Positions 1 to 64,000 of a stretch of DNA of 64,000 nucleotides are shown here, piece by piece. Source of the stretch: an uncultured Gemmatimonadales bacterium (GTDB lineage Bacteria; Gemmatimonadota; Gemmatimonadetes; Gemmatimonadales; GWC2-71-9); NCBI GenBank assembly GCA_963825055.1, contig CAWGSK010000011.1:32001-96000 (forward strand), in the 5' to 3' direction. The notes beneath the pieces are model-generated. The model had not been told where the DNA came from, did not search any database, and saw only the letters and a list, made by a program, of their open reading frames with translations. The stretch's first letter is position 1. Each line of letters opens with the position of its first letter. The position numbers and the translations under genes were made by a program.

Positions 1-489
1 GAGAGTGCGCCCGGCCGTGGCACCACGTTCTCGCTCCTCTTCCCGCGCCACGCCGCCGAGGGGGAGCACGTCGCGCCCGCGGACGGGGAGTTCACGGTGC
101 CGCACGGGCGCGAAACGGTCCTGGTCGTCGAGGACGAGCCGGCCATCCTGCGGCTGACCGCACGCACGCTCCGCGCGAGCGGCTACCAGGTCCTTCCGGC
201 CGGCACGCCTGACGCCGCGTTGCGGATCGCCACGGTGCATCCCGGGCAGATCGACCTCCTCCTCACCGACGTGATGATGCCGATGATGACAGGCCCCGAC
301 CTCGCGCGCTCGGTCATCGCCATCCGGCCCGACATCCGGGTCATCTTCATGTCAGGCTACAGCGCCGACCACATCGCGCCCGGAGGCAGGCTCGATCCGG
401 AGACGACCTTCATCGGCAAGCCCTTCACCCGCGAGGAGATCGCCGCTCGCGTGCGGGGGGTGCTGGACGCTCCCCGCCGCGGGAGCTAG
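1..489 (+). CDS. Hybrid sensor histidine kinase/response regulator, C-terminal part (5' truncated by window edge)
   Basis: Frame 1 from base 1 reads ESAPGRGTTFSLLFP (end of HATPase_c), then a receiver domain: VLVVEDE, LLLTDVMMP, FMSGY, KPF. Confidence 0.9.
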   Translation, partial: ESAPGRGTTFSLLFPRHAAEGEHVAPADGEFTVPHGRETVLVVEDEPAILRLTARTLRASGYQVLPAGTPDAALRIATVHPGQIDLLLTDVMMPMMTGPDLARSVIAIRPDIRVIFMSGYSADHIAPGGRLDPETTFIGKPFTREEIAARVRGVLDAPRRGS

Positions 490-642
490 GGGCTGTCAGG
501 AGACGAGCGACAGCCTCGCGTTCGACTGCGCGAGGGGCTTTTCCGGTCGAGCATGCGTCCGCGGAGCCTTCGCATTGACTAGATTGCAGAACCAGCCACT
601 TGCCCTGAGCGGCCTGGTCCGACCTTCATTGATGAGGGGCGC

Positions 643-960
643 ATGCTCATTCAGCTCAATACGGACGCCAATATCGAGGGCACCGAGGCGCTGGCCCAGC
701 AGGTAGAGGCCGCCATCCAGGGAGCCTTGCAGCACCTCAGCCAGCACATCACACGGGTCGAAGTGCATCTCTCCGACGCGAACAGTGACGCGAAGCGCGG
801 CCCTGCGGATATCCGCTGCCTGCTGGAAGCCCGCCCGACCGGCCACCACCCGGTCGCGGTAAGCCATCAAGCCGCGACACTCAGTGAGGCCGTGGACGGC
901 GCCGCGGGCAAATTGAAGCGTGCCCTGGAGAGTCTCCTCGGCCGGCTGGCTGGCCGCTAG
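643..960 (+). CDS. HPF/RaiA (S30EA-like) family ribosome-associated protein
   Basis: MLIQLNTD..I, ITRVEVHLSD, DIRCLLEARP, AVDGAAGKLKRAL pattern typical of the family; GAGGGG RBS upstream. Confidence 0.8.
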   Translation: MLIQLNTDANIEGTEALAQQVEAAIQGALQHLSQHITRVEVHLSDANSDAKRGPADIRCLLEARPTGHHPVAVSHQAATLSEAVDGAAGKLKRALESLLGRLAGR

Positions 961-1115
961 TTGCCCCCTCGGCGCAATCACCCCGTGGTCGTGCCGTACC
1001 CATCACAGCCCCCCCGGATCGTGAGCGTCGTGGAAGCCCCGGCGGGGTGTGCCGGGCAGGAATAAGCGTCTTCCCTCGAGCCGTTAGCCAACAGCCCTCC
1101 GTCATGTGGGTGAAC

Positions 1116-1640
1116 ATGCCGGTACCGGACATTGTCGTGGTGACGGGAGCTTCGGGAGCCGGAAAGACCACTCTGGTTCAGGAACTCGATCGGCGTGCCC
1201 TGGCTGGGGTGCGGTGTTACTACTTTGACTCCATTGGTGTGCCCTCCCCCGAGACCATGGTAGCTCAGTTCGGCTCGCCAAGCGCCTGGCAGGAGGCGAT
1301 GACGCGCCAGTGGATCTCGCGATTGCTGGCGAACACCGATCACGCACGGATTGCGGTTCTCGACGGCCAGGTGCGCCCATCGGTGGTCCGATCGACATTT
1401 GAGGAGGCCGGGGTAGTCCGGGGGCGGATTGTCCTGGTCGATTGTGGCCATGACGTCCGCGAGGCACGTTTGAATGGCGCCAGGAATCAACCTGCACTCG
1501 CCTCACGGGACATGGCGGCCTGGGCCGCGTATCTGCGGGGGCAGGCGGATGCCCTGGCGTTACCGATCGTGGACACGACCACCGCGAGCATCGCCGGGGC
1601 CACAGACGCCCTCAGTCACTGGGTCATGGCTGCGGACTGA
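1116..1640 (+). CDS. P-loop NTPase / nucleotide kinase-like (AAA family) protein
   Basis: Walker A GASGAGKT, Walker B-like AVLDG, lid-like REARL; start uncertain. Confidence 0.7.
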   Translation: MPVPDIVVVTGASGAGKTTLVQELDRRALAGVRCYYFDSIGVPSPETMVAQFGSPSAWQEAMTRQWISRLLANTDHARIAVLDGQVRPSVVRSTFEEAGVVRGRIVLVDCGHDVREARLNGARNQPALASRDMAAWAAYLRGQADALALPIVDTTTASIAGATDALSHWVMAAD

Positions 1641-1792
1641 CACGCGCCAGGAGCTGCATTCGGCTGGGCGTACCAGGCTATCCGGGCACAGCCCGAAGCG
1701 GATTGCAGCTCAAGCGCAAACCGCTGGCCAGCCGCGAACAGCGTCCGCCCGGCAACCACCCTTGAGTCGCCAACCACAACAGGAGCGCCCGG

Positions 1793-2419
1793 ATGGAGTT
1801 CAGGAATGTCATCCGCACCGAGGAAGAGCTGCGCACCCTGATGGGCGGGCCGGTCGCTCCGCCGGTCGTCGACAAGACCCTGGCCGCGCTCGACCGGCAT
1901 TGCATGACGTTCATCGCCCGTTCGCCGTTCGTGCTCCTGGCAACGAGCGACCGGGAGGGCCGGATGGACATCTCCCCCAAGGGGGATGCGCCCGGTTTCG
2001 TACGGGTGCTGGACGAGAGAACGCTGGTGATTCCGGACCGGCCGGGCAACCAGCGGTTCGACACATTCCGGAACCTGTTCCAGTCACCCCGGATCGGCCT
2101 CATCTTCCTGATCCCCGGCAAGCGGGAGACCCTGCGCATCGGCGGGAGGGCCGAGATCGTGCGGGACGCGGACCTGCTCGACACCTTGAGCGCGCGGGGC
2201 AAGGTGCCCGCGCTGGCGATCGCGGTGCAGGTTGACGAGGCCTTCTTCCACTGCTCCAAATGCATGATCCGCTCGAATCTCTGGGAGAGCGGCAAGTGGC
2301 CGTCCCTTGACGGCCTGCCGACTCTGGCGCAGACCATGAAGGACGCGGCCGCCATCCCGGCCCCCGTCGAGGATGTCGAAGGGTTGATCAGGGACGACGA
2401 GCTGCACCGCCTGTATTGA
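1793..2419 (+). CDS. Pyridoxamine 5'-phosphate oxidase-like FMN-binding protein (MSMEG_1061 type)
   Basis: DISPKGDAPGFV, IPDRPGNQR, ETLRIGG, FFHCSKCMIRS motifs; AGGAG RBS. Confidence 0.85.
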   Translation: MEFRNVIRTEEELRTLMGGPVAPPVVDKTLAALDRHCMTFIARSPFVLLATSDREGRMDISPKGDAPGFVRVLDERTLVIPDRPGNQRFDTFRNLFQSPRIGLIFLIPGKRETLRIGGRAEIVRDADLLDTLSARGKVPALAIAVQVDEAFFHCSKCMIRSNLWESGKWPSLDGLPTLAQTMKDAAAIPAPVEDVEGLIRDDELHRLY

Positions 2420-2507
2420 CCCCGGCCGGCCTGTCTCGCCCCATGGACATACTGCAGTGTGCAAGCCCTCCCGCTCCACGGCCATTCCCATTCAAGGCTG
2501 GTCATCG

Positions 2508-3731
2508 ATGAGGACCCCCCTTTCACTCGCCGCACTCCTCTGTCTCGCGTCGACCGCGTTCGCGCAGCGCCCGACCTCCGTCGATCTTGGTCTCCCGGCC
2601 ACATGGACCCGCGGCACGTCCAACGCCATCACCGATGTGGCCGGGGTCGAGGTCGGATATACGACGCTCATTTCGGGCTCCGGGCCGCTTCGGGTGGGCG
2701 AAGGCCCCGTCCGTACGGGCGTCACCGTGCTGTTTCCCCGGGGCCGGGAGGCGGGCGATACCGTCTTCGCGGGCTGGTTCTCGCTGAACGGCAACGGCGA
2801 GATGACCGGGACGACCTGGATCGAGCAGTCGGGGCGCATGGAGAGCCCGCTCGCCATCACCAACACGCACAGCGTGGGCGTCGTGCGGGATGCCATCATC
2901 CAGTGGATGGCAGGACATCGCCCGCACTTTCTCTGGGCCCTGCCCGTCGTCGCCGAGACGTTTGACGGCACGCTCAATGACATCAACGGCATGCATGTGA
3001 CGCCCGGGGACGTGCTCGCCGCGCTCGACAGCGCCCACGGCGGCCGGATCGCCCAGGGAAATGTGGGGGGCGGCACCGGCATGATTTGCTTTGGTCTCAA
3101 GGGTGGGACGGGCACGGCATCCCGCGTCCTGCCCGCGGCGGTTGGCGGATACACGGTGGGTGTGCTGGTGCAGTGCAACTTCGGGAACCGGCCCCGCTTC
3201 TCGCCCCTGGGCGTGCCGGTGGGGCGCGAGCTGCCCGACGCGCTCCGCCCCTGCCGTGCCCCGGAGGTCCAGCCCGCGCGCGAGGAGTTCCGCAACGTGC
3301 CCACCTGCGGTTCGACGCAGGGAGAGGCCGACGCCCCCGGGCAGCCGGAAGGCGCCGGGTCCATCATTATCGTCATCGCGACCGATACCCCCCTGCTGCC
3401 CCATCAGCTGAAGCGCCTGGCGACCCGGGCCTCCCTGGCGGTGGGCCGGATGGGTGGCCTGGGCGAAACGTCCTCCGGTGACATCTTCCTCGCGTTCTCC
3501 ACGGCGAACCGGGCCGCTCTGGCAAGTAACGAGAACGCGGTGAGCTACGAAGCCATCTCGGACGAGATCCTGAATCCGCTCTACTCGGCCACAGTGGAAG
3601 CGACCGAAGAGGCGATCCTGAACGCAATGCTCGCCGCGGAAACGATGACCGGCGCCGACGGGTTCCGGGTGTACGCCCTGCCGGCGGACTTCCTGCTCGC
3701 GGCACTACGCAAGTACGGTCGCATGCCATAG
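2508..3731 (+). CDS. dmpA: P1/S58 family peptidase (DmpA-like aminopeptidase) with signal peptide
   Basis: NAITDVAGVEVG, NGNGEMTG, ITNTHSVG, GNVGGGTGM, G-SIIIVIATD autocleavage site, SSGDIF. Confidence 0.88.
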   Translation: MRTPLSLAALLCLASTAFAQRPTSVDLGLPATWTRGTSNAITDVAGVEVGYTTLISGSGPLRVGEGPVRTGVTVLFPRGREAGDTVFAGWFSLNGNGEMTGTTWIEQSGRMESPLAITNTHSVGVVRDAIIQWMAGHRPHFLWALPVVAETFDGTLNDINGMHVTPGDVLAALDSAHGGRIAQGNVGGGTGMICFGLKGGTGTASRVLPAAVGGYTVGVLVQCNFGNRPRFSPLGVPVGRELPDALRPCRAPEVQPAREEFRNVPTCGSTQGEADAPGQPEGAGSIIIVIATDTPLLPHQLKRLATRASLAVGRMGGLGETSSGDIFLAFSTANRAALASNENAVSYEAISDEILNPLYSATVEATEEAILNAMLAAETMTGADGFRVYALPADFLLAALRKYGRMP

Positions 3732-3871
3732 CCCGGTCCCGGCCCGGTTGCTCCCGGCCCCCAACGACCGGAAAGACGTGCATTGGCACCGCATACGGCC
3801 CGACCGGTCGTCAGGCAGTCACTCTCAGCGGGGGTGCGTCAAGAGCTGATTCAGCGGTCAGCGGTGCAACG

Positions 3872-3909
3872 TGGTATATTGGATTGTGTCCATAGTTCTC
3901 TACTATGGA
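3872..3909 (+). promoter_or_regulatory. Putative extended -10 (TGgTATATT) followed by a perfect 8-bp inverted repeat TCCATAGT-N5-ACTATGGA, upstream of kaiC
   Basis: AT-rich island in the 3732-4098 intergenic region; palindrome at 3889-3909. Confidence 0.45.
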
Positions 3910-4098
3910 TGGCGGGTCATCTTCCCCCGGATGGGCCGCAATCTCCGGTGGCATGCGCCGATCCGGATGTTTAGTGCCCCGGCGCCCATGTCCCGGGGGA
4001 CCGGACCAAATGTCGGATTTTCACCCGTCGGATTCCCACCGCAACGTCCGTGGCGCCACCACGTCCTGCTGTGAGCTGGGCTCAGCCGGTTCCGGACC

Positions 4099-5589
4099 AT
4101 GAGCCCGTCCCTGGCGATCCCCGGCCCCTTGATCGAGTCGCCCTCCAGCCCCAATCGTGGCCTGCGCAAGGCCCCCACAGGAATCTCGGGGCTCGATCAG
4201 GTCACGAGAGGGGGGCTCCCTCAAGGTCGCCCCACGCTGGTCTGCGGCGGCCCCGGCTGCGGCAAGACGGCGCTGGCCATGGAATTCGTCTGTCGCGGCG
4301 CCGTCGAGTTCGGGGAGCCCGGTACGTTCGTGTCGTTCGAGGAGAGCTGCACGGACATCGAAAAGAACTTCGCGTCCACCTCGTTCGGGATGAGCGAAGC
4401 GCTTGCCCGGGGTACGCTCCATCTCGAATCCGTGCTGATCTCCCGCGAACAGAGCATCGAGACCGGGGACTTCACACTGGACGGCCTCCTGGCCCGGCTG
4501 GAGTGGTGGGTCGCGAGGAATGACACGCGTCGGCTCGTGCTGGACAGCATCGACGCCCTCTTCGCCCGTTTCTCGGACAGCGCGAGCCTCCGCTTCGAAA
4601 TTTCCCGCCTCTTCTCCTGGATCAGGGAGCGGGGGATCACCGCGATCATCACGGCCGAGCGCGGCCAGGGGGAGCTCACCCGTCGCGGGCTGGAAGAGTA
4701 CGCGTCCGACTGCGTGATCCTCCTGGACCATCGTATCAGCGAGCAGATCTCGAAGCGTCGCATCCGCATCGTCAAGTATCGCGGCACCGGACACGGTGCC
4801 GACGAGTATCCGTTCCTCATCAGCGCCACGGGCATTTCCGTACTCCCCGTCACGGCCCTGGGCCTGGAGAGCGTCGCTCCCACCAGCTTCATGCCGACTG
4901 GTATCCAGGGGCTGGACGACATGCTCGCCGGGTGCGGGCTCTACCGGGGCAGCACCGTGCTGATCTCGGGTTCCGCCGGCACCGGCAAAAGCACCCTGGG
5001 CGCCCGGTTCGCGGAGCACGTCAGTGAGAGCGGTGGACGCGCCCTGATCATCGCCTTCGAAGAGTCGGCCAGCCAGGTCGTACGCAACATGCGCTCCGTC
5101 GGAATCGACCTCGAGAAGCACGTGCAGAGTGGGGCCCTGGCCATCGAGGCGATGCGGCCCAGCGCCTTCGGCCTCGAAGAGCACTTGATCCGGGTCCACA
5201 TGCTGGTGGATGCTTTCCGCCCGGACGCGGTGATCCTGGATCCCATCACCAGCTTCACGTCCATCGGGGGCCGGACGGAGGTCAAGGCCATGATCATCCG
5301 GCTCCTGGATCACCTGAAGGGGCTGGGGATCACCATCGTCATGCCCAGCCTGACTTCGGGCGGCAATTCGGACGAAGAGACGGACACCGAAGTGTCCTCG
5401 ATCGTGGATGCGTGGATCATTGTCCAGTACGTCCGTGAGCGGGGGACACGCCGGCGCCAGATCTATGTGCACAAGGCCAGGGGCATCGGTCACTCGCAGG
5501 CTGTTGGTGAGTTGCGGTTCTCCCCGTCGGGCATCTCGGTCACGCCGCTCGCCCCGGGCCATGACACGGTGGGAGGCGATCATGCGTGA
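4099..5589 (+). CDS. kaiC: Circadian clock-type KaiC ATPase/kinase (double RecA-like domain)
   Basis: PTGISGLD, GGPGCGKT, SFEES, EEYASDCVI, VKYRG in CI; GSAGTGKS, AFEES, DPITS, EVSSIVDAWI (SS at the phosphosite pair), HKARG in CII. Confidence 0.93.
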   Translation: MSPSLAIPGPLIESPSSPNRGLRKAPTGISGLDQVTRGGLPQGRPTLVCGGPGCGKTALAMEFVCRGAVEFGEPGTFVSFEESCTDIEKNFASTSFGMSEALARGTLHLESVLISREQSIETGDFTLDGLLARLEWWVARNDTRRLVLDSIDALFARFSDSASLRFEISRLFSWIRERGITAIITAERGQGELTRRGLEEYASDCVILLDHRISEQISKRRIRIVKYRGTGHGADEYPFLISATGISVLPVTALGLESVAPTSFMPTGIQGLDDMLAGCGLYRGSTVLISGSAGTGKSTLGARFAEHVSESGGRALIIAFEESASQVVRNMRSVGIDLEKHVQSGALAIEAMRPSAFGLEEHLIRVHMLVDAFRPDAVILDPITSFTSIGGRTEVKAMIIRLLDHLKGLGITIVMPSLTSGGNSDEETDTEVSSIVDAWIIVQYVRERGTRRRQIYVHKARGIGHSQAVGELRFSPSGISVTPLAPGHDTVGGDHA

Positions 5590-5944
5590 CGGGATCCCGC
5601 ATGAGGCAATCGCGTCCGGGACGCGGCAGCGCCCTCAACGGGGTCCGGTCGGCGACGTGGCGGCGATGTGGGAGTTGCGTCTTTTCGTGGCGGGCAGCGG
5701 CGCGGAAGTGCGACGGGTCCATGAGGCCCTGGGAAGCATATGCCGGGAGCACCTCCCGGGCCGGCACCGCATCGCGCTGGTCGATATCCTTCAGGAGCCT
5801 GAACAGGCCGATGCCTTCGACATCGTCGCGGTCCCGACGCTCATTCGGCAGTCGCCGCTCCCGGTGCGCCGGGTCATCGGCGACCTCTCGCTGATCCGGA
5901 AGGTCGTGCTCGGGCTCGGCATTCCTGTTCGGCAGGAGCCGTGA
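5582..5944 (+). CDS. kaiB: KaiB family protein
   Basis: LRLFVAG, ICREHLPG, DI.AVPTLIR..PLPVRRVIGDLS; ATG overlaps kaiC stop; GGGAGG RBS. Confidence 0.92.
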   Translation: MRDGIPHEAIASGTRQRPQRGPVGDVAAMWELRLFVAGSGAEVRRVHEALGSICREHLPGRHRIALVDILQEPEQADAFDIVAVPTLIRQSPLPVRRVIGDLSLIRKVVLGLGIPVRQEP

Positions 5945-5945
5945 T

Positions 5946-8900
5946 ATGGCCCCAGACACGCCAGGCGGATCCCACCTGAAAGCGCGGGTGGGGGGCGGCA
6001 CCCCTCCCCAGATGGCCAACCTGGTCCGCAATGTGTCCGAGGGGATCGTGGTCGTGGACAGCGATGGCGTGGTGCTGTTTGCCAATCCCGCCGCCGAGAC
6101 TTTGCTGCGCAGGGCACCCGGCGATGCGTTCGGGTTCAACCTGGGCTACCCCCTGGCAGGTGATGAGCCCACCATCATCACCCTGCGCCCACCGGGGACA
6201 GACGCCGCCATCATAGAGATGCGCGCGGCCGAGACGCCATGGGATGACGGAACGGCCTTCGTGGTCAACCTCCACGACATCACGGAACGGACGCGCGGCG
6301 ATGCGGAGCAGCGACAGCTCCAGAAGCGGACCGATCGCCTGAACCAGGTGCTGCGGGCCATCGCCAGCGTCGCCCAGGTCATCATCCGGGAATCGGACCC
6401 GGGCCGGCTCATCCGCGCGACCTGCGAACGGCTGGTGGAGGATGGCGGTTTCCGTGCGGCCTGGCTCGTCCTCACGAACGAGGACGGGAGCCTGGTCGAC
6501 ACGGCCCAATCGCCGCTGGCGGATGGCCCCTTCCCCACAGTGACCGACGCGTTCGCCCGGGGCGTCGTGCCCGAATGTTGCCGGCGTGCCAAACGGGAGG
6601 GTCGCGTCGTCCGTTTCGAACCCGCCCGAGACTGCGAAGCCACGCTCTGTGCGGGCCTGGCCCCGACGGAACACGCCCTCGTGGCCTGCCTGACTCACGG
6701 CACTCGCACGTTCGGTTACATCACCGTCGTGTTCGATTCGCCCGAGCATGAAGACGGGGAAGCGGAGCGTCTTCTGCACACGGTCGCGATCGACCTCGGC
6801 TTCGCTCTCCACAGCGACGAGCAAGCCCTGGCCCGGGAAAAGACACAGCGGCTGCTGGAGGAGACCGAGCGCGTCGCCGACGTGGGTGGGTGGGAATGGG
6901 ACCTCACCACCGACCGGTTCACCGTCAGCCCCGAGTGGCGTCGCATTCACGGCTGGGGCGAGGGGGCGATCGAGTTCTCCGACGTGCTCTCCCTCTGTCT
7001 TCCAGCGGACCAGGAGCGGTGGGCCGCGGGCCTGGAGTCACTCCGCCGTGGCCACGCGACCCTCGAGCTCGAACATCGCATCATCAAGCGGGACAACGGG
7101 GAGACCAGGGTCCTGTGCTCGAGAAGCGGTTCGGTCGAGGAAAGGGCCAACGGGCAACGGGTGGTACGGGGGATCGCCCAGGATATCACGGCCGCGCATC
7201 AGGCGACGGAGCGGATCCGCTTCCAGGCCCGCCTGCTGGCATCCGTCGGTGAGGCCATTATCGTGAACGACCCCAAGGGGAGAATCCTCTACTGGAATCA
7301 GGCGGCGCAGAGGCTGTATGGCTGGCCTGCCGAGGCCGTCCTGGGCCGCAACGTTGTCGACGTGATACGGGAACCTGGCGCTGAGGTCCCGGAGCGACTC
7401 GCCGCGGGGGAGAACTGGTCCGGAGAGCTCATGATGCGGGCCAGGGACGGGCGCCGCTTTCCTGCGCTCGTCACGACCGCCCCGGTCATCGGGGAAGATG
7501 GCAAACTCGATGCGGTCATCGGGGTAGTATCCGACCTCTCCGAGCGAACACGTGCGGCGAATGAGCTGCTCGAGACATCCAGGAAACTGGCCGCAGCCGT
7601 TGTCGCCGGGCACGTTGGACTGTGGCAGTGGAACCTCGAGACCGAGGAGGTCACCTTTTCAGCGGAGTGGAAGCGACAGATCGGGTATGCAGAAGACGAG
7701 ATCAAGGATGATTTCGAGGAGTGGCGGAGTCGGGTGCATCCGGAGGACCTGGACCAGGCGCTCGAGCGCATCAGAATATTCATCGCGGGCGGGCAGGAAG
7801 AACTTCGATTGGAGTTTCGGTTCCGGCACAAGAACGGCTCGTATCGGTCGATCCTGGCCCAGGCGGACGTCATCGAGGGGGAGGAAGGCCGCCCGGTCCG
7901 TCTGATGGTCGGCGCCCACGTGGACATTACCGACCTCCGTGAGGCCGAAGCGCATCAGCAGAACATTGAAGCCCAGCTCCAACAGGCCCAGAAGATGGAA
8001 TCCGTCGGTCGTCTGGCCGGAGGCGTGGCGCATGACTTCAATAACGTCCTGGCGGTGATTCTGGGCATCTCGGAGATCTCGCTGGGGAACATCGAACCGT
8101 CGGATCCGCTGCGCGCCGATTTCCAGGAGATCCATCAAGCCGCCACCCGAGCCGCGGCCCTGACTCGTCAGTTGCTCGCGTTTGCCCGCAAGCAGACCAT
8201 CGATCCCCGGGTGATCGATCTCAACGAGACGGTGGGGGGCATGGTCAAGATGCTGAGCCGTCTCGTTGGCGAGGATGTGGAACTGGTCTGGAAGCCCGCC
8301 TATCAGCTCTGGCCAGTGAAGGTGGACCCCGCTCAGGTGGACCAGATTCTCGCCAATCTGACGGTGAACGCGCGTGACGCCATCCAGGAGGGGGATGAGG
8401 GTAACGGCAGGATCAGCCTCCAGACGGCAAACATCGAGGTCGATCAGGCGTTCTGTGACCACAACGCCGGCCTCCGGCCCGGGCAGTACGTCGTGTTGTC
8501 GGTGAGCGACAACGGCGTGGGCATGGCCAATGCGACCGTCGCCAGGGCTTTCGAACCCTTCTTCACGACCAAAGCCACCGGGACGGGGACCGGCCTCGGG
8601 CTGGCCACGGTATACGGCATCGTGAAACAGAACGCAGGCTCCGTGTACATTTACAGCGTGGTCGGCGAAGGAACGACGATCCGGATCTACCTGCCGCGCC
8701 TGGTGGGCGCGGAGGCGGAGGGCGGGACTCTGGGCGAAGCCCTGGAGCTGGTCCAGGGAACCGAGACCCTGCTGGTCGTCGAGGACGACGCTCCCGTGCG
8801 ACGGGTGATGTCGCGAATCCTGGAGCGGCTGGGGTACACCCTGTTGCTGGCGGAAACGGGGGAGGAGGCATTGGACCTCTTCCGGGAGCGTGGAGAGACC

Positions 8901-9173
8901 ATCGATCTGCTGATGACGGATGTCGTGATGCCCGGCATGAACGGTCGCGATCTGGTGGAGGCGGTTCGCGCCCTGCGCCCGGGGGTGCAATGCCTCTTTA
9001 TCTCGGGCTACACCCACGACGTCATCTCCAACCGGGGCGTGCTGGGAGCCGGGGTACACTTCCTCGAAAAACCCTTCACCACGGAAGGCCTGGCCAGCAC
9101 GGTACGACGGGTGCTGGATGAGCGAGGGGCTGGGCAGGTCCAGCGGCGTCCACCCGGAAGGGGGCAGGAATAG
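5946..9173 (+). CDS. PAS/GAF/PAS hybrid sensor histidine kinase with C-terminal receiver
   Basis: Several PAS repeats, a GAF-like segment, H-box AGGVAHDFNN, N-box NARDA, PFFTTK, GTGLGL, receiver TDVVMP; starts 1 nt after kaiB stop. Confidence 0.93.
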   Translation: MAPDTPGGSHLKARVGGGTPPQMANLVRNVSEGIVVVDSDGVVLFANPAAETLLRRAPGDAFGFNLGYPLAGDEPTIITLRPPGTDAAIIEMRAAETPWDDGTAFVVNLHDITERTRGDAEQRQLQKRTDRLNQVLRAIASVAQVIIRESDPGRLIRATCERLVEDGGFRAAWLVLTNEDGSLVDTAQSPLADGPFPTVTDAFARGVVPECCRRAKREGRVVRFEPARDCEATLCAGLAPTEHALVACLTHGTRTFGYITVVFDSPEHEDGEAERLLHTVAIDLGFALHSDEQALAREKTQRLLEETERVADVGGWEWDLTTDRFTVSPEWRRIHGWGEGAIEFSDVLSLCLPADQERWAAGLESLRRGHATLELEHRIIKRDNGETRVLCSRSGSVEERANGQRVVRGIAQDITAAHQATERIRFQARLLASVGEAIIVNDPKGRILYWNQAAQRLYGWPAEAVLGRNVVDVIREPGAEVPERLAAGENWSGELMMRARDGRRFPALVTTAPVIGEDGKLDAVIGVVSDLSERTRAANELLETSRKLAAAVVAGHVGLWQWNLETEEVTFSAEWKRQIGYAEDEIKDDFEEWRSRVHPEDLDQALERIRIFIAGGQEELRLEFRFRHKNGSYRSILAQADVIEGEEGRPVRLMVGAHVDITDLREAEAHQQNIEAQLQQAQKMESVGRLAGGVAHDFNNVLAVILGISEISLGNIEPSDPLRADFQEIHQAATRAAALTRQLLAFARKQTIDPRVIDLNETVGGMVKMLSRLVGEDVELVWKPAYQLWPVKVDPAQVDQILANLTVNARDAIQEGDEGNGRISLQTANIEVDQAFCDHNAGLRPGQYVVLSVSDNGVGMANATVARAFEPFFTTKATGTGTGLGLATVYGIVKQNAGSVYIYSVVGEGTTIRIYLPRLVGAEAEGGTLGEALELVQGTETLLVVEDDAPVRRVMSRILERLGYTLLLAETGEEALDLFRERGETIDLLMTDVVMPGMNGRDLVEAVRALRPGVQCLFISGYTHDVISNRGVLGAGVHFLEKPFTTEGLASTVRRVLDERGAGQVQRRPPGRGQE

Positions 9174-9220
9174 GCGGCAGGCACCGGCCCGTCCGATTGG
9201 TCCCAGGATATTTGCCCGGG

Positions 9221-9440
9221 ATGGAGTCCCTGCTTTCCGCCTCCAGACCGCGATCGCTGACCGCTACGGCATCGAGCGCGAACTCGCGCGACAGATCGCC
9301 TCTGCGCTGGACAATGCCCACTACCCGCCGTGATCCACCCGGACATCAAGTTCGAGAACATCCTGCTCCATGAGGGCGACGCGTTCCTGACCGGCTTCGG
9401 CATCGTACTGGCGGTCCAGGAGGCCGGCGGCGCCCCCACG
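9221..9440 (+). pseudogene. Decayed Ser/Thr protein kinase remnant
   Basis: RLQTAIADRYGIEREL joined directly to ARQIASALDNAH, then in another frame VIHPDIKFENILLHEGDAFLTGFGIVLAVQEAGG; resembles the kinase at 49456 with an internal deletion and dead HRD/DFG motifs. Confidence 0.8.
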
Positions 9441-9478
9441 GACGATCTAACGTTCCCCGAATGTGCAAGGAGTCGCGA

Positions 9479-9925
9479 GTGAAGCCCTCAATTCCCTCGG
9501 CGAAGGCCTATGCCAGCGAGCCGGTCCGTTACCCGCCGCTCGTAGTAGTGGATATCGTGGATGAGGCAGCTGCAACCACCGATCACTACCGGAACCAGGT
9601 CCTCAGCCAGGTGAATACGAGCTGCCTGCGCCTGGGAGTGCTGGCCGGAGACTATCCCTGGCACCAGCATCCCGGCTCCGATGAGCTTTTTCTCGTGGTG
9701 GAGGGCCGGCTGGAGATTTCGCTGGCCGACGGTCGGACCCTGAGCCTCGGTCCATGGCAGAGTGTCGTGGTGCCGGCGGGAATGGTCCATCGCACTCGAG
9801 GTGTCGGACGCACCGTCAACCTGTGCTTCGAAGCCGCGGCCGCCGAGACGGTCTTCATTGACCATCCACCCCCGGCCGCGCCAGCCGACGGGCCCGGCGC
9901 CGGGCCACCAGGCAGCGCTTCCTGA
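9479..9925 (+). CDS. Cupin domain protein
   Basis: WHQHPGSDELFLVVEG and VPAGMVHRT cupin motifs; AAGGAG RBS before GTG. Confidence 0.85.
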   Translation: MKPSIPSAKAYASEPVRYPPLVVVDIVDEAAATTDHYRNQVLSQVNTSCLRLGVLAGDYPWHQHPGSDELFLVVEGRLEISLADGRTLSLGPWQSVVVPAGMVHRTRGVGRTVNLCFEAAAAETVFIDHPPPAAPADGPGAGPPGSAS

Positions 9926-10205
9926 GAGCATGATCCGGGCGGCAACCGCCTGCGTTTCACTATCGTCGTGCCCGCAGAATCCGAGGGTGGTACCCGGGGG
10001 CTGACCGCCAGCCAGGGCGGCACCTGTCTCGCCACGGCAAGGCGTGCCTCCCCCTGGCAACCCCGCCTGCAGTCGACGGTTAGAGGCCCCCTCTTGCGGC
10101 GGGCGGAGGCCGATGCATAATAGGCAACGCCAGCACGTTGCTGCGGCCGGGGGACCCCACGTCCCGGGCAGGTTGTGTACCTCCACGCGCATCCTGAGGT
10201 GCCGT

Positions 10206-10619
10206 ATGTCGCCCGCCAAGCTGCTTCGCCTGCTGGTGATCCCCTGCCTTATCAGTTGCCAGGAAGACCCGACGAGCTCCGTCACCCTGAAACCGCTGAT
10301 GGAGGTAGGCGAGGGCCTGAGCGAGTTGCTTCCCCACGAGCAGGAGGGAACCCCGCTTACCCTCACCGTCACCGTGACTCGCGCCGGCCTGCCGGCGCCC
10401 GGGCTCGAGGTCTACTGGTATGACGGAAACGTCTGGAGCAGCCTGAGTGACAGGTCATCCCTGACTGATGCCAACGGAGTTGCCAAGGTCATCTGGACGC
10501 TTCCCACCATCCCGGCGAACGCTCCCTGGGCTACGTATTCCGTTCAGGCATCCCTGCCGGGCGCGACTGGCAACCCCATTGTCTATACGATTGAGGTGTA
10601 CCGCTGCACCCGGTGCTGA
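10206..10619 (+). CDS. Putative lipoprotein with Ig-like (Big_1/invasin-like) domain
   Basis: LLVIPCLISC lipobox-like signal; TDANGVAKVIWTL Ig-like strand motif; ends in CTRC. Confidence 0.55.
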   Translation: MSPAKLLRLLVIPCLISCQEDPTSSVTLKPLMEVGEGLSELLPHEQEGTPLTLTVTVTRAGLPAPGLEVYWYDGNVWSSLSDRSSLTDANGVAKVIWTLPTIPANAPWATYSVQASLPGATGNPIVYTIEVYRCTRC

Positions 10620-10722
10620 CGAGACACGTCCCGGCCGGCCCCGCACAGGGCTGGAGTTGATCGGGACCATCGCCTCCTCCCGCACCCTCCAGCCTCCCGA
10701 ACCAGACCAGGAGGGAAATCAC

Positions 10723-10950
10723 ATGGGCAAGCGGATTACGCTGGGCTTGGCGGGGGGACTGCTGGGGTATCTGCTGGGTGCCTTCGGTGGTGGCTTTCTG
10801 GTGTCCGTCCTGTCCTCAAATACCCACGATCGCTCGATCGAGGCCGCGATGACCGGGGCGTTCGTGCTGGGCCCGCTGGCGGCGATCGCCGGGGTGGTGC
10901 TGGGCGTCCGGCGTGCCCGGTCAGCCGGCTCGACTCCCGGCGCCGGCTGA
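10723..10950 (+). CDS. Small two-TM membrane protein
   Basis: GGAGGG RBS; two Gly-rich hydrophobic helices around SSNTHDRSIEAAMT. Confidence 0.75.
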   Translation: MGKRITLGLAGGLLGYLLGAFGGGFLVSVLSSNTHDRSIEAAMTGAFVLGPLAAIAGVVLGVRRARSAGSTPGAG

Positions 10951-10995
10951 CCCCCCCGGCATCCGGACCTGCCCGCCGCCCAGGGCCGCGCCCGC

Positions 10996-12879
10996 TTACT
11001 CCGGCGCGGTCCATGTGTTGTTGGTCGTGTCCGCGTCCACCCAGATCCCACCATCGAGCGCCACCGAGCGCAGCGCCTTGCCCCCCCGCACCACGACCGT
11101 CGCCCGCCGCTGGTCGGCCTCCCAGATCCCCGGCATCTGGTGCAACGTCGCGGTGCTGCCGTCCGCAAACGTGAGCACGAGGTCCACCGGCGCCGCCATG
11201 CCGCCGACGTTATCGAGGACGACGCGGTAGTCGCTTCCCGCGCGGGTCACGCTCGCGATGCCCACGTCGATGTATGCATTGCTGAAGAACCAGTTGTCCC
11301 AGAACCAGTCGAGGTTTCGGCCGGTCACGTCGTTGAAGGTGTAGAAGAAGTCCCAGGGGATCGGGTGCCTGCCGTGCCATCGGTCCATGTAGGCGTGGAG
11401 CGCCTTGGCGAAGAGCGCGTCTCCCAGCAGATCCTTCACGGCGAGGTAGCCCTGGGCGGGTTTACCATAGGCGTTACTGCCCGAGACATAGGGCGTGGTG
11501 ATGGGGATTTCGTTCAGGGCGCCGGAGGCACGAAACTGCTGGAAGTTCTTCGTCGCCCGCTCCCGGCCGAGGTCGGCGACCGAAATGAGGTACTCGAACG
11601 TCGTGGCCCATCCCTCGTCCATGAATCCGTGACGGGTCTCGTTGATGCCCATGTAGAACGGGAACCAGGTGTGCGCGATCTCGTGCTCGGCCACGAATCG
11701 GGAAAAGACGGTATCGGCATAGCTCTCGTCGTTGACCATCATGGGATATTCCATCCCGGCAAACCCCTGCACCACCGTGGTTCTCTCGTAGGGGTAGGGC
11801 ACACCCGGCCAGTGGTGCGAAAGCCAGTCCAGTGCGTGCCGGGCGTACCGCGCCATGTGGTGAAAGTCCGCCGCCGCGTCGTCGTAGGCGGCCTGCGCCC
11901 CGGCACGCCGCCCGGTGGCATCGTCCACCACGACGCTGGTGGCGTCCCAGTCGTAGTGGTTGCTCAGGGCGAAGGTCATGTCCGGTACGCCGGTGGCGGT
12001 GAAGTGCCACGCATTGACCGGCTGCTGCGCGGTGACGGCCCGGGCGGCCACCTGGGCCGCGGTCGCCACCACGATCGTCGTATCCGCCGTTTCCGAGGCG
12101 CGCAGCCGCTCTGCGACGGCCGGTTGAAGTACGGCTGGTGCGTTGGTCAGCGTGCCGGTGCCCCAGACCACGTAGTTGGCCGGGACCTTCACGGTCACGT
12201 CGTAGTCATTGAAATCGCTGTAGAACTCGAGCGCGTCATCGAAGTTGTGGGTGTCCCAGCCGTTCACGTCGTCGTAGACCGCGACGCGCGGATAGAAGTA
12301 GGCGAGGAAGAAGGTGGTCGAGTCGATCGCACCCTCGCGGCCGCTCTGACGCGACATCTCGTAGTGCCAGTCGAAGCTGAGGTGCACCGAATCGCGCGGC
12401 ATCAGCGGCGCGGGGAGGCGGACAGGCTGCCAGGTGAAATACCGGCCGCTGCTGTCCCACGGGACCGCCTGGCCGCTGACGGAAAAGCGGTCGACGTGGA
12501 CGCCGGAGGTGAGATAGTCCGCCCCCGCACCGCCGGCCCGGGGCGCACCCGGCTTGTGGATGTTGACGAGCAGCCGGAAGACCAGGGCGCGCAGTGTGTC
12601 CGGGCTGTCATTGAAATAGACGATCTGCTCGCTGCCGGTGACCTTGCGGTCTGGTGGTGTCGTGGCCACCGTGATGGCGTAGCGGGCGTGGTTCTGCCAG
12701 TACTTCGGTCCGGGCCGCCCATCGCGGGAGCGGGTGCCGTGGGCCCAGGCCTCCTTGACGGCGTGTGGCGCGTACAACTCCTGCGCGACGGCGGGTCGAG
12801 GCACTGCCGCGGCGAGAAGTGCGAGGGACACGCCTGCCAGGGTCGCGGGCCGGAGCCACGGGGAAGAACCGGGTTGCAT
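10996..12879 (-). CDS. M1 family metallopeptidase, secreted
   Basis: Signal peptide; YWQNHARY; GMEYP; HEIAHTWF zinc motif followed by DEG; YGKP. Confidence 0.9.
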   Translation of the reverse strand: MQPGSSPWLRPATLAGVSLALLAAAVPRPAVAQELYAPHAVKEAWAHGTRSRDGRPGPKYWQNHARYAITVATTPPDRKVTGSEQIVYFNDSPDTLRALVFRLLVNIHKPGAPRAGGAGADYLTSGVHVDRFSVSGQAVPWDSSGRYFTWQPVRLPAPLMPRDSVHLSFDWHYEMSRQSGREGAIDSTTFFLAYFYPRVAVYDDVNGWDTHNFDDALEFYSDFNDYDVTVKVPANYVVWGTGTLTNAPAVLQPAVAERLRASETADTTIVVATAAQVAARAVTAQQPVNAWHFTATGVPDMTFALSNHYDWDATSVVVDDATGRRAGAQAAYDDAAADFHHMARYARHALDWLSHHWPGVPYPYERTTVVQGFAGMEYPMMVNDESYADTVFSRFVAEHEIAHTWFPFYMGINETRHGFMDEGWATTFEYLISVADLGRERATKNFQQFRASGALNEIPITTPYVSGSNAYGKPAQGYLAVKDLLGDALFAKALHAYMDRWHGRHPIPWDFFYTFNDVTGRNLDWFWDNWFFSNAYIDVGIASVTRAGSDYRVVLDNVGGMAAPVDLVLTFADGSTATLHQMPGIWEADQRRATVVVRGGKALRSVALDGGIWVDADTTNNTWTAPE

Positions 12880-13010
12880 CTGTTGCCTCATTTCACCTGA
12901 ATCCATGGGTCGCGGATGGTTTCCTGTCTGCCGGACTGGCGCAGTGGGGCCTGGCGCCCGCCTCACCAGGGCCTCGCAAGAGCGGGGCGGAGTCATCAGG
13001 CCGCACGAGG

Positions 13011-13496
13011 CTACGGGAGCGCGGGTCCCCATATCTGGTGGCTGATCCTCCATGTACCGTCCGCCTGACGGCGCAGCAGCGTGAGGTTGGCACTTCTGAC
13101 GGTCGACGACTGACGAACGGTGTCCTTCTCATAAAGCCAGCTGAGGGTTGAGAATCCTCTCGTGTAGGCGAACCCGGACCCGCCGTCCAGCTCAGCGATG
13201 GGCCACTCGAAACTCTCGATGGTCGTGCGGGAGCCATCGTCCGGCCACCAGAAGGCGCGAATGGCCGCCTGGCCAATGACCGGTTCCCGCCCGGGAGGCA
13301 TGAGCACGGCGTCCGGCGACAACGTCGCAAGCACCCCCAGGGTATCATCCGCCAGCCACGCCCGCACGTATGAGGACTGGACTTCGCGGATCGCCACGGA
13401 GTCCCCGGCCGTCAGACGTACGGAATGCGCGGACGGTGCATCGCACGCGACAAGGGCCAGCACGGCCCCGAGCGCAAGGCCTGGGCGTACATCCAT
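13011..13496 (-). CDS. SnoaL/NTF2-like (DUF4440) protein, probable lipoprotein
   Basis: LVAC lipobox; DAVLMPPG..PVIG..AIR; RRQADGTWRI. Confidence 0.75.
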   Translation of the reverse strand: MDVRPGLALGAVLALVACDAPSAHSVRLTAGDSVAIREVQSSYVRAWLADDTLGVLATLSPDAVLMPPGREPVIGQAAIRAFWWPDDGSRTTIESFEWPIAELDGGSGFAYTRGFSTLSWLYEKDTVRQSSTVRSANLTLLRRQADGTWRISHQIWGPALP

Positions 13497-13589
13497 GAGA
13501 TTATCCACCTGACGTGTAGGGGTACTACGGGAGCCGGGCGGCTGCGGTTTCCGGTGCGGACTGCCAGGCGCTCAAGACTTCCCGGCGCG

Positions 13590-15161
13590 TCACGGGGCCT
13601 CGACGCCCAGGGCGAGCTGAACCGCCGCCAGCAAATCCTCGGCCGTAAAGGGCTTCTGCAGCAGCTCCCCCGCCGCGCCGAGGTGCATGAGATCGTCCAG
13701 CAGTTCGGCGGAGTAACCCGACATGAAGAGCAGCGGCAGGGCGGGCCAGCGACCGTGCACCTGCTCCGCCAGCTCGATCCCGCCCATCACCGGCATCATG
13801 AGGTCGGTCAGCACCAGGTCGGGGATTCCCTGATGCTGGATCACCTCGAGCGCTTCCGCACCGTTTGCGGCGTGCGACACCAGGTATCCGCCGCTCCGGA
13901 GCATCCGGGTCACACTCTCCAGCAGCCCCGGCTCATCGTCCACCACCAGCACTTCGGCCCCGGACGATGGCCTCACCGGTACGGTGGCCGGGGGTTGGAC
14001 CAGGCCTTCCTCACGGCCCGCCGCCGGCAGGTAGAGGCTGAACGTGGTGCCCTCCCCCGGCATGCTCGCCACCGTGATGTATCCGTCGTTCTGGGTCAGT
14101 ATCCCGCTGGCCGCCGCCAGGCCGAGCCCGGTGCCCTGCCCTATCTCCTTGGTCGTGAAGAAGGGCTCGAAGATCCGCCTCAGGGTCACGGCATCCATGC
14201 CGCTCCCGGTGTCGCGCACATGGATGACTGCGTAGCGTCCCGCCGGGATCGACCCGGTTACGGCGTCCACCGGGGTGGCGAGATCCGTCGCCACAGTCGT
14301 GATCCTGAGCACCCCCGCCCGGGACATCGCCGCGGTAGCGTTCAGGGTGAGGTTGACCAGGACCTGCTGCAACTGGGCCGGATCAACCCAGGAGAGCAGG
14401 GCGCCGCGCCCGCGCATCTCCAGCACCTGTCCCTGGCCCAGTATCCGCCGCAGCATGGGTGCGGCATCGCGCACGGCCGCCCGGAGATCGACCACCGCGG
14501 GCCGATGCACCGCCCGACGAGAGTAGGACAGCAACTGCGTGGTCACTGCCGCGGCCCGGCTGGCCGCCTGCACGATCTCGCGTACATCCGGCAGGCACTC
14601 CGCCGGCAGGCGTGTATCCTGGATAAGGGACGCGCCAAATCCCAGGACGACCTGCAGCATGTTGTTCACCTCATGTGCCACGCCTCCCGCAAGGGCACCA
14701 ACCGTTTCCATCCGCTGCGCCTGCTGCAGCCGTTCTTCCATGGTCCGTGCAATCCGGTCCGCGTCGAGGCGGTCGCTGATGTCCCGGATGATCAGCAGCA
14801 CGGATGGCTGGCCCTGGTCCGTGAAGGCCACCGCCCGGATCTCCACCGGCAGGTCAACGCCATCCAGCCGGTGCAGCGTGTCCCGGACCGGCTGGGCGAC
14901 GTCCCGGACACCGGATGCCGAGCACAATTGCCCCCTGACCGCCTTCAGGTAGGGAGGATCGAGGAGGGAGTCAACCGGGAGCGTCAGGAGCTGGTCGGGA
15001 CGGGTGGCGCCGGCCAGGTGGGCCGCGGCATCATTGGCCAGCACGACCTCGCCCGAGGAGTGCACGAGAATGCCGTCGGGAGAGAGTTCCACCAGACGCT
15101 CGAAGCCTTCATCCACAGGCAGGACCGCACTGGCGACGGTACGAGCGTCCCGGGCGATCAT
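13590..15161 (-). CDS. PAS hybrid histidine kinase with receiver domain
   Basis: PAS (LVELSPDGILVH), H-box GGVAHEVNN, PFFTTK, GTGLGL, receiver TDLMMP; ATGA overlap with the upstream ATPase stop. Confidence 0.92.
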   Translation of the reverse strand: MIARDARTVASAVLPVDEGFERLVELSPDGILVHSSGEVVLANDAAAHLAGATRPDQLLTLPVDSLLDPPYLKAVRGQLCSASGVRDVAQPVRDTLHRLDGVDLPVEIRAVAFTDQGQPSVLLIIRDISDRLDADRIARTMEERLQQAQRMETVGALAGGVAHEVNNMLQVVLGFGASLIQDTRLPAECLPDVREIVQAASRAAAVTTQLLSYSRRAVHRPAVVDLRAAVRDAAPMLRRILGQGQVLEMRGRGALLSWVDPAQLQQVLVNLTLNATAAMSRAGVLRITTVATDLATPVDAVTGSIPAGRYAVIHVRDTGSGMDAVTLRRIFEPFFTTKEIGQGTGLGLAAASGILTQNDGYITVASMPGEGTTFSLYLPAAGREEGLVQPPATVPVRPSSGAEVLVVDDEPGLLESVTRMLRSGGYLVSHAANGAEALEVIQHQGIPDLVLTDLMMPVMGGIELAEQVHGRWPALPLLFMSGYSAELLDDLMHLGAAGELLQKPFTAEDLLAAVQLALGVEAP

Positions 15162-16858
15162 TGATCGGACGACCACCCGGTGGCGTGGAACCGGGTACCC
15201 GACTTCTCCACGTACTCCAGTTGCAGCAGCCGGCCCAGGAGCCCTGGCATCACGTCGGTACCCAGTCCTGTGGTCCGCACAATATCAGCCGTGAGCATCG
15301 GGCCCGAGAGCGTGATCGCCTCCAGGACCTGCAACTCCGAAACCGTCAGCCCGGGAAACGATTCCTGCGGCGCACGAAGCTGGCGAATCGGCGACCCCGA
15401 GGCGATGGCGTCATAGTTGCGCATCGATTTCCGCAACTGGATCCCCGACGTCGTGATGTCGTAGGCCCGGAACTCCCGGCTGTGCTTGCTGCCCCGCATC
15501 TTCACCACGACCAGGACCTTGCAGAGCTCTCCCTCGATCTCGACATACCGCTGGCTGAGGACGTCGTCAGTGAGGAACGAGACCTGGTAACCGGTGAACT
15601 GCAGCCCCGTCCCTTCTCCCCGCCCGACGACCTCGACCGTGGAGAAGACCGTGACACCCAGCGCCGTGAGCGCGCCGATCAGGCGGTAGAGCGACTCCCG
15701 GAAATCCTCCCGGAAGGCGGGAGCCAGCGCCATCTCGAAACCCGAGAGCGAGTCGATCACCACCCGGCTGGCCCCGATGGCCGCGACCGAGGTCCGGATC
15801 TCATCCAGCGTTTCGTCGACCGAAAGATCAAGCGGCCGGAGGTAGATGATCCGCAGCCGGTCAGCCTCGAGCGCGCCATGCAGGTCCACGTCCACCGTCC
15901 GGGCGCGGTCGAGATACGATTCGGGGTGCTCCTCGAAGATGACGACAACCGCCGTCTCACCGGCCTGCAGCCCGGCCGCGACAAACCGCATCGCGAAGGT
16001 GGTCTTGCCAGTCCCGGTGGGGCCCGCGAGGACCAGAGAATCACCCGCCGGGATCCCGCCACCCATCATGGCATCGAGGCCGATGATGCCGGTGGAAAGC
16101 CGGTCGCGCCCCCGCTTGGATACGTCGGTGGTACGGGTCGGGGTGCGGGGAAATACCTGCATCCCGGCCCGACTGAGGCGGATCGTGTGCACGCCTGGCA
16201 TTGGATCGGCGCCGCGCATCTTCACCACCTGGAGTCGGCGCACGACCGAGTTGCGGTTGGTGGCCTGCGAGAGCCAGATGATCCCATCCGCCACCGTGAA
16301 GACGGGGTCGCGCAGCTCCTGGTCCGGGTACTCGCCAATCAGGAGCGTGGTGATTTCCCAGGTGGCCATGCGCAGGGCCAGGCGCTGCACGAACTGCTCG
16401 ACATATCCCGCGGGTGCCTCGTTCGCCTTGACCAGGGAGCGGTAGGAGTCCACCACGATCATGGACGGACCGAGGCGCTGCACCTCCTGGGTGATGCGAT
16501 GCAGCATCGCGTCGAGGTCGCCGGTCAGCGCCTCCTCGCTCAGGTTGAGAAAGTGTATACTCGACCCGATCAGGGACGCATCGAAGAAGTCGAACAGCTG
16601 CTGATAACGCATCATCTTGATCGAGGACTCCCCCAGCATCGTGATGAACAGCCCGGGGCGTTCCGGCGTGGCGATGGCGTACATGCACTGCATCGCAAGG
16701 GTCGTCTTGCCGGAGCCCGGGGTGCCGGCAATGAGATTGAACGAATAGGCCGGCAATCCTCCACCGAGGACCGCATCCAGGCCGGGTACGCCGGTGGCGA
16801 GCGTGGCCAGCGGCGGTGGACGCGGCGCCGGGATTGGTCGGGCGCGCTTCTTAGTCAT
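15158..16858 (-). CDS. KaiC/RAD55-like double-domain ATPase with C-terminal winged HTH-like extension
   Basis: TGVPGLD, GTPGSGKT, VKMRG; TGIIGLD, GPTGTGKT, IFEE, IDSLS, VKMRG; tail LTVSELQVLEAI...LLGRLLQLEYVEK. Confidence 0.88.
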   Translation of the reverse strand: MTKKRARPIPAPRPPPLATLATGVPGLDAVLGGGLPAYSFNLIAGTPGSGKTTLAMQCMYAIATPERPGLFITMLGESSIKMMRYQQLFDFFDASLIGSSIHFLNLSEEALTGDLDAMLHRITQEVQRLGPSMIVVDSYRSLVKANEAPAGYVEQFVQRLALRMATWEITTLLIGEYPDQELRDPVFTVADGIIWLSQATNRNSVVRRLQVVKMRGADPMPGVHTIRLSRAGMQVFPRTPTRTTDVSKRGRDRLSTGIIGLDAMMGGGIPAGDSLVLAGPTGTGKTTFAMRFVAAGLQAGETAVVVIFEEHPESYLDRARTVDVDLHGALEADRLRIIYLRPLDLSVDETLDEIRTSVAAIGASRVVIDSLSGFEMALAPAFREDFRESLYRLIGALTALGVTVFSTVEVVGRGEGTGLQFTGYQVSFLTDDVLSQRYVEIEGELCKVLVVVKMRGSKHSREFRAYDITTSGIQLRKSMRNYDAIASGSPIRQLRAPQESFPGLTVSELQVLEAITLSGPMLTADIVRTTGLGTDVMPGLLGRLLQLEYVEKSGTRFHATGWSSDQ

Positions 16859-17333
16859 CGGTGCCTCTAGGGAAGGGACGCTCCGGGTAGGACGGTCCGG
16901 CGCAGGCCAGGGTAAGGAGATCGCCGGCGACCTGGGGCCCGACCGTGTGGCCGAGCAGGTCCGTCAGGGTCGCGAGCATGGCGATGACCGCCTTGTCCCG
17001 TGCGGCGGGCACCGGCAGAGGTTTTCCGGAGGGGAGCGGTACGACATCTCCGGCGAATGATGTGACCGACTCGATCGCCGGATGCGCCACCCGCACCAGG
17101 CCAAACGCACGATCGAGGAGCACATAGTATCCATCCACGCCGATCCAGCGGCTCAGCCTGTCGCGCACCTGCTGACCCAGAGACTCGGCGGCGGCGGCCC
17201 TCTCGGCCGGCGTCCGTGCCCGCCGCGTGGCCTGGGTCCAGAGTTGTCGGGCAAGCGCGGTGGCGGCGGTGCCGGTCGCGGGATCCACATCCCCGACCGG
17301 GACCGTCCGGGCAGACGACCTGCGACTCGGCAC
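16851..17333 (-). CDS. Hypothetical alpha-helical protein translationally coupled to the KaiC-like ATPase
   Basis: AGGAG RBS 7 nt before GTG at 17333; LSRWIG..GYYVLLDRA...LLGHTVG..VA pattern; ATGACTAA overlap with ATPase start. Confidence 0.7.
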   Translation of the reverse strand: MPSRRSSARTVPVGDVDPATGTAATALARQLWTQATRRARTPAERAAAAESLGQQVRDRLSRWIGVDGYYVLLDRAFGLVRVAHPAIESVTSFAGDVVPLPSGKPLPVPAARDKAVIAMLATLTDLLGHTVGPQVAGDLLTLACAGPSYPERPFPRGTDD

Positions 17334-17635
17334 GAAAAAAACTCCTGACCAGAGAGGAACTGGACTCCAATGACCTCCATTGAAGCGTACCGGTGCGCCC
17401 GTGCACGGGCAATCGCCCATTGGACGGGGCCGGGTGACTAGATCCGAAGATGGAGAGAAGCCCCTCCGACCGGCCCGGAGCGCACCGCTGCCCGCGGTGG
17501 GCCCCGAGGTCACCGGAGCTGGCGACCGGCTGGTTTTCCGAGGAGCGAGGCGGCCAGTCGGCCCTCCGCTTCGTTACCTGCATGCTCAGGGGAAGTGGCC
17601 GCTCAGGCGCAGGATGGTCACACCCGGGGGCGCAG

Positions 17636-17644
17636 TGGTATAAT
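17636..17644 (+). promoter_or_regulatory. Extended -10 promoter element TGGTATAAT, probably for the GH3/GH29 operon
   Basis: Perfect TATAAT with TG extension in a divergent intergenic region of a GC-rich genome. Confidence 0.5.
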
Positions 17645-17816
17645 CTGCCTGTCCAACCGTTCCGGCTCTCAATCGTTGACTCACACAGGGGGACCACGTT
17701 ACGGGCCTCACTGGGTTCCCTGCGCGGATGGTGCGTTCCTCCTCATACGCCGTAACGGCCGGGAACTACTATCGCGAGGCCGGCCGGACCAGCGCGATCG
17801 ACGCGATGGCGGGCAC

Positions 17817-20351
17817 ATGAACTCCCGCGGCCTGCTGGCCCTTCTGCTCGTGGTCCTGGCGCCGCTCGAGGCGGGGGCCCAGGCCACCGGGGACCTCCTC
17901 GACCGCATGACACTCGAGGAGAAGTTCTGGCAGCTCTTCATGATCCCCGGTGACCTGTCCGACTCCACCCACGACTACAGCCACGGCGTCTTCGGACTCC
18001 AGGTCCCCGCCGCTCCGACGGCGCGCGAAGATGCAGAACGCATCGCTGCCATCCAGCGATACTTTGTGGACCAGACCCGGCTCCACATCCCGATCATTCC
18101 GTTCGACGAAGCCGTGCACGGGCTCACCCGCCCGGGTGCCACCGTGTTCCCCGCGGCGATCGGGCTGGCCGCCACCTGGGACACCGCCGTCATGGGGCGC
18201 GTCGCCACCGCCATCGCCCGCGAGACCCGCTCGCGCGGGATCCGCCAGGTGCTCTCCCCCGTGGTGAACCTCGCCAGCGATGTCCGCTGGGGACGCACCG
18301 AGGAGACGTACGGCGAAGACCCCTTCCTCGGCTCCGCGATGGCCCGCGCGTTTGTCCGCCCCTTCGAGCAACACGGCGTCGTCACCACGCCGAAGCACTT
18401 CGTCGCCAATGTCGGCGAGGGCGGTCGAGACAGCTACCCGATCGCGCTCGATGATCGCACTCTCGCCGAGCGCGACTACCCGCCGTTCCGCGCCGCGCTC
18501 GGCGCCGGCTCACGATCCATCATGACCGCTTACAACTCCGTGGGCGGACTCCCCGCCACCCAGAACCCCCACCTCCTCACGGAGACACTGCGGCGCGCGT
18601 GGGGATTCAAGGGGGTCGTGATCACGGACGCCGCCGCCACGGGCGGGGCAACCGTGCTGCACCATACCGCGGCGACCACGCAGGAGGCCGCCCGGCAGGC
18701 GCTCACAGCCGGTGTCGACGTGATCTTCCAGAGTTCGTGGCCCCAGCACGCTCCCTATCTCGACGCCGTCCGCCGCCTGGTGCCGCCCGCCGTCACTGAC
18801 ACTGCCGTCGCCCGTGTCCTCCGGCTCAAGCAGGCGCTCGGGCTCTTCGATGACCCCTGCCCCGACCCCGACAGCGCGGCGTTCTGGAACGGGAACCCGC
18901 GTCATATCGCCCTGGCCCGGGAGGCTGCGGCCGCCGCCGTGGTGCTGCTTCGAAATGACGGCCTGCTCCCGCTCGACAGCACGGTGCCTTCCGTAGCGCT
19001 GATCGGCGCGGACGCCAGTGAGGCACGCTTCGGTGGCTACAGCGCGCCCGGAGTGGCACCCGTTTCCATCCTTGCGGGGCTTCAGGCCCGCCTCGGCGAC
19101 CGGGTGCGATTCGCGCCGGGCCCCGGGCGGGACGACGGATCGCTCGTGACGGTCCCCGCCGGCCGCCTCGCGCTCACGACGGAGCTCTTCACCAATCCGG
19201 GCCTCACGGGCACCGCGGCCACGGTGCGCCGTGACTCGACCGTGGATGTCCGCTGGACCTTCATGCCACCCGCAGCCGGACTCGAGACCGACTGGTACTC
19301 GGTCCGCTGGACCGGCACGCTCTCCAGCGGCCCGAACCGGGTCACGCGGCTCGGCGTCGACGGCACAGACGGCTGGCGCCTCTGGCTCGACGATCGCCTC
19401 CTGCTCGACCGCTGGACCAAGCGCTCAGCAGGAAGGTCACTGGCGGCGGTGGACCTGGCCCCGGGAAGCACGCACACCATCCGGCTCGAGTTCTACGAAA
19501 CCACTGGTAACGCGCGGCTCCGGCTGGTCTGGGACACCGGGGGCGAGCGCGCGCTTGACGCGAAGGTCGACAGCGCGGTCGCCCTGGCCGGCCGGAGTGC
19601 CGTCGCGGTGGTGGTCGCCGGCATAGAGGAAGGGGAATTCCGTGACCGTGGGTCGCTCGCCCTTCCCGGCCGGCAGGAGGAGCTGATCCGCCGGGTGGCC
19701 GCCACCGGCACGCCGACCGTTGTGGCGCTGGTCGGGGGCAGCGCCATCACCATGCCGTGGCTGGAGCATGTCGGCGCCGTGCTGATGGCGTGGTATCCGG
19801 GGGAGCAGGGTGGGCAGGCGCTGGCGGACGTGCTCTTCGGTGACGTCAGCCCTTCCGGCCGGCTTCCGATCACCTTCCCCATCGCCGAGGGCCAGCTGCC
19901 GCTTACCTACAACCACCGCCCTACCGGTCGCGGCGACGACTACCTCAACCTCACCGGCCGGCCGCTGTTCCCCTTCGGCTTCGGACTGTCGTACACCGAC
20001 TTCACGTACGACAGTCTCGTATTCACTCCGGACACGATCGCGCCGGGGGACTCGGCAGAGGTCCGCCTCCAGGTGCGCAATACCGGGACGCGCCCGGGCC
20101 ACGAGGTGGTCCAGCTGTATCTCCACGACGATGTGGCCACCTTCGCGCAACCGGTGCTCCAGCTCGCGGGATTCACCCGGGTATATCTCGAACCCGGCGA
20201 GGCGCGCGAGGTTCACTTCCGGCTCGGCCCTGACCAGCTCTCGGTGCTCGACAGCGGGCTGCATCCGGTGATGGAGCCGGGCACGTTCACCGTCTACGCC
20301 GGAGCCTCGTCGCGCGACCTGCGCCTGCGCGGTATGTTGACAGTCCGATGA
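17817..20351 (+). CDS. GH3 beta-glucosidase/xylosidase with PA14 and Fn3-like domains
   Basis: Signal peptide; DEAVHG, RWGRTEETYGEDP, PKHF, GVVITD, PA14 insert (YSVRWTG), PSGRLPITFP, FGFGLSYT, EVVQLY. Confidence 0.93.
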   Translation: MNSRGLLALLLVVLAPLEAGAQATGDLLDRMTLEEKFWQLFMIPGDLSDSTHDYSHGVFGLQVPAAPTAREDAERIAAIQRYFVDQTRLHIPIIPFDEAVHGLTRPGATVFPAAIGLAATWDTAVMGRVATAIARETRSRGIRQVLSPVVNLASDVRWGRTEETYGEDPFLGSAMARAFVRPFEQHGVVTTPKHFVANVGEGGRDSYPIALDDRTLAERDYPPFRAALGAGSRSIMTAYNSVGGLPATQNPHLLTETLRRAWGFKGVVITDAAATGGATVLHHTAATTQEAARQALTAGVDVIFQSSWPQHAPYLDAVRRLVPPAVTDTAVARVLRLKQALGLFDDPCPDPDSAAFWNGNPRHIALAREAAAAAVVLLRNDGLLPLDSTVPSVALIGADASEARFGGYSAPGVAPVSILAGLQARLGDRVRFAPGPGRDDGSLVTVPAGRLALTTELFTNPGLTGTAATVRRDSTVDVRWTFMPPAAGLETDWYSVRWTGTLSSGPNRVTRLGVDGTDGWRLWLDDRLLLDRWTKRSAGRSLAAVDLAPGSTHTIRLEFYETTGNARLRLVWDTGGERALDAKVDSAVALAGRSAVAVVVAGIEEGEFRDRGSLALPGRQEELIRRVAATGTPTVVALVGGSAITMPWLEHVGAVLMAWYPGEQGGQALADVLFGDVSPSGRLPITFPIAEGQLPLTYNHRPTGRGDDYLNLTGRPLFPFGFGLSYTDFTYDSLVFTPDTIAPGDSAEVRLQVRNTGTRPGHEVVQLYLHDDVATFAQPVLQLAGFTRVYLEPGEAREVHFRLGPDQLSVLDSGLHPVMEPGTFTVYAGASSRDLRLRGMLTVR

Positions 20352-21658
20352 TCGACCGCCGAACCCTCCTGGCCGCGGGCGCCGCGGCACTGGCCTTCCC
20401 CCGTCTCCGGAACGTGGTGACTCCGGCGCCGCGTCCGGTCCCCTCCCCCGCACAGCTTCGCTGGCAGCAGGACGGAGTCGCGCTTTTCCTGCATTTCGGC
20501 GTGAACACCTTCACCGACCGCGAATGGGGCGATGGACGGGAAGACCCGGTGATCTTCGCGCCCGCCGCCCTCGACGCCCGCCAGTGGGCCCGCGTCGCGC
20601 GGGCCGGCGGTGCGAAGGCCATGATCCTGACCGCCAAGCACCATGACGGCTTCTGCCTCTGGCCCACCAGGACGACCACGCACTCGGTCGCGAGCAGCCC
20701 GTGGCGAGGGGGTGAGGGCGACGTGGTCCGCGAATTCACCGATGCCTGCCGGGCGGAGGGACTGCGGGCCGGGCTCTACCTCTCACCGTGGGACCGGAAT
20801 GCCCCGGTCTACGGTGACTCGCCTAGGTACAACGACTTCTACTGCGACCAGCTGACCGAACTGCTCACGCGCTACGGCCCCATCAGCCAGGTCTGGTTCG
20901 ACGGAGCGGTGGAGGTCGGGCCGGACGGGCGAAAGCAGGAGTACGACTGGCCCCGTATCTGGGGGCTGGTCCGCCGGCTCCAGCCGGAGGCGGTCATCTT
21001 CTCCGATGCGGGCCCCGACGTGCGCTGGATCGGCAACGAGCGGGGCGTGGCGGGCGATCCCAACTGGTCCACCGTCAACCCGGATACCGTTCCCTTTCCG
21101 GGCGCGAGTGGCGATGACGTGATCGCCATGCTCCAGCACGGTGACCCGAACGGTACCGTCTGGCGTCCAGGCGAGGCCGACGTGTCGATCCGGCCCGGCT
21201 GGTTCTGGCACCCGGCCGAAGATGAGAAGGTGCGGTCGGTGGAATCGCTGGAGGACTTGTACTTCAGTTCGGTGGGGCGGAACTCGAAGCTGCTCCTGAA
21301 CGTCCCTCCCACCCGCGATGGACTGATCCACCCGGTCGATGCCGCCCGGCTGGCGGCCATGCGGGACCGGCTCGGCAGCACGTTCGCTGACAACCGCGCT
21401 GCAGCAGCCGCAGCGGGACGGCCGGTGGCCGTGAGCGTGGCGGACCTGCGAGAGGACATCACCCGCGGGCAGGTGGTGGCGGGCTACCGGCTGGAAGGCC
21501 GGGTGAACGGCCGGTGGCAAACCCTGTCGTCCGGAACCACCGTCGGATACCGGAAACTGGACCGGTTCGAGCGCGTCACGGTGACGGGAGTACGGTTCCG
21601 GGTCGAGGCATCCGTGGGCCAGGGCTCCGGCCGCGTGGCGGTCGGCCTCTTCGGGTAA
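20348..21658 (+). CDS. GH29 alpha-L-fucosidase with Tat signal
   Basis: DRRTLL Tat motif; FLHFGVNTF, AKHHDGF, YLSPWD, VWFDGA, RPGWF, SVGRN. Confidence 0.92.
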   Translation: MIDRRTLLAAGAAALAFPRLRNVVTPAPRPVPSPAQLRWQQDGVALFLHFGVNTFTDREWGDGREDPVIFAPAALDARQWARVARAGGAKAMILTAKHHDGFCLWPTRTTTHSVASSPWRGGEGDVVREFTDACRAEGLRAGLYLSPWDRNAPVYGDSPRYNDFYCDQLTELLTRYGPISQVWFDGAVEVGPDGRKQEYDWPRIWGLVRRLQPEAVIFSDAGPDVRWIGNERGVAGDPNWSTVNPDTVPFPGASGDDVIAMLQHGDPNGTVWRPGEADVSIRPGWFWHPAEDEKVRSVESLEDLYFSSVGRNSKLLLNVPPTRDGLIHPVDAARLAAMRDRLGSTFADNRAAAAAAGRPVAVSVADLREDITRGQVVAGYRLEGRVNGRWQTLSSGTTVGYRKLDRFERVTVTGVRFRVEASVGQGSGRVAVGLFG

Positions 21659-21750
21659 CAGGGAGCGAAGCCGGACTGACCGCGCTTCTGGCACTGGCTC
21701 GCCCTGAGCTCCCCGCGGCGAGCTGGTGACACGCCTCGTGGAGGATGACG

Positions 21751-22797
21751 ATGAACATGAAAACGGTCCTATTCATTCTTGTGCTTCCATTTGCACCTGG
21801 GCCCGTACCGGCGCAGCAGGCCTTGCCCCCGCCGGTCATCGACATGCACCTTCATCCCAGCGCCGTCGATTTCGCCGGGCCTCCGCCACTGGCCTACTGT
21901 GTTCCCCTGACACCCTACATGCCGCCACTGGACCCGCAGGAACCGTGGGGCGTCGTCTTTCTGCGGACCTTCAGGGCCCCGCCCTGCCCCGATCCCATCT
22001 GGTCGCCGACAACGGATCAGGCGTTAATTGATGAAACCGTGGCCGTGCTCAAGCGGCGCAATGTGATCGGTGTGCTGGCCGGACCTGTTGAATCAGTGCG
22101 CAGGTGGCACGCGGCCGCGCCGGATCGCTTCATTGCTGCCGCCGATCCCGACGAAAGCGGCACCCCGAATCCGACATCCGCTCCGGAGGCGCTTCGGCCA
22201 TTATTTGAGAGTGAGGAATTCGCCCTCCTCGCCGAGCTGTCGTACCAGTACGCCGGATGGGCGCCTGACGACGAACGGTTGGAGCCCTACTGGGCCATGG
22301 CTGAAGAACTCGACATCCCGGTCGGTATCCACATGGGCGAAGGTCCGCCAGGCGCCACCGGCCTGTTCCCCGAATATCGTGCGAGGCTCAGCAGCCCTTA
22401 CGGACTTGAAGACGTGCTGGCGCGCCATCCCCGTCTGCGTCTGTACGTGATGCATTACGGGTCACCCATGGTCAGCGAGATGATCGCAATGATGGCGGCC
22501 TACCCAGGCCTGTATGTGGATATCGGTGGAATGGCCACGTTCTATCCCCGACCATACTTCTATGGCCAGCTCAAGCAGTTCGTGGACGCGGGATTCGGCA
22601 AACGGGTGATGTACGGGTCGGATTCGATGATCTGGCCGGGCGTGATCGAGGCCGGCATCGCGGTCATCGAGGAGGCGCCGGTGCTCACTGCGGCGCAAAA
22701 GCGGGACATCCTCTATGACAATGCCGCCCGTTTCCTGCGACTGAGCGAAGACGACATTGCGCGGCACCATGGGAAGCCGTCGGGCGTTGATCCGTGA
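21751..22797 (+). CDS. Amidohydrolase family protein (Amidohydro_2), secreted
   Basis: IDMHLH, VGIHMG, VMHYG, MYGSD, ILYDNAARFL. Confidence 0.85.
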   Translation: MNMKTVLFILVLPFAPGPVPAQQALPPPVIDMHLHPSAVDFAGPPPLAYCVPLTPYMPPLDPQEPWGVVFLRTFRAPPCPDPIWSPTTDQALIDETVAVLKRRNVIGVLAGPVESVRRWHAAAPDRFIAAADPDESGTPNPTSAPEALRPLFESEEFALLAELSYQYAGWAPDDERLEPYWAMAEELDIPVGIHMGEGPPGATGLFPEYRARLSSPYGLEDVLARHPRLRLYVMHYGSPMVSEMIAMMAAYPGLYVDIGGMATFYPRPYFYGQLKQFVDAGFGKRVMYGSDSMIWPGVIEAGIAVIEEAPVLTAAQKRDILYDNAARFLRLSEDDIARHHGKPSGVDP

Positions 22798-22929
22798 GCA
22801 TCGCCGTCTTTGCCGGTCCGCCGGCATCCAGCGCTCTGGGCAGCCGCTCCAGCGGGGGTCTCGACGGCGCCAGGGGTGGGATTTCAACGGCGACTCCGGC
22901 GGCAGCCGCAGCGAGGGCCGGGGCCATCA

Positions 22930-23265
22930 ATGCGAAAATGGCCATCGCGCGAAGTGAGCTCCGATGACAGAACGCGCGGGATCTGTGTCCGGCTGAAGCG
23001 CGTCACGATAGCGGATGACCTCGTCCGGATGTCCAACTACTCTCATGCGGTGACGGTCCCCCTGCGGAACATCGAGAGCGTCACGGAGATCCGGTGGCTC
23101 AACATCCACCCCGTTACCATTCACTTCTACCGCCCCACGGACTTTGGCAGCACCTTGGTGTTCATGCCCACATTCCGGCTGATTTCCTGGTTCTCGCACC
23201 CTGTCGTCGAGGAGCTGCGCCGGGCGACCGCGCGCGCCCGCGGTATGGCGGTTGCACTCTCTTGA
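22930..23265 (+). pseudogene. 5'-truncated paralogue of the membrane protein at 44224-44688
   Basis: From ~22981 ICVRLKRV...SNY...IHPVTIH...FMP.FR..SW..HPVV.ELR closely matches the 44224 protein, but its N-terminal TM helices are absent. Confidence 0.55.
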
Positions 23266-23283
23266 CCCCGACTGGATGAGGCG

Positions 23284-23983
23284 ATGACACGTCGATACAC
23301 CGATGACGAAGTGCGAGAGATCTTCGGCCGGGCCGCCGAAGATGAGCCCGCCCGGCTTCCGCCTTCCGCCGAGGGTCTCTCGCTCGAGCAGATCAAGGAG
23401 ATCGGCGCCGAGGTCGGGATTGACGGGGCCAGTCTCGAGCGCGCGGCCCGGTCCCTGCCGGCGGACCAGCCACAGACGAGGTCGCCGCTCACAGGCGGGG
23501 CCCTGTCACTGCACGCGGGGAGCCGTATCAGCGGCGATCTCGGGGCAGTTCCGATGAGTGAGATCCTCGCCACCATCCGCCGGGACATGGGGACACCCGG
23601 CGAGATCTCGCAGGTCGGCGATCTCATCGAGTGGCGGTCGAGCGGTGACCTCGGCCAACGTGCCATCACGCTCTCGTCCGATCAGGGACACACCGACATC
23701 TCGGCCTCGGCGAACCTGGCCAGTGCCGCCGCCGTGACGTTCGTGCCGGCCGGCATCCTGGGAGCCTTCGTCGCGATCCTCGGATTCATCCAGGCCGCCG
23801 ACAGCGGCAGTGCCGCCGGCATGCTGCTGTCCGTGGTGGCCATCCCCGCTCTCTTCCTCGTAATGCGCGTCATTTTCGCCCGCATCTCACGGGCGGAATC
23901 CGCCAGGCTGGAGCAGGTGATGGGAGGAACTCGGCAGGCTCATCGCAGAAACGGACACCCGCGGTCCAGCTTCGCCCGCCTAG
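23284..23983 (+). CDS. Hypothetical membrane protein with apparent frameshift near 23921
   Basis: RRYTDDEVREIFGRAAE...LEQIKEIGAEVGID and two TM helices; removing one G in ATGGGAGG gives EQVMEELGRLIAE...PA-stop at 23983. Confidence 0.7.
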
Positions 23984-24230
23984 TCTGCCTCGGCGGATTC
24001 GTGGCGCCCGGGAGCAGATCGGGTGTCACAAGCGAGCGGTGGTTCAGCGGGGCTATCACATCGCGAACAGTACCGGCAGTGGGAGCGGCTCGGGGCGAGG
24101 GAGTTCAGGCCTTCTACGACAGCGCGTTCTCCGAGTGCCTGGCCGGACGGCCCCGGTCGGCATTCCTCGCCGAGGGTTCTCCCCTCATGGGGTACCGGGG
24201 CCGGATACTCGGAGCGGACGTACCCTGAAA

Positions 24231-24284
24231 CAACCATATGGTTGACAAACATCAGAATAAGCCTTACCGTCAACCGTATGGTTG
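24231..24284 (+). promoter_or_regulatory. Sigma70-type leaderless promoter (TTGACA-17-TACCGT) with two CAACC-N4-GGTTG operators
   Basis: CAACCATATGGTTG 24231-24244 overlaps -35 (24242-24247); -10 at 24265-24270; CAACCGTATGGTTG 24271-24284 overlaps the ATG at 24278. Confidence 0.8.
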
Positions 24285-24616
24285 CTAATCATTCCCGGCT
24301 CGACACGGTCTTCCATGCCTTGTCCGATCCTACTCGCCGCTCCATCCTCCAGCGTCTCGCCACCGGCGGCGCGCTGGTGAAGGATCTCGCCGAGCCCTTT
24401 GCGATGAGCAAGCAGGCTGTATCCAAACACCTCCACGTTCTGGAGGAGGCCGGCCTGGTGATGAAGCTGCCGGAGGGACGGTCGGCCAGGGTACTGCTCC
24501 AGGCCGGACCGCTCAGGCAGGTCGAGGACTGGGTAGCGTTCTACAGTCGCTTCTGGGCCGGCAGTCTCGCCGCGCTCGGGAATCTCGTGGACAGCGAAGA
24601 GGAGACAGGTAAATGA
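24278..24616 (+). CDS. ArsR/SmtB family transcriptional regulator
   Basis: VFHALSDPTRRSIL, LAEPFAMSKQAVSKHLHVLEEAGLV. Confidence 0.92.
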   Translation: MVANHSRLDTVFHALSDPTRRSILQRLATGGALVKDLAEPFAMSKQAVSKHLHVLEEAGLVMKLPEGRSARVLLQAGPLRQVEDWVAFYSRFWAGSLAALGNLVDSEEETGK

Positions 24617-25047
24617 CGGCCGAAGCGGTGATCGTGACGCGAACGTTCAAGGCAGCCCCGGACCGCGTGTTCACGGCGTTCGAAAACCCGGCGGAACTGG
24701 CCCGCTGGATGGGTCAGCCCGGGAGCCGGACGGAGGTGGAGGCCCTGGAGGTCCGCGAGGGCGGCGGGATTCAGGTGCGGATGAGCTGGGAGAACGGCAT
24801 GGCCATTCGGCTGCGCGGCACGTTTCAGCGGGTCGAACGGCCGTCACTGCTCGAGTTCAGCTGGGCGATGGAAGGCGATGACGCCAATGCAGGCGTTGTG
24901 ACCGTGGAGATCCGGCCCCACGGCACCGGCACCGAACTCACTCTGACGCACGAAGGCCTGACTGGTTCGGCACAGAAGCAGTCGCGGGCGGGCTGGAACG
25001 GCTGGTTCGATCAGTTGCAGGCGCTGGTGGAGGAGGAAGCTCCATGA
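24613..25047 (+). CDS. SRPBCC (AHSA1-like) domain protein
   Basis: RTFKAAPDRVF.AF..P..L.RW, GTELTLTH, AGW. Confidence 0.88.
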   Translation: MTAEAVIVTRTFKAAPDRVFTAFENPAELARWMGQPGSRTEVEALEVREGGGIQVRMSWENGMAIRLRGTFQRVERPSLLEFSWAMEGDDANAGVVTVEIRPHGTGTELTLTHEGLTGSAQKQSRAGWNGWFDQLQALVEEEAP

Positions 25048-25268
25048 GCTGGAACCACTGGATGCGCCAGTTGCACCGCTGGCTGTCGATCGCCTTTACC
25101 CTGACGGTCGTCATGTGCTTCGTGAACCTGACCCGGGATGAACCGGCGCAGTGGATATTCTATGTACCACTGCTCCCACTGGCCCTGCTGAGCTTCACGG
25201 GCCTGTACCTGTTCGTGCTGCCGTACGTCCTCCAGTGGCGCCTTGCGCGCCGACCCGGCACGCGTTGA
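25044..25268 (+). CDS. Small two-TM membrane protein
   Basis: RQLHRWLSIAFT...PLALL.FTGLYLF; ATGA overlap with upstream gene. Confidence 0.75.
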   Translation: MSWNHWMRQLHRWLSIAFTLTVVMCFVNLTRDEPAQWIFYVPLLPLALLSFTGLYLFVLPYVLQWRLARRPGTR

Positions 25269-25293
25269 TCACCAACCTCTGTTCCGGAGCTGC

Positions 25294-25737
25294 ATGATGG
25301 CCGCGATGCGCAGGAAGCCCGCCAGCCGGAAGCCGCAGTCCAGCCCGAAGAAGGGAGGACCTGGAGGAACGTCGCCCTCCCGCCTGATCGACCAGAGGAT
25401 CCAGGACCTGGACGACTGGCAGGGGAAAACCCTGGCCCGGCTCCGCGCCCTGATCCATGAGGCCGACCCGGACGTGGTCGAGGAATGGAAGTGGAATAAC
25501 CCCGTCTGGTCACACGACGGCATCATCTGCACCGGCGAGGCGTACAAGAAGGCGGTGAAGACGACCTTCGCGCGCGGCGCCGCGCTCGAGGACCCGGCCG
25601 GGCTGTTCAACTCCAGCCTGAGCGGCAACACCAGGCGTGCAATCGACTTCCATGAAGGCGACGCGATCGACGCACAGGCGTTCAAGGCCCTCGTGCGCGC
25701 GGCCGTGCGGCTCAATACTTCGTCCACGGCAGACTAG
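25294..25737 (+). CDS. DUF1801 (YdhG-like) protein
   Basis: LRALIHEADPDVVEEWKW, FARGA.LEDP..LFN. Confidence 0.85.
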   Translation: MMAAMRRKPASRKPQSSPKKGGPGGTSPSRLIDQRIQDLDDWQGKTLARLRALIHEADPDVVEEWKWNNPVWSHDGIICTGEAYKKAVKTTFARGAALEDPAGLFNSSLSGNTRRAIDFHEGDAIDAQAFKALVRAAVRLNTSSTAD

Positions 25738-25751
25738 CGGCCGGCGTCGCC

Positions 25752-26168
25752 ATGACCCCGAAGAGGCCTCGCCTGCTCGCGGGCGGCAATCCGCAGATCC
25801 CGAAGGGTGACGGCCACGCGCCTGTGCAAGCCTACATCCGCGCCATGCCGGGCTGGAAGCGCGACATCGGCCGGCGCCTCGATGCCCTGATCTCGCGCCT
25901 CGTGCCCGACGTCCGGAAGGCCGTGCGCTGGAACTCGCCTTTCTACGGCATGGAGGACCGGGACTGGTTCCTCAGCTACCATTGCTTCACGAAGTACGTG
26001 AAGGTGACCTTCTTCCGTGGCTCGTCGCTCGATCCCCTGCCCCCGGGGGAGTCACGCAACCCCGACACGCGCTACCTCGACATCCGCGAAGACGATCCCA
26101 TCGACGAGAAGCAACTCTCGCGCTGGATTCGCCAGGCCAGCCGCCTGCCGGGCTGGGATGGCGCCTGA
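25752..26168 (+). CDS. DUF1801 (YdhG-like) protein
   Basis: GGNPQIPKGDG, AVRWNSPFYG, HCFTKYVKVTFFRG. Confidence 0.85.
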   Translation: MTPKRPRLLAGGNPQIPKGDGHAPVQAYIRAMPGWKRDIGRRLDALISRLVPDVRKAVRWNSPFYGMEDRDWFLSYHCFTKYVKVTFFRGSSLDPLPPGESRNPDTRYLDIREDDPIDEKQLSRWIRQASRLPGWDGA

Positions 26169-26744
26169 CCCCGTGGCCTACCTGATCCTCTTCGCGATCG
26201 TCCTCGGCGTGAACCTCATGCCGGCATTCGGTCCGCCGACCTGGTCCATCATCGTGCTCTACGGGCTGAACACTACCCTGCCGCTGGCGGCCATCGTGCT
26301 GATCGGGGCCACGGCCGCCGCGCTGGGGCGGTTCGCACTCGCCCACGGCTTCCGGCTGCTCGCCGGCCGGGTCTCGCAGCGGACCCGGGACAATCTCGCC
26401 GCCGCCCGTGAGGCGTTCGAGCGGCACCGGCGCAACGGCATCCTGGCCCTCGCCCTGTTCGCGCTGTCGCCGGTCCCCTCGGCGCAGCTCTTCGAAGCGG
26501 CGGGCCTGGCCGGCGTCAGGCTTCTCAAGTTCACCGCCGCCTTCTTTCTCGGCCGCATCGTGTCCTACACGATCTACGCCGTGACGGCGAAAGGCATCCA
26601 GGAAACCTCCCTGGGCGAGGTGCTCACCCGGAACCTCACCAGTCCGCTGGGCTCGCGATTCAGGTGGTCATGATCGCCGCCCTCATCGGCCTCACACGGA
26701 TCGACTGGGCCGCGCGCTTCAAGTCGGGAGCCGGCCCGGCGTGA
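26158..26744 (+). CDS. Multi-pass membrane protein (DedA/VTT-like), apparent frameshift near 26650
   Basis: NLMPAFGPPTW, SPVPSAQLFEAAG, FFLGR; a last TM helix (LAIQVVMIAALIGLTRIDW) continues in another frame to TGA 26744. Confidence 0.65.
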
Positions 26745-26824
26745 GGGCTGCTCGACCGCTTGACCTCTCGACCTTCGACCATGCCTCCCAGACGGCATCC
26801 ACCCGTGAACGGATCGACACCAGG

Positions 26825-27322
26825 ATGATCGCTACCATGCTCTGCCGGGCAGCCCTCGTCGGCCTCGGCGCCACCCTGCTCATGGACCTGTGGAATCTCT
26901 TCCTGAAACGGGCCTTGGGTCTCGCGTCCCTCAACTACTGCCTCCTGGGACGCTGGATCCTTCACATGCCCGGGGGGACGTTTGGGCACGAGCACATTGC
27001 GCGGGCCCCGGCGAAACGCTTCGAATGCCCGGCCGGCTACCTGGCCCATTACTCGATCGGGGTCGTGTTCGCGATCCTGTTTGTCCTGGTCGCCCCGGCC
27101 GACTGGCTCGATCATCCGTCTCTCCTTCCCGCCTTCCTCTTCGGGATCGTCACGGTGGCCCTGCCGTATTTCGTGATGCAGCCGGCGCTCGGGCTCGGGA
27201 TCGCCTCGGCGAAGGCGCCGAGCCCTGCCCAGGCCCGGCTCAAGAGTCTGGCGACCCATATCATCTTCGGGCTCGGCCTGTATCTCGCTGCCATGGCGCT
27301 CCGCGCCACGACCCGCCCCTGA
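26825..27322 (+). CDS. DUF2938 family membrane protein
   Basis: GLGATLLMDLW, LLGRW, HYSIG, PYFVMQPALGLG, SLATH..FGLGLY. Confidence 0.85.
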   Translation: MIATMLCRAALVGLGATLLMDLWNLFLKRALGLASLNYCLLGRWILHMPGGTFGHEHIARAPAKRFECPAGYLAHYSIGVVFAILFVLVAPADWLDHPSLLPAFLFGIVTVALPYFVMQPALGLGIASAKAPSPAQARLKSLATHIIFGLGLYLAAMALRATTRP

Positions 27323-27359
27323 TCCCCTCGGGGTGTTGCCCCCTGAAGCACTCGTGGAT

Positions 27360-27376
27360 ACTTTGTGGTGCAAAGT
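27360..27376. promoter_or_regulatory. Palindromic operator ACTTTG-N5-CAAAGT
   Basis: ACTTTGTGGTGCAAAGT about 30 nt upstream of the ATG at 27408; same arms recur at 37166-37182. Confidence 0.6.
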
Positions 27377-27407
27377 TCATTGCGCCATACGAATTGATGG
27401 GGTATCG

Positions 27408-27995
27408 ATGACCGACAACCGATCCAGACACCTCCGGGCCATCTTCCGAAACGCCCTGACCTGGGGGGCTGCCTGGGCGATCGCCGGCAGCGCCATCATG
27501 ACCGCCATCGCCCTCTTCGACCCGAGCCCGGTGATCGAGTCCCTGCCCGAGCGGGTGGGCATGGCCCTGTTCGCCGGAGCATCCTGGGGCGTCCGCTTCG
27601 GCCTCGCCGGCGCCGTCATCGGCACGGCCTTCGCCACCATCATTCGCCTCGGCTACCGGGGCCGCCGCCTGGCCGACATCAACCCCGTCCGCTTCGCCCT
27701 CCTGGGCGCGGCCGTGGGCGGTGTGGGCGTGCCGCTCTACCTCCAGGCGATGAACGTGCTGACCGACGGCCACCCGATCGCCTGGGGTCTCGTGATGGAC
27801 GATGGCATCTGGGCGTCCGTCTTCGGTGCCGTTGCCGCGGCGGGCTCCATCCTGCTCGCCCGTCGGGCCGATGCACTCGCGCGGGGGGCACGCCAGGCTC
27901 CGGTCGAAGGGCCAGAGGAGGCGGAGGGTCTTCCGCAACCCGATGCCATGCGCAGTGAGACGGTCGTGGAACGTTCACGTCCGGCCCGCTCCTGA
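27408..27995 (+). CDS. Hypothetical four-TM membrane protein
   Basis: LRAIFRNALTWGAAW..., four hydrophobic helices, SILLARRA. Confidence 0.75.
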   Translation: MTDNRSRHLRAIFRNALTWGAAWAIAGSAIMTAIALFDPSPVIESLPERVGMALFAGASWGVRFGLAGAVIGTAFATIIRLGYRGRRLADINPVRFALLGAAVGGVGVPLYLQAMNVLTDGHPIAWGLVMDDGIWASVFGAVAAAGSILLARRADALARGARQAPVEGPEEAEGLPQPDAMRSETVVERSRPARS

Positions 27996-28044
27996 CCCTG
28001 AATCCAGGCGCCGCCTGGCCCCGTACGTGGCTCATGGGCACCCG

Positions 28045-29241
28045 ATGAAGCGGTCAATCCTCCTCCTCCCGATCCTCCTGGCCTGCGGCGACAGCACGCC
28101 GCCGGAGCATTACGGCTTTGTCGCCGTCCTGGGAAACGACACCGTCGCCGTTGAGCGGATCACGCGTTCCCCCCGTGAGCTTGTGGTCGATGGCGTGGAC
28201 CAGTGGCCGTTCGTGCGGAAGCGGCACACCGAATTCAAGCTGGCCTCAGACGGGAAAATCCGTCACATGGTGATGGACATCCGCACCCCGAATGCTCCGA
28301 CGCCGGCGGAACGGGGGCGCCGGGTCACTGCCGACTTCTCCGACAAGACCGTAGCCATCTCGATCCAGGACAGCAGCGGGGTACGGGACACTTCATTCAA
28401 CACAGGCGGCGCCATCACGGTGCCCCACGCCTCGATGATGTACAGCGTCATCGAGCTGGAGATCGCGGCCGCGTTGCGCCAGGCCGCAAGCGAGGGTCTT
28501 CACGCCGGGGACAGCGTGATGTTCCGGCAGTTCTACCCTGACCGTGATGTCGGACCGAGCTTTGTGCTGCACCGGGGCTACGTGCACCCTCTGGGGGATG
28601 GAAAGGTGGACCTCCGGCATGACTGGCTGGCCGGTACGGGGACGGTGCAGGTGGACAGCAGCGGACGGATGCTGGCCTACTCGGGAATGCGGAGCACCTA
28701 CAAGGTATCCGTGACGCGGACGGCGACAGCGCCCGACGTCGAGGCCATCGGCGATCGCCTCGCTGCCGCCGAACGACGCACCGGACCCCGGCAACTCAGC
28801 GTACGCGACACCGCACGTGCCACCATCGGCCCCGTGAGCCTGACGGTGGACTACGGGCGCCCCCTGGCGCGCGGGCGCACGCTGCTGGGCAACGTGATCA
28901 GCTACGACCGCATCTGGCGCACGGGGGCCAATGCCGCGACCCAGTTCACCACCTCGGCGCCGATCACGCTCGCAGGGCTGCCACTGCCGGCAGGGACGTA
29001 CACGCTCTGGACGGTGCCGCATCCCGGCAGCGCTGACCTCATCGTGAACCGGCAGACCGGACAGTGGGGGACGCAGTACAGCCGCGCCCGCGACCTGGGA
29101 AGGGCCAGGATGACCTCCGACAGCACGGACGCGCCGCTCGAACAGTTCACCATCTCGATCGACGCCCGCGACGCGCGCCACGGCACCCTCGCGATGGCGT
29201 GGGGACCGTTCCGGTGGACCGCCCCCATCGTGGTGCAGTAA
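28045..29241 (+). CDS. Lipoprotein with C-terminal DUF2911 domain
   Basis: LLAC lipobox; VDYGRP.ARGR, WRTGANAAT, AGTYTL, TGQWGT.Y. Confidence 0.85.
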   Translation: MKRSILLLPILLACGDSTPPEHYGFVAVLGNDTVAVERITRSPRELVVDGVDQWPFVRKRHTEFKLASDGKIRHMVMDIRTPNAPTPAERGRRVTADFSDKTVAISIQDSSGVRDTSFNTGGAITVPHASMMYSVIELEIAAALRQAASEGLHAGDSVMFRQFYPDRDVGPSFVLHRGYVHPLGDGKVDLRHDWLAGTGTVQVDSSGRMLAYSGMRSTYKVSVTRTATAPDVEAIGDRLAAAERRTGPRQLSVRDTARATIGPVSLTVDYGRPLARGRTLLGNVISYDRIWRTGANAATQFTTSAPITLAGLPLPAGTYTLWTVPHPGSADLIVNRQTGQWGTQYSRARDLGRARMTSDSTDAPLEQFTISIDARDARHGTLAMAWGPFRWTAPIVVQ

Positions 29242-29334
29242 GGGAACCCTCCCCCTTGACCCGGGACGCCAGTCCGGATTTTCTCCCTGCACCGGCAGGC
29301 CCCCGTCATCGTCTCCCTCGAACCGACACGGCCC

Positions 29335-31194
29335 GTGACTCACCGACTCCCAACCCGGCGGGAAGTACTGGCAACCCTGGCGTCCGTCGCCGCCCTCCCC
29401 CTGCTGCCCGCGTGCCACCACGGCCGCGCATCCCTCCCGGCCCCGAGGGGAAGTACCGGCCCCGACGCAGAGGCCCTCGCCCTGCTCGACCGCGTGGCCG
29501 ACAACCTCCTGACCCTCTACCCCGAGTCGGCGACGTCGCTCGGCATCGACACGGGAACGAGGGCCGGTCTCCGATCCAGGCTCAGCGATCGCTCTACCGA
29601 GGGCCAGCAGCGGATCGCCGAGCGGCTTCGCACTGACCTCGCCCGGGTCAAGGCCCTCGACACGGCCGCGTTGTCCCATGCGACCCGCACCAGCGTCGAG
29701 GTCGTCGGGAGCGCCTATGCGACGTCGCTGGAAGGCTTCGCGCTCCCCTATGGCGACATCACGGTCGGTGGCTGGCGCAACACGCCGTATGTCGTCATCC
29801 AGAACGTCGGCGCCTACCTCGACATTCCCCGATTCCTGGACAGCGACCACCGCATCGAGAACGCTGCCGACGCCGAGGCCTACCTCGCGCGCCTTGAGTC
29901 ATTCGGGAGACAGCTCGACGGCGAACTCGGACGTATCCGGGAGGCGCGTGGGAATGGGCTGGTGCCGCCCGCCTTCCTGCTGGACAAGGCGCTCGGGCAG
30001 ATGCGCCTCTCTGTGGCCAACGCGCGGGCGGGAGGAACTCTCGTCGAGTCCATCGAGCGGCGGACCAGGGCCATCCCCGGAGACTGGGCCAGCCGGGCGC
30101 GGAGCATCGCGGCGCAGGAGGTGGCCCCCGCGCTCGACCGGCAGGTCCACGAGCTGGAGGCCCAGCGTGCCGTCGCGACGGACGACGCGGGCATCGCCGC
30201 GCGGCCGGATGGCGAGGCCTTCTACCGCTGGGCCCTCAAGGCATCCACCACCACTACGATGTCGCCCGACGAGGTCCATGAGCTCGGCCGGAGCGAGCTC
30301 GAGCGCCTGCACGCCCGGATGGACCCGATCCTGAGGCAGGCCGGCTACGGGCAGGGCAGCGTAGGCGAGCGGATGAAGCAGCTGGCGAAGGATCCCCGGT
30401 ACAAGTTTGCTCCCGGTGATACGGGCCGGGCCGAAATCATGGCGTTTATTCACGAGCGCCTGGCGTGGATCACGGCGCAGATGCCGCGCGCGTTCAATAC
30501 GCTGGTCGCCCCGAACATGGAAGTGAAGCGCCTGCCCCCGGAGGAGGAGCCGGGCGCCCCCGCCGCCTATGGCGGCGCCGGGTCGATCGACGGCTCCATT
30601 CCCGGCCGGTTCTGGATCAACCTCCGCACCACCGATCTCCACAGCCGGTACAGCCTCGCCGACCTCGCCTTCCACGAGGCGATTCCCGGCCATATCTGGC
30701 AGGGCGAGTACACCCACGCCATGCCCCTCATCCGGCAGATGCTCTCCTTCAACGCCTATTCGGAGGGCTGGGCTCTCTACGCCGAGCAGCTGGCCGACGA
30801 ACTGGGCGCGTACGACAGTGATCCGGTCGGGCGGCTGGGCTACCTCCAGTCCATTGCCTTCCGGGCCTGCCGCCTGGTGGTGGACACCGGCCTGCATGCA
30901 AAGGGCTGGACGCGCGAGGAGGGAGTCAGATTCTTCGTAGACGTGAACGGGTCCAACCCCGAGGAGGTCGCCAGCGAGGTGGACCGCTACTGCTCCTGGC
31001 CCGGACAGGCCTGCGGCTACAAGGTCGGCCACAGCGAGATCAACCGCCAGCGGGAGCGGACGATGGCCGCCCTCGGGTCCCGCTTCGATTTGAAGGCGTT
31101 CGACGACGCCGTGGTCCGGGGCGGGAACGTCCCCCTCGACGTGCTCGCGAAAAACGTGGACGAGTACCTCCGGACCGCGCCGCGACCCGGCTGA
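29335..31194 (+). CDS. DUF885 family protein (putative metallopeptidase), Tat lipoprotein
   Basis: TRREVL Tat motif; HEAIPGH, EGWALYAE, RLVVDTGLH, EVDRY...PGQA. Confidence 0.92.
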   Translation: MTHRLPTRREVLATLASVAALPLLPACHHGRASLPAPRGSTGPDAEALALLDRVADNLLTLYPESATSLGIDTGTRAGLRSRLSDRSTEGQQRIAERLRTDLARVKALDTAALSHATRTSVEVVGSAYATSLEGFALPYGDITVGGWRNTPYVVIQNVGAYLDIPRFLDSDHRIENAADAEAYLARLESFGRQLDGELGRIREARGNGLVPPAFLLDKALGQMRLSVANARAGGTLVESIERRTRAIPGDWASRARSIAAQEVAPALDRQVHELEAQRAVATDDAGIAARPDGEAFYRWALKASTTTTMSPDEVHELGRSELERLHARMDPILRQAGYGQGSVGERMKQLAKDPRYKFAPGDTGRAEIMAFIHERLAWITAQMPRAFNTLVAPNMEVKRLPPEEEPGAPAAYGGAGSIDGSIPGRFWINLRTTDLHSRYSLADLAFHEAIPGHIWQGEYTHAMPLIRQMLSFNAYSEGWALYAEQLADELGAYDSDPVGRLGYLQSIAFRACRLVVDTGLHAKGWTREEGVRFFVDVNGSNPEEVASEVDRYCSWPGQACGYKVGHSEINRQRERTMAALGSRFDLKAFDDAVVRGGNVPLDVLAKNVDEYLRTAPRPG

Positions 31195-31295
31195 CGCAGG
31201 CGGATCGGGGCCGGACCGGTTGACGGCCTCCGCCCTGCCGGGAACCTTCCGAAGTGCAGGGCCGCCATTCCAGGAGGATCCGCAGAGGAGGAATC

Positions 31296-32105
31296 ATGAC
31301 TCCACGGCCTTTCGACCGGTTGTCCCCCGCAGCCGCGCCGCAGAACTACGAACGTTTCTTCGTCCCCGCCATCGGCAGGCCCGTGGCGGAGGACCTGATC
31401 CAGACCGCGGCGCTGCAGGCCGGGGAACGGGTACTGGACGTCGGGTGCGGCACAGGCGTGGTGACGCGTCTCGCGGCCGCGGAGGTCGGACCCGGTGGCA
31501 GGGTGGCGGGGCTCGACGTGAATCCCGGCATGCTGGCGGTCGCGCGGTCCGTCACGCCGGGCGACATGGACATCCAGTGGTACGAGGCGGACGCGCAGGA
31601 CATCCCCCTTCCCGACCAGTCGTTCGATGTCGTCCTCTGCCAGATGAGCCTGCAGTTCATTCCGGATCGCGTGCAGGGCCTGCGGGAGATGCGGCGTGTC
31701 CTGGCCGCGGGCGGCCGCCTGGTGCTCAACGTTCCAGGCCCCGCAGCCCCCGTCTTCGAGACCCTGGCGCGTGCGATGGGTGAACACGTCGCGCCGCAGG
31801 CGGAAGGGTTCGTGCGCGCGGTGTTCGCGCTGAATGACGACGGAGAACTGGAGAGCCTTCTGACAGAGGCAGGATTCCGGGACGTGCACGTCCGTGCGGA
31901 CTCCCGCGCACTGTCCCTGCCCGCTCCCGAGGAATTCCTCTGGCAGTATGTCGGCAGTACCCCGCTGGCGGCCATCGTGGCGGAGGCGGATGACCGCGCG
32001 CAGGCCGCCCTGGTGGCTGACGTCATCGCCCAGTGGAATGCCTTCGGGGGAAGCGATGGAATGGACTTCCCACAGCCGATGCTGACCGCAACCGCGCAGC
32101 GCTGA
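31296..32105 (+). CDS. Class I SAM-dependent methyltransferase (UbiE-like)
   Basis: VLDVGCGTG, GLDVNPGML, FDVVLCQ; GAGGAG RBS. Confidence 0.88.
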   Translation: MTPRPFDRLSPAAAPQNYERFFVPAIGRPVAEDLIQTAALQAGERVLDVGCGTGVVTRLAAAEVGPGGRVAGLDVNPGMLAVARSVTPGDMDIQWYEADAQDIPLPDQSFDVVLCQMSLQFIPDRVQGLREMRRVLAAGGRLVLNVPGPAAPVFETLARAMGEHVAPQAEGFVRAVFALNDDGELESLLTEAGFRDVHVRADSRALSLPAPEEFLWQYVGSTPLAAIVAEADDRAQAALVADVIAQWNAFGGSDGMDFPQPMLTATAQR

Positions 32106-32153
32106 GCGCGGCAGCGGCAGATCGGACTTCACCGGATCCCTGGAGACCCGCCC

Positions 32154-32468
32154 ATGTGGCTGCTTCTGGTCGCCCTCTTCGGCCTCATCGTCCCCAACGG
32201 ACTCTTCGTACACTGGCTCTTCAACGATTACCGCGGGGTGGGCCCGATGCTGGAGGACCAGCTGGCGTTGAGCTTCATGCTCGATGTCCTGCTGGTACTC
32301 GTCATCCTGTGCGTCTATTTCGCACGTCGGCCGATCGGGCCCGTCCGGTGGCCATGGTTTCTCCTGCTCTCGCTCCTCGGTGGGCTCGGCTTCAGTCTCC
32401 CGCTCTATTACTGGCTCAACCATCGCGAGACCAGCCCAGCCGGCGGGCCTGACCGCGGCCGGGCTTGA
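32154..32468 (+). CDS. Small membrane protein (DUF2834-like)
   Basis: Three hydrophobic segments ending GGLGFSLPLY. Confidence 0.6.
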   Translation: MWLLLVALFGLIVPNGLFVHWLFNDYRGVGPMLEDQLALSFMLDVLLVLVILCVYFARRPIGPVRWPWFLLLSLLGGLGFSLPLYYWLNHRETSPAGGPDRGRA

Positions 32469-32536
32469 GGAGCGGGATACATATCCACGATACTGTACGG
32501 AAGCGCGTCCCTGCGCTTCACCAGCCCGGAGGTCCC

Positions 32537-32968
32537 ATGCGTCCTCAGCCGCTCATCGCCGTCCACGACGTCGCGCGCAGCAGCCAGTGGTACCAGCACG
32601 TTCTGGGCTGCCAGAGTGCCCACGGCGGCTCCGACTACGAACGCCTGGAAAAGGACGGCCACCTCGTGCTCCAGCTGCACCGGTTCGAGCTGGCCCATCA
32701 CCATGGGCCGATCGGGAATCCCGACGACCGGCCCTACGGCAACGGCGTCCTTCTCTGGTTCGAGATCGACGACTTTGACGAAGCTGTCGGACGGGTGACC
32801 GACCTCGAGGCCCCGGTCGTGCTGGAACGTCACCGCAACCCGCCGGACGGAGACGGCGGTCCCAATCACTGGGAAACCTGGATCCTGGATCCCGATGGGT
32901 ATACGGTCGTCCTGGCGAGCCCGGACGGCACGGCGGACGGGACCTGGCAACCCGGCTCACCGGCCTGA
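32537..32968 (+). CDS. VOC/glyoxalase family protein
   Basis: IAVHDVARSSQWY, GNGVLLWFE, DPDGYTVV; GGAGG RBS. Confidence 0.85.
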   Translation: MRPQPLIAVHDVARSSQWYQHVLGCQSAHGGSDYERLEKDGHLVLQLHRFELAHHHGPIGNPDDRPYGNGVLLWFEIDDFDEAVGRVTDLEAPVVLERHRNPPDGDGGPNHWETWILDPDGYTVVLASPDGTADGTWQPGSPA

Positions 32969-36222
<3,254 letters not shown>

Positions 36223-36234
36223 AGCGGCGCCGGT

Positions 36235-37128
36235 TTACTGCTGGTCCGCGAGTTTCTTCTGGAACCAGGCCTCCGACCGGTCGATGTAGCCGAGATAGCC
36301 GGCCCGGTCGATGAACGGCTCCACCGGGTCGGCCGCGTCGGCCCGCGCACGGCGTTTGTCTTCCAGGTGGAACCAGCTCGAGTGCGAGGCGAGGAAGATG
36401 TCGGCGGGGAGGCTTCGCAACATAGAGAAGCTGTGCTCGAAATCCTCCCGGATGCCGGGGTAGGTCTCCGGCTCGGTCAGCGAGGTGAACGGCAGCAGCG
36501 TCAGGCTGCAGATATCGACAGCCAGCAGCGTGCGGTCCCCGTCCTGGACGGGGAACGACCACGACGTGCAGCCGGGGGTATGCCCCGCCGTGATGTGCGC
36601 GGTGAGCTCGATCGGACCGAGGCGGATCGTGTCGCCGTCCGTGAACCGGTGGTCAATCCGGGGCACGGCGAACTTGCCGAAGCCGAGGAATTCCAGGTAC
36701 CGGAAGGGCCCGATCGCGTGGCCACCCGCCACAATCGCCTCCGCATCGGGCTCGCTGATCCACAGCTCGGCGCCGGACGCCTCCTGCAGTTCGCGGAGTC
36801 CGCCGGCGTGGTCCGAATGCGCATGGGTGTTGAGCAGTACCTTGACGTCGGCGATGTCGAAGCCGAGCTTCGCGATGCTCCCCATGATCAGCGGGGCCGT
36901 TTCGGGATACCCGCCGTCGATCACGACATGACCCTCCGGCCCGGTGAGCAGGAAGCTGGTGACACCGGTGGAGCCGACGTAGTAGAGGTTGCCGGCGATA
37001 CGGAACGGCTCGTCCGGGATGGAGCGGTTCTTCCTGATGGCCTGCTGCCACTTGACGAAGGCCACCGCCAGCAGAGCGAGCACCACGCCGAGAATGATCA
37101 TCCGCCTGCGTCGCCAGATACGCGCCAT
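36235..37128 (-). CDS. bla: Subclass B3 metallo-beta-lactamase-like protein with N-terminal membrane anchor/signal
   Basis: PFRIAGNLYYVG, IDGG, THAHSDHAGG, GHTPGCTSW, ADIFLASH: full B3 zinc ligand set. Confidence 0.85.
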   Translation of the reverse strand: MARIWRRRRMIILGVVLALLAVAFVKWQQAIRKNRSIPDEPFRIAGNLYYVGSTGVTSFLLTGPEGHVVIDGGYPETAPLIMGSIAKLGFDIADVKVLLNTHAHSDHAGGLRELQEASGAELWISEPDAEAIVAGGHAIGPFRYLEFLGFGKFAVPRIDHRFTDGDTIRLGPIELTAHITAGHTPGCTSWSFPVQDGDRTLLAVDICSLTLLPFTSLTEPETYPGIREDFEHSFSMLRSLPADIFLASHSSWFHLEDKRRARADAADPVEPFIDRAGYLGYIDRSEAWFQKKLADQQ

Positions 37129-37164
37129 CGGTTGGGACTTCCTGAATGAAGGAGAGGTGTCAAG

Positions 37165-37183
37165 TACTTTGCAATACAAAGTA
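37165..37183. promoter_or_regulatory. Palindromic operator TACTTTG-N5-CAAAGTA upstream of the MBL gene
   Basis: TACTTTGCAATACAAAGTA in an AT-rich divergent intergenic region. Confidence 0.65.
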
Positions 37184-37291
37184 TGTGCCCTCGCCTGCCC
37201 GGTCAACCCGAACCTCCCGCCCGGGACACAGCCGTCCCCGGGGACAGGCGCGGACTCCCGTGGCTCTTCCTGTCGTGTGACGGCCCCGTAG

Positions 37292-37891
37292 ATGGGGGTG
37301 TCCAGGACGCCCCGGTCACCCGTCGTCAAGCAGCTCAGACTGGCGAGCCTCCTCGCCGCGGGATGGGCATTCGGATACGGGCTGTATCGCTGGTACTACG
37401 CGCTGGGCGGAACCATCGGAATGCATGGGACGCCGGTGTCACTGGCCCAGTGGCACCGGATCAACGCCATTGGTGGTGTCGTGATGTTTGTCGCTGCGCT
37501 GCTGCCCCCGCTGTTGATGCCACTCTGGCAGCGAGATCGGGCACGCCCGTTCCTGCTGGTGATCTGCTGGCTGGTCGCGGTCGCCTGCGCCTCCCATGCC
37601 CTGATCGACATCCTGCAGCGCATCCTGAGCCTCGGTGGGGTTCTTACAATCAGCTACCCTTTCTGGCAGACGATTGATCGGCGACAGGCCGACCTGCAGA
37701 TTCTGTTATTCAACGAGCCGTGGTTCCTCGTCGAGGGGCTGTTGTGGGCTGCCATCGCCTGGGAGGGCGCGCTGGCGATTTCCCCCCGGCGCCGGTGGTG
37801 GCTCGGCACGGCACTCGCGGCTACCCTGGTGTTGACGGGAATCGGGCTGCTGTCGGCGTTCGGGGTGATCGGGAAGTGGATCGTCGGATGA
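37292..37891 (+). CDS. Hypothetical membrane protein (DUF3995-like)
   Basis: YRWYYALGGT.G, five TM segments, EPWFLVEGLLW. Confidence 0.65.
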   Translation: MGVSRTPRSPVVKQLRLASLLAAGWAFGYGLYRWYYALGGTIGMHGTPVSLAQWHRINAIGGVVMFVAALLPPLLMPLWQRDRARPFLLVICWLVAVACASHALIDILQRILSLGGVLTISYPFWQTIDRRQADLQILLFNEPWFLVEGLLWAAIAWEGALAISPRRRWWLGTALAATLVLTGIGLLSAFGVIGKWIVG

Positions 37892-38682
37892 CGACCCTCG
37901 CCCGCGTGGCCCTCGCGAATCTCCGGTTCCCGGCTTCACGGGACGACTCCGTCGTGCTGGCGTGTGATGCCGTGCTCGAGGCCGGAGACAAGGGGGCGGC
38001 GATCATCTGCTTTCCGGAATGCTTCGTCCCCGGCTACCGGGTACCCGGGCGGGTAATGCCGGCTCCCGACGCCACCTTTCTCCAGCACGCCTGGACCACG
38101 GTGGGCGCCGCCGCCGCGCGCGCGGGCGTGGCGGTGATCCTTGGCACGGAGCGCGTCGTTGAAGGGCACCTCGTGGCCTCTGCCGTGGTGATCGACGCGG
38201 ACGGGACCATGGCGGGGCATCAGGACAAGGTCCAGATCGATCCGACGGAGGAAGGCACATACACGCCGGGGACCGATCGACATATTTTTCGAGCGGGCGG
38301 CATGACGTTCGGGGTGGTGGTCTGCCACGAGGGCTGGCGCTATCCGGAAACCGTCCGGTGGGCTGTCCGCAGCGGGGCGGCGGTCGTCTTTCATCCGCAC
38401 TTCCACGCCGCGGACGGCACGAGCTTTCGGCCCACCGTGTTCGGAGACCCGGCCAATACCTTCCACGAGAAGGCCCTGCTCTGCCGGGCGGCGGAGAACA
38501 CCTGCTGGTTCGCCTCGGTGAACTATGCCGGGGCCGGGTCGCCCACCACCTCGGCGGTGATCGACCCCGATGGCACCGTGGTCGCCTACCAGCCCTACGG
38601 CCGCGAGGGTTTGCTCCTCGCGGACCTGGACCTCGACCGGGCGACCGGCCTGCTCGCCAGGCGATACCGTGTGGTCGAATGA
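37888..38682 (+). CDS. Carbon-nitrogen hydrolase (nitrilase superfamily)
   Basis: Catalytic E (FPEC), K (QDKVQ) and C (VCHEG) motifs; RAAEN. Confidence 0.9.
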   Translation: MTTLARVALANLRFPASRDDSVVLACDAVLEAGDKGAAIICFPECFVPGYRVPGRVMPAPDATFLQHAWTTVGAAAARAGVAVILGTERVVEGHLVASAVVIDADGTMAGHQDKVQIDPTEEGTYTPGTDRHIFRAGGMTFGVVVCHEGWRYPETVRWAVRSGAAVVFHPHFHAADGTSFRPTVFGDPANTFHEKALLCRAAENTCWFASVNYAGAGSPTTSAVIDPDGTVVAYQPYGREGLLLADLDLDRATGLLARRYRVVE

Positions 38683-38784
38683 ACACCCCCCCTGCACGCG
38701 GAGGTTCTCATGTACGTCGTCATGCTCGGCAGCCCGGCTACCTGCCAGCCCCGCGCGCCAGCCCGCGGGATAGGCGGTTAGGCG

Positions 38785-39795
38785 GTGTACAGCACCTGCC
38801 TGTTCTGTAACCGCCCCCTCGGCACCAACCAGGTGCTCGAGGAGTTCCCGGTGGGCCGGCGCCTGGCATTCGACGCCGCCAGGGGGCGGCTGTGGGTCGT
38901 GTGCCAGAAGTGTGAGCGCTGGAATCTCACGCCCATCGAAGAGCGCTGGGAAGCGGTGGAAGCCTGCGAGCGAATCTTCCGGGAAACACGGCTGCGCGTC
39001 TCGACCGGCAATATCGGACTTGGCAGGCACGCGGAGGGGCTTCAACTGGTTCGCATCGGCGAGCCCCTGAGGCCCGAGTTCGCCGCCTGGCGCTATGGTG
39101 ACCAGTTCGGCCGGCGGCGCAGGCGGACGATGCTCTACACTGCCGGAGGCCTCGGGCTCCTCGCCGGAATCAGCCTTGTGGGGCCGGTTATCGTTGGTGG
39201 GTCGGGACTGGGTGGTTACTGGCTCTGGCAGGCGTGGGAGGGCATTGCGGCTTCACGGACCCGCGTCCGGCTCCACACCGATGATGGACGACTGATCAAG
39301 CTCAGGCGGGATGATCTGCCCACGGCGCGCCTTCGTCCCATGGACGACGGGACCAGCTTCCGACTCTCGCTCCTCAAGGGCAGGAAGCAGGAGTGGTTTG
39401 AAGGGGACGAGGCCCGGCGCTTCGCCACCCGGATCATCCCCAGCATGAACCGGATGGGTGGCCGCAAGGTCACAGTGCAGGCGGCCGTCCAGGAGATTGA
39501 GGCGCGCGGCCATCCTGATCGCTTCCTGGCTGACGTGGTTCACGGTGACCGTTTCCGGGGGAGAAAGGGCGCGCCGGGCTACATCCACAAGATGCCGGCG
39601 CCTACGAAGCTCGCGCTGGAGATGGCTCTGCACGAGGAAGAGGAACGCCGGGCGCTGGACGGCGAGCTGTGGCGCCTGGAGCGAGCCTGGCGGGAGGCCG
39701 AGGAGATCGCGACGATCGCCGATGACCTCCTGCCGGCCCCAGGTGCAGGCACGTTCATTGATCGGCACCGGGGGGCGAAATCCGCCGATTCGTAA
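38785..39795 (+). CDS. Hypothetical protein with N-terminal Zn-ribbon (CxxC...CxxC) and central TM segment
   Basis: CLFC...CQKC, RWNLTPIEERWEA, WRYG, LEMALHEEEERRAL. Confidence 0.75.
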   Translation: MYSTCLFCNRPLGTNQVLEEFPVGRRLAFDAARGRLWVVCQKCERWNLTPIEERWEAVEACERIFRETRLRVSTGNIGLGRHAEGLQLVRIGEPLRPEFAAWRYGDQFGRRRRRTMLYTAGGLGLLAGISLVGPVIVGGSGLGGYWLWQAWEGIAASRTRVRLHTDDGRLIKLRRDDLPTARLRPMDDGTSFRLSLLKGRKQEWFEGDEARRFATRIIPSMNRMGGRKVTVQAAVQEIEARGHPDRFLADVVHGDRFRGRKGAPGYIHKMPAPTKLALEMALHEEEERRALDGELWRLERAWREAEEIATIADDLLPAPGAGTFIDRHRGAKSADS

Positions 39796-39923
39796 CGGTA
39801 CGCCACGGACGATACGGGCTTCCGTCCAGCGATATTCGGCGGCCCCGTCAACACTACTCCCGCGGACCGGGGCGTTGTCCCCGGGTGGCTGTGCCCCCCA
39901 CACCCTCCCACTACATTTCTGCC

Positions 39924-40550
39924 ATGGACCAGGCAGACCTCCAGGGCGTCTTGGCGTTCCTCCGGGCGGCCGAGCGACTCAAGACCGTGACGAGAAGCGC
40001 GTGGACCTCGACGGGTGAGCCCGAGAGCGTCGCCGAGCATACCTGGCGTGTCACCCTTCTCGCGCTCCTGCTGGGGCCTGAGTTTCCCGAGGTCGATTTC
40101 TCGCGTCTGGCCAGGATCTGCATCGTCCATGACCTCGGCGAGGCGATCGGCGGCGATGTGCCCGCCCCGGAGCAGGAACGCCGCGGGGCGGCGGGGGAGG
40201 CCACCGGCAAGGGCGAGGACGAACGGCGTGACCTGGTGACGCTGCTGGGCCCCCTGCCGGAGCCGCAGCGGAGGGAAATCCTTGCCCTGTGGGACGAGTA
40301 CGAGGCGGCGGAAACGCCGGAGGCGAGGCTCGCGAAGGCGATCGACAAGCTGGAAACCATCCTCCAGCACGTCCAGGGCCGCAACCCGGCCAACTTCGAC
40401 TACCAGTTCAATCTCGATTATGGCCGGACCCACACCGCCTCGCCCCCGCTCATCGCGGAGCTGCGGCGGATGCTCGATGCGGCCACCGGGGAGCGGGCCG
40501 CGGAGCAGGAGAGGCGGGCAGCCAGGATCCCTCCCGATAGCGCACCGTGA
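39924..40550 (+). CDS. HD domain phosphohydrolase (YfbR/HDDC2-like)
   Basis: LK...R..W, ESVAEHTW, VHDLGEA, DKLE. Confidence 0.88.
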   Translation: MDQADLQGVLAFLRAAERLKTVTRSAWTSTGEPESVAEHTWRVTLLALLLGPEFPEVDFSRLARICIVHDLGEAIGGDVPAPEQERRGAAGEATGKGEDERRDLVTLLGPLPEPQRREILALWDEYEAAETPEARLAKAIDKLETILQHVQGRNPANFDYQFNLDYGRTHTASPPLIAELRRMLDAATGERAAEQERRAARIPPDSAP

Positions 40551-40581
40551 TGTCCACCGTCCCATCCGCCGCGGCCAGCTC

Positions 40582-41448
40582 ATGAAGCCCGAACCGCCGG
40601 TCCGCGGCCTGGCGGACACCGCCCGCTGGGTCGCCCTCTACCGCGCCGATGAAACCGAACGCCCCGACGCCCATTTCCATGATCCCTGGGCACGCGACCT
40701 CGCCGGCCCCCGGGGCTCGGAGGTCTATGCCGCCCTGCCCCGGCCGGTCCGGAAGATCGGATGGTCGTTTGTCGCGCGCACGGTGCTCTTCGACCGTCTT
40801 GTGCTCGACGAGGTCGCCTCCGGGGCCACGACGGTCCTCAACCTCGCCGCGGGCCTCGATACCCGACCCTACCGGCTCGCCCTGCCCTCCACCCTGCGAT
40901 GGATCGAGGTGGACCAGGCCCAGCTGCTCGAGGAAAAGGCGTCGGTCCTGGCGGGGGTTGAGCCGAGGTGCCGTCTCGAGCGCGTCGCCCTTGACCTGAC
41001 CGACGTTAGCGCCAGGCAGGCCCTCTTCCGGAAACACGCCGGACCGGGGCAGCGGGTGCTGGTCATGACGGAAGGCCTGCTGATCTACCTGACGGAGCCC
41101 CAGGTGGCCAGCCTGGCGGAAGATCTCCGGCAGCCCGGGTTCGCCGCGTGGGCGACTGAACTCGTTTCGCCGCGGCTGTTCCAGATTATGCAGCGCGGGG
41201 TGGGGCGGCAGCTGGAAACCGGCGGAGCCGGATTCCGTTTCGCCCCGCAGGCGGGGCCGGCATTCTTCCCGCCCCTGGGCTGGGAGCCCGCGGCGGTACA
41301 TCCGATCATGCCGGCCGCCGCGCGGCTCAAACGCCTCCCGCTGCTGCTCCGCCTCTTCGCCAGCCTCCCCGGCGCCGGTACGTTTCATCCGCGGCGGCCG
41401 TGGTCGGCCGTCTGCCTGTTACGACCCATCGCCCGTACTGCATCCTGA
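40582..41448 (+). CDS. LCM-type SAM-dependent methyltransferase
   Basis: DTARWVA.YRA.E, DPWA, NLAAGLDTRPYRL, TEGLLIYL. Confidence 0.88.
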   Translation: MKPEPPVRGLADTARWVALYRADETERPDAHFHDPWARDLAGPRGSEVYAALPRPVRKIGWSFVARTVLFDRLVLDEVASGATTVLNLAAGLDTRPYRLALPSTLRWIEVDQAQLLEEKASVLAGVEPRCRLERVALDLTDVSARQALFRKHAGPGQRVLVMTEGLLIYLTEPQVASLAEDLRQPGFAAWATELVSPRLFQIMQRGVGRQLETGGAGFRFAPQAGPAFFPPLGWEPAAVHPIMPAAARLKRLPLLLRLFASLPGAGTFHPRRPWSAVCLLRPIARTAS

Positions 41449-41468
41449 AGCACGACTGAGGAACGACC

Positions 41469-42233
41469 ATGAGAAATCCCTTCACGGCCCCTGGCATGGC
41501 GACCGCAGCCCTGATCATCCTGTTCCCCTGCGTGGGTACGGTGGAGGGCCAGCAGGAACCTGATCCAGCCGCCACCGAGGTCTGGGAACCGGTCCCGCCG
41601 ATGGTGACGCCGGGCACCGGCGGGGCGGCACCCTCTGACGCCATCGTACTGTTCGACGGCACTAACCTGTCCGCCTGGGCGGATGACAGCGGACACGCCG
41701 CACGGTGGAAGGTGGCTGCCGGCGCCGTGACCGTCGTCGCCGGCACCGGCGCCATCCGCACCCGGCAGGCTTTCGGTGACTGCCAGCTGCACATCGAGTG
41801 GCGCACGCCGGCCGAGGTGAAGGGCGAGGGGCAGGAACGCGGCAACAGCGGCGTCTTCCTGCAGGAACGCTACGAGGTGCAGGTGCTCGACTCCTGGAAC
41901 AATCGCACCTACTCCAATGGCCAGGCGGCGAGTATCTACAAGCAGTACATCCCGCTGGTGAACGCCAGCCGCCGTCCGGGCGAGTGGCAGACATACGACA
42001 TCTTCTTCCGCGCGCCGCGATTCACGCCCGACAGCACGCTGGTGAGTCCGGGGTATGTGACCGTCGTGCACAATGGCGTGCTGGTCCAGGATCACGTCGA
42101 GCTGAAGGGAGTCACGGTCTACCGGGGCGAGCCGTTCTACCTGGCGCATGGGCCTCTGCCCCTCCTGCTCCAGGACCACGGCACGCCGGTCAGCTACCGG
42201 AATATCTGGATCCGTGAACTGCGGGAACCGTGA
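41469..42233 (+). CDS. DUF1080 (3-keto-disaccharide hydrolase-like) protein, secreted
   Basis: PSDAIVLFDG, GNSGVF, YEVQVLD, GEWQTYDI, LQDHG..V.YRNIW. Confidence 0.9.
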   Translation: MRNPFTAPGMATAALIILFPCVGTVEGQQEPDPAATEVWEPVPPMVTPGTGGAAPSDAIVLFDGTNLSAWADDSGHAARWKVAAGAVTVVAGTGAIRTRQAFGDCQLHIEWRTPAEVKGEGQERGNSGVFLQERYEVQVLDSWNNRTYSNGQAASIYKQYIPLVNASRRPGEWQTYDIFFRAPRFTPDSTLVSPGYVTVVHNGVLVQDHVELKGVTVYRGEPFYLAHGPLPLLLQDHGTPVSYRNIWIRELREP

Positions 42234-42604
42234 ACGGCGCATCATCGCGAACGACGCGGTGGCCTTCACCCGAGCAGGCCCTTCGCGCCGTGCGGACCCT
42301 CCATACGACCGTCTGGGTGTTCTTCGTGGGCGCGATCCTGGCCATCCCCGTTTTCGCATGGCAGGGACGGTTCATGCCGGCCCTCCTGTCCGCCGGCATC
42401 GTGCTGGTCGAGGTGATCATCCTCGCCGCCAACCGCATGCGCTGTCCGCTGACCGATGTGGCTGCCCGCTACACGGACGACCGCCGGGACAATTTCGATA
42501 TCTACCTGCCACTTCTCGTGGCCCGGTACAACAAGCAGATTTTCGGCCCCCTCTACGTGGCGGGCCTCATGTTCGCCCTGATTCTCTGGCTCCGATCCGC
42601 CTGA
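42230..42604 (+). CDS. Small membrane protein
   Basis: HTTVW, CPLT..AARY...R.DNFDIYLP; three TM segments. Confidence 0.7.
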   Translation: MNGASSRTTRWPSPEQALRAVRTLHTTVWVFFVGAILAIPVFAWQGRFMPALLSAGIVLVEVIILAANRMRCPLTDVAARYTDDRRDNFDIYLPLLVARYNKQIFGPLYVAGLMFALILWLRSA

Positions 42605-42630
42605 CCAGTCATTCCCAGCCATCCGACGAC

Positions 42631-43152
42631 ATGATACCCTTCGACCCCCAACCGGTGCTTTCCGGTGACCTCGTTCACCTCCGGCCTCTGTGCGAAACCG
42701 ACTGGGACGACCTGTACGCCGTCGCCCGGGACCCGCTCATCTGGGCGGAGCACCCGATGCACGACCGCCATCAGGAAGCCGTCTTTCGCGGATTCTTCCG
42801 GGAGGCCATGGACTCGGGGGGTGCCCTGCTCATCCGCGAGGCGACCAGCGGGACGGTGATCGGCTCCTCACGGTATCACGGCTACGACTCCTCCCGCCGT
42901 GTGGTAGAGATCGGCTGGACCTTCCTGGCGCGGGCCTGCTGGGGCGGACGCTACAACGCGGAGGTCAAGCGCCTCATGATGGACCATGCCTTCCAGTCGG
43001 TCGATAGCGTCATTTTTCTCGTGGGACCGGAGAACTACCGCTCCCGTCGGGCGGTGGAGAAGGTCGGCGGGACGCTGGACGGCACCCGGAAGAACGGCCG
43101 TGGTGAAGCGAGCCTGGTCTATCGCATCTCACGCGGGTCACGCGTCCCATGA
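42631..43152 (+). CDS. GNAT family N-acetyltransferase (RimJ/RimL-like)
   Basis: VIGSSRY, EIGWTFL, NYRSRRAVEKVG. Confidence 0.88.
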   Translation: MIPFDPQPVLSGDLVHLRPLCETDWDDLYAVARDPLIWAEHPMHDRHQEAVFRGFFREAMDSGGALLIREATSGTVIGSSRYHGYDSSRRVVEIGWTFLARACWGGRYNAEVKRLMMDHAFQSVDSVIFLVGPENYRSRRAVEKVGGTLDGTRKNGRGEASLVYRISRGSRVP

Positions 43153-43697
43153 ACAACGTGGTCCGAATCCACTGCCCATCGGTCCTGATAGGCGTCCTGC
43201 TCGGGGGCGTCCTGGGCATTGCCGCCTGCGGGAACCATGCGCGCACTGGAACCGACGCGCGCACCACAGCCGCCCGGGGCAACCGGGAGCCCCCGGCGGA
43301 TTCGGCCTTCCCGGGCGTGCCGGATTCAGCCTGGGTCGAACTGACCGGTCCAGCCATCATCGCGTTCCATCCCCTGGCATCGAATGAGGAGCTCGAGGTT
43401 GACGAGGGGCTGGCATCGACACTGGACGATTTCGCCTACTACCTGGGGACCGGGATGGACTCGCTGGCGGCAACGGGTATCGTGGTTTCCTATCATGCCG
43501 GAGACACGGTGTGGCTCCGCGCTGGTCACCGCGGTTCGCGATTCATCCGGAACCCCGACAGCGCCACGGTGGGGTACCTCTTTGCGGATACGCTGGGGCG
43601 CCGCGCCGTGGTCTATGGGGTCCGCACCGATGACGACCTGCTGGGTTATGCCCGCGAGTTCATCCGGACGGGCCAGATCGGGTCCGGATTGCGGTGA
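43149..43697 (+). CDS. Hypothetical lipoprotein
   Basis: IAAC lipobox; ATGA overlap with the GNAT gene. Confidence 0.6.
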   Translation: MNNVVRIHCPSVLIGVLLGGVLGIAACGNHARTGTDARTTAARGNREPPADSAFPGVPDSAWVELTGPAIIAFHPLASNEELEVDEGLASTLDDFAYYLGTGMDSLAATGIVVSYHAGDTVWLRAGHRGSRFIRNPDSATVGYLFADTLGRRAVVYGVRTDDDLLGYAREFIRTGQIGSGLR

Positions 43698-43777
43698 GCC
43701 TGAAGGAGGTGCGTGGCCAGCCCCATGTTTGCCGGCCCGCACCCCGGTTCGTACATTCCGGAAGACCGGGAGGAATC

Positions 43778-44218
43778 ATGCGACATCTGCTCGTGGCGCT
43801 CGCCTGCGCCGGTCTCGCGGCCTGCTCCTCGGGGGGCTCGGGCGGGACCACCGGACCCGGCAACACCCCCGCACCAACGCTGACGTGGACGGGCGACTTT
43901 CACCCCGTGGCACACACCGTCACGGGCATGGCCGATGTCTACATGACGGGCAGCGCATCGGAGGTACGCTTCACGTCCACCTTCGCCACCCAGGCCAACC
44001 CGAATCTGGAGGTCTGGCTGGTGGGAGCCGACGACGTCACCGACAACATGACGGTGCTCCAGTCGGCGCACGTGAGCCTGGGGCCGCTCCAGAGCGCCAC
44101 CGGGGCGCAGGCCTACCCGGTGCCGGGCGGCGTGGATATCAGCCAGTACCGCTCGGTGGTCGTCTGGTGCGTGTCCGCCCAGGTGAACTTTGCCACTGCC
44201 CCCCTGATGATGCGGTGA
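43778..44218 (+). CDS. DM13 domain lipoprotein
   Basis: LAAC lipobox; PNLEVWL, LGPLQ..TG.Q.Y, YRSVVVWC...VNFATA; GGAGG RBS. Confidence 0.85.
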   Translation: MRHLLVALACAGLAACSSGGSGGTTGPGNTPAPTLTWTGDFHPVAHTVTGMADVYMTGSASEVRFTSTFATQANPNLEVWLVGADDVTDNMTVLQSAHVSLGPLQSATGAQAYPVPGGVDISQYRSVVVWCVSAQVNFATAPLMMR

Positions 44219-44223
44219 GCCCG

Positions 44224-44688
44224 ATGCCTCCACGGCGAATCTCCTCCGCCCAGACCTTCGTGATGAAGTTCATCTTCCCGGCCGTGTGGATCGGGGTGTT
44301 CGCGCTGGTCACGCTGGGCCTGCTCCTCCATCCCGCCCGGTCGCCGGAATCGGAGGCGAAATGGATACTCCTCCTGGTGGCCCTGGTGGGCGGGACCTTC
44401 ATCTACCTGTTCTGCGTCCGGCTCAAGCGCGTCGTGCTGGACGCCAGGGCGCTCCGCGTATCCAACTACCGGGAGGAACTCACGATCCCGCTCCAGGACG
44501 TCGAACGCGTGAGCGAGTTCCGGTGGGTCAATATCCACCCGGTCACCATTCACCTCGTGCGACCCTCCGAATTCGGTGACCGCATCGTGTTCATGCCGAA
44601 GTTCCGGATGTTCTCCTGGGCGTCCACGCACCCCGTGGTTGACGAGCTGCGCGAGGCGGTCTCGCGCGCGCGAGGCGCCCCGTCATGA
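44224..44688 (+). CDS. Hypothetical two-TM protein with PH-like soluble domain
   Basis: MKFIFPAVW, two TM helices, then beta-rich LRVSNY...IPLQDVERV; paralogue at 22930. Confidence 0.7.
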   Translation: MPPRRISSAQTFVMKFIFPAVWIGVFALVTLGLLLHPARSPESEAKWILLLVALVGGTFIYLFCVRLKRVVLDARALRVSNYREELTIPLQDVERVSEFRWVNIHPVTIHLVRPSEFGDRIVFMPKFRMFSWASTHPVVDELREAVSRARGAPS

Positions 44689-45185
44689 CCATGCCGCGGC
44701 GTCGCACCGTGACCACCCGTACCCATCAGGCGTTCGGGATGGCCCATGAGCTGGCGGGCCAGCTCGGCCACGAGGCGACGATGGCTCCGCATGTGCTGAT
44801 CGGGCTGATGCGGGAGGAACGCAACATCGCCGCCGGGATCCTGAACCATGTCTGGGGTATCCCGGTTGATGTCCTGGAGGAAGAGTTACTGCAGGTCCTG
44901 CCGCCGGCCGGGCCGCCCAGCCCCGCGGGCGTGCTCGAATGGACACCCGCCGATGAACAGATGCTGGCCCGGGCCACGGTCGAGTCCTCGGCCCTGGACT
45001 GCGAGTACCTGGCCGGAGAGCACCTGCTGCTGGCCTTCCTGAGGGATCCGGCGAGTACGACCGCGCGGGTGCTGGATCGACACGGGGTGCGCTACGAGGA
45101 TGTCCGGCGTGACATTCTTACCTGGTATGCGGGGGCCATCCCGAATCGCCGGAACGATCCTGCTGTGAAAGATTCTCCCGGTTGA
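44685..45185 (+). CDS. Stand-alone Clp protease N-terminal domain protein
   Basis: Two Clp_N repeats: A.QLGH....PHVLIGL, and EYLAGEHLLLAFL....TARVL. Confidence 0.8.
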   Translation: MTMPRRRTVTTRTHQAFGMAHELAGQLGHEATMAPHVLIGLMREERNIAAGILNHVWGIPVDVLEEELLQVLPPAGPPSPAGVLEWTPADEQMLARATVESSALDCEYLAGEHLLLAFLRDPASTTARVLDRHGVRYEDVRRDILTWYAGAIPNRRNDPAVKDSPG

Positions 45186-45194
45186 AACGGGCGG

Positions 45195-46880
45195 TCAGGA
45201 CGGCGGATCCACGTGCATGGTCATCATCATCCCTGCGCCCAGGTGCTCCGCAATGTGACAATGGAGCATCCAGTCACCAGGATTGGACGCGTCGACCAGC
45301 AGGTCCACCGTCGCGCCCACCGGGATCAGGACCGTGTCCTTCCACACCAGGTTGGCGGTGGGCACGCCGTCCCGGGAGACCACCAGCATCCGCTGCCCGT
45401 GCAGGTGAATGGGGTGCTGCATCGGGTGGAATGACTTGGGGTCGTTGAAGATCCGGAGCTTTACCACGGCGCCCTGGCGCACGTGCCAGTCAATGTCCCC
45501 GTTTTCCTTCCCCGTCGCGTCGTCCCGCAGGATCCAGCGGACCTGCTTCCCCGTCGACAGCCAGTTCATCTCGGGCATGCCGTCCACCCACTCCACCGGG
45601 TGGTAGTATGCCGTGTCGATGCTCATGAACTGCACTGTGAGGAGCGGGAGGCCCGACGTGGCGACCGTGAGCGTGATCCGCTTGTCCGGCGCCCGGTCGA
45701 AGTACGGGCGGTACCGGTCGATGTCGGCGGTGACCTCGGGATAGTCGTGGAGGGTGTCGAACGCCGCCCGATAGTCGGGCGCGGCGGGTGTACTGTCCAC
45801 CGTGACCCACCCGAGTGTGTCCACCTGGGCCTCGAACTCACCCTTGTAATGGTCGATCGCCTGAATGGCGTTCAGAAGCGGGTAGCGCCCCGGCCGGTCG
45901 AATCGCGCGGCAACCACGTAGCGCTCCGCTGGCGCCAGGACAACACTCGGCACGTATTGCTCGTGTTCGAAGCGGCTCACGTCCGATGCGAGCACCTTGA
46001 GCGGCACCCCCGGGATCGCGAGGTTCCACGTCCGTGAGCTGGCCACGTTGGTGACGTAGAACCGCACAACGTCCCCCCGGTGCATGGTCCACGCCCCCGC
46101 CGGCTCCCCGTTGACCAGCATGACATTCCCCACCCGCCCCATCAGCGCGAAGTCCGGCGCCTCCTTCCCGAACGGGATCAGGGTGTCGGCATGGATCATC
46201 AGGTCGCTCAGGACCAGGGGCACCTCCCGGTTGGCCGGGGAGTAGTAGTCCGGGTCGGGACTGTCTACCAGCATGTTCCCGTACAGTCCCATCGACTGCT
46301 CGATGTCCTCGCGCACGTGCGGGTGGTACCAGTAGATCCCGGCGTCCGGAAAGTGCACCGTGTAGGTGAAGTCCCCCCCCGGCTGGACGGCCGCCTGGGT
46401 CACGTCCGGGACGCCGTCGGACCGGTTGTCCAGGCGGACGCCGTGCCAGTGCACCGTACTGGGCAGGTCGATCCGGTTGTGGAACCGGACGGTGATGGTG
46501 GCATTCTGGGGAACGCGGATCAGTGGCCCGGGCACCTGGCCGTTGAATCCGTACATGACGAACGCGTGTCCCCGGATCGTGCGGCGCAGCAGGGTCGCCG
46601 TGAGGTCGAGGGTGTCCCCATCCGCCAGGGGAGTGATCTCGGACGGCCGCGCGCGGGCGACCGCGGCGGGGTCCACGCCCTCCCCCGGCAGGAACTCCCC
46701 CACCGGCGGCAGGAGGCCGACGAGTCCGGGCAGCATCACCATGCCTTTGGGCATCGGGATCGGCATGGCCATGGCGCTGTCGTGCCCCATGTGCATGCCC
46801 GGGGATCCGGAGGAATCCTGCGCCACCAGCCGGGCAGCCTGGAGGGAGGCCGCCAGCACGATGGGCAACAGCCGCTTCAC
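45195..46880 (-). CDS. Multicopper oxidase with Met/His-rich N-terminus
   Basis: HWHG, WYHPH, HPIHLHG, HCHIAEHLGAGM; GTGA overlap with upstream gene. Confidence 0.92.
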   Translation of the reverse strand: MKRLLPIVLAASLQAARLVAQDSSGSPGMHMGHDSAMAMPIPMPKGMVMLPGLVGLLPPVGEFLPGEGVDPAAVARARPSEITPLADGDTLDLTATLLRRTIRGHAFVMYGFNGQVPGPLIRVPQNATITVRFHNRIDLPSTVHWHGVRLDNRSDGVPDVTQAAVQPGGDFTYTVHFPDAGIYWYHPHVREDIEQSMGLYGNMLVDSPDPDYYSPANREVPLVLSDLMIHADTLIPFGKEAPDFALMGRVGNVMLVNGEPAGAWTMHRGDVVRFYVTNVASSRTWNLAIPGVPLKVLASDVSRFEHEQYVPSVVLAPAERYVVAARFDRPGRYPLLNAIQAIDHYKGEFEAQVDTLGWVTVDSTPAAPDYRAAFDTLHDYPEVTADIDRYRPYFDRAPDKRITLTVATSGLPLLTVQFMSIDTAYYHPVEWVDGMPEMNWLSTGKQVRWILRDDATGKENGDIDWHVRQGAVVKLRIFNDPKSFHPMQHPIHLHGQRMLVVSRDGVPTANLVWKDTVLIPVGATVDLLVDASNPGDWMLHCHIAEHLGAGMMMTMHVDPPS

Positions 46881-47374
46881 TGGGAGATGCCGCGGAAGAG
46901 CGGATGCGAGAGGAAGCGCTGGAGCCAGCCGCTCGGTGACGTCCCGTGCAGCACCGTCGGGCCCGCATGCATACCGGGGGCGGAGTCGGCCTCCGCCGTG
47001 ATCACCAGGAGGAACTTGTTCCGGTCGACCGGCCCGACGGCACTCGTACCGTTCCGGACCGTACCGACCCGGCGCCACTCGGCGAGATCCGTGCTGACCT
47101 CCCAGGCCACGAAGGCCGTGTACCCGCCAAGCGACGCAGGTTCGGGAAGACCCTTCGCGGTGATGCGGATGTCATACACGTGATGCCCGTTCCCCGTCAC
47201 CGCCACGCCAAACGGCGAGGCGGCGAAGAACAGGCGGGCCGTTCCTTCCGCCGCCGGGGCGGCGGGCCCGGGGGCCAGCTTGATGTCGTACGGGCCCCCC
47301 GCGGGGAGCCTGGCGCCGAGCAGGAGCCCGGCGCAGAGCCCGGTGACCCGGAGTCCCGGGCCCATCCTCCGCAT
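46877..47374 (-). CDS. Hypothetical secreted protein
   Basis: Signal peptide; SPFGVAVT..G...Y, FVAW, KFLLVITAE; TAATG overlap upstream and GTGA overlap downstream. Confidence 0.7.
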   Translation of the reverse strand: MRRMGPGLRVTGLCAGLLLGARLPAGGPYDIKLAPGPAAPAAEGTARLFFAASPFGVAVTGNGHHVYDIRITAKGLPEPASLGGYTAFVAWEVSTDLAEWRRVGTVRNGTSAVGPVDRNKFLLVITAEADSAPGMHAGPTVLHGTSPSGWLQRFLSHPLFRGISQ

Positions 47375-48738
47375 TACTGCGACGCGGCCCGGGCCGGACC
47401 GTGGTCCCAGTCCTGAACGCTGGAAATGTTCGGCATTCCGACGTCCTTGCCGTTCCAGCCCTTGAAGCCGTCCATCCGGAAGAGCCAGAGGCCGCTGCGC
47501 ATGTCGCTCAGCGCGATGAGCCCGTCGGCGTTGCGGACATCGACCCCGAAGGCCCCCTGCTCCACGCTGGTCGTGCTCTCCCATCCCACATCCGGCCCTC
47601 CGCCGAAGCCGTGCTCGTGGGTGCAGCCGCAGGTGTAGTAGTGGCCGACCGTCCTGGGATGCTTCGGGTCCTTCAGGTCGAAGACGAACAGGCCGTCTTC
47701 GTACGCCGAGACGAACACGTAGGGCCAGCGCACCTCGTGATTGTGGGACAGGTCCTGCCAGTCCGCCGTCCAGGCCGAGATGGGAAGGTCCAGGTTCTTG
47801 CGGGTACCGTCCTGGCCTTCGCGCAGGTCCCAGATCCGGAGCGGGGTGTACTGGTACTCCGTCTCCGTGACGGCGATGTTCCCATCGGGTGAGGGCGTGA
47901 ACGTGTGGGCGATGTCCATGCCGAGGCCGGTAATAGTGAAGAGCTGCTGCGGGGCTTCCGGCTTCGTCACGTCCCACGCCGAATAACCACCGAGCCCGGC
48001 GCCGTAGAACACGTCCCGCTTCCGCGCGGCGTCGTAGCCCACGTAGAAGTCGTGGTACCCGCCGGCGCCGATCTGGCGGAACGGCGTCGGGTTGGCGATC
48101 GTGCCCACGATCCAGCCGGTGGAATCGCCGCCGGCCACGACCTTCGCCAGGTCATAGATGATCGCCTTGGCCTCGTTCACCGTCGCGAAGTAGAGCACCC
48201 GGCCGTCCGAGTGCTTGTAGGCGTAGGTGTTGTGGAATCCGCCGGGCGCCGACGGATAGCGGATCCGGGCGACCTCCTTCACCGTCGCCGGGTCGGGCAG
48301 GCCGGTCACGTCCAGGATGACGGCGCCCAGGTCGGCGTCGGGTCCGCCCTGGAAGAACTGGTAGGACTGTGCGTAGTAGTAGCGGTTGCCGATCTTGAAA
48401 TACTTCCCGTCCATCGCGCCGATCCCGCGGTGCAGCTCGGGGTTGTCGATGGACCAGTCCACGATCTTCTTCGGGTGGGCGGGGTCCTTGATATCGTAGA
48501 TCTGTACATCGTTGCTGATGAAGCCCGAGACGTAGACGTAAGGCCGGCTCATCTCTTCTTCAATCTCGATATCCGACGCCTTCCATGCGCCCGGATGCGT
48601 TTCAACGTGCGCGATCATATGAATGTTGGGAGATCCGCCCGCCTTCTGGTCGGGCCGTGGCACCATGGTCCCCGGATCCTGGGCCGAAGCCGTGGCAGCA
48701 AGAATACACAGGATCAGGGTAACGACGGGCGCGCGCAT
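47374..48738 (-). CDS. LVIVD-repeat beta-propeller protein, secreted
   Basis: Repeats IYDIKDP.HP, ILDVT...P, WDVTKP, VFDLKDP.HP; AYEDGL; SDMRSGLW. Confidence 0.8.
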   Translation of the reverse strand: MRAPVVTLILCILAATASAQDPGTMVPRPDQKAGGSPNIHMIAHVETHPGAWKASDIEIEEEMSRPYVYVSGFISNDVQIYDIKDPAHPKKIVDWSIDNPELHRGIGAMDGKYFKIGNRYYYAQSYQFFQGGPDADLGAVILDVTGLPDPATVKEVARIRYPSAPGGFHNTYAYKHSDGRVLYFATVNEAKAIIYDLAKVVAGGDSTGWIVGTIANPTPFRQIGAGGYHDFYVGYDAARKRDVFYGAGLGGYSAWDVTKPEAPQQLFTITGLGMDIAHTFTPSPDGNIAVTETEYQYTPLRIWDLREGQDGTRKNLDLPISAWTADWQDLSHNHEVRWPYVFVSAYEDGLFVFDLKDPKHPRTVGHYYTCGCTHEHGFGGGPDVGWESTTSVEQGAFGVDVRNADGLIALSDMRSGLWLFRMDGFKGWNGKDVGMPNISSVQDWDHGPARAASQ

Positions 48739-48939
48739 GGGGTCTCCTCGCGGGGGCGTTCGGTGGCGGGTGGACGAGTGGCCCGAAGTATGGCCCAGGC
48801 AGCCGGCCGGCGGCAAGAGATGGTCGGGCGTTCAGGCGACGACTGCTCCGGGCCGCCTTGCGTAGAACCGATCGCCGCTGGACCTTGCTGATGACCGCCG
48901 CGGCGTCCCGGACCCGGCGGCTTCCACGGGAGGCGGACC

Positions 48940-49365
48940 ATGGCGAAGACCCCGATCGTGTTCAGGAGTTCCCATCGGATCCGGTTCTCCGAACTCGACC
49001 CCTACAATCACGTCAGCACGGCAAACTATGCGACGTACTTCGTCGACCACCGCATGCAGGGCCTGCGCGACCGCATCGGCTGGGACATCGCGACCCTGGG
49101 CGCCCTGCCATTCATGGTCTGGGTCCGGCGGATGGAGATCGATTTCGTCCGCCCGGCCCAGGCGGATGACGAAATCACCATCACCTCGTCCGTTCGCGAG
49201 TTTGAGGGACCCGACGCGTTCATCGACTGCACGATGGTCAGCGCCGCCGGCGTTACGCTGTCGCGTTGCCTGATGGTGGTGGCCTGCGTGGACCGGACGA
49301 CCCTGCGCTCCATGGACTGGCCTCCGGACCAGGCGGCCCTGTTCTACGAGGACGACCGGTCGTAG
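48940..49365 (+). CDS. Acyl-CoA thioesterase (4HBT hot-dog fold)
   Basis: IRFSELDPYNHV...Y, EIDFVRPA; GGAGG RBS. Confidence 0.88.
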   Translation: MAKTPIVFRSSHRIRFSELDPYNHVSTANYATYFVDHRMQGLRDRIGWDIATLGALPFMVWVRRMEIDFVRPAQADDEITITSSVREFEGPDAFIDCTMVSAAGVTLSRCLMVVACVDRTTLRSMDWPPDQAALFYEDDRS

Positions 49366-49455
49366 CGACGGCCCCTTCCCGGCGATGGCGCCGGCCATTG
49401 CCACTCGCGGGACCGCCCCCCATCTTGCCCGTATCCCGCCACCAGGACCGCTGTC

Positions 49456-51765
49456 GTGGACCACCGCCTGGAGAGCCTGCGGAAAGCCCTTGCCGACCGG
49501 TACCTCCTCGAGCACGAACTGGGCCGGGGCGGGATGGCCACGGTCTATCGCGCCGAGGACATCCGCCACGGGCGGAAGGTGGCGGTCAAGGTACTCCGGC
49601 CGGAGCTGGCCGCGACCCTCGGCCCTGACCGGTTCGTGCGCGAGATCGAGATCGCCGCCCGCCTCTCCCATCCCCACATCCTGCCCCTCTTCGATTCCGG
49701 CGAGGCCGACGGCGTCCTGTACTATGTGATGCCGTACGTCGAAGGCGAATCCCTCCGTGACCGCATCGAGCGGGAGGGGAAGCTCCCGGTGGCAGAGGTC
49801 GTCCGGCTTGCCGACCAGATCGCCTCGGCGCTGACGTACGCCCACGAGCGCGGCGTGGTCCACCGCGACATCAAGCCGGAGAATATCCTGCTCTCCGGCG
49901 ACCAGGCCGTGGTGGCGGACTTCGGGATTGCCCGGGCCGTCGAGGCTGCGGCGAGCGCGCGCCTCACCGGCACCGGGCTCGCCGTCGGCACGCCAGCCTA
50001 CATGAGCCCGGAACAGGCCATGGGCCTGGAGCACGTGGATGCCCGGACCGATGTCTATGCCCTGGGCTGCGTGACATACGAAATGCTGACGGGCAAGGCA
50101 CCCTTCGAGGGGGCCACGCCCCAGGCCCTCGTCGCCGGACACCTGTCGGAGACCGTTCCCGGGCTCCGCGCCAGCGACCCGACCATTCCCCTGTACGTCG
50201 AGCGGGCCGTCGAGCGGGCCCTGGCCAAGCTGCCCGACGAGCGCTTCCAGAGCGCAGCGGCATTCGCGGCGGCCCTGATGAGCGGCACCGTCGTTCCCCG
50301 CGTGCACCGCCGGCGCCACATCCGCTCTGCGCTGGTCGCCGCGACATTTGTGCTCGTCGCCGCGGCCACCTGGTGGCTTGCGACCCACGCGGACACGCCT
50401 CACTTCCGGGCCCTGGCCGTCCTGCCGCTCACGAACCTCACCGGCGACACCGCGCAGGAGTACTTCGTCGACGGCGTCCACGAGGCGCTCATTGCGGAGC
50501 TGGCCCAGACCGGGGTCACCGTGATCGCCCGGCGTTCCGTCCTGCAGTACCGTGACACCGACAAGTCGCTCGGCGACATCGCCCGGGAACTCAATGTGGA
50601 TGCCCTCATCGAGGGGGGCGTGTTTCGCGACGGCGACAGCGTGGAAATCGAGACCCGGCTGATTAATCCCCGCTCAGGGATACCGCTCTGGAACGGATCC
50701 TACGACGGGAACCTGCCCAACGTCGTGGCGCTCTATCGCGGGATCGTGCGGGCCGTCGCCGGCGAGGTCCGGGTTGCGCTGAGTCCTGAGTCCGAAGCGC
50801 GCCTGGCGAAGACGACGACGGTCAATCCGGACGTCTACGAGGCCTACCTCAGGGGGATGCATCACCTGAATGCCGGCACCCCCGAGGACATCGCCCTCGG
50901 CCTGGAGTACCTGCATGGCGCCGTGGACCGCAATCCGGTGGACGCCGGGGCCTGGGCAGCCCTGGCCGGCGGTTACATCACTCTGGGACACAGCTTTGCG
51001 CCGCCACCGGAGGCCCGGGCCCGCGCGGCGGAGGCCGCTGAGCGCGCCGTCCGGCTCGACCCGGACCTGGCTGAAGGCTGGGCAGCGCTGGCGGCGGTCA
51101 AGACCTACTACGAATACGACTGGGAAGGAGCAGAACGGGCGTTCCGGCGGGCCAACGCCCTGAATCCGAGCCTCCCGATGAACCACTATCATTACGCCTG
51201 GTTCCTCGACCTGTTCGGCCGCCTGGACCAGGCAATTGTAGAGCATGAGCGGGCCCGGGAGCTCGATCCGTTTAACCCCCTCCACACCGCGTGGCTGGCG
51301 CCGCTGTACGCCAAGGATGGGCGAATTGAGGAAGGGGTCGCCCAGGCGCGGGCCGCCATGAAGCTCCAGTCCCGCATCCCCGTGGCCCACCTGGCCCTTG
51401 GCTACACGTATCTCCTCGCCGAACGGTGGAACGATGCGATCGACGTACTGAAGCCGGCCGCGGCGCAAGTGCCTCCGCTTCGCGGGTTTCTGGGCGTGGC
51501 CTACGCGCACGCCGGCCGCGAGGACGACGCCCGGGCAATCGCCGTCGAGCTTGAGCGGTCGCCATCGTCCATGAGTGCCCTCGGCCTGGTTGAGATTTAC
51601 GCCGCGCTCGGGGAGTGGGACCGGGCCCTGGACTGGCTCGAATACAAGCCGCGCCACGTCTGGATACCCTGGTACCTGAAGCAGGACGCGCCCGCCGCAC
51701 TCCGCCGGGAGCCCAGGTTCCAGGCGGTCATGCGGGAAATGCACCTGGCCGAGACGGATGGATGA
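49456..51765 (+). CDS. Ser/Thr protein kinase with TM, TolB_N-like and TPR regions
   Basis: GRGGMATV, VAVK, HRDIKPEN, DFG, YMSPE, DVYALG; AVLPL.NL; TPR-like helices. Confidence 0.93.
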   Translation: MDHRLESLRKALADRYLLEHELGRGGMATVYRAEDIRHGRKVAVKVLRPELAATLGPDRFVREIEIAARLSHPHILPLFDSGEADGVLYYVMPYVEGESLRDRIEREGKLPVAEVVRLADQIASALTYAHERGVVHRDIKPENILLSGDQAVVADFGIARAVEAAASARLTGTGLAVGTPAYMSPEQAMGLEHVDARTDVYALGCVTYEMLTGKAPFEGATPQALVAGHLSETVPGLRASDPTIPLYVERAVERALAKLPDERFQSAAAFAAALMSGTVVPRVHRRRHIRSALVAATFVLVAAATWWLATHADTPHFRALAVLPLTNLTGDTAQEYFVDGVHEALIAELAQTGVTVIARRSVLQYRDTDKSLGDIARELNVDALIEGGVFRDGDSVEIETRLINPRSGIPLWNGSYDGNLPNVVALYRGIVRAVAGEVRVALSPESEARLAKTTTVNPDVYEAYLRGMHHLNAGTPEDIALGLEYLHGAVDRNPVDAGAWAALAGGYITLGHSFAPPPEARARAAEAAERAVRLDPDLAEGWAALAAVKTYYEYDWEGAERAFRRANALNPSLPMNHYHYAWFLDLFGRLDQAIVEHERARELDPFNPLHTAWLAPLYAKDGRIEEGVAQARAAMKLQSRIPVAHLALGYTYLLAERWNDAIDVLKPAAAQVPPLRGFLGVAYAHAGREDDARAIAVELERSPSSMSALGLVEIYAALGEWDRALDWLEYKPRHVWIPWYLKQDAPAALRREPRFQAVMREMHLAETDG

Positions 51766-51876
51766 GGGGCCCGGCCCCGATCCGCACCCCCCGTCCGTCG
51801 CCTTGCGTCCGGAGGGAGAGCGGCGGTATGGTGAATCGCGCCGCAAGGATTCCCCGGCCCCCAGCCGTCGAGACCC

Positions 51877-53468
51877 ATGTCCCCGACCCGTCGCGAAGCC
51901 ATTGCCCGACTCGCCGCCCTCACTGCCGTGACTGCCCTGCCCCGCGTCCCCTGGCCATTCAGTTCCAGTGACCCGCTGGACGGTACCATCGCCGCCTGTC
52001 AGGCCGGGCTCCGGCGGGAACCTGGACCGCGGTCGAACTCACCGAGCGCGCGCTGGAACGTTGCCGGACCACCGGGCCGCGGCTGAACGCGATCGACGCG
52101 CTGGCGGACACCGCACTCGCCGAGGCGAAGGCCGCCGATGGGCGCCGGCGCGCGGGACGGCTTCGCGGCCCCCTGGACGGCATTCCCGTGTTTGCCAAGT
52201 CCATCTACGATATGCGCGGCCTGCCCACCACCGGATCCAGCGCGGCCTGGGCGCGGCTCTTCCCCGCCCCGGTGGACCGCGATGCGGTGGAGGTGGCCCG
52301 GATGCGCGCAGCCGGCGCCATCGTCCTTGGGAAGACCGCGGCAGACGACTTCGCCTACCGGGGCGTCGGCACCAGCAGCCACACCGGGCAGGTCCTGAAT
52401 CCGCACGACCCGACCGGGACACGCACCCCCGGCGGCTCGAGCGCGGGGTCGGCCGTCGCGGTGGCAACCGGCATGGCCTTCGCCGCCCTGGGGACGGACG
52501 ATGGCGGCTCCAACCGGATCCCCGCGGTCTGCACCGGCGTGGTCGGGATGAAGCCGACATTCGGACTTGTGCCCCGCACCGGCGTCATCCCCACCTGGCC
52601 ATACCTCGACACGCACGGGCCGCTGGCCCGCTCCGTGGCCGACGCGGCGCTGCTGCTCGCCGCCATCGCGGGACCGGACCCATCTGATCCCCTGGCCCTC
52701 ACCACCGCGTGGGAAGGCGCCGCGCTCGTTCAGCTCCCTGACGAGGCGCTCGCCGGTACGCGACTGGGCCTGGTCGAAGCCCACGTGCCCCGTTCGCAGA
52801 TGACGGCGGAGGCCCTGGCCGCCTGGGATCGCGCGGTGGACGACTTGCGCGCCGCCGGAGCGGTGGTCGAGCCGTTCACCCCCGCCGTCACCCGGGAAAC
52901 CGTGCAGGACATGTTCAAGGCATCCGCGGAGCGCCGCGGTGATCCCGCGCCCGACCCCCGCTCGCCGGCGCCAACCGCCAACGCGCTCTTCCTCTATTTC
53001 AGCGGGCGCACCGACACGCCGCGGGAAGCGGTGCGCCAGGGATACGAGGCCTATCGCTCGTTCTATGATGTGCTGCCGGAGACCTTCGGTGCCTGCGAGC
53101 CGCTGCTCGAGCAACCGATGGCCGGGGACCCGGCCGGGCGTTCCTTTGCCCGTTCGCGGGCGGAGGCGGTGACGGTGCTGGCCGCGTCGATGCGCGAGGC
53201 CGGGGTCACGGCCATGGTGTATCCCACCATGCCGTTCAATGCTTTCAGCCTGGCGGATGGCTGGCCCGACATCCGTACCCCCCTGGGATACGGGAACTGG
53301 ATGGGGCTCCCCGAAGTGTCGGTCCCGGCGGGGCTCGGTGCCGACGGGATGCCCGCGCTCAACCTTTCCGTGGTGGGGTTGCCGGGTGAGGATGCCCGCG
53401 TGCTGGCGCTGGCGCACGCGTACGAGCGGCAATCCCGGCGGTTTGTCGCACCCCGCCCCGGCAGGTAA
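51877..53468 (+). CDS. Amidase signature family enzyme (Tat signal), apparent frameshift near 52017
   Basis: TRREAI; after the shift GPLDGIPVFAK, GGSSAGS, GTDDGGS.RIPA. Confidence 0.85.
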
Positions 53469-53480
53469 CCGACGCGCGCC

Positions 53481-53993
53481 GTGTTGCCGCTCTGGCTCCG
53501 CTCGGCGATAACCACGCTGACCTTCCCCGGCGTGGTCGCGGGCCTCGTCCCCATCCTCCTGGGAACGGGCGGATGGCGTCTCCCCCTCCCACTCGGGCCG
53601 GCCCACTGGCTCGGCTTCCTCTTCCTGCTGCCCGGGGTCGCAGGGCTCTGGCTCACCATTGGGGATTTCGCACGGGAGGGCCAGGGCACGCTGGCGCCGT
53701 GGGATGCTCCGACGCGCCTGGTGCGCCGCCGCCTTTACGCGTGGGTGCGCAACCCGATGTATGTCGCGGTGCTTGCTGCCATCCTGGGGCAAGCCATCCT
53801 GTGGGCGTCGGGGGGGATACTGATCTATCTCGCCCTGATCGCTGCCGCATTCCACCTGCGGGTCGTCATCACCGAAGAACCCGTCCTTCGAAAGAAATTC
53901 GGCGCCGGTTTTGATACCTACATGAGCCAGGTTCCTCGATGGGTTCCCCGCCCGCCCGGGCATCCACCCCTGCCGCAGGGAGATAGTCCATGA
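53481..53993 (+). CDS. Isoprenylcysteine carboxyl methyltransferase/PEMT family membrane protein
   Basis: GQGTLAPW, Y.WVRNPMY, EE..L..KFG...Y...VPRW. Confidence 0.88.
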   Translation: MLPLWLRSAITTLTFPGVVAGLVPILLGTGGWRLPLPLGPAHWLGFLFLLPGVAGLWLTIGDFAREGQGTLAPWDAPTRLVRRRLYAWVRNPMYVAVLAAILGQAILWASGGILIYLALIAAAFHLRVVITEEPVLRKKFGAGFDTYMSQVPRWVPRPPGHPPLPQGDSP

Positions 53994-54383
53994 GGAAAAT
54001 GGCCGCCGCCGCGACACCGGATGCGTATGTTGCTGCTCTCCGGGGGTGGCGCCGCACGTGCGTCGAAGATCTCCGTGCGGCCGTCCGGGCTGCCCCCGGG
54101 CCTGGAGGAGGTGATCAAGTGGGGGCACCTGGTCTACATCGCCCGGGGACCCGCCTTGCTGATCCGGGCGGAGGATGAGCGCGTGCTGCTCGGCGTCTGG
54201 CGGGGGCAGCGCCTCGCCGCCATTGAGCCTCGTCTGAAGAAGGGCGGGAAGTACGAGATGGCCACGCTCGAGCTACGGAAAGGGATGACCATATCGTCCG
54301 CGACGGTGCGCCGCCTGGCCCGGGAAGCCGTCACACTCAACCGCAGACTCGGAGACCCAACCCTCACCGCCCGGGGCCGGTAG
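53990..54383 (+). CDS. DUF1801 protein, apparent frameshift near 54095
   Basis: PDAYVAAL.GWRR...LRAAV in one frame, LEEVIKWGHLVY...WRGQRL in the next. Confidence 0.75.
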
Positions 54384-54483
54384 AGGACCACGTCACACGG
54401 CGCTCCGTGTTTCGAATCTAAACGTTGGTCGTGCCCGTAAGGGGGGCGTTCCTCGACGTACTCCTCCTCCCACGGAGCACACC

Positions 54484-55725
54484 ATGAGGCGACACGTCGT
54501 CCTGCGCAGCCTGCTGGGAACGGCGCTGCTGGCCGGAGCGCTGCGGCCCGCCGCGGGTCAGACGCAGCCCCTGGATTCCCTGCTCCGCGCCCACCGCCTG
54601 CCCTTGTCCTTCGCGAACGACACACCGTCGGGCCCTGGCTGGAGCTTCATCGTGGAGCAGGCCTCGGCGATGCGGTTCGTGATGATCGGGGAGTCCCACT
54701 ACGTCCGCGAAATTCCGCTCTTCACCAGCCATCTCTTCCATGCGCTCCACGGCCGGGCCGGATTTCAATACCTGGCTGTGGAGGACGGGCCATGGGCGAT
54801 CGGCATGCTGATGCAGCCGGGCGTGCGCGGAGATCGAGCCGCGACCTATGCGCGCGTCGTCCGGTTCCCGAACGCGCTCCAGTTCCTGAATGACCAGGAC
54901 GTCGACCTGCTTGTCGCTGTGGGCGGGATGTCGTCTGGTGGCAGTAACGCGGTCTGGGGACTGGACCAGACCTGGGGCGTGATGCATATCCTGGAGCGGT
55001 TGCAGGCACTGGCAGCCTCTCCTGCGAAGGTGGCGGCCGTGGAACGGATAGCGGCCCGGGCGCGACCCGTGGAAGCCAATCGGCCGGACGAGAACAACCC
55101 CCGCTTCATCACACAGGGCCTGACGAAGGATGATCTCGACACGCTGCGCGCCGCCATTGCGGATGCGCCGCCCGAGGCGACCCGCCTGCTGGACATGCTC
55201 GAGACATCGTCCGAGATCTACGGCGCGCGCACTGATGGCCCCGCGATCTACCGGGCCAATGACCGACGCGAGCGATACATGAAGTCGCGGTTCGTCCAGG
55301 CCTACGATGCCGCGCGTGCCGCAGGCGATCCGGCACCGCGCGTTCTCCTCAAGTTCGGGCACTGGCACGCCATCCGGGGCGTACTCAACTGGGGCGACAT
55401 ACAGCCCCTGGGCACGTTCGTATCGGAGCTCGCTCATCGAGAGGGTGGGGAGTCACTGCACATCTGGACCGGACTGGTGGACGAGCCGGGCCGGTACTGG
55501 ACGCTCTACGATTCGCCGGACTACGTGCCGCTGGCCAGGGCCGGCAGTACGGACGGGTGGTGGGTGGTTGACCTGCGGGAGGTCCGGCCCCTGGTGGCAG
55601 CCGGGAAGGTGGACGGGGTCAACGACGAGATGCGGCGGATCATCTTCGGTTTCGATCTCGCCCTGCTGATCGGCAACGGCAACCGCGCCACCTACGACCA
55701 GCTGATGAAGGCCGCCGGGCAGTAA
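54484..55725 (+). CDS. Secreted protein, erythromycin esterase/ChaN-like fold
   Basis: FVMIGESH, YLAVE, WGLDQ, RERYM, KFGHWH motifs; signal peptide. Confidence 0.6.
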   Translation: MRRHVVLRSLLGTALLAGALRPAAGQTQPLDSLLRAHRLPLSFANDTPSGPGWSFIVEQASAMRFVMIGESHYVREIPLFTSHLFHALHGRAGFQYLAVEDGPWAIGMLMQPGVRGDRAATYARVVRFPNALQFLNDQDVDLLVAVGGMSSGGSNAVWGLDQTWGVMHILERLQALAASPAKVAAVERIAARARPVEANRPDENNPRFITQGLTKDDLDTLRAAIADAPPEATRLLDMLETSSEIYGARTDGPAIYRANDRRERYMKSRFVQAYDAARAAGDPAPRVLLKFGHWHAIRGVLNWGDIQPLGTFVSELAHREGGESLHIWTGLVDEPGRYWTLYDSPDYVPLARAGSTDGWWVVDLREVRPLVAAGKVDGVNDEMRRIIFGFDLALLIGNGNRATYDQLMKAAGQ

Positions 55726-55947
55726 CCCTCCAGCGGTTTTGCCGTCCGTGGCCAGCCTGGCCTTCGGTCGGCGAGGTCAGGTGACCTGGAGGGCGAGGCG
55801 CTTCGACGAAGCAGTCAGGTCGCAGGGGACAGCGGTGACATGCCCCACAGTCGCAGGCGAAACCTCGATGTACCTTGCTGTAACGGGGCGGCCGGCCCAC
55901 GCCCGGATCGCCCGAATGACCCCGGACCCCCACAGGAGCGCATTCTC

Positions 55948-56214
55948 ATGGAGATCATCGGCTTTCTCGTTTTCGGCCTGGTCGTCGGCGCACTGGCACG
56001 GCTCATCAAGCCGGGCCGGCAGAACCTGAGCCTGATGGCGACCCTGTTGCTCGGCGTGGTGGGATCGGTCATCGGGGGCATCATCGCCAGCTTCCTCGGC
56101 ACCGGCAGCATCATGGAGCTCAACGTCCTCGGCTCGATCGTCGCGATCATCTCCGCCGTGCTGCTGATCGGCGTGGCTGAGGGAATGTCGGGCGGGAAGC
56201 GCCCGCCGGCCTGA
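55948..56214 (+). CDS. GlsB/YeaQ/YmgE family membrane protein
   Basis: GLVVGALARLIKPG, TLLLGVVGSVIGG; AGGAG RBS. Confidence 0.88.
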   Translation: MEIIGFLVFGLVVGALARLIKPGRQNLSLMATLLLGVVGSVIGGIIASFLGTGSIMELNVLGSIVAIISAVLLIGVAEGMSGGKRPPA

Positions 56215-56219
56215 GAAGG

Positions 56220-56879
56220 GTGACGCCCTTCCAGCGGCAGGTGCGCGCCAGGGTCATCCAGGAGCTCCGTGACCGGTCACACGCGCCGTCGGTTGCGGAG
56301 CTCGAGGCGGGCCTCGATGCCACCGCAGCCGCGGTGCGCCAGGCCCTTCATGCGCTGGTGGATGCTCATCGGCTCGCGCTCCTCCCGGACTCCGATACCA
56401 TATGGATGGCCCACCCCTTCTCGGCTCTCCCGACCGTGCATGCCGTCCGCATCGGCAACCGCCGGTGGTATGCCAACTGCGCCTGGGACGGGCTGGCCAT
56501 CCTCGCGCTGCTCGGCGACGGAACGTTTGCAACCCGATGTCCCGCCAGCGACGAACCGATGGAGTACGAGGTCTATGGCCACCAGGTCCGCGGCACCGGA
56601 CTCGTGCATTTCCTGGTCCCGGCCCGTTCATTCTGGGATGATATCGGTTTCACCTGAGCCACCATCTCGGCGTTCCGGTCGGAACGCGCGCTGCACGAAT
56701 GGCTGGCATCGAAGGAGTACACGCCGGGTGCAACCGTGACCCCCCAGGCCCTCTACGACCTGTCGGTGGACTGGTACGCAAACCGGCTGGAGACCGACTG
56801 GCAGCCGGCGACGGCCGCCCAGGCACAGGCCATCCTCTCGCGCCATGGCCTGACCGGACCGTTCTGGACGCTGGCCTGA
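56220..56879 (+). CDS. merB: MerB-like organomercurial lyase, probable selenoprotein (Sec at TGA 56655-56657)
   Basis: N-terminal HTH, MAHPFS, ANCAWD (Cys/Asp catalytic pair), WDDIGFT-TGA, then 73 open in-frame codons (…WYANRL..DW…AQAIL..HGL.GPFW) to TGA 56879; SECIS-like hairpin follows the TGA. Confidence 0.85.
56658..56687 (+). promoter_or_regulatory. Putative bacterial SECIS element
   Basis: 12-nt spacer after UGA, then a perfect 7-bp stem GCGTTCC/GGAACGC (56670-56687) with GGTC apical loop. Confidence 0.75.
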
Positions 56880-56897
56880 CCATGATTCCCGGGGTCG

Positions 56898-58361
56898 CTA
56901 CGACCCCGGGCGCTGCAGGTATTCCCCGCTGAGTGAGTCGTAGACGCCGATCAGCGGCAACACGTTGCCCTGGTCATCGAACAGCCTGCCGCCCCACGAG
57001 ATCGGCTCCCAGATGGCCGCTCCCTTCCCCATGTCATCGGGAAGGCCGAATACGATGTCGTGCACCTCCCGTTTGAAGTCGGAATATTCCACCACGTTGA
57101 GCGGCTTGTGGTAGCGACCGGCCAGGTCGTGCAGGTTGGCGTTCAGGTCCTCCAGGGTGCCGTGCCAGCGGGGATAGTAGGACAGGCCGATGATGTCGAA
57201 CCGGACTCCCCGCGCCAGCATGTTGTCCAGCCAGAAGCGCGCCTCGGCGTTCTGCCCCCCAAGCGCGATGTGCATCATCACCGGGATGGCCGGATCTACC
57301 GCCTCCACGCCGTCCACTCCTGCCCGCAGCAGGCCCGCCAGCTGGTCCGGCTGGTCGATATGGCCGACCGGCCAGAGGAGGCCGTGATTGATCTCGTTCC
57401 CGACCTGGACCATGTCCGGAAGCGTGCCCTGCGCCTCCAGCGCCCGCAGTACGCGGGCCGTGTAGGTGCGCATGGAGTCCTGGAGCGCAGGATAGTCCGC
57501 CTCCGCCCACGCCAGCGGAATATTCTGCTGCTGCGGGTCGGCCCAGTAGTCACTGTAATGGAAATCGAGCAGAAGCTTGAGGCCGGCCGCCTTGACCCGT
57601 CGTGCCATGCTCAGGGTCGAGTCCAGCCCGCAGAAGCCGATGCCGGGGGAATACCCCTTCGGGTTCTCGGGATTCACGAAGATGCGCAGCCGGATGTAAT
57701 TGAAGCCGTGTCGCTTCAGGAGTTCGATCGCGTCCACCTTCTCCCCGTTTTCAAACACCCCCCCCGGTCCGCGGGAGAACCGGCCGGCCCGGTTTTCGAT
57801 CTCGGGGAGCCAGGAAATGTCCGCACCGATCATGCGATCGATGGGCTTGACGGTGGGCGGAAGCTGGTCGGACGCCGGGGTCATCAGCCGGACGTCTGCG
57901 GGGATGGTGTGGATTTCGTGCGCGCCCGGGTACAGGTGATCCGAGCGGGCTTCCACTTTTACCCGGTCCTGGGAGGTGCCGGCGCGCAGGCCCAGCCAGC
58001 GGGTCCCGTGGTCCAGGACCAGTGCGGCATACCGGGAACCCCCGGTGTCCGCCTCCATCGGCAGGGGCTCTCCGCCCCGCGACACGAGCGTGCCGTCCCC
58101 GGTCAGGTAGATCCGGACCGAGTCGCTCGCCGAGGTGATCTCCCGTCCCTGGCTGTCCGTCACGGCCACCCGGAGGCGGGTCGAGTCCGTCCCGTTGGCG
58201 CGGAGCGTGGTGCTGTAGCTCGTGAGCATGACAGCCAGAGGCGTGCCCGAGTCCACCCGGCTGGTCGCGGAGAAATCCGGCTGAGCGGCAGGGGCCCGGC
58301 CCCCGCATCCGGGCAGCGCGAGTGCCCAGAGCGCCGCCGCAGCGAACGGCAATGTCCTCAT
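56898..58361 (-). CDS. GH53 arabinogalactan endo-beta-1,4-galactanase with N-terminal Ig-like domain, lipoprotein
   Basis: LPGC lipobox; GADIS, RLRIFVNP, DFHYSDYWADP..Q, VQVGNEIN, GLSYYP.WHG. Confidence 0.9.
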   Translation of the reverse strand: MRTLPFAAAALWALALPGCGGRAPAAQPDFSATSRVDSGTPLAVMLTSYSTTLRANGTDSTRLRVAVTDSQGREITSASDSVRIYLTGDGTLVSRGGEPLPMEADTGGSRYAALVLDHGTRWLGLRAGTSQDRVKVEARSDHLYPGAHEIHTIPADVRLMTPASDQLPPTVKPIDRMIGADISWLPEIENRAGRFSRGPGGVFENGEKVDAIELLKRHGFNYIRLRIFVNPENPKGYSPGIGFCGLDSTLSMARRVKAAGLKLLLDFHYSDYWADPQQQNIPLAWAEADYPALQDSMRTYTARVLRALEAQGTLPDMVQVGNEINHGLLWPVGHIDQPDQLAGLLRAGVDGVEAVDPAIPVMMHIALGGQNAEARFWLDNMLARGVRFDIIGLSYYPRWHGTLEDLNANLHDLAGRYHKPLNVVEYSDFKREVHDIVFGLPDDMGKGAAIWEPISWGGRLFDDQGNVLPLIGVYDSLSGEYLQRPGS

Positions 58362-58455
58362 GATTCCCTCCCGGTCCGAGTATAGCGCGGTGGGGCGCGT
58401 CGGGACAGCGCACCCGGCTGCTGGCGGGCGGGCGCCCGGATGCTAGAATTGGGGG

Positions 58456-58902
58456 GTGCGCAAGTCCGTCCTCCTTTACGGCATCCTCGGCGGCGCCCTG
58501 ATCGCGCTGCTCAATGCCATCGAGTACCGCTATCTCGTCGTCGAGCATTCGGCGGCGATCTACGGCGGGCTGGTGGCACTGGTGTTCGCCACCCTCGGCA
58601 TCTGGCTCGGCCTTCGCCTCACGGGCCGGAGGGAACGGGTGGTCCTCCGGGAGATCCCGGTACCCGCCCCCGTGCCATTCACCAGAAACGAAGCGACCGT
58701 GTCCGCCACCGGGATCACGCCGCGCGAGCTGGAGATCCTCGAGTTCATCGCCGGGGGCCTGAGCAACCGGGAAATCGCCGAGCGGGCCTTCGTCAGCGAG
58801 AATACGGTCAAGACCCACTCCCGGCGGGTGTTCGAGAAACTCGGCGTCCGGCGGCGGACCCAGGCAGTCCAGCGGGGGAAGCAACTTGGGCTGATTCCGT
58901 AG
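58456..58902 (+). CDS. Membrane-anchored LuxR-type HTH regulator
   Basis: Two TM helices then ITPRELEIL...GLSNREIA...SENTVKTH; TGCTAGAAT extended -10 just upstream suggests a leaderless mRNA. Confidence 0.88.
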   Translation: MRKSVLLYGILGGALIALLNAIEYRYLVVEHSAAIYGGLVALVFATLGIWLGLRLTGRRERVVLREIPVPAPVPFTRNEATVSATGITPRELEILEFIAGGLSNREIAERAFVSENTVKTHSRRVFEKLGVRRRTQAVQRGKQLGLIP

Positions 58903-58947
58903 GCTGTGGGTCACCCGAAGGAGGGATTGTCCCGGTGTCCGGCGGAA

Positions 58948-58965
58948 ATCACCCCAACGGGTGAT
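58948..58965. promoter_or_regulatory. Palindrome ATCACCC-N4-GGGTGAT, probable LuxR operator
   Basis: Perfect 7-4-7 inverted repeat between the LuxR and DUF4199 genes; degenerate copy at 58910-58927. Confidence 0.6.
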
Positions 58966-59034
58966 GCGCGGACCGGGTGAGCGGCCCATACTGCCCGGGC
59001 ATATTCGGCTCACCCCTCACCGACGGAGTGTCAC

Positions 59035-59574
59035 ATGCAGCGCATTGTCTGGACCTTCGGCCTGATCGCCGGGGCCATCCTGGCGGCCCTGATGGCCGTC
59101 ACCATGCCGTTCGCCGAGAAGATTGGCGATATGGCGTACGTCGTCGGCTACACCAGCATGGTTCTGGCCTTCCTGATGGTGTATTTCGGCATCCGGTCGT
59201 ACCGTGATACGCTTGGGGGCGGCGCGGTACGCTTCGGGAAGGCGTTCACGGTCGGCCTGTTCATCACGCTGATCGCCTCCGCCTGTTACGTGCTGGCCTG
59301 GGAGGTCATCTCCCGCACCATGCTGCCGGACTATGCCGACCGGTATGCCGCGGCTGCAGTGGCGAAAACGGAGGCGTCGGGCGCCTCACCGACAGAGATC
59401 GAGGCCCGGCGCGCGGAGATGGCCAGGTTTGTCGAGTCCTACCGGAATCCCCTGTTCCGGGCCGGCATGACGTTCCTGGAGGTCTTTCCGGTGGGTCTGG
59501 TGGTGGTGCTGGTGAGCGCCGGCGTCCTCAGCCGGCGCCGCGGGGCACCCACACCCGAGACGGCGGAGGCCTGA
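59035..59574 (+). CDS. DUF4199 family membrane protein
   Basis: GY.SM..AF..VYFGIRSYRD, FGKAF.VGL.I.LIAS, TFLEVFPVG. Confidence 0.85.
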   Translation: MQRIVWTFGLIAGAILAALMAVTMPFAEKIGDMAYVVGYTSMVLAFLMVYFGIRSYRDTLGGGAVRFGKAFTVGLFITLIASACYVLAWEVISRTMLPDYADRYAAAAVAKTEASGASPTEIEARRAEMARFVESYRNPLFRAGMTFLEVFPVGLVVVLVSAGVLSRRRGAPTPETAEA

Positions 59575-59589
59575 GCGGCTCGGCGACCG

Positions 59590-60165
59590 ATGAAAACCCA
59601 GTACTACACCGCTTCCAGCCTGGACGGTTTCCTCGCCGATCCCGACGATTCCCTCGAGTGGCTCTTCCCGCTCGGCGACATCAATGACACCAGCTACCCG
59701 TCGTTCATCCGGGACGTCGGGGCGCTCGCCATGGGTTCGAGTACCTACGAATGGATGCTGCGGCACGTTATCGCTCCCGACGCGGACCCGCCCCGGGCCT
59801 GGCCCTACGAGCAGCCCGCGTGGGTATTCACCACGCGCAGCCTGCCATCGGTGCCGGGCGCCGACATCCGCTTCGTCCGGGGCGACGTCCGGCCGGTGCA
59901 TGCCGCCATGGTTGCCGCGGCCGGCGGGAAGAATCTATGGATCGTCGGGGGCGGAGACCTGGCCGGCCAGTTCCATGACCATGGCCTGCTGGACGAGCTG
60001 TTCGTGCAGGTGGCCTCGGTGACCCTGGGAGCCGGAAAACCGCTCCTGCCGAGGACCATCACGAGTCCTCCCCTCCGCCTGATATCCGTACGTGCGGTCG
60101 GAACCGGGTTTGCGGAACTCCACTATGAAGTCCCTCGACCGCGCGGCGCCTCGACTGCCCCTTAG
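59590..60165 (+). CDS. Dihydrofolate reductase family (RibD C-terminal-like) protein
   Basis: ASSLDGFLA, MGSSTYE, WIVGGG.LA, LLDEL, LG.GKPL. Confidence 0.9.
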   Translation: MKTQYYTASSLDGFLADPDDSLEWLFPLGDINDTSYPSFIRDVGALAMGSSTYEWMLRHVIAPDADPPRAWPYEQPAWVFTTRSLPSVPGADIRFVRGDVRPVHAAMVAAAGGKNLWIVGGGDLAGQFHDHGLLDELFVQVASVTLGAGKPLLPRTITSPPLRLISVRAVGTGFAELHYEVPRPRGASTAP

Positions 60166-60178
60166 AGGAGAGGCAAAC

Positions 60179-60832
60179 ATGCTCCAGATGGTCTGCCCTG
60201 TCCTGGCGTGCGACACCCGGGACAACGACCGCCAGCGGGGCGTTACATCATCTACCTGCACGCCAGGATGCTGGAGGGGGCGGCCGCCAGCCAGCTGATC
60301 CCGACTACGGCACTTACGAGTACGAGGCGATCCTCGACAGCCTCCGGCGGCCCGGCTACCGGGTGCTGAGCGACCAGCGCCCGCCCGGACTGGCCATTGA
60401 TACGTTCGTTACGGCTCTCACGCGCCAGGTGGACAGCCTGCTCAGAACCGGGGTATCGCCGCAGGCGATCACGGTCGTCGGCTTCTCCCGTGGCGCGGCC
60501 ATCGCCATCCTGGCGTCATCCCGCCTCCACAACCCCGCCATCAACTACGTCTTCATGGCGGGATGCGGAGACTGGGCCTTCGAGCTGCCTGACCTGCATG
60601 TCACGGGTCGTATTCTTTCCATGTATGAGACGAGCGACTCCCTCGGGGTTTCGTGCGCTCCCCTCTTTGCACGTGCGGGCCCGGGTCGGTCGTCCAGGAG
60701 GTCCCGCTCAGCCTCGGGCTGGGCCACGGCACGTTTTTCCAGCCGCGAACCGCCTGGCTTGCGCCGGCGCTGGCGTGGGCCGCCGGGCATGAACCACCGC
60801 GCACGGGGTCTCCCCAGGCCCGAATGAACTGA
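60179..60832 (+). CDS. Alpha/beta hydrolase, several apparent frameshifts
   Basis: Across frames: RYIIYLH, YGTYEYEAIL, VVGFSRG nucleophile elbow, SD, LGHGTFF. Confidence 0.65.
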
Positions 60833-60854
60833 CCCAGCGGAACGGAGCGGTCCC

Positions 60855-61293
60855 ATGGCCATGAATCCCCGCACCTGGTACCCCATCGCCGCCGTCCTGA
60901 CGGCGGTCAACGTCGCCGGCGTCGCCTTTGCCGTCCTGCCCGGCGAGCCATGGCACGCCACGCTGCACGCGGTGCTTGCCGTTGGCTGCGGCGTCTGGGC
61001 ACAGAGCCTTCGGATGCGCAGGGCGGGCCGGAAAGCTGGAGGAAGGTGACGAGGCCCGACAGCTCGACGTCCGGGACGATGTCGATGACCTCCGCGGTGA
61101 AATGGCCGAGTTGCAGGAACGGCTGGACTTCACCGAGCGACTCCTGAACCAGGCGCGCGAGGAAGGCCGGCAGCAGCGGCGCCACTACTCTAATTCCCCT
61201 TCGGCTCATCCGGCCAACGCCGAAACCGCTCTGCACTCCCGGATTACGGATCGTACCGCAGGACGGCCCCGACGTCGGACATGTTCCCGTTGA
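60855..61293 (+). CDS. Small membrane protein with C-terminal coiled coil, apparent frameshift near 61030
   Basis: Two TM helices (WYPIA…HATLHA.LAV) in one frame, ELQERLDFTERLL in another; true 3' end uncertain. Confidence 0.6.
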
Positions 61294-62342
61294 TGGAGAT
61301 GAACACAGACCCGGTGGGACCGACGGCGACTCCCGTCGCGGCGGGCAGTCCGGTCACCACAGTGGTCCGCGTCCCGTCACCGGCGAGATGGATCAGCTGG
61401 CCGGGGCCGGCGAAGAAGACCGGACCGCCCGCGAACTCGAGCACGTACATGCCGCCATCGGGTCCGAACGCGAAGTCGGTCACGGTCTTGAATCCGCCGG
61501 CGAAGAGCACCGGCGCCTGCCCCGGAACGACGCGATAGATCGCGCCGGCCCCGGCCACGAACGGCACGCCCGAGAGAGTGCTGACATAGAGAGCGCCGTC
61601 AGGGCCGCGCTGCACCTCGGTCGGGACCGCCTCCGACTGCAGGAAGGGCGGCGGAGCGGGCGTGCGGGGGAATGTCGCGACGAGCGTCGCGGCCCCGTTG
61701 GCACCGATCTCCAGCAGCGAGTTCCCCCCGGCATCGGTCACGAACCGCCGGGATGGTTCCACCAGGAGCCCGTACGGGTTGGAATCGACGGGCCCGCCAT
61801 CCGGATTCTGGTCCCCCTCGAATCCCGAGATGTCGACAAGCGACTTCCACCTCCCGGAAGGACGGAGCTGCACCAGGAAGCCCAGCCCCTCGCCTGCACT
61901 GCCGAGGCCTTGGCGAATGGAGGGGTCTCCACCCCATCCGAGAGTCACGAAAGCGGTGCCAAGACCGAGAAAGCCGATGTCGTTCGGCCCGGTGACGTCG
62001 CCCGCCGTCGTATTCACGATGGATGGCAGGCCACTGGCGACCCGTTCCTGATGGCCCTTCCACAGGCGGGTGACCGCCCCGCTTCCGCTGTAGCAGTTGG
62101 GGCCGCGGACCACGACCGCACACGGGCCGCGGACGACATGATCACCGGGCGGCGACATAGAGCGTCCCTAGGCACCTGGCCAGCTGGCGGGGGTTGTCCA
62201 GCCGGGACATCACCACCGGGAGACTGGCGCCGGAGACCGCGAAAGTGGGCCGAGAGGGGGAGGGATCGGGCGACGTGGGGGCCACCTCCCCGCAGGCGGC
62301 AAGCAGGAGGGTACCGATGACCAAGGGATGCATTCGAGACAT
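61244..62342 (-). CDS. ScyD/ScyE-like beta-propeller lipoprotein, disrupted near 62155
   Basis: LAAC lipobox, LDNPR.LA...LYVA; then SNPYG, TDAGGNSL, EAVPT, GPDGALYV repeats. Confidence 0.75.
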
Positions 62343-62397
62343 GTGAGACTCCGGTTGAGGAATGAGCGAGATTGCTGTCCGGCCGCGGCCAGTGCCG

Positions 62398-63846
62398 TCA
62401 GCCCACCTGCACGTTGAGCATCATGCCGTCATCCTCGTGCTGGAGGTTATGGCAGTGCAGCAGGAAGAGACCAGCGTAAGTGGTGAAGCGCACGCGCACC
62501 GCGACAGTTTCGCCCGGGAAGATCAGAGCAGTGTCCTTCCACCCGGCCTCGTACGGATAGACGATCCCCCGGCCACCGCCGCGTGACTCAACCTGAAACT
62601 GGGTGCCGTGGAGATGGACCGGATGTGGGATCGTGCTGTCGTTCACGAAGATCCAGCGCTCGGTCCGCCCGAGCGGCACCTGAACGTCCACCCGGTCCAT
62701 GTCGAACGTGAGGCCGTTGATCCGGTGCATGCCCGTGCCCGCAGTCGTGCCGAAGACGAAGGTGCGGTCGACCGCTGGGGCCCCCAGCGGCGCCACGGCC
62801 GATAGCGCCCCCGGCATGGGCGACGGTGGCTCGGACGGGGTAGGGTCGCGTCGAATCTCCAGGAGATCCATCCCGCGGCCCTGGGGGAACGTTGCACTCG
62901 TCGGTGCCCCGGTGCTGAAGGGAAGGGACTGCAACATCATGCTGGTTCCAGGAGGCATGCCGGAGAAGTCCAGCAGAATGTCTGCCCGCTCCCCCACGCC
63001 CAGATACACGTCGCCAACCTCCACCGCTGCAGGCAGCAGGCCGCCGTCGTTGCCGATGACGGTCAGGGGCGCGCCGGTACTGACCGCGAGCCGGTAGACC
63101 CGGGCATGGGAGGCGTTCAGAACGCGCAGGCGATACAGGCCCCCCACGACAGTGAGGGTGGGTGACCGGACCCCGTTACCCCACGCCACATCGCGCAGCA
63201 TGCCTTCCTGGAGATCCATAGAGGTCGGGTGGTAGTCGAAGGCCGAGGAGGGATTCGCGTCACGATCCTGGAGCACCAGCAGGATTTCACGCCCGCCGGC
63301 CGGCAGGTCGAGCGCGGCTTCCTCGTGGTCGCTTATAAGGAAGAATCCCGCGAGCCCGGCCTGCACCTGGGCGGCCGTGCGCTGATGAGGATGAGGGTGG
63401 TACCAGTACGTCCCCGCTCGCTGGACGATGGGAAACGCGTAGTCGAACTGCCCTCCGGAGCCAATGACATGACGGGGATGCCCGTCGGCGGCGCCGGGCA
63501 CGATCAGGCCGTGCCAGTGGATGATAGTCGGCTCCGACAGCCTGTTTGCAAGTCGAATGGTGGCCTGGTCGCCCTGCCGGGCGATCAGGGTCGGACCCGG
63601 CAGGTGATCGTTGTACCGCCAGGTCGAGATGGATGATGACCTGGCGGGGGCGGCCGTCAGCGTCACGCTCCCGATGCCCAGGACCCCAGGCACCGGCAGT
63701 GATGACGGGTCGGTGCCGTCGGGGCCGGCGGCTTTCTCCCCACACCCCGACAACCCTGGCAGGCTCCCCAGAGCGGCCGCCGTGATCGAACCCGTGGCCA
63801 GGCGGACGAACTGGCGCCGGTTGAATCGGAGGCCGGAACGGTCCAT
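62398..63846 (-). CDS. Multicopper oxidase (CueO/bilirubin oxidase-like), Tat signal
   Basis: NRRQFV; HWHG, WYHPH, HPVHLHG, HCHNLQHEDDGMM. Confidence 0.92.
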   Translation of the reverse strand: MDRSGLRFNRRQFVRLATGSITAAALGSLPGLSGCGEKAAGPDGTDPSSLPVPGVLGIGSVTLTAAPARSSSISTWRYNDHLPGPTLIARQGDQATIRLANRLSEPTIIHWHGLIVPGAADGHPRHVIGSGGQFDYAFPIVQRAGTYWYHPHPHQRTAAQVQAGLAGFFLISDHEEAALDLPAGGREILLVLQDRDANPSSAFDYHPTSMDLQEGMLRDVAWGNGVRSPTLTVVGGLYRLRVLNASHARVYRLAVSTGAPLTVIGNDGGLLPAAVEVGDVYLGVGERADILLDFSGMPPGTSMMLQSLPFSTGAPTSATFPQGRGMDLLEIRRDPTPSEPPSPMPGALSAVAPLGAPAVDRTFVFGTTAGTGMHRINGLTFDMDRVDVQVPLGRTERWIFVNDSTIPHPVHLHGTQFQVESRGGGRGIVYPYEAGWKDTALIFPGETVAVRVRFTTYAGLFLLHCHNLQHEDDGMMLNVQVG

Positions 63847-63998
63847 CAGTGCACCCGGACCGTGCCGGTCATCGCCGGGTGAATGGCGCAGCGATAGGCA
63901 TAGGATCCGCTCTTAGGGAAGGTCCGGCTTGCGGAGGCATTCTGGAGCGGGGCAATGTCCGCGGGTGACCCGACCGTCGTGAAGTCAACCGAGTGGTG
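63846..63998 (-). CDS. Cupredoxin/plastocyanin-like blue copper protein, C-terminal part (cut by window edge)
   Basis: Minus strand reads HSVDF…RTFPKSGSYAYRCAIHPAMTGTVRVH-stop (type-1 Cu C-x2-H-x2-M); TGATG overlap with the oxidase; not in the ORF track. Confidence 0.8.
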   Translation of the reverse strand, partial: HHSVDFTTVGSPADIAPLQNASASRTFPKSGSYAYRCAIHPAMTGTVRVH

Positions 63999-64000
63999 AA

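Follow-up and report, generated by a model that had tools for sequence, protein, structure and literature searches.

A predicted selenoprotein of the MerB fold, cut at an in-frame UGA in sequence databases, in an uncultured Gemmatimonadales bacterium

INTRODUCTION

Does a TGA in the middle of a MerB-like gene end the protein, or does it encode a selenocysteine of the active site? The question is raised by one gene of an uncultured Gemmatimonadales bacterium, located within a 64,000-nucleotide stretch of DNA that was analyzed as a whole and is here called the window. The open reading frame (ORF) that is called for the gene (56220-56657) has a GTG start, encodes 145 aa, and ends at the TGA at 56655-56657. 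The reading frame stays open for 73 further codons past this TGA, until a second TGA at 56877-56879. An initial annotation, made from the sequence of the window, had reported the stop and the 73 open codons beyond it, as well as a perfect GCGTTCC-GGTC-GGAACGC hairpin 12 nt past the TGA, and each is present as described.

The selenocysteine insertion element (SECIS) of Escherichia coli fdhF lies about 11 nt after the UGA, carries GGUC at its apex, and has a bulged U that is important. To our knowledge, enzymes of the MerB type provide the only well-understood way in which the Hg-C bond is cut enzymatically, and it is merB genes that are counted in surveys of methylmercury degradation. Here, we conclude that 56220-56879 is very probably one intact gene whose product is a selenoprotein of 219 residues with the fold of MerB, the organomercurial lyase, and that the mid-gene TGA almost certainly encodes an active-site selenocysteine, U146.

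RESULTS

The features of the locus are collected in Table 1. In 44 relatives, a Met stands at the position of the GTG start of the gene, and the protein obtained by reading through the first TGA is referred to below as the U146 protein.

Table 1. Positions in the window of the U146 gene, its parts, and the gene upstream
Feature	Position	Strand	Remarks
Whole gene	56220..56879	+	219 codons plus terminal TGA; translated with TGA as U
In-frame TGA, read here as selenocysteine U146	56655..56657	+	MerB Cys159 position by alignment
Putative SECIS-type hairpin	56670..56687	+	7-bp stem, GGUC apical loop; inside coding sequence (codons A-F-R-S-E-R)
C87-A88-W89-D90 codons	56478..56489	+	C87/D90 equivalent to MerB Cys96/Asp99 (phmmer alignment to MerB chains)
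73 codons 3' of the Sec codon	56658..56876	+	C-terminal part of MerB fold plus short extension; omitted by gene callers
Small membrane-protein gene	55948..56214	+	Upstream, same strand; stops 5 nt before the GTG start

The read-through translation has the fold of MerB, and the fold extends across the TGA. The Pfam MerB family (PF03243) matches residues 67 to 186, spanning the TGA and covering profile positions 1 to 125 of 126, with a score of 77.1 bits for the read-through protein versus 47.3 bits for the 145-aa piece (cut-off, 27). Both NCBIfam equivalog models for MerB score below their cut-offs (NF009710, 31.2 bits versus 193; NF033555, 27.2 bits versus 200). An AF2 model of the read-through protein, built with an alignment of 45 sequences, is one compact fold (mean pLDDT, 97.3; pTM, 0.93) in which a winged-helix-like domain at about residues 1 to 63 is followed by the MerB core. 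The top 11 Foldseek matches to the model are all MerB or MerB2. By VIA-align, the model matched MerB2 (5c17; Z, 19.5) with 186 aligned residues over model residues 1 to 191, and the Z scores were 14.3 to 14.9 for MerB crystal structures and 11.0 for the nuclear magnetic resonance (NMR) model 1s6l. The structural match to MerB chains extends to model residues 190 to 204.

The active-site positions of MerB can be followed in the alignment. When the protein was compared by phmmer with the sequences of the PDB, U146 aligned with Cys159, and C87 and D90 aligned with Cys96 and Asp99 (1s6l/3f2g). These are the assignments of the initial annotation, which had put the UGA at the Cys159-equivalent site and had identified the Cys and Asp of a CAWD motif, residues 87 to 90 of the protein, with Cys96 and Asp99. 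Cys87, Asp90, and the predicted Sec146 are a Cys/Asp/Sec triad at the active-site positions of MerB. The protein thus resembles MerB and MerB2 (EC 4.99.1.2; 1s6l, 3f0o, 3f2f, 5c17) in its fold over about 186 residues, in three active-site positions, and in its N-terminal domain. It differs from them, however, in the predicted Sec that replaces Cys159, in having Ala147 and no equivalent of Cys160, in an identity of only 19 to 22%, in scoring under the NCBIfam MerB cut-offs, and in its location outside a mer operon.

The TGA is a conserved feature of the family. Relatives are encoded in 519 species genomes, and the best 80 of these were used to compare the loci. At the column of TGA 56655, 79 of these 80 best relatives have TGA and one has TGC (locus L076), and the frame continues for 71 to 86 codons past the TGA in 78 of the 79 TGA loci. 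C87, W89, D90, and U146 are invariant in the 45 aligned sequences, and T145 is invariant too. The same is true of R153, G170, W185, R189, G210, F215, and W216, all of which are encoded 3' of the TGA. A large protein library contains 1317 representatives of the family, the best 150 of which were examined at the Sec column. Eighty-three of these 150 terminate exactly before the column, and C87 and D90 are kept in every one of the 83 truncated, Sec-type representatives. The full-length proteins among the same 150 (n = 59) have Cys in 51 cases, W in two, Y in one, and Q in one, and four are gapped; Cys rather than Asp occupies position 90 in 28 of the 51 Cys forms. Database relatives are mostly exactly 145 aa long, and some of these fragments are named "organomercurial lyase." Truncation by gene callers had been predicted by the initial annotation, which had also pointed to MerB-family homologs as the place to look for Cys or U at this column; the 145-aa entries and the 83 truncated representatives bear out the first point, and the Cys residues and TGA codons just enumerated bear out the second. 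The comparative evidence, and not the single sequence, is decisive in putting the predicted Sec codon beyond chance.

The phylogeny of the Sec and Cys forms was also considered. The TGC form, L076, and a TGA form are sisters (SH-aLRT support, 99%). All Sec forms group together in the tree, which was rooted at its midpoint, with only 81% SH-aLRT support. We rejected the idea that the Cys form in L076 reflects a lost Sec trait, as the L076 genome still has SelA.

A TGA at this position could instead mean that the gene is broken, by a nonsense mutation, by decay to a pseudogene, or by an error of sequencing or assembly at 56655-56657, and gene callers do stop there and leave database entries of 145 aa. 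The same-column TGA, however, recurs in species-level relatives from many phyla, and the downstream frame is both intact and conserved. Moreover, the locus is covered by four public runs, all in the form of DNA contigs and all from one study that possibly includes the source sample, and the contigs that span 56655-56657, from three runs, have zero differences from TGA where the initial annotation had considered TGC, TGT, or TGG as a possible true reading. We regard a broken gene as vanishingly improbable.

A further alternative holds that the locus makes a functional 145-aa protein while the 73 codons are untranslated or belong to a separate ORF. The frame of the 73-codon extension does contain a GTG-started ORF of 47 aa (56736-56879), and termination at the UGA under selenium limitation would yield a 145-aa piece. 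The TGA lies within the Pfam MerB domain and within the region matched to MerB structures, however, and the 26 codons that separate TGA 56655 from GTG 56736 are conserved as protein in the 45-sequence alignment. Moreover, the truncated piece is without the Cys159-equivalent residue and about a quarter of the fold, and the Cys-form relatives are single full-length proteins. Two separate products are highly improbable on these grounds, and a single read-through protein is the reading that we retain.

The hairpin downstream of the TGA is conserved as a structure. It begins 12 nt beyond the end of TGA 56655-56657 and consists of a perfect 7-bp stem (GCGTTCC, 56670-56676; GGAACGC, 56681-56687) that encloses the loop GGTC (56677-56680). 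Folding of the single sequence was unremarkable, as 57 of 200 shuffles of the 81-nt stretch folded equally well or better (z, -0.49), an outcome to be expected at 67.7% G+C. Moreover, an Rfam scan of 56500-56900 at E values up to 10 returned four chance-level hits (E above 5), none of them on the hairpin. Across 76 sequences, the cells of the stem are paired in 95.7% of cases versus 83.4% in shuffles, and pairing was at most 63.8% when the partner columns were slid as a control. Compensatory changes on both sides were found in five of the seven stem pairs (54 cells) in the same 76 sequences, and the covariation score of 0.382, versus 0.154, was reached by none of 500 shuffles. Codon choice in the loop is constrained: Arg is encoded by CGG and Ser by TCG in 75 of 76 sequences each, and both codons end in G in all 76. 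At L076, the single Cys-form locus, a synonymous CGG-to-CGC change destroys the GGUC loop, and the stem is broken as well. We conclude that the hairpin appears to be a bacterial SECIS-type element under selection as RNA. Like the SECIS of E. coli fdhF, it is a stem-loop inside the coding sequence soon after the UGA with GGUC in its apical loop, but it is perfectly paired and without the bulged U. A GGUC-containing hairpin also occurs 3' of the Sec codon in selD of the same genome.

The genome encodes the machinery for selenocysteine. Profile matches were found for SelA (413.5 bits) and for a Sec-containing SelD (382.8 bits), the latter with an in-frame TGA of its own. SelB is represented by a wing-3 domain (66 bits) within a 693-aa frame, and tRNA-Sec is present (71 bits) with the anticodon TCA. 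All four genes that the initial annotation had named for a search of the genome, selA, selB, selC, and selD, are therefore there, and SelA is present in five of five carrier genomes tested.

The UGA might nevertheless be decoded otherwise, as Trp or Gly through an alternative code or as Cys or Trp by near-cognate read-through. W is indeed found at the Sec column in P0003 and P0004, as in the two full-length library representatives, but the simplest explanation would be that these proteins were called with a genetic code in which TGA is Trp. Against such decoding, TGA is the terminator of 17 of the 26 long nonoverlapping ORFs in the window and terminates the U146 gene itself. Moreover, the full-length relatives predominantly have Cys, not Trp, at the column, the codon is followed by a covarying hairpin, and the Sec machinery of the genome is complete. 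Decoding as anything other than selenocysteine is very unlikely.

MerB-like selenoproteins have a precedent, as the initial annotation had stated. SaoL (NCBIfam NF040728), a selenoprotein encoded at the SAO locus, is a MerB-like organometallic lyase; it marks a nine-gene locus, is reported to have about 50 residues after the Sec, and is reported from exclusively anaerobic Firmicutes, deltaproteobacteria, and spirochetes (bioRxiv 10.1101/2022.07.06.499078). SaoL and the U146 protein have in common the PF03243 fold, one UGA-encoded Sec at the Cys159 position, equivalents of Cys96 and Asp99, database entries that are routinely cut at the UGA, and rare Cys-form members. They differ in several respects. 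The U146 protein scores 26.8 bits against the SaoL model, for which the cut-off is 140, and where SaoL has a C-U motif, the U146 protein has T-U, as do the 79 TGA loci. The tail after the Sec comprises about 73 residues in the U146 protein and is shorter in SaoL, and the conserved nine-gene SAO neighborhood contrasts with a lack of any neighborhood shared among 77 loci here. Finally, the carriers of the clade are Acidobacteriota, Actinomycetota, Gemmatimonadota, Chloroflexota, NC10, Marinimicrobia, and other metagenome-assembled genomes (MAGs), as opposed to the anaerobic carriers of SaoL. The predicted U146 protein is not a SaoL. Instead, the gene belongs, by its sequence, to a large stand-alone T-U clade that is distinct from SaoL and is routinely cut at the UGA in databases.

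Within the literature on MerB-like or alkylmercury-lyase selenoproteins that was available to us, only SaoL was found, and the T-U clade may be described in newer papers or in supplements. The main texts of PMC2398784 (GOS) and PMC12013277 (deep-Sep) make no mention of MerB, and SaoL is the only MerB-like entry in those tables of a recent selenoprotein inventory (PMC13188914) that were available to us.

The surroundings of the gene were compared among loci. Its neighbors encode a small membrane protein, a GH53 galactanase, a LuxR-type protein, and a DUF4199 protein. The small membrane protein is encoded upstream and matches Pfam Transgly_assoc at 20.9 bits, below the cut-off of 25.3; its gene may be cotranscribed with the U146 gene. 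A scan of 55700-57000 for promoter and terminator consensus sequences found nothing, and the public runs listed for the locus include no RNA data. When the flanking ORFs of 77 loci were compared all against all, the largest shared family occurred in 8 of the 77, and none included the window. As no neighbor gene is conserved across the 77 loci, the context gives no clue to the substrate. Moreover, the genome, which is 87% complete, has no MerA above the cut-off (376.4 bits versus 454.45), and no other mer-type MerB match was found in it. Judged by the MerA model and the flanking genes, the U146 gene has no mer operon context.

DISCUSSION

How the U146 protein would be made follows from the standard bacterial mechanism. 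Computation establishes how the gene is built, that its UGA is conserved and forms a Sec/Cys pair with relatives, that the SECIS covaries, that the read-through protein has the MerB fold, and that the genome encodes the machinery. To decode the UGA at codon 146 as selenocysteine, the hairpin 12 nt downstream would bring in SelB with its bound Sec-tRNA(Sec); SelA would make this Sec-tRNA(Sec) from selenophosphate supplied by SelD. We infer from the sequence that selenium is incorporated at codon 146.

How the U146 protein might act is suggested by analogy with MerB. In an organometal, for instance methylmercury, the metal would be held by a thiolate and the selenolate, and the leaving carbon would receive its proton from Asp90. 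We give about an even chance to a chemistry of this kind, that is, MerB-type protonolysis of a carbon-metal bond, and organometal lyase activity, the substrate, and turnover are likewise what we infer. Mercury forms much stronger bonds with selenium than with sulfur, and without a MerA-like acceptor, release of the product could be slow.

Alternatively, the U146 protein may be a true selenoprotein of the MerB fold and yet not an organomercurial lyase. It might act on another organometal or organometalloid or on a nonmetal substrate, or it might serve in metal or selenium binding, in sensing, or in regulation by means of its N-terminal winged-helix-like domain. The failure to reach the NCBIfam cut-offs for either MerB or SaoL is consistent with such a role, as are the lack of a MerA above the cut-off and of another mer-type MerB match in the genome and the unconserved neighborhood. 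Residues 1 to 63 resemble the winged helix-turn-helix (wHTH) domains of LexA, MntR, and DtxR (Z, 8 to 11), with weak Pfam matches to GntR and LexA_DNA_bind. Moreover, the Cys at position 90 in more than half of the Cys forms indicates that chemistry varies in the wider family, and Haft and Gwadz made the same caveat for SaoL, namely, that Sec at the metal site may alter the substrate range (bioRxiv 10.1101/2022.07.06.499078). Against this alternative, the MerB triad is complete by alignment and invariant in 45 sequences, and its Cys and Asp are retained throughout the Sec-type representatives. Moreover, this N-terminal domain is found in MerB too, with an alignment that begins at model residue 1, and the wHTH-like domain is thus a feature of the family and no sign of a regulator. 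We consider a function other than organomercurial lyase a serious possibility, if one somewhat short of even.

If MerB-type chemistry is nonetheless entertained, the clade could be an uncatalogued and very widespread family of selenoenzymes that cleave carbon-metal bonds independently of the mer operon. Such a family might, for example, demethylate methylmercury in aerobic soil and marine bacteria, including Acidobacteriota, Actinomycetota, Gemmatimonadota, and Marinimicrobia, with the relatives in 519 species genomes as an indication of its extent. We offer this proposal tentatively and think it rather unlikely as a whole. Were it true, selenium availability would be linked to the turnover of organometals in the environment, and surveys based on merB counts would overlook the activity, as annotation records the gene as a fragment of 145 aa.

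The clade would constitute a second family of MerB-like selenoproteins beside SaoL, and one that is ecologically different. NCBIfam and gene callers are without a model for the T-U clade, and hundreds of records would be put right by a seed alignment of full-length sequences. If the clade is active, many soil and marine bacteria would carry a selenium-dependent relative of MerB that is annotated as a 145-aa fragment and is missed or miscounted. Ultimately, what appears in the window as a short ORF is very probably the same hidden gene, truncated in databases, that hundreds of soil and marine bacterial species carry.

The in-frame TGA lies within a conserved MerB-fold gene

The truncated reading frame, the TGA, the open frame beyond it, the hairpin and the C-A-W-D motif reported in the initial annotation were all found in place (see table). 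Contigs from three public runs, all from one soil metagenome study that may include the source sample, show no difference at 56655-56657, and the TGA base call is upheld. The sole contig variants relative to the window gene were 56332 C>A and 56621 G>T; the former (runs X1 and X2) replaces Ala38 with Glu within the variable N-terminal domain, the latter (run X1 only) is synonymous, and both look like strain variants.

Features of the MerB-like gene and its surroundings (window coordinates)
Feature	Position	Strand	Description
Truncated ORF	56220-56657	+	GTG start at 56220; TGA at 56655-56657 after 145 codons
Read-through gene	56220-56879	+	73 more open codons in frame, to TGA at 56877-56879; 219 residues
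C-A-W-D motif	residues 87-90		read-through translation
Hairpin	56670-56687	+	perfect 7-bp GCGTTCC/GGAACGC, GGTC loop; starts 12 nt after TGA
Inverted repeat	56888-56910		10 bp, G+C rich; between convergent MerB-like and GH53 genes
Window neighbors			small membrane protein, convergent GH53 galactanase, LuxR-type protein, DUF4199 protein

The Pfam MerB profile (PF03243) matched residues 67 to 186 over profile positions 1 to 125 of 126, a match that spans the TGA and scored 77.1 bits with read-through versus 47.3 bits for the 145-amino-acid piece alone. When aligned to PDB sequences by phmmer, C87 and D90 corresponded to MerB Cys96 and Asp99, and the TGA column corresponded to Cys159, the leading cysteine of a C-C pair in 1s6l that reads C-S in the C160S mutant 3f2g. 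This is the assignment that the initial annotation had proposed. An AlphaFold2 model of the read-through protein, built from an alignment of 45 read-through relatives, had a mean pLDDT of 97.3 and a pTM of 0.93, and its top 11 Foldseek matches in the PDB were all MerB or MerB2. VIA-align placed model residues 1 to 191 on MerB2 5c17 (Z 19.5, 186 residues, rmsd 2.9) and gave Z scores of 14.3 to 14.9 for MerB crystal structures and 11.0 for the NMR model 1s6l. Residues 1 to 63 adopt a winged-helix-like fold with a further resemblance to LexA, MntR and DtxR (Z 8 to 11, VIA-align). The alignment to MerB chains starts at model residue 1, and this domain therefore belongs to the architecture of the family. 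We conclude that 56220-56879 is one gene with a MerB fold.

In a pattern scan that took one genome for each species, 519 genomes encoded a relative. Among the best 80 loci, the column of codon 146 (U146) was TGA in 79 and TGC in one, L076 from an Acidimicrobiia MAG. The frame remained open for 71 to 86 codons beyond the TGA in 78 of the 79 TGA loci; in the other (L043:3001-4164), 242 codons follow instead of about 73, which could come from gene fusion or loss of the stop codon. Invariant positions in the 45-sequence alignment were T145, the Sec column, R153, G170, W185, R189, G210, F215 and W216; those after the TGA show that this stretch is under protein-level selection. A lesion was rejected because the TGA occupies the same column in 79 of 80 loci and the downstream frame is conserved; the TGA is instead a conserved codon. 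A code in which TGA is sense was also excluded, because TGA terminates 17 of the 26 longest non-overlapping window ORFs and the MerB-like gene itself.

Sec and Cys forms of the family

Nearly all top matches in a word-indexed protein search were exactly 145 amino acids long. An exhaustive HMMER search returned 1317 representatives at E up to 0.001; of the 150 best, 83 stop immediately ahead of the U146 column, and all 83 of these truncated, Sec-type entries keep C87 and D90. Gene callers thus truncate the protein, as the initial annotation predicted. Some 145-amino-acid entries are named "organomercurial lyase" by NCBI (P0085, P0086 and P0111, from Methylomirabilota, Rokubacteria and Vicinamibacterales MAGs), and public annotation thus holds a fragment under the name of an enzyme.

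Another 59 of the best 150 are full length, with Cys at the column in 51, W in 2, Y and Q in 1 each, and a gap in 4. Two full-length matches from the word-indexed search, P0003 and P0004, also have W at the column, most simply through gene calls that translated TGA as Trp. The TGA and Cys forms together make up the classical Sec/Cys pair. At the Asp90 position, the 51 Cys forms have Cys (28), Asp (18), Glu (2) or Asn, Gly and Ser (1 each), and the wider family thus has a C-x-x-C...C branch whose chemistry may differ. Three Cys forms of 374 to 386 amino acids (P0144, P0162 and P0262) are extended at the N terminus by about 160 residues.

A quick, midpoint-rooted maximum-likelihood tree was built from 73 Sec and 38 Cys forms, omitting 3 odd-length loci, 4 unparsed loci and 14 of 51 Cys representatives. 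All Sec forms fell in one group of 75 rows (SH-aLRT 81) that included two Cys rows, and L070, a Sec form, was the sister of L076 at 99%. The topology fits Sec having arisen once, with occasional later reversion to Cys. The mixing of phyla across the tree suggests horizontal transfer of the gene. Near-identical neighbors from MAGs labeled as different phyla (L051/L055, L058/L063, L068/L092 and others, including Gammaproteobacteria beside Acidobacteria at 100% support) point to either horizontal transfer or mis-binned contigs.

All-against-all comparison of flanking ORFs from 77 loci found no conserved neighbor; the largest family occurred in 8 loci, and none included the window. In the inverted repeat downstream of the gene, the 3-nt loop contains the stop codon of GH53, which is encoded on the minus strand. 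The repeat is not followed by a T-run and was not among the calls of the terminator scan.

Covariation marks the hairpin as an RNA element

Taken alone, the hairpin does not stand out statistically: the window is 67.7% G+C, and folding of the 81-nt stretch is no stronger than that of dinucleotide shuffles (z -0.49; 57 of 200 shuffles fold as well). Covariation across the window and 75 TGA loci (n = 76) bears out the initial call of a SECIS-type hairpin. The core T-T-C-C-G-G-T-C-G-G-A-A is nearly invariant, and 95.7% of cells in the 7-bp stem are paired versus a shuffled mean of 83.4%, a level that none of 500 shuffles reached; with the 3' partner displaced by 1 to 3 columns, pairing did not exceed 63.8%. 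Five of the seven pairs vary on both sides (54 cells versus 13.9 expected), and the covariation score was 0.382 versus 0.154 (0 of 500 shuffles). The loop and upper stem code for F-R-S-E. Arg and Ser have six codons each, yet CGG and TCG, respectively, were each used in 75 of 76 sequences, and both codons had G at the third position in all 76. In L050, one pair is altered on both sides at once (TTT with AAA), even though this turns Glu into Lys; in the Cys form L076, a CGC Arg codon abolishes the GGUC loop, and the stem is unpaired. Nothing in Rfam matched the hairpin, which we take to be similar to the E. coli fdhF SECIS. By these patterns, the hairpin behaves as an RNA element.

The genome itself (35 contigs, 3.53 Mb, 87% complete) encodes all four components sought: SelA (413.5 bits), SelB (a wing-3 domain within a 693-amino-acid frame), SelD (382.8 bits) and tRNA-Sec (71 bits; SeC with anticodon TCA by ARAGORN). 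Five further carrier genomes were tested for SelA, and all five, the Cys-form genome among them, encode it. The selD locus (L003, C3:43969-47889) carries an in-frame TGA of its own where Sec usually lies, near locus position 1531, and a GGTC hairpin about 30 nt downstream; the organism thus decodes Sec in at least two genes that bear GGUC-type loops.

Discussion

SelB and a SECIS provide the standard bacterial route of recoding, and everything that it requires at the sequence level is present here. We infer that UGA codon 146 would be recoded and selenium incorporated. SaoL, the previously described MerB-like selenoprotein, is reported to have a C-U motif with Sec aligned to MerB Cys159 and to mark a nine-gene SAO locus found only in anaerobes (bioRxiv 10.1101/2022.07.06.499078). 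The window protein, in contrast, has a T-U motif, scores 26.8 bits on the SaoL model (NF040728; cut-off 140), and belongs to loci without a conserved neighbor. Moreover, it falls far below both NCBIfam MerB models and passes no model of NCBIfam release 20. A 2022 review has one MerB-like entry (PMC9312934), and a 2026 prokaryotic selenoprotein inventory lists only SaoL as MerB-like in its tables and contains no occurrence of "PF03243," "Acidobacteri" or "Gemmatimonad" (PMC13188914). Full-text literature searches over main texts found no description of the T-U clade. We class it as a second family of MerB-like selenoproteins.

The gene model has very strong support, and function is predicted from sequence. 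A serious rival to MerB-like catalysis is that the protein acts on other organometal(loid) substrates or binds stoichiometrically, a reading we hold to be quite possible, if somewhat short of an even chance. Three points leave room for it. Mer genes are absent, in that the 87% complete genome has no second MerB-family match and no MerA at its cut-off; there is no conserved partner gene; and the Hg-Se bond is expected to be strong. Conservation of the Cys87/Asp90/Sec146 triad argues for MerB-like protonolysis, which we consider about evenly balanced between true and false. If so, the triad would cleave a carbon-metal bond, with Sec146 in the place of MerB Cys159.
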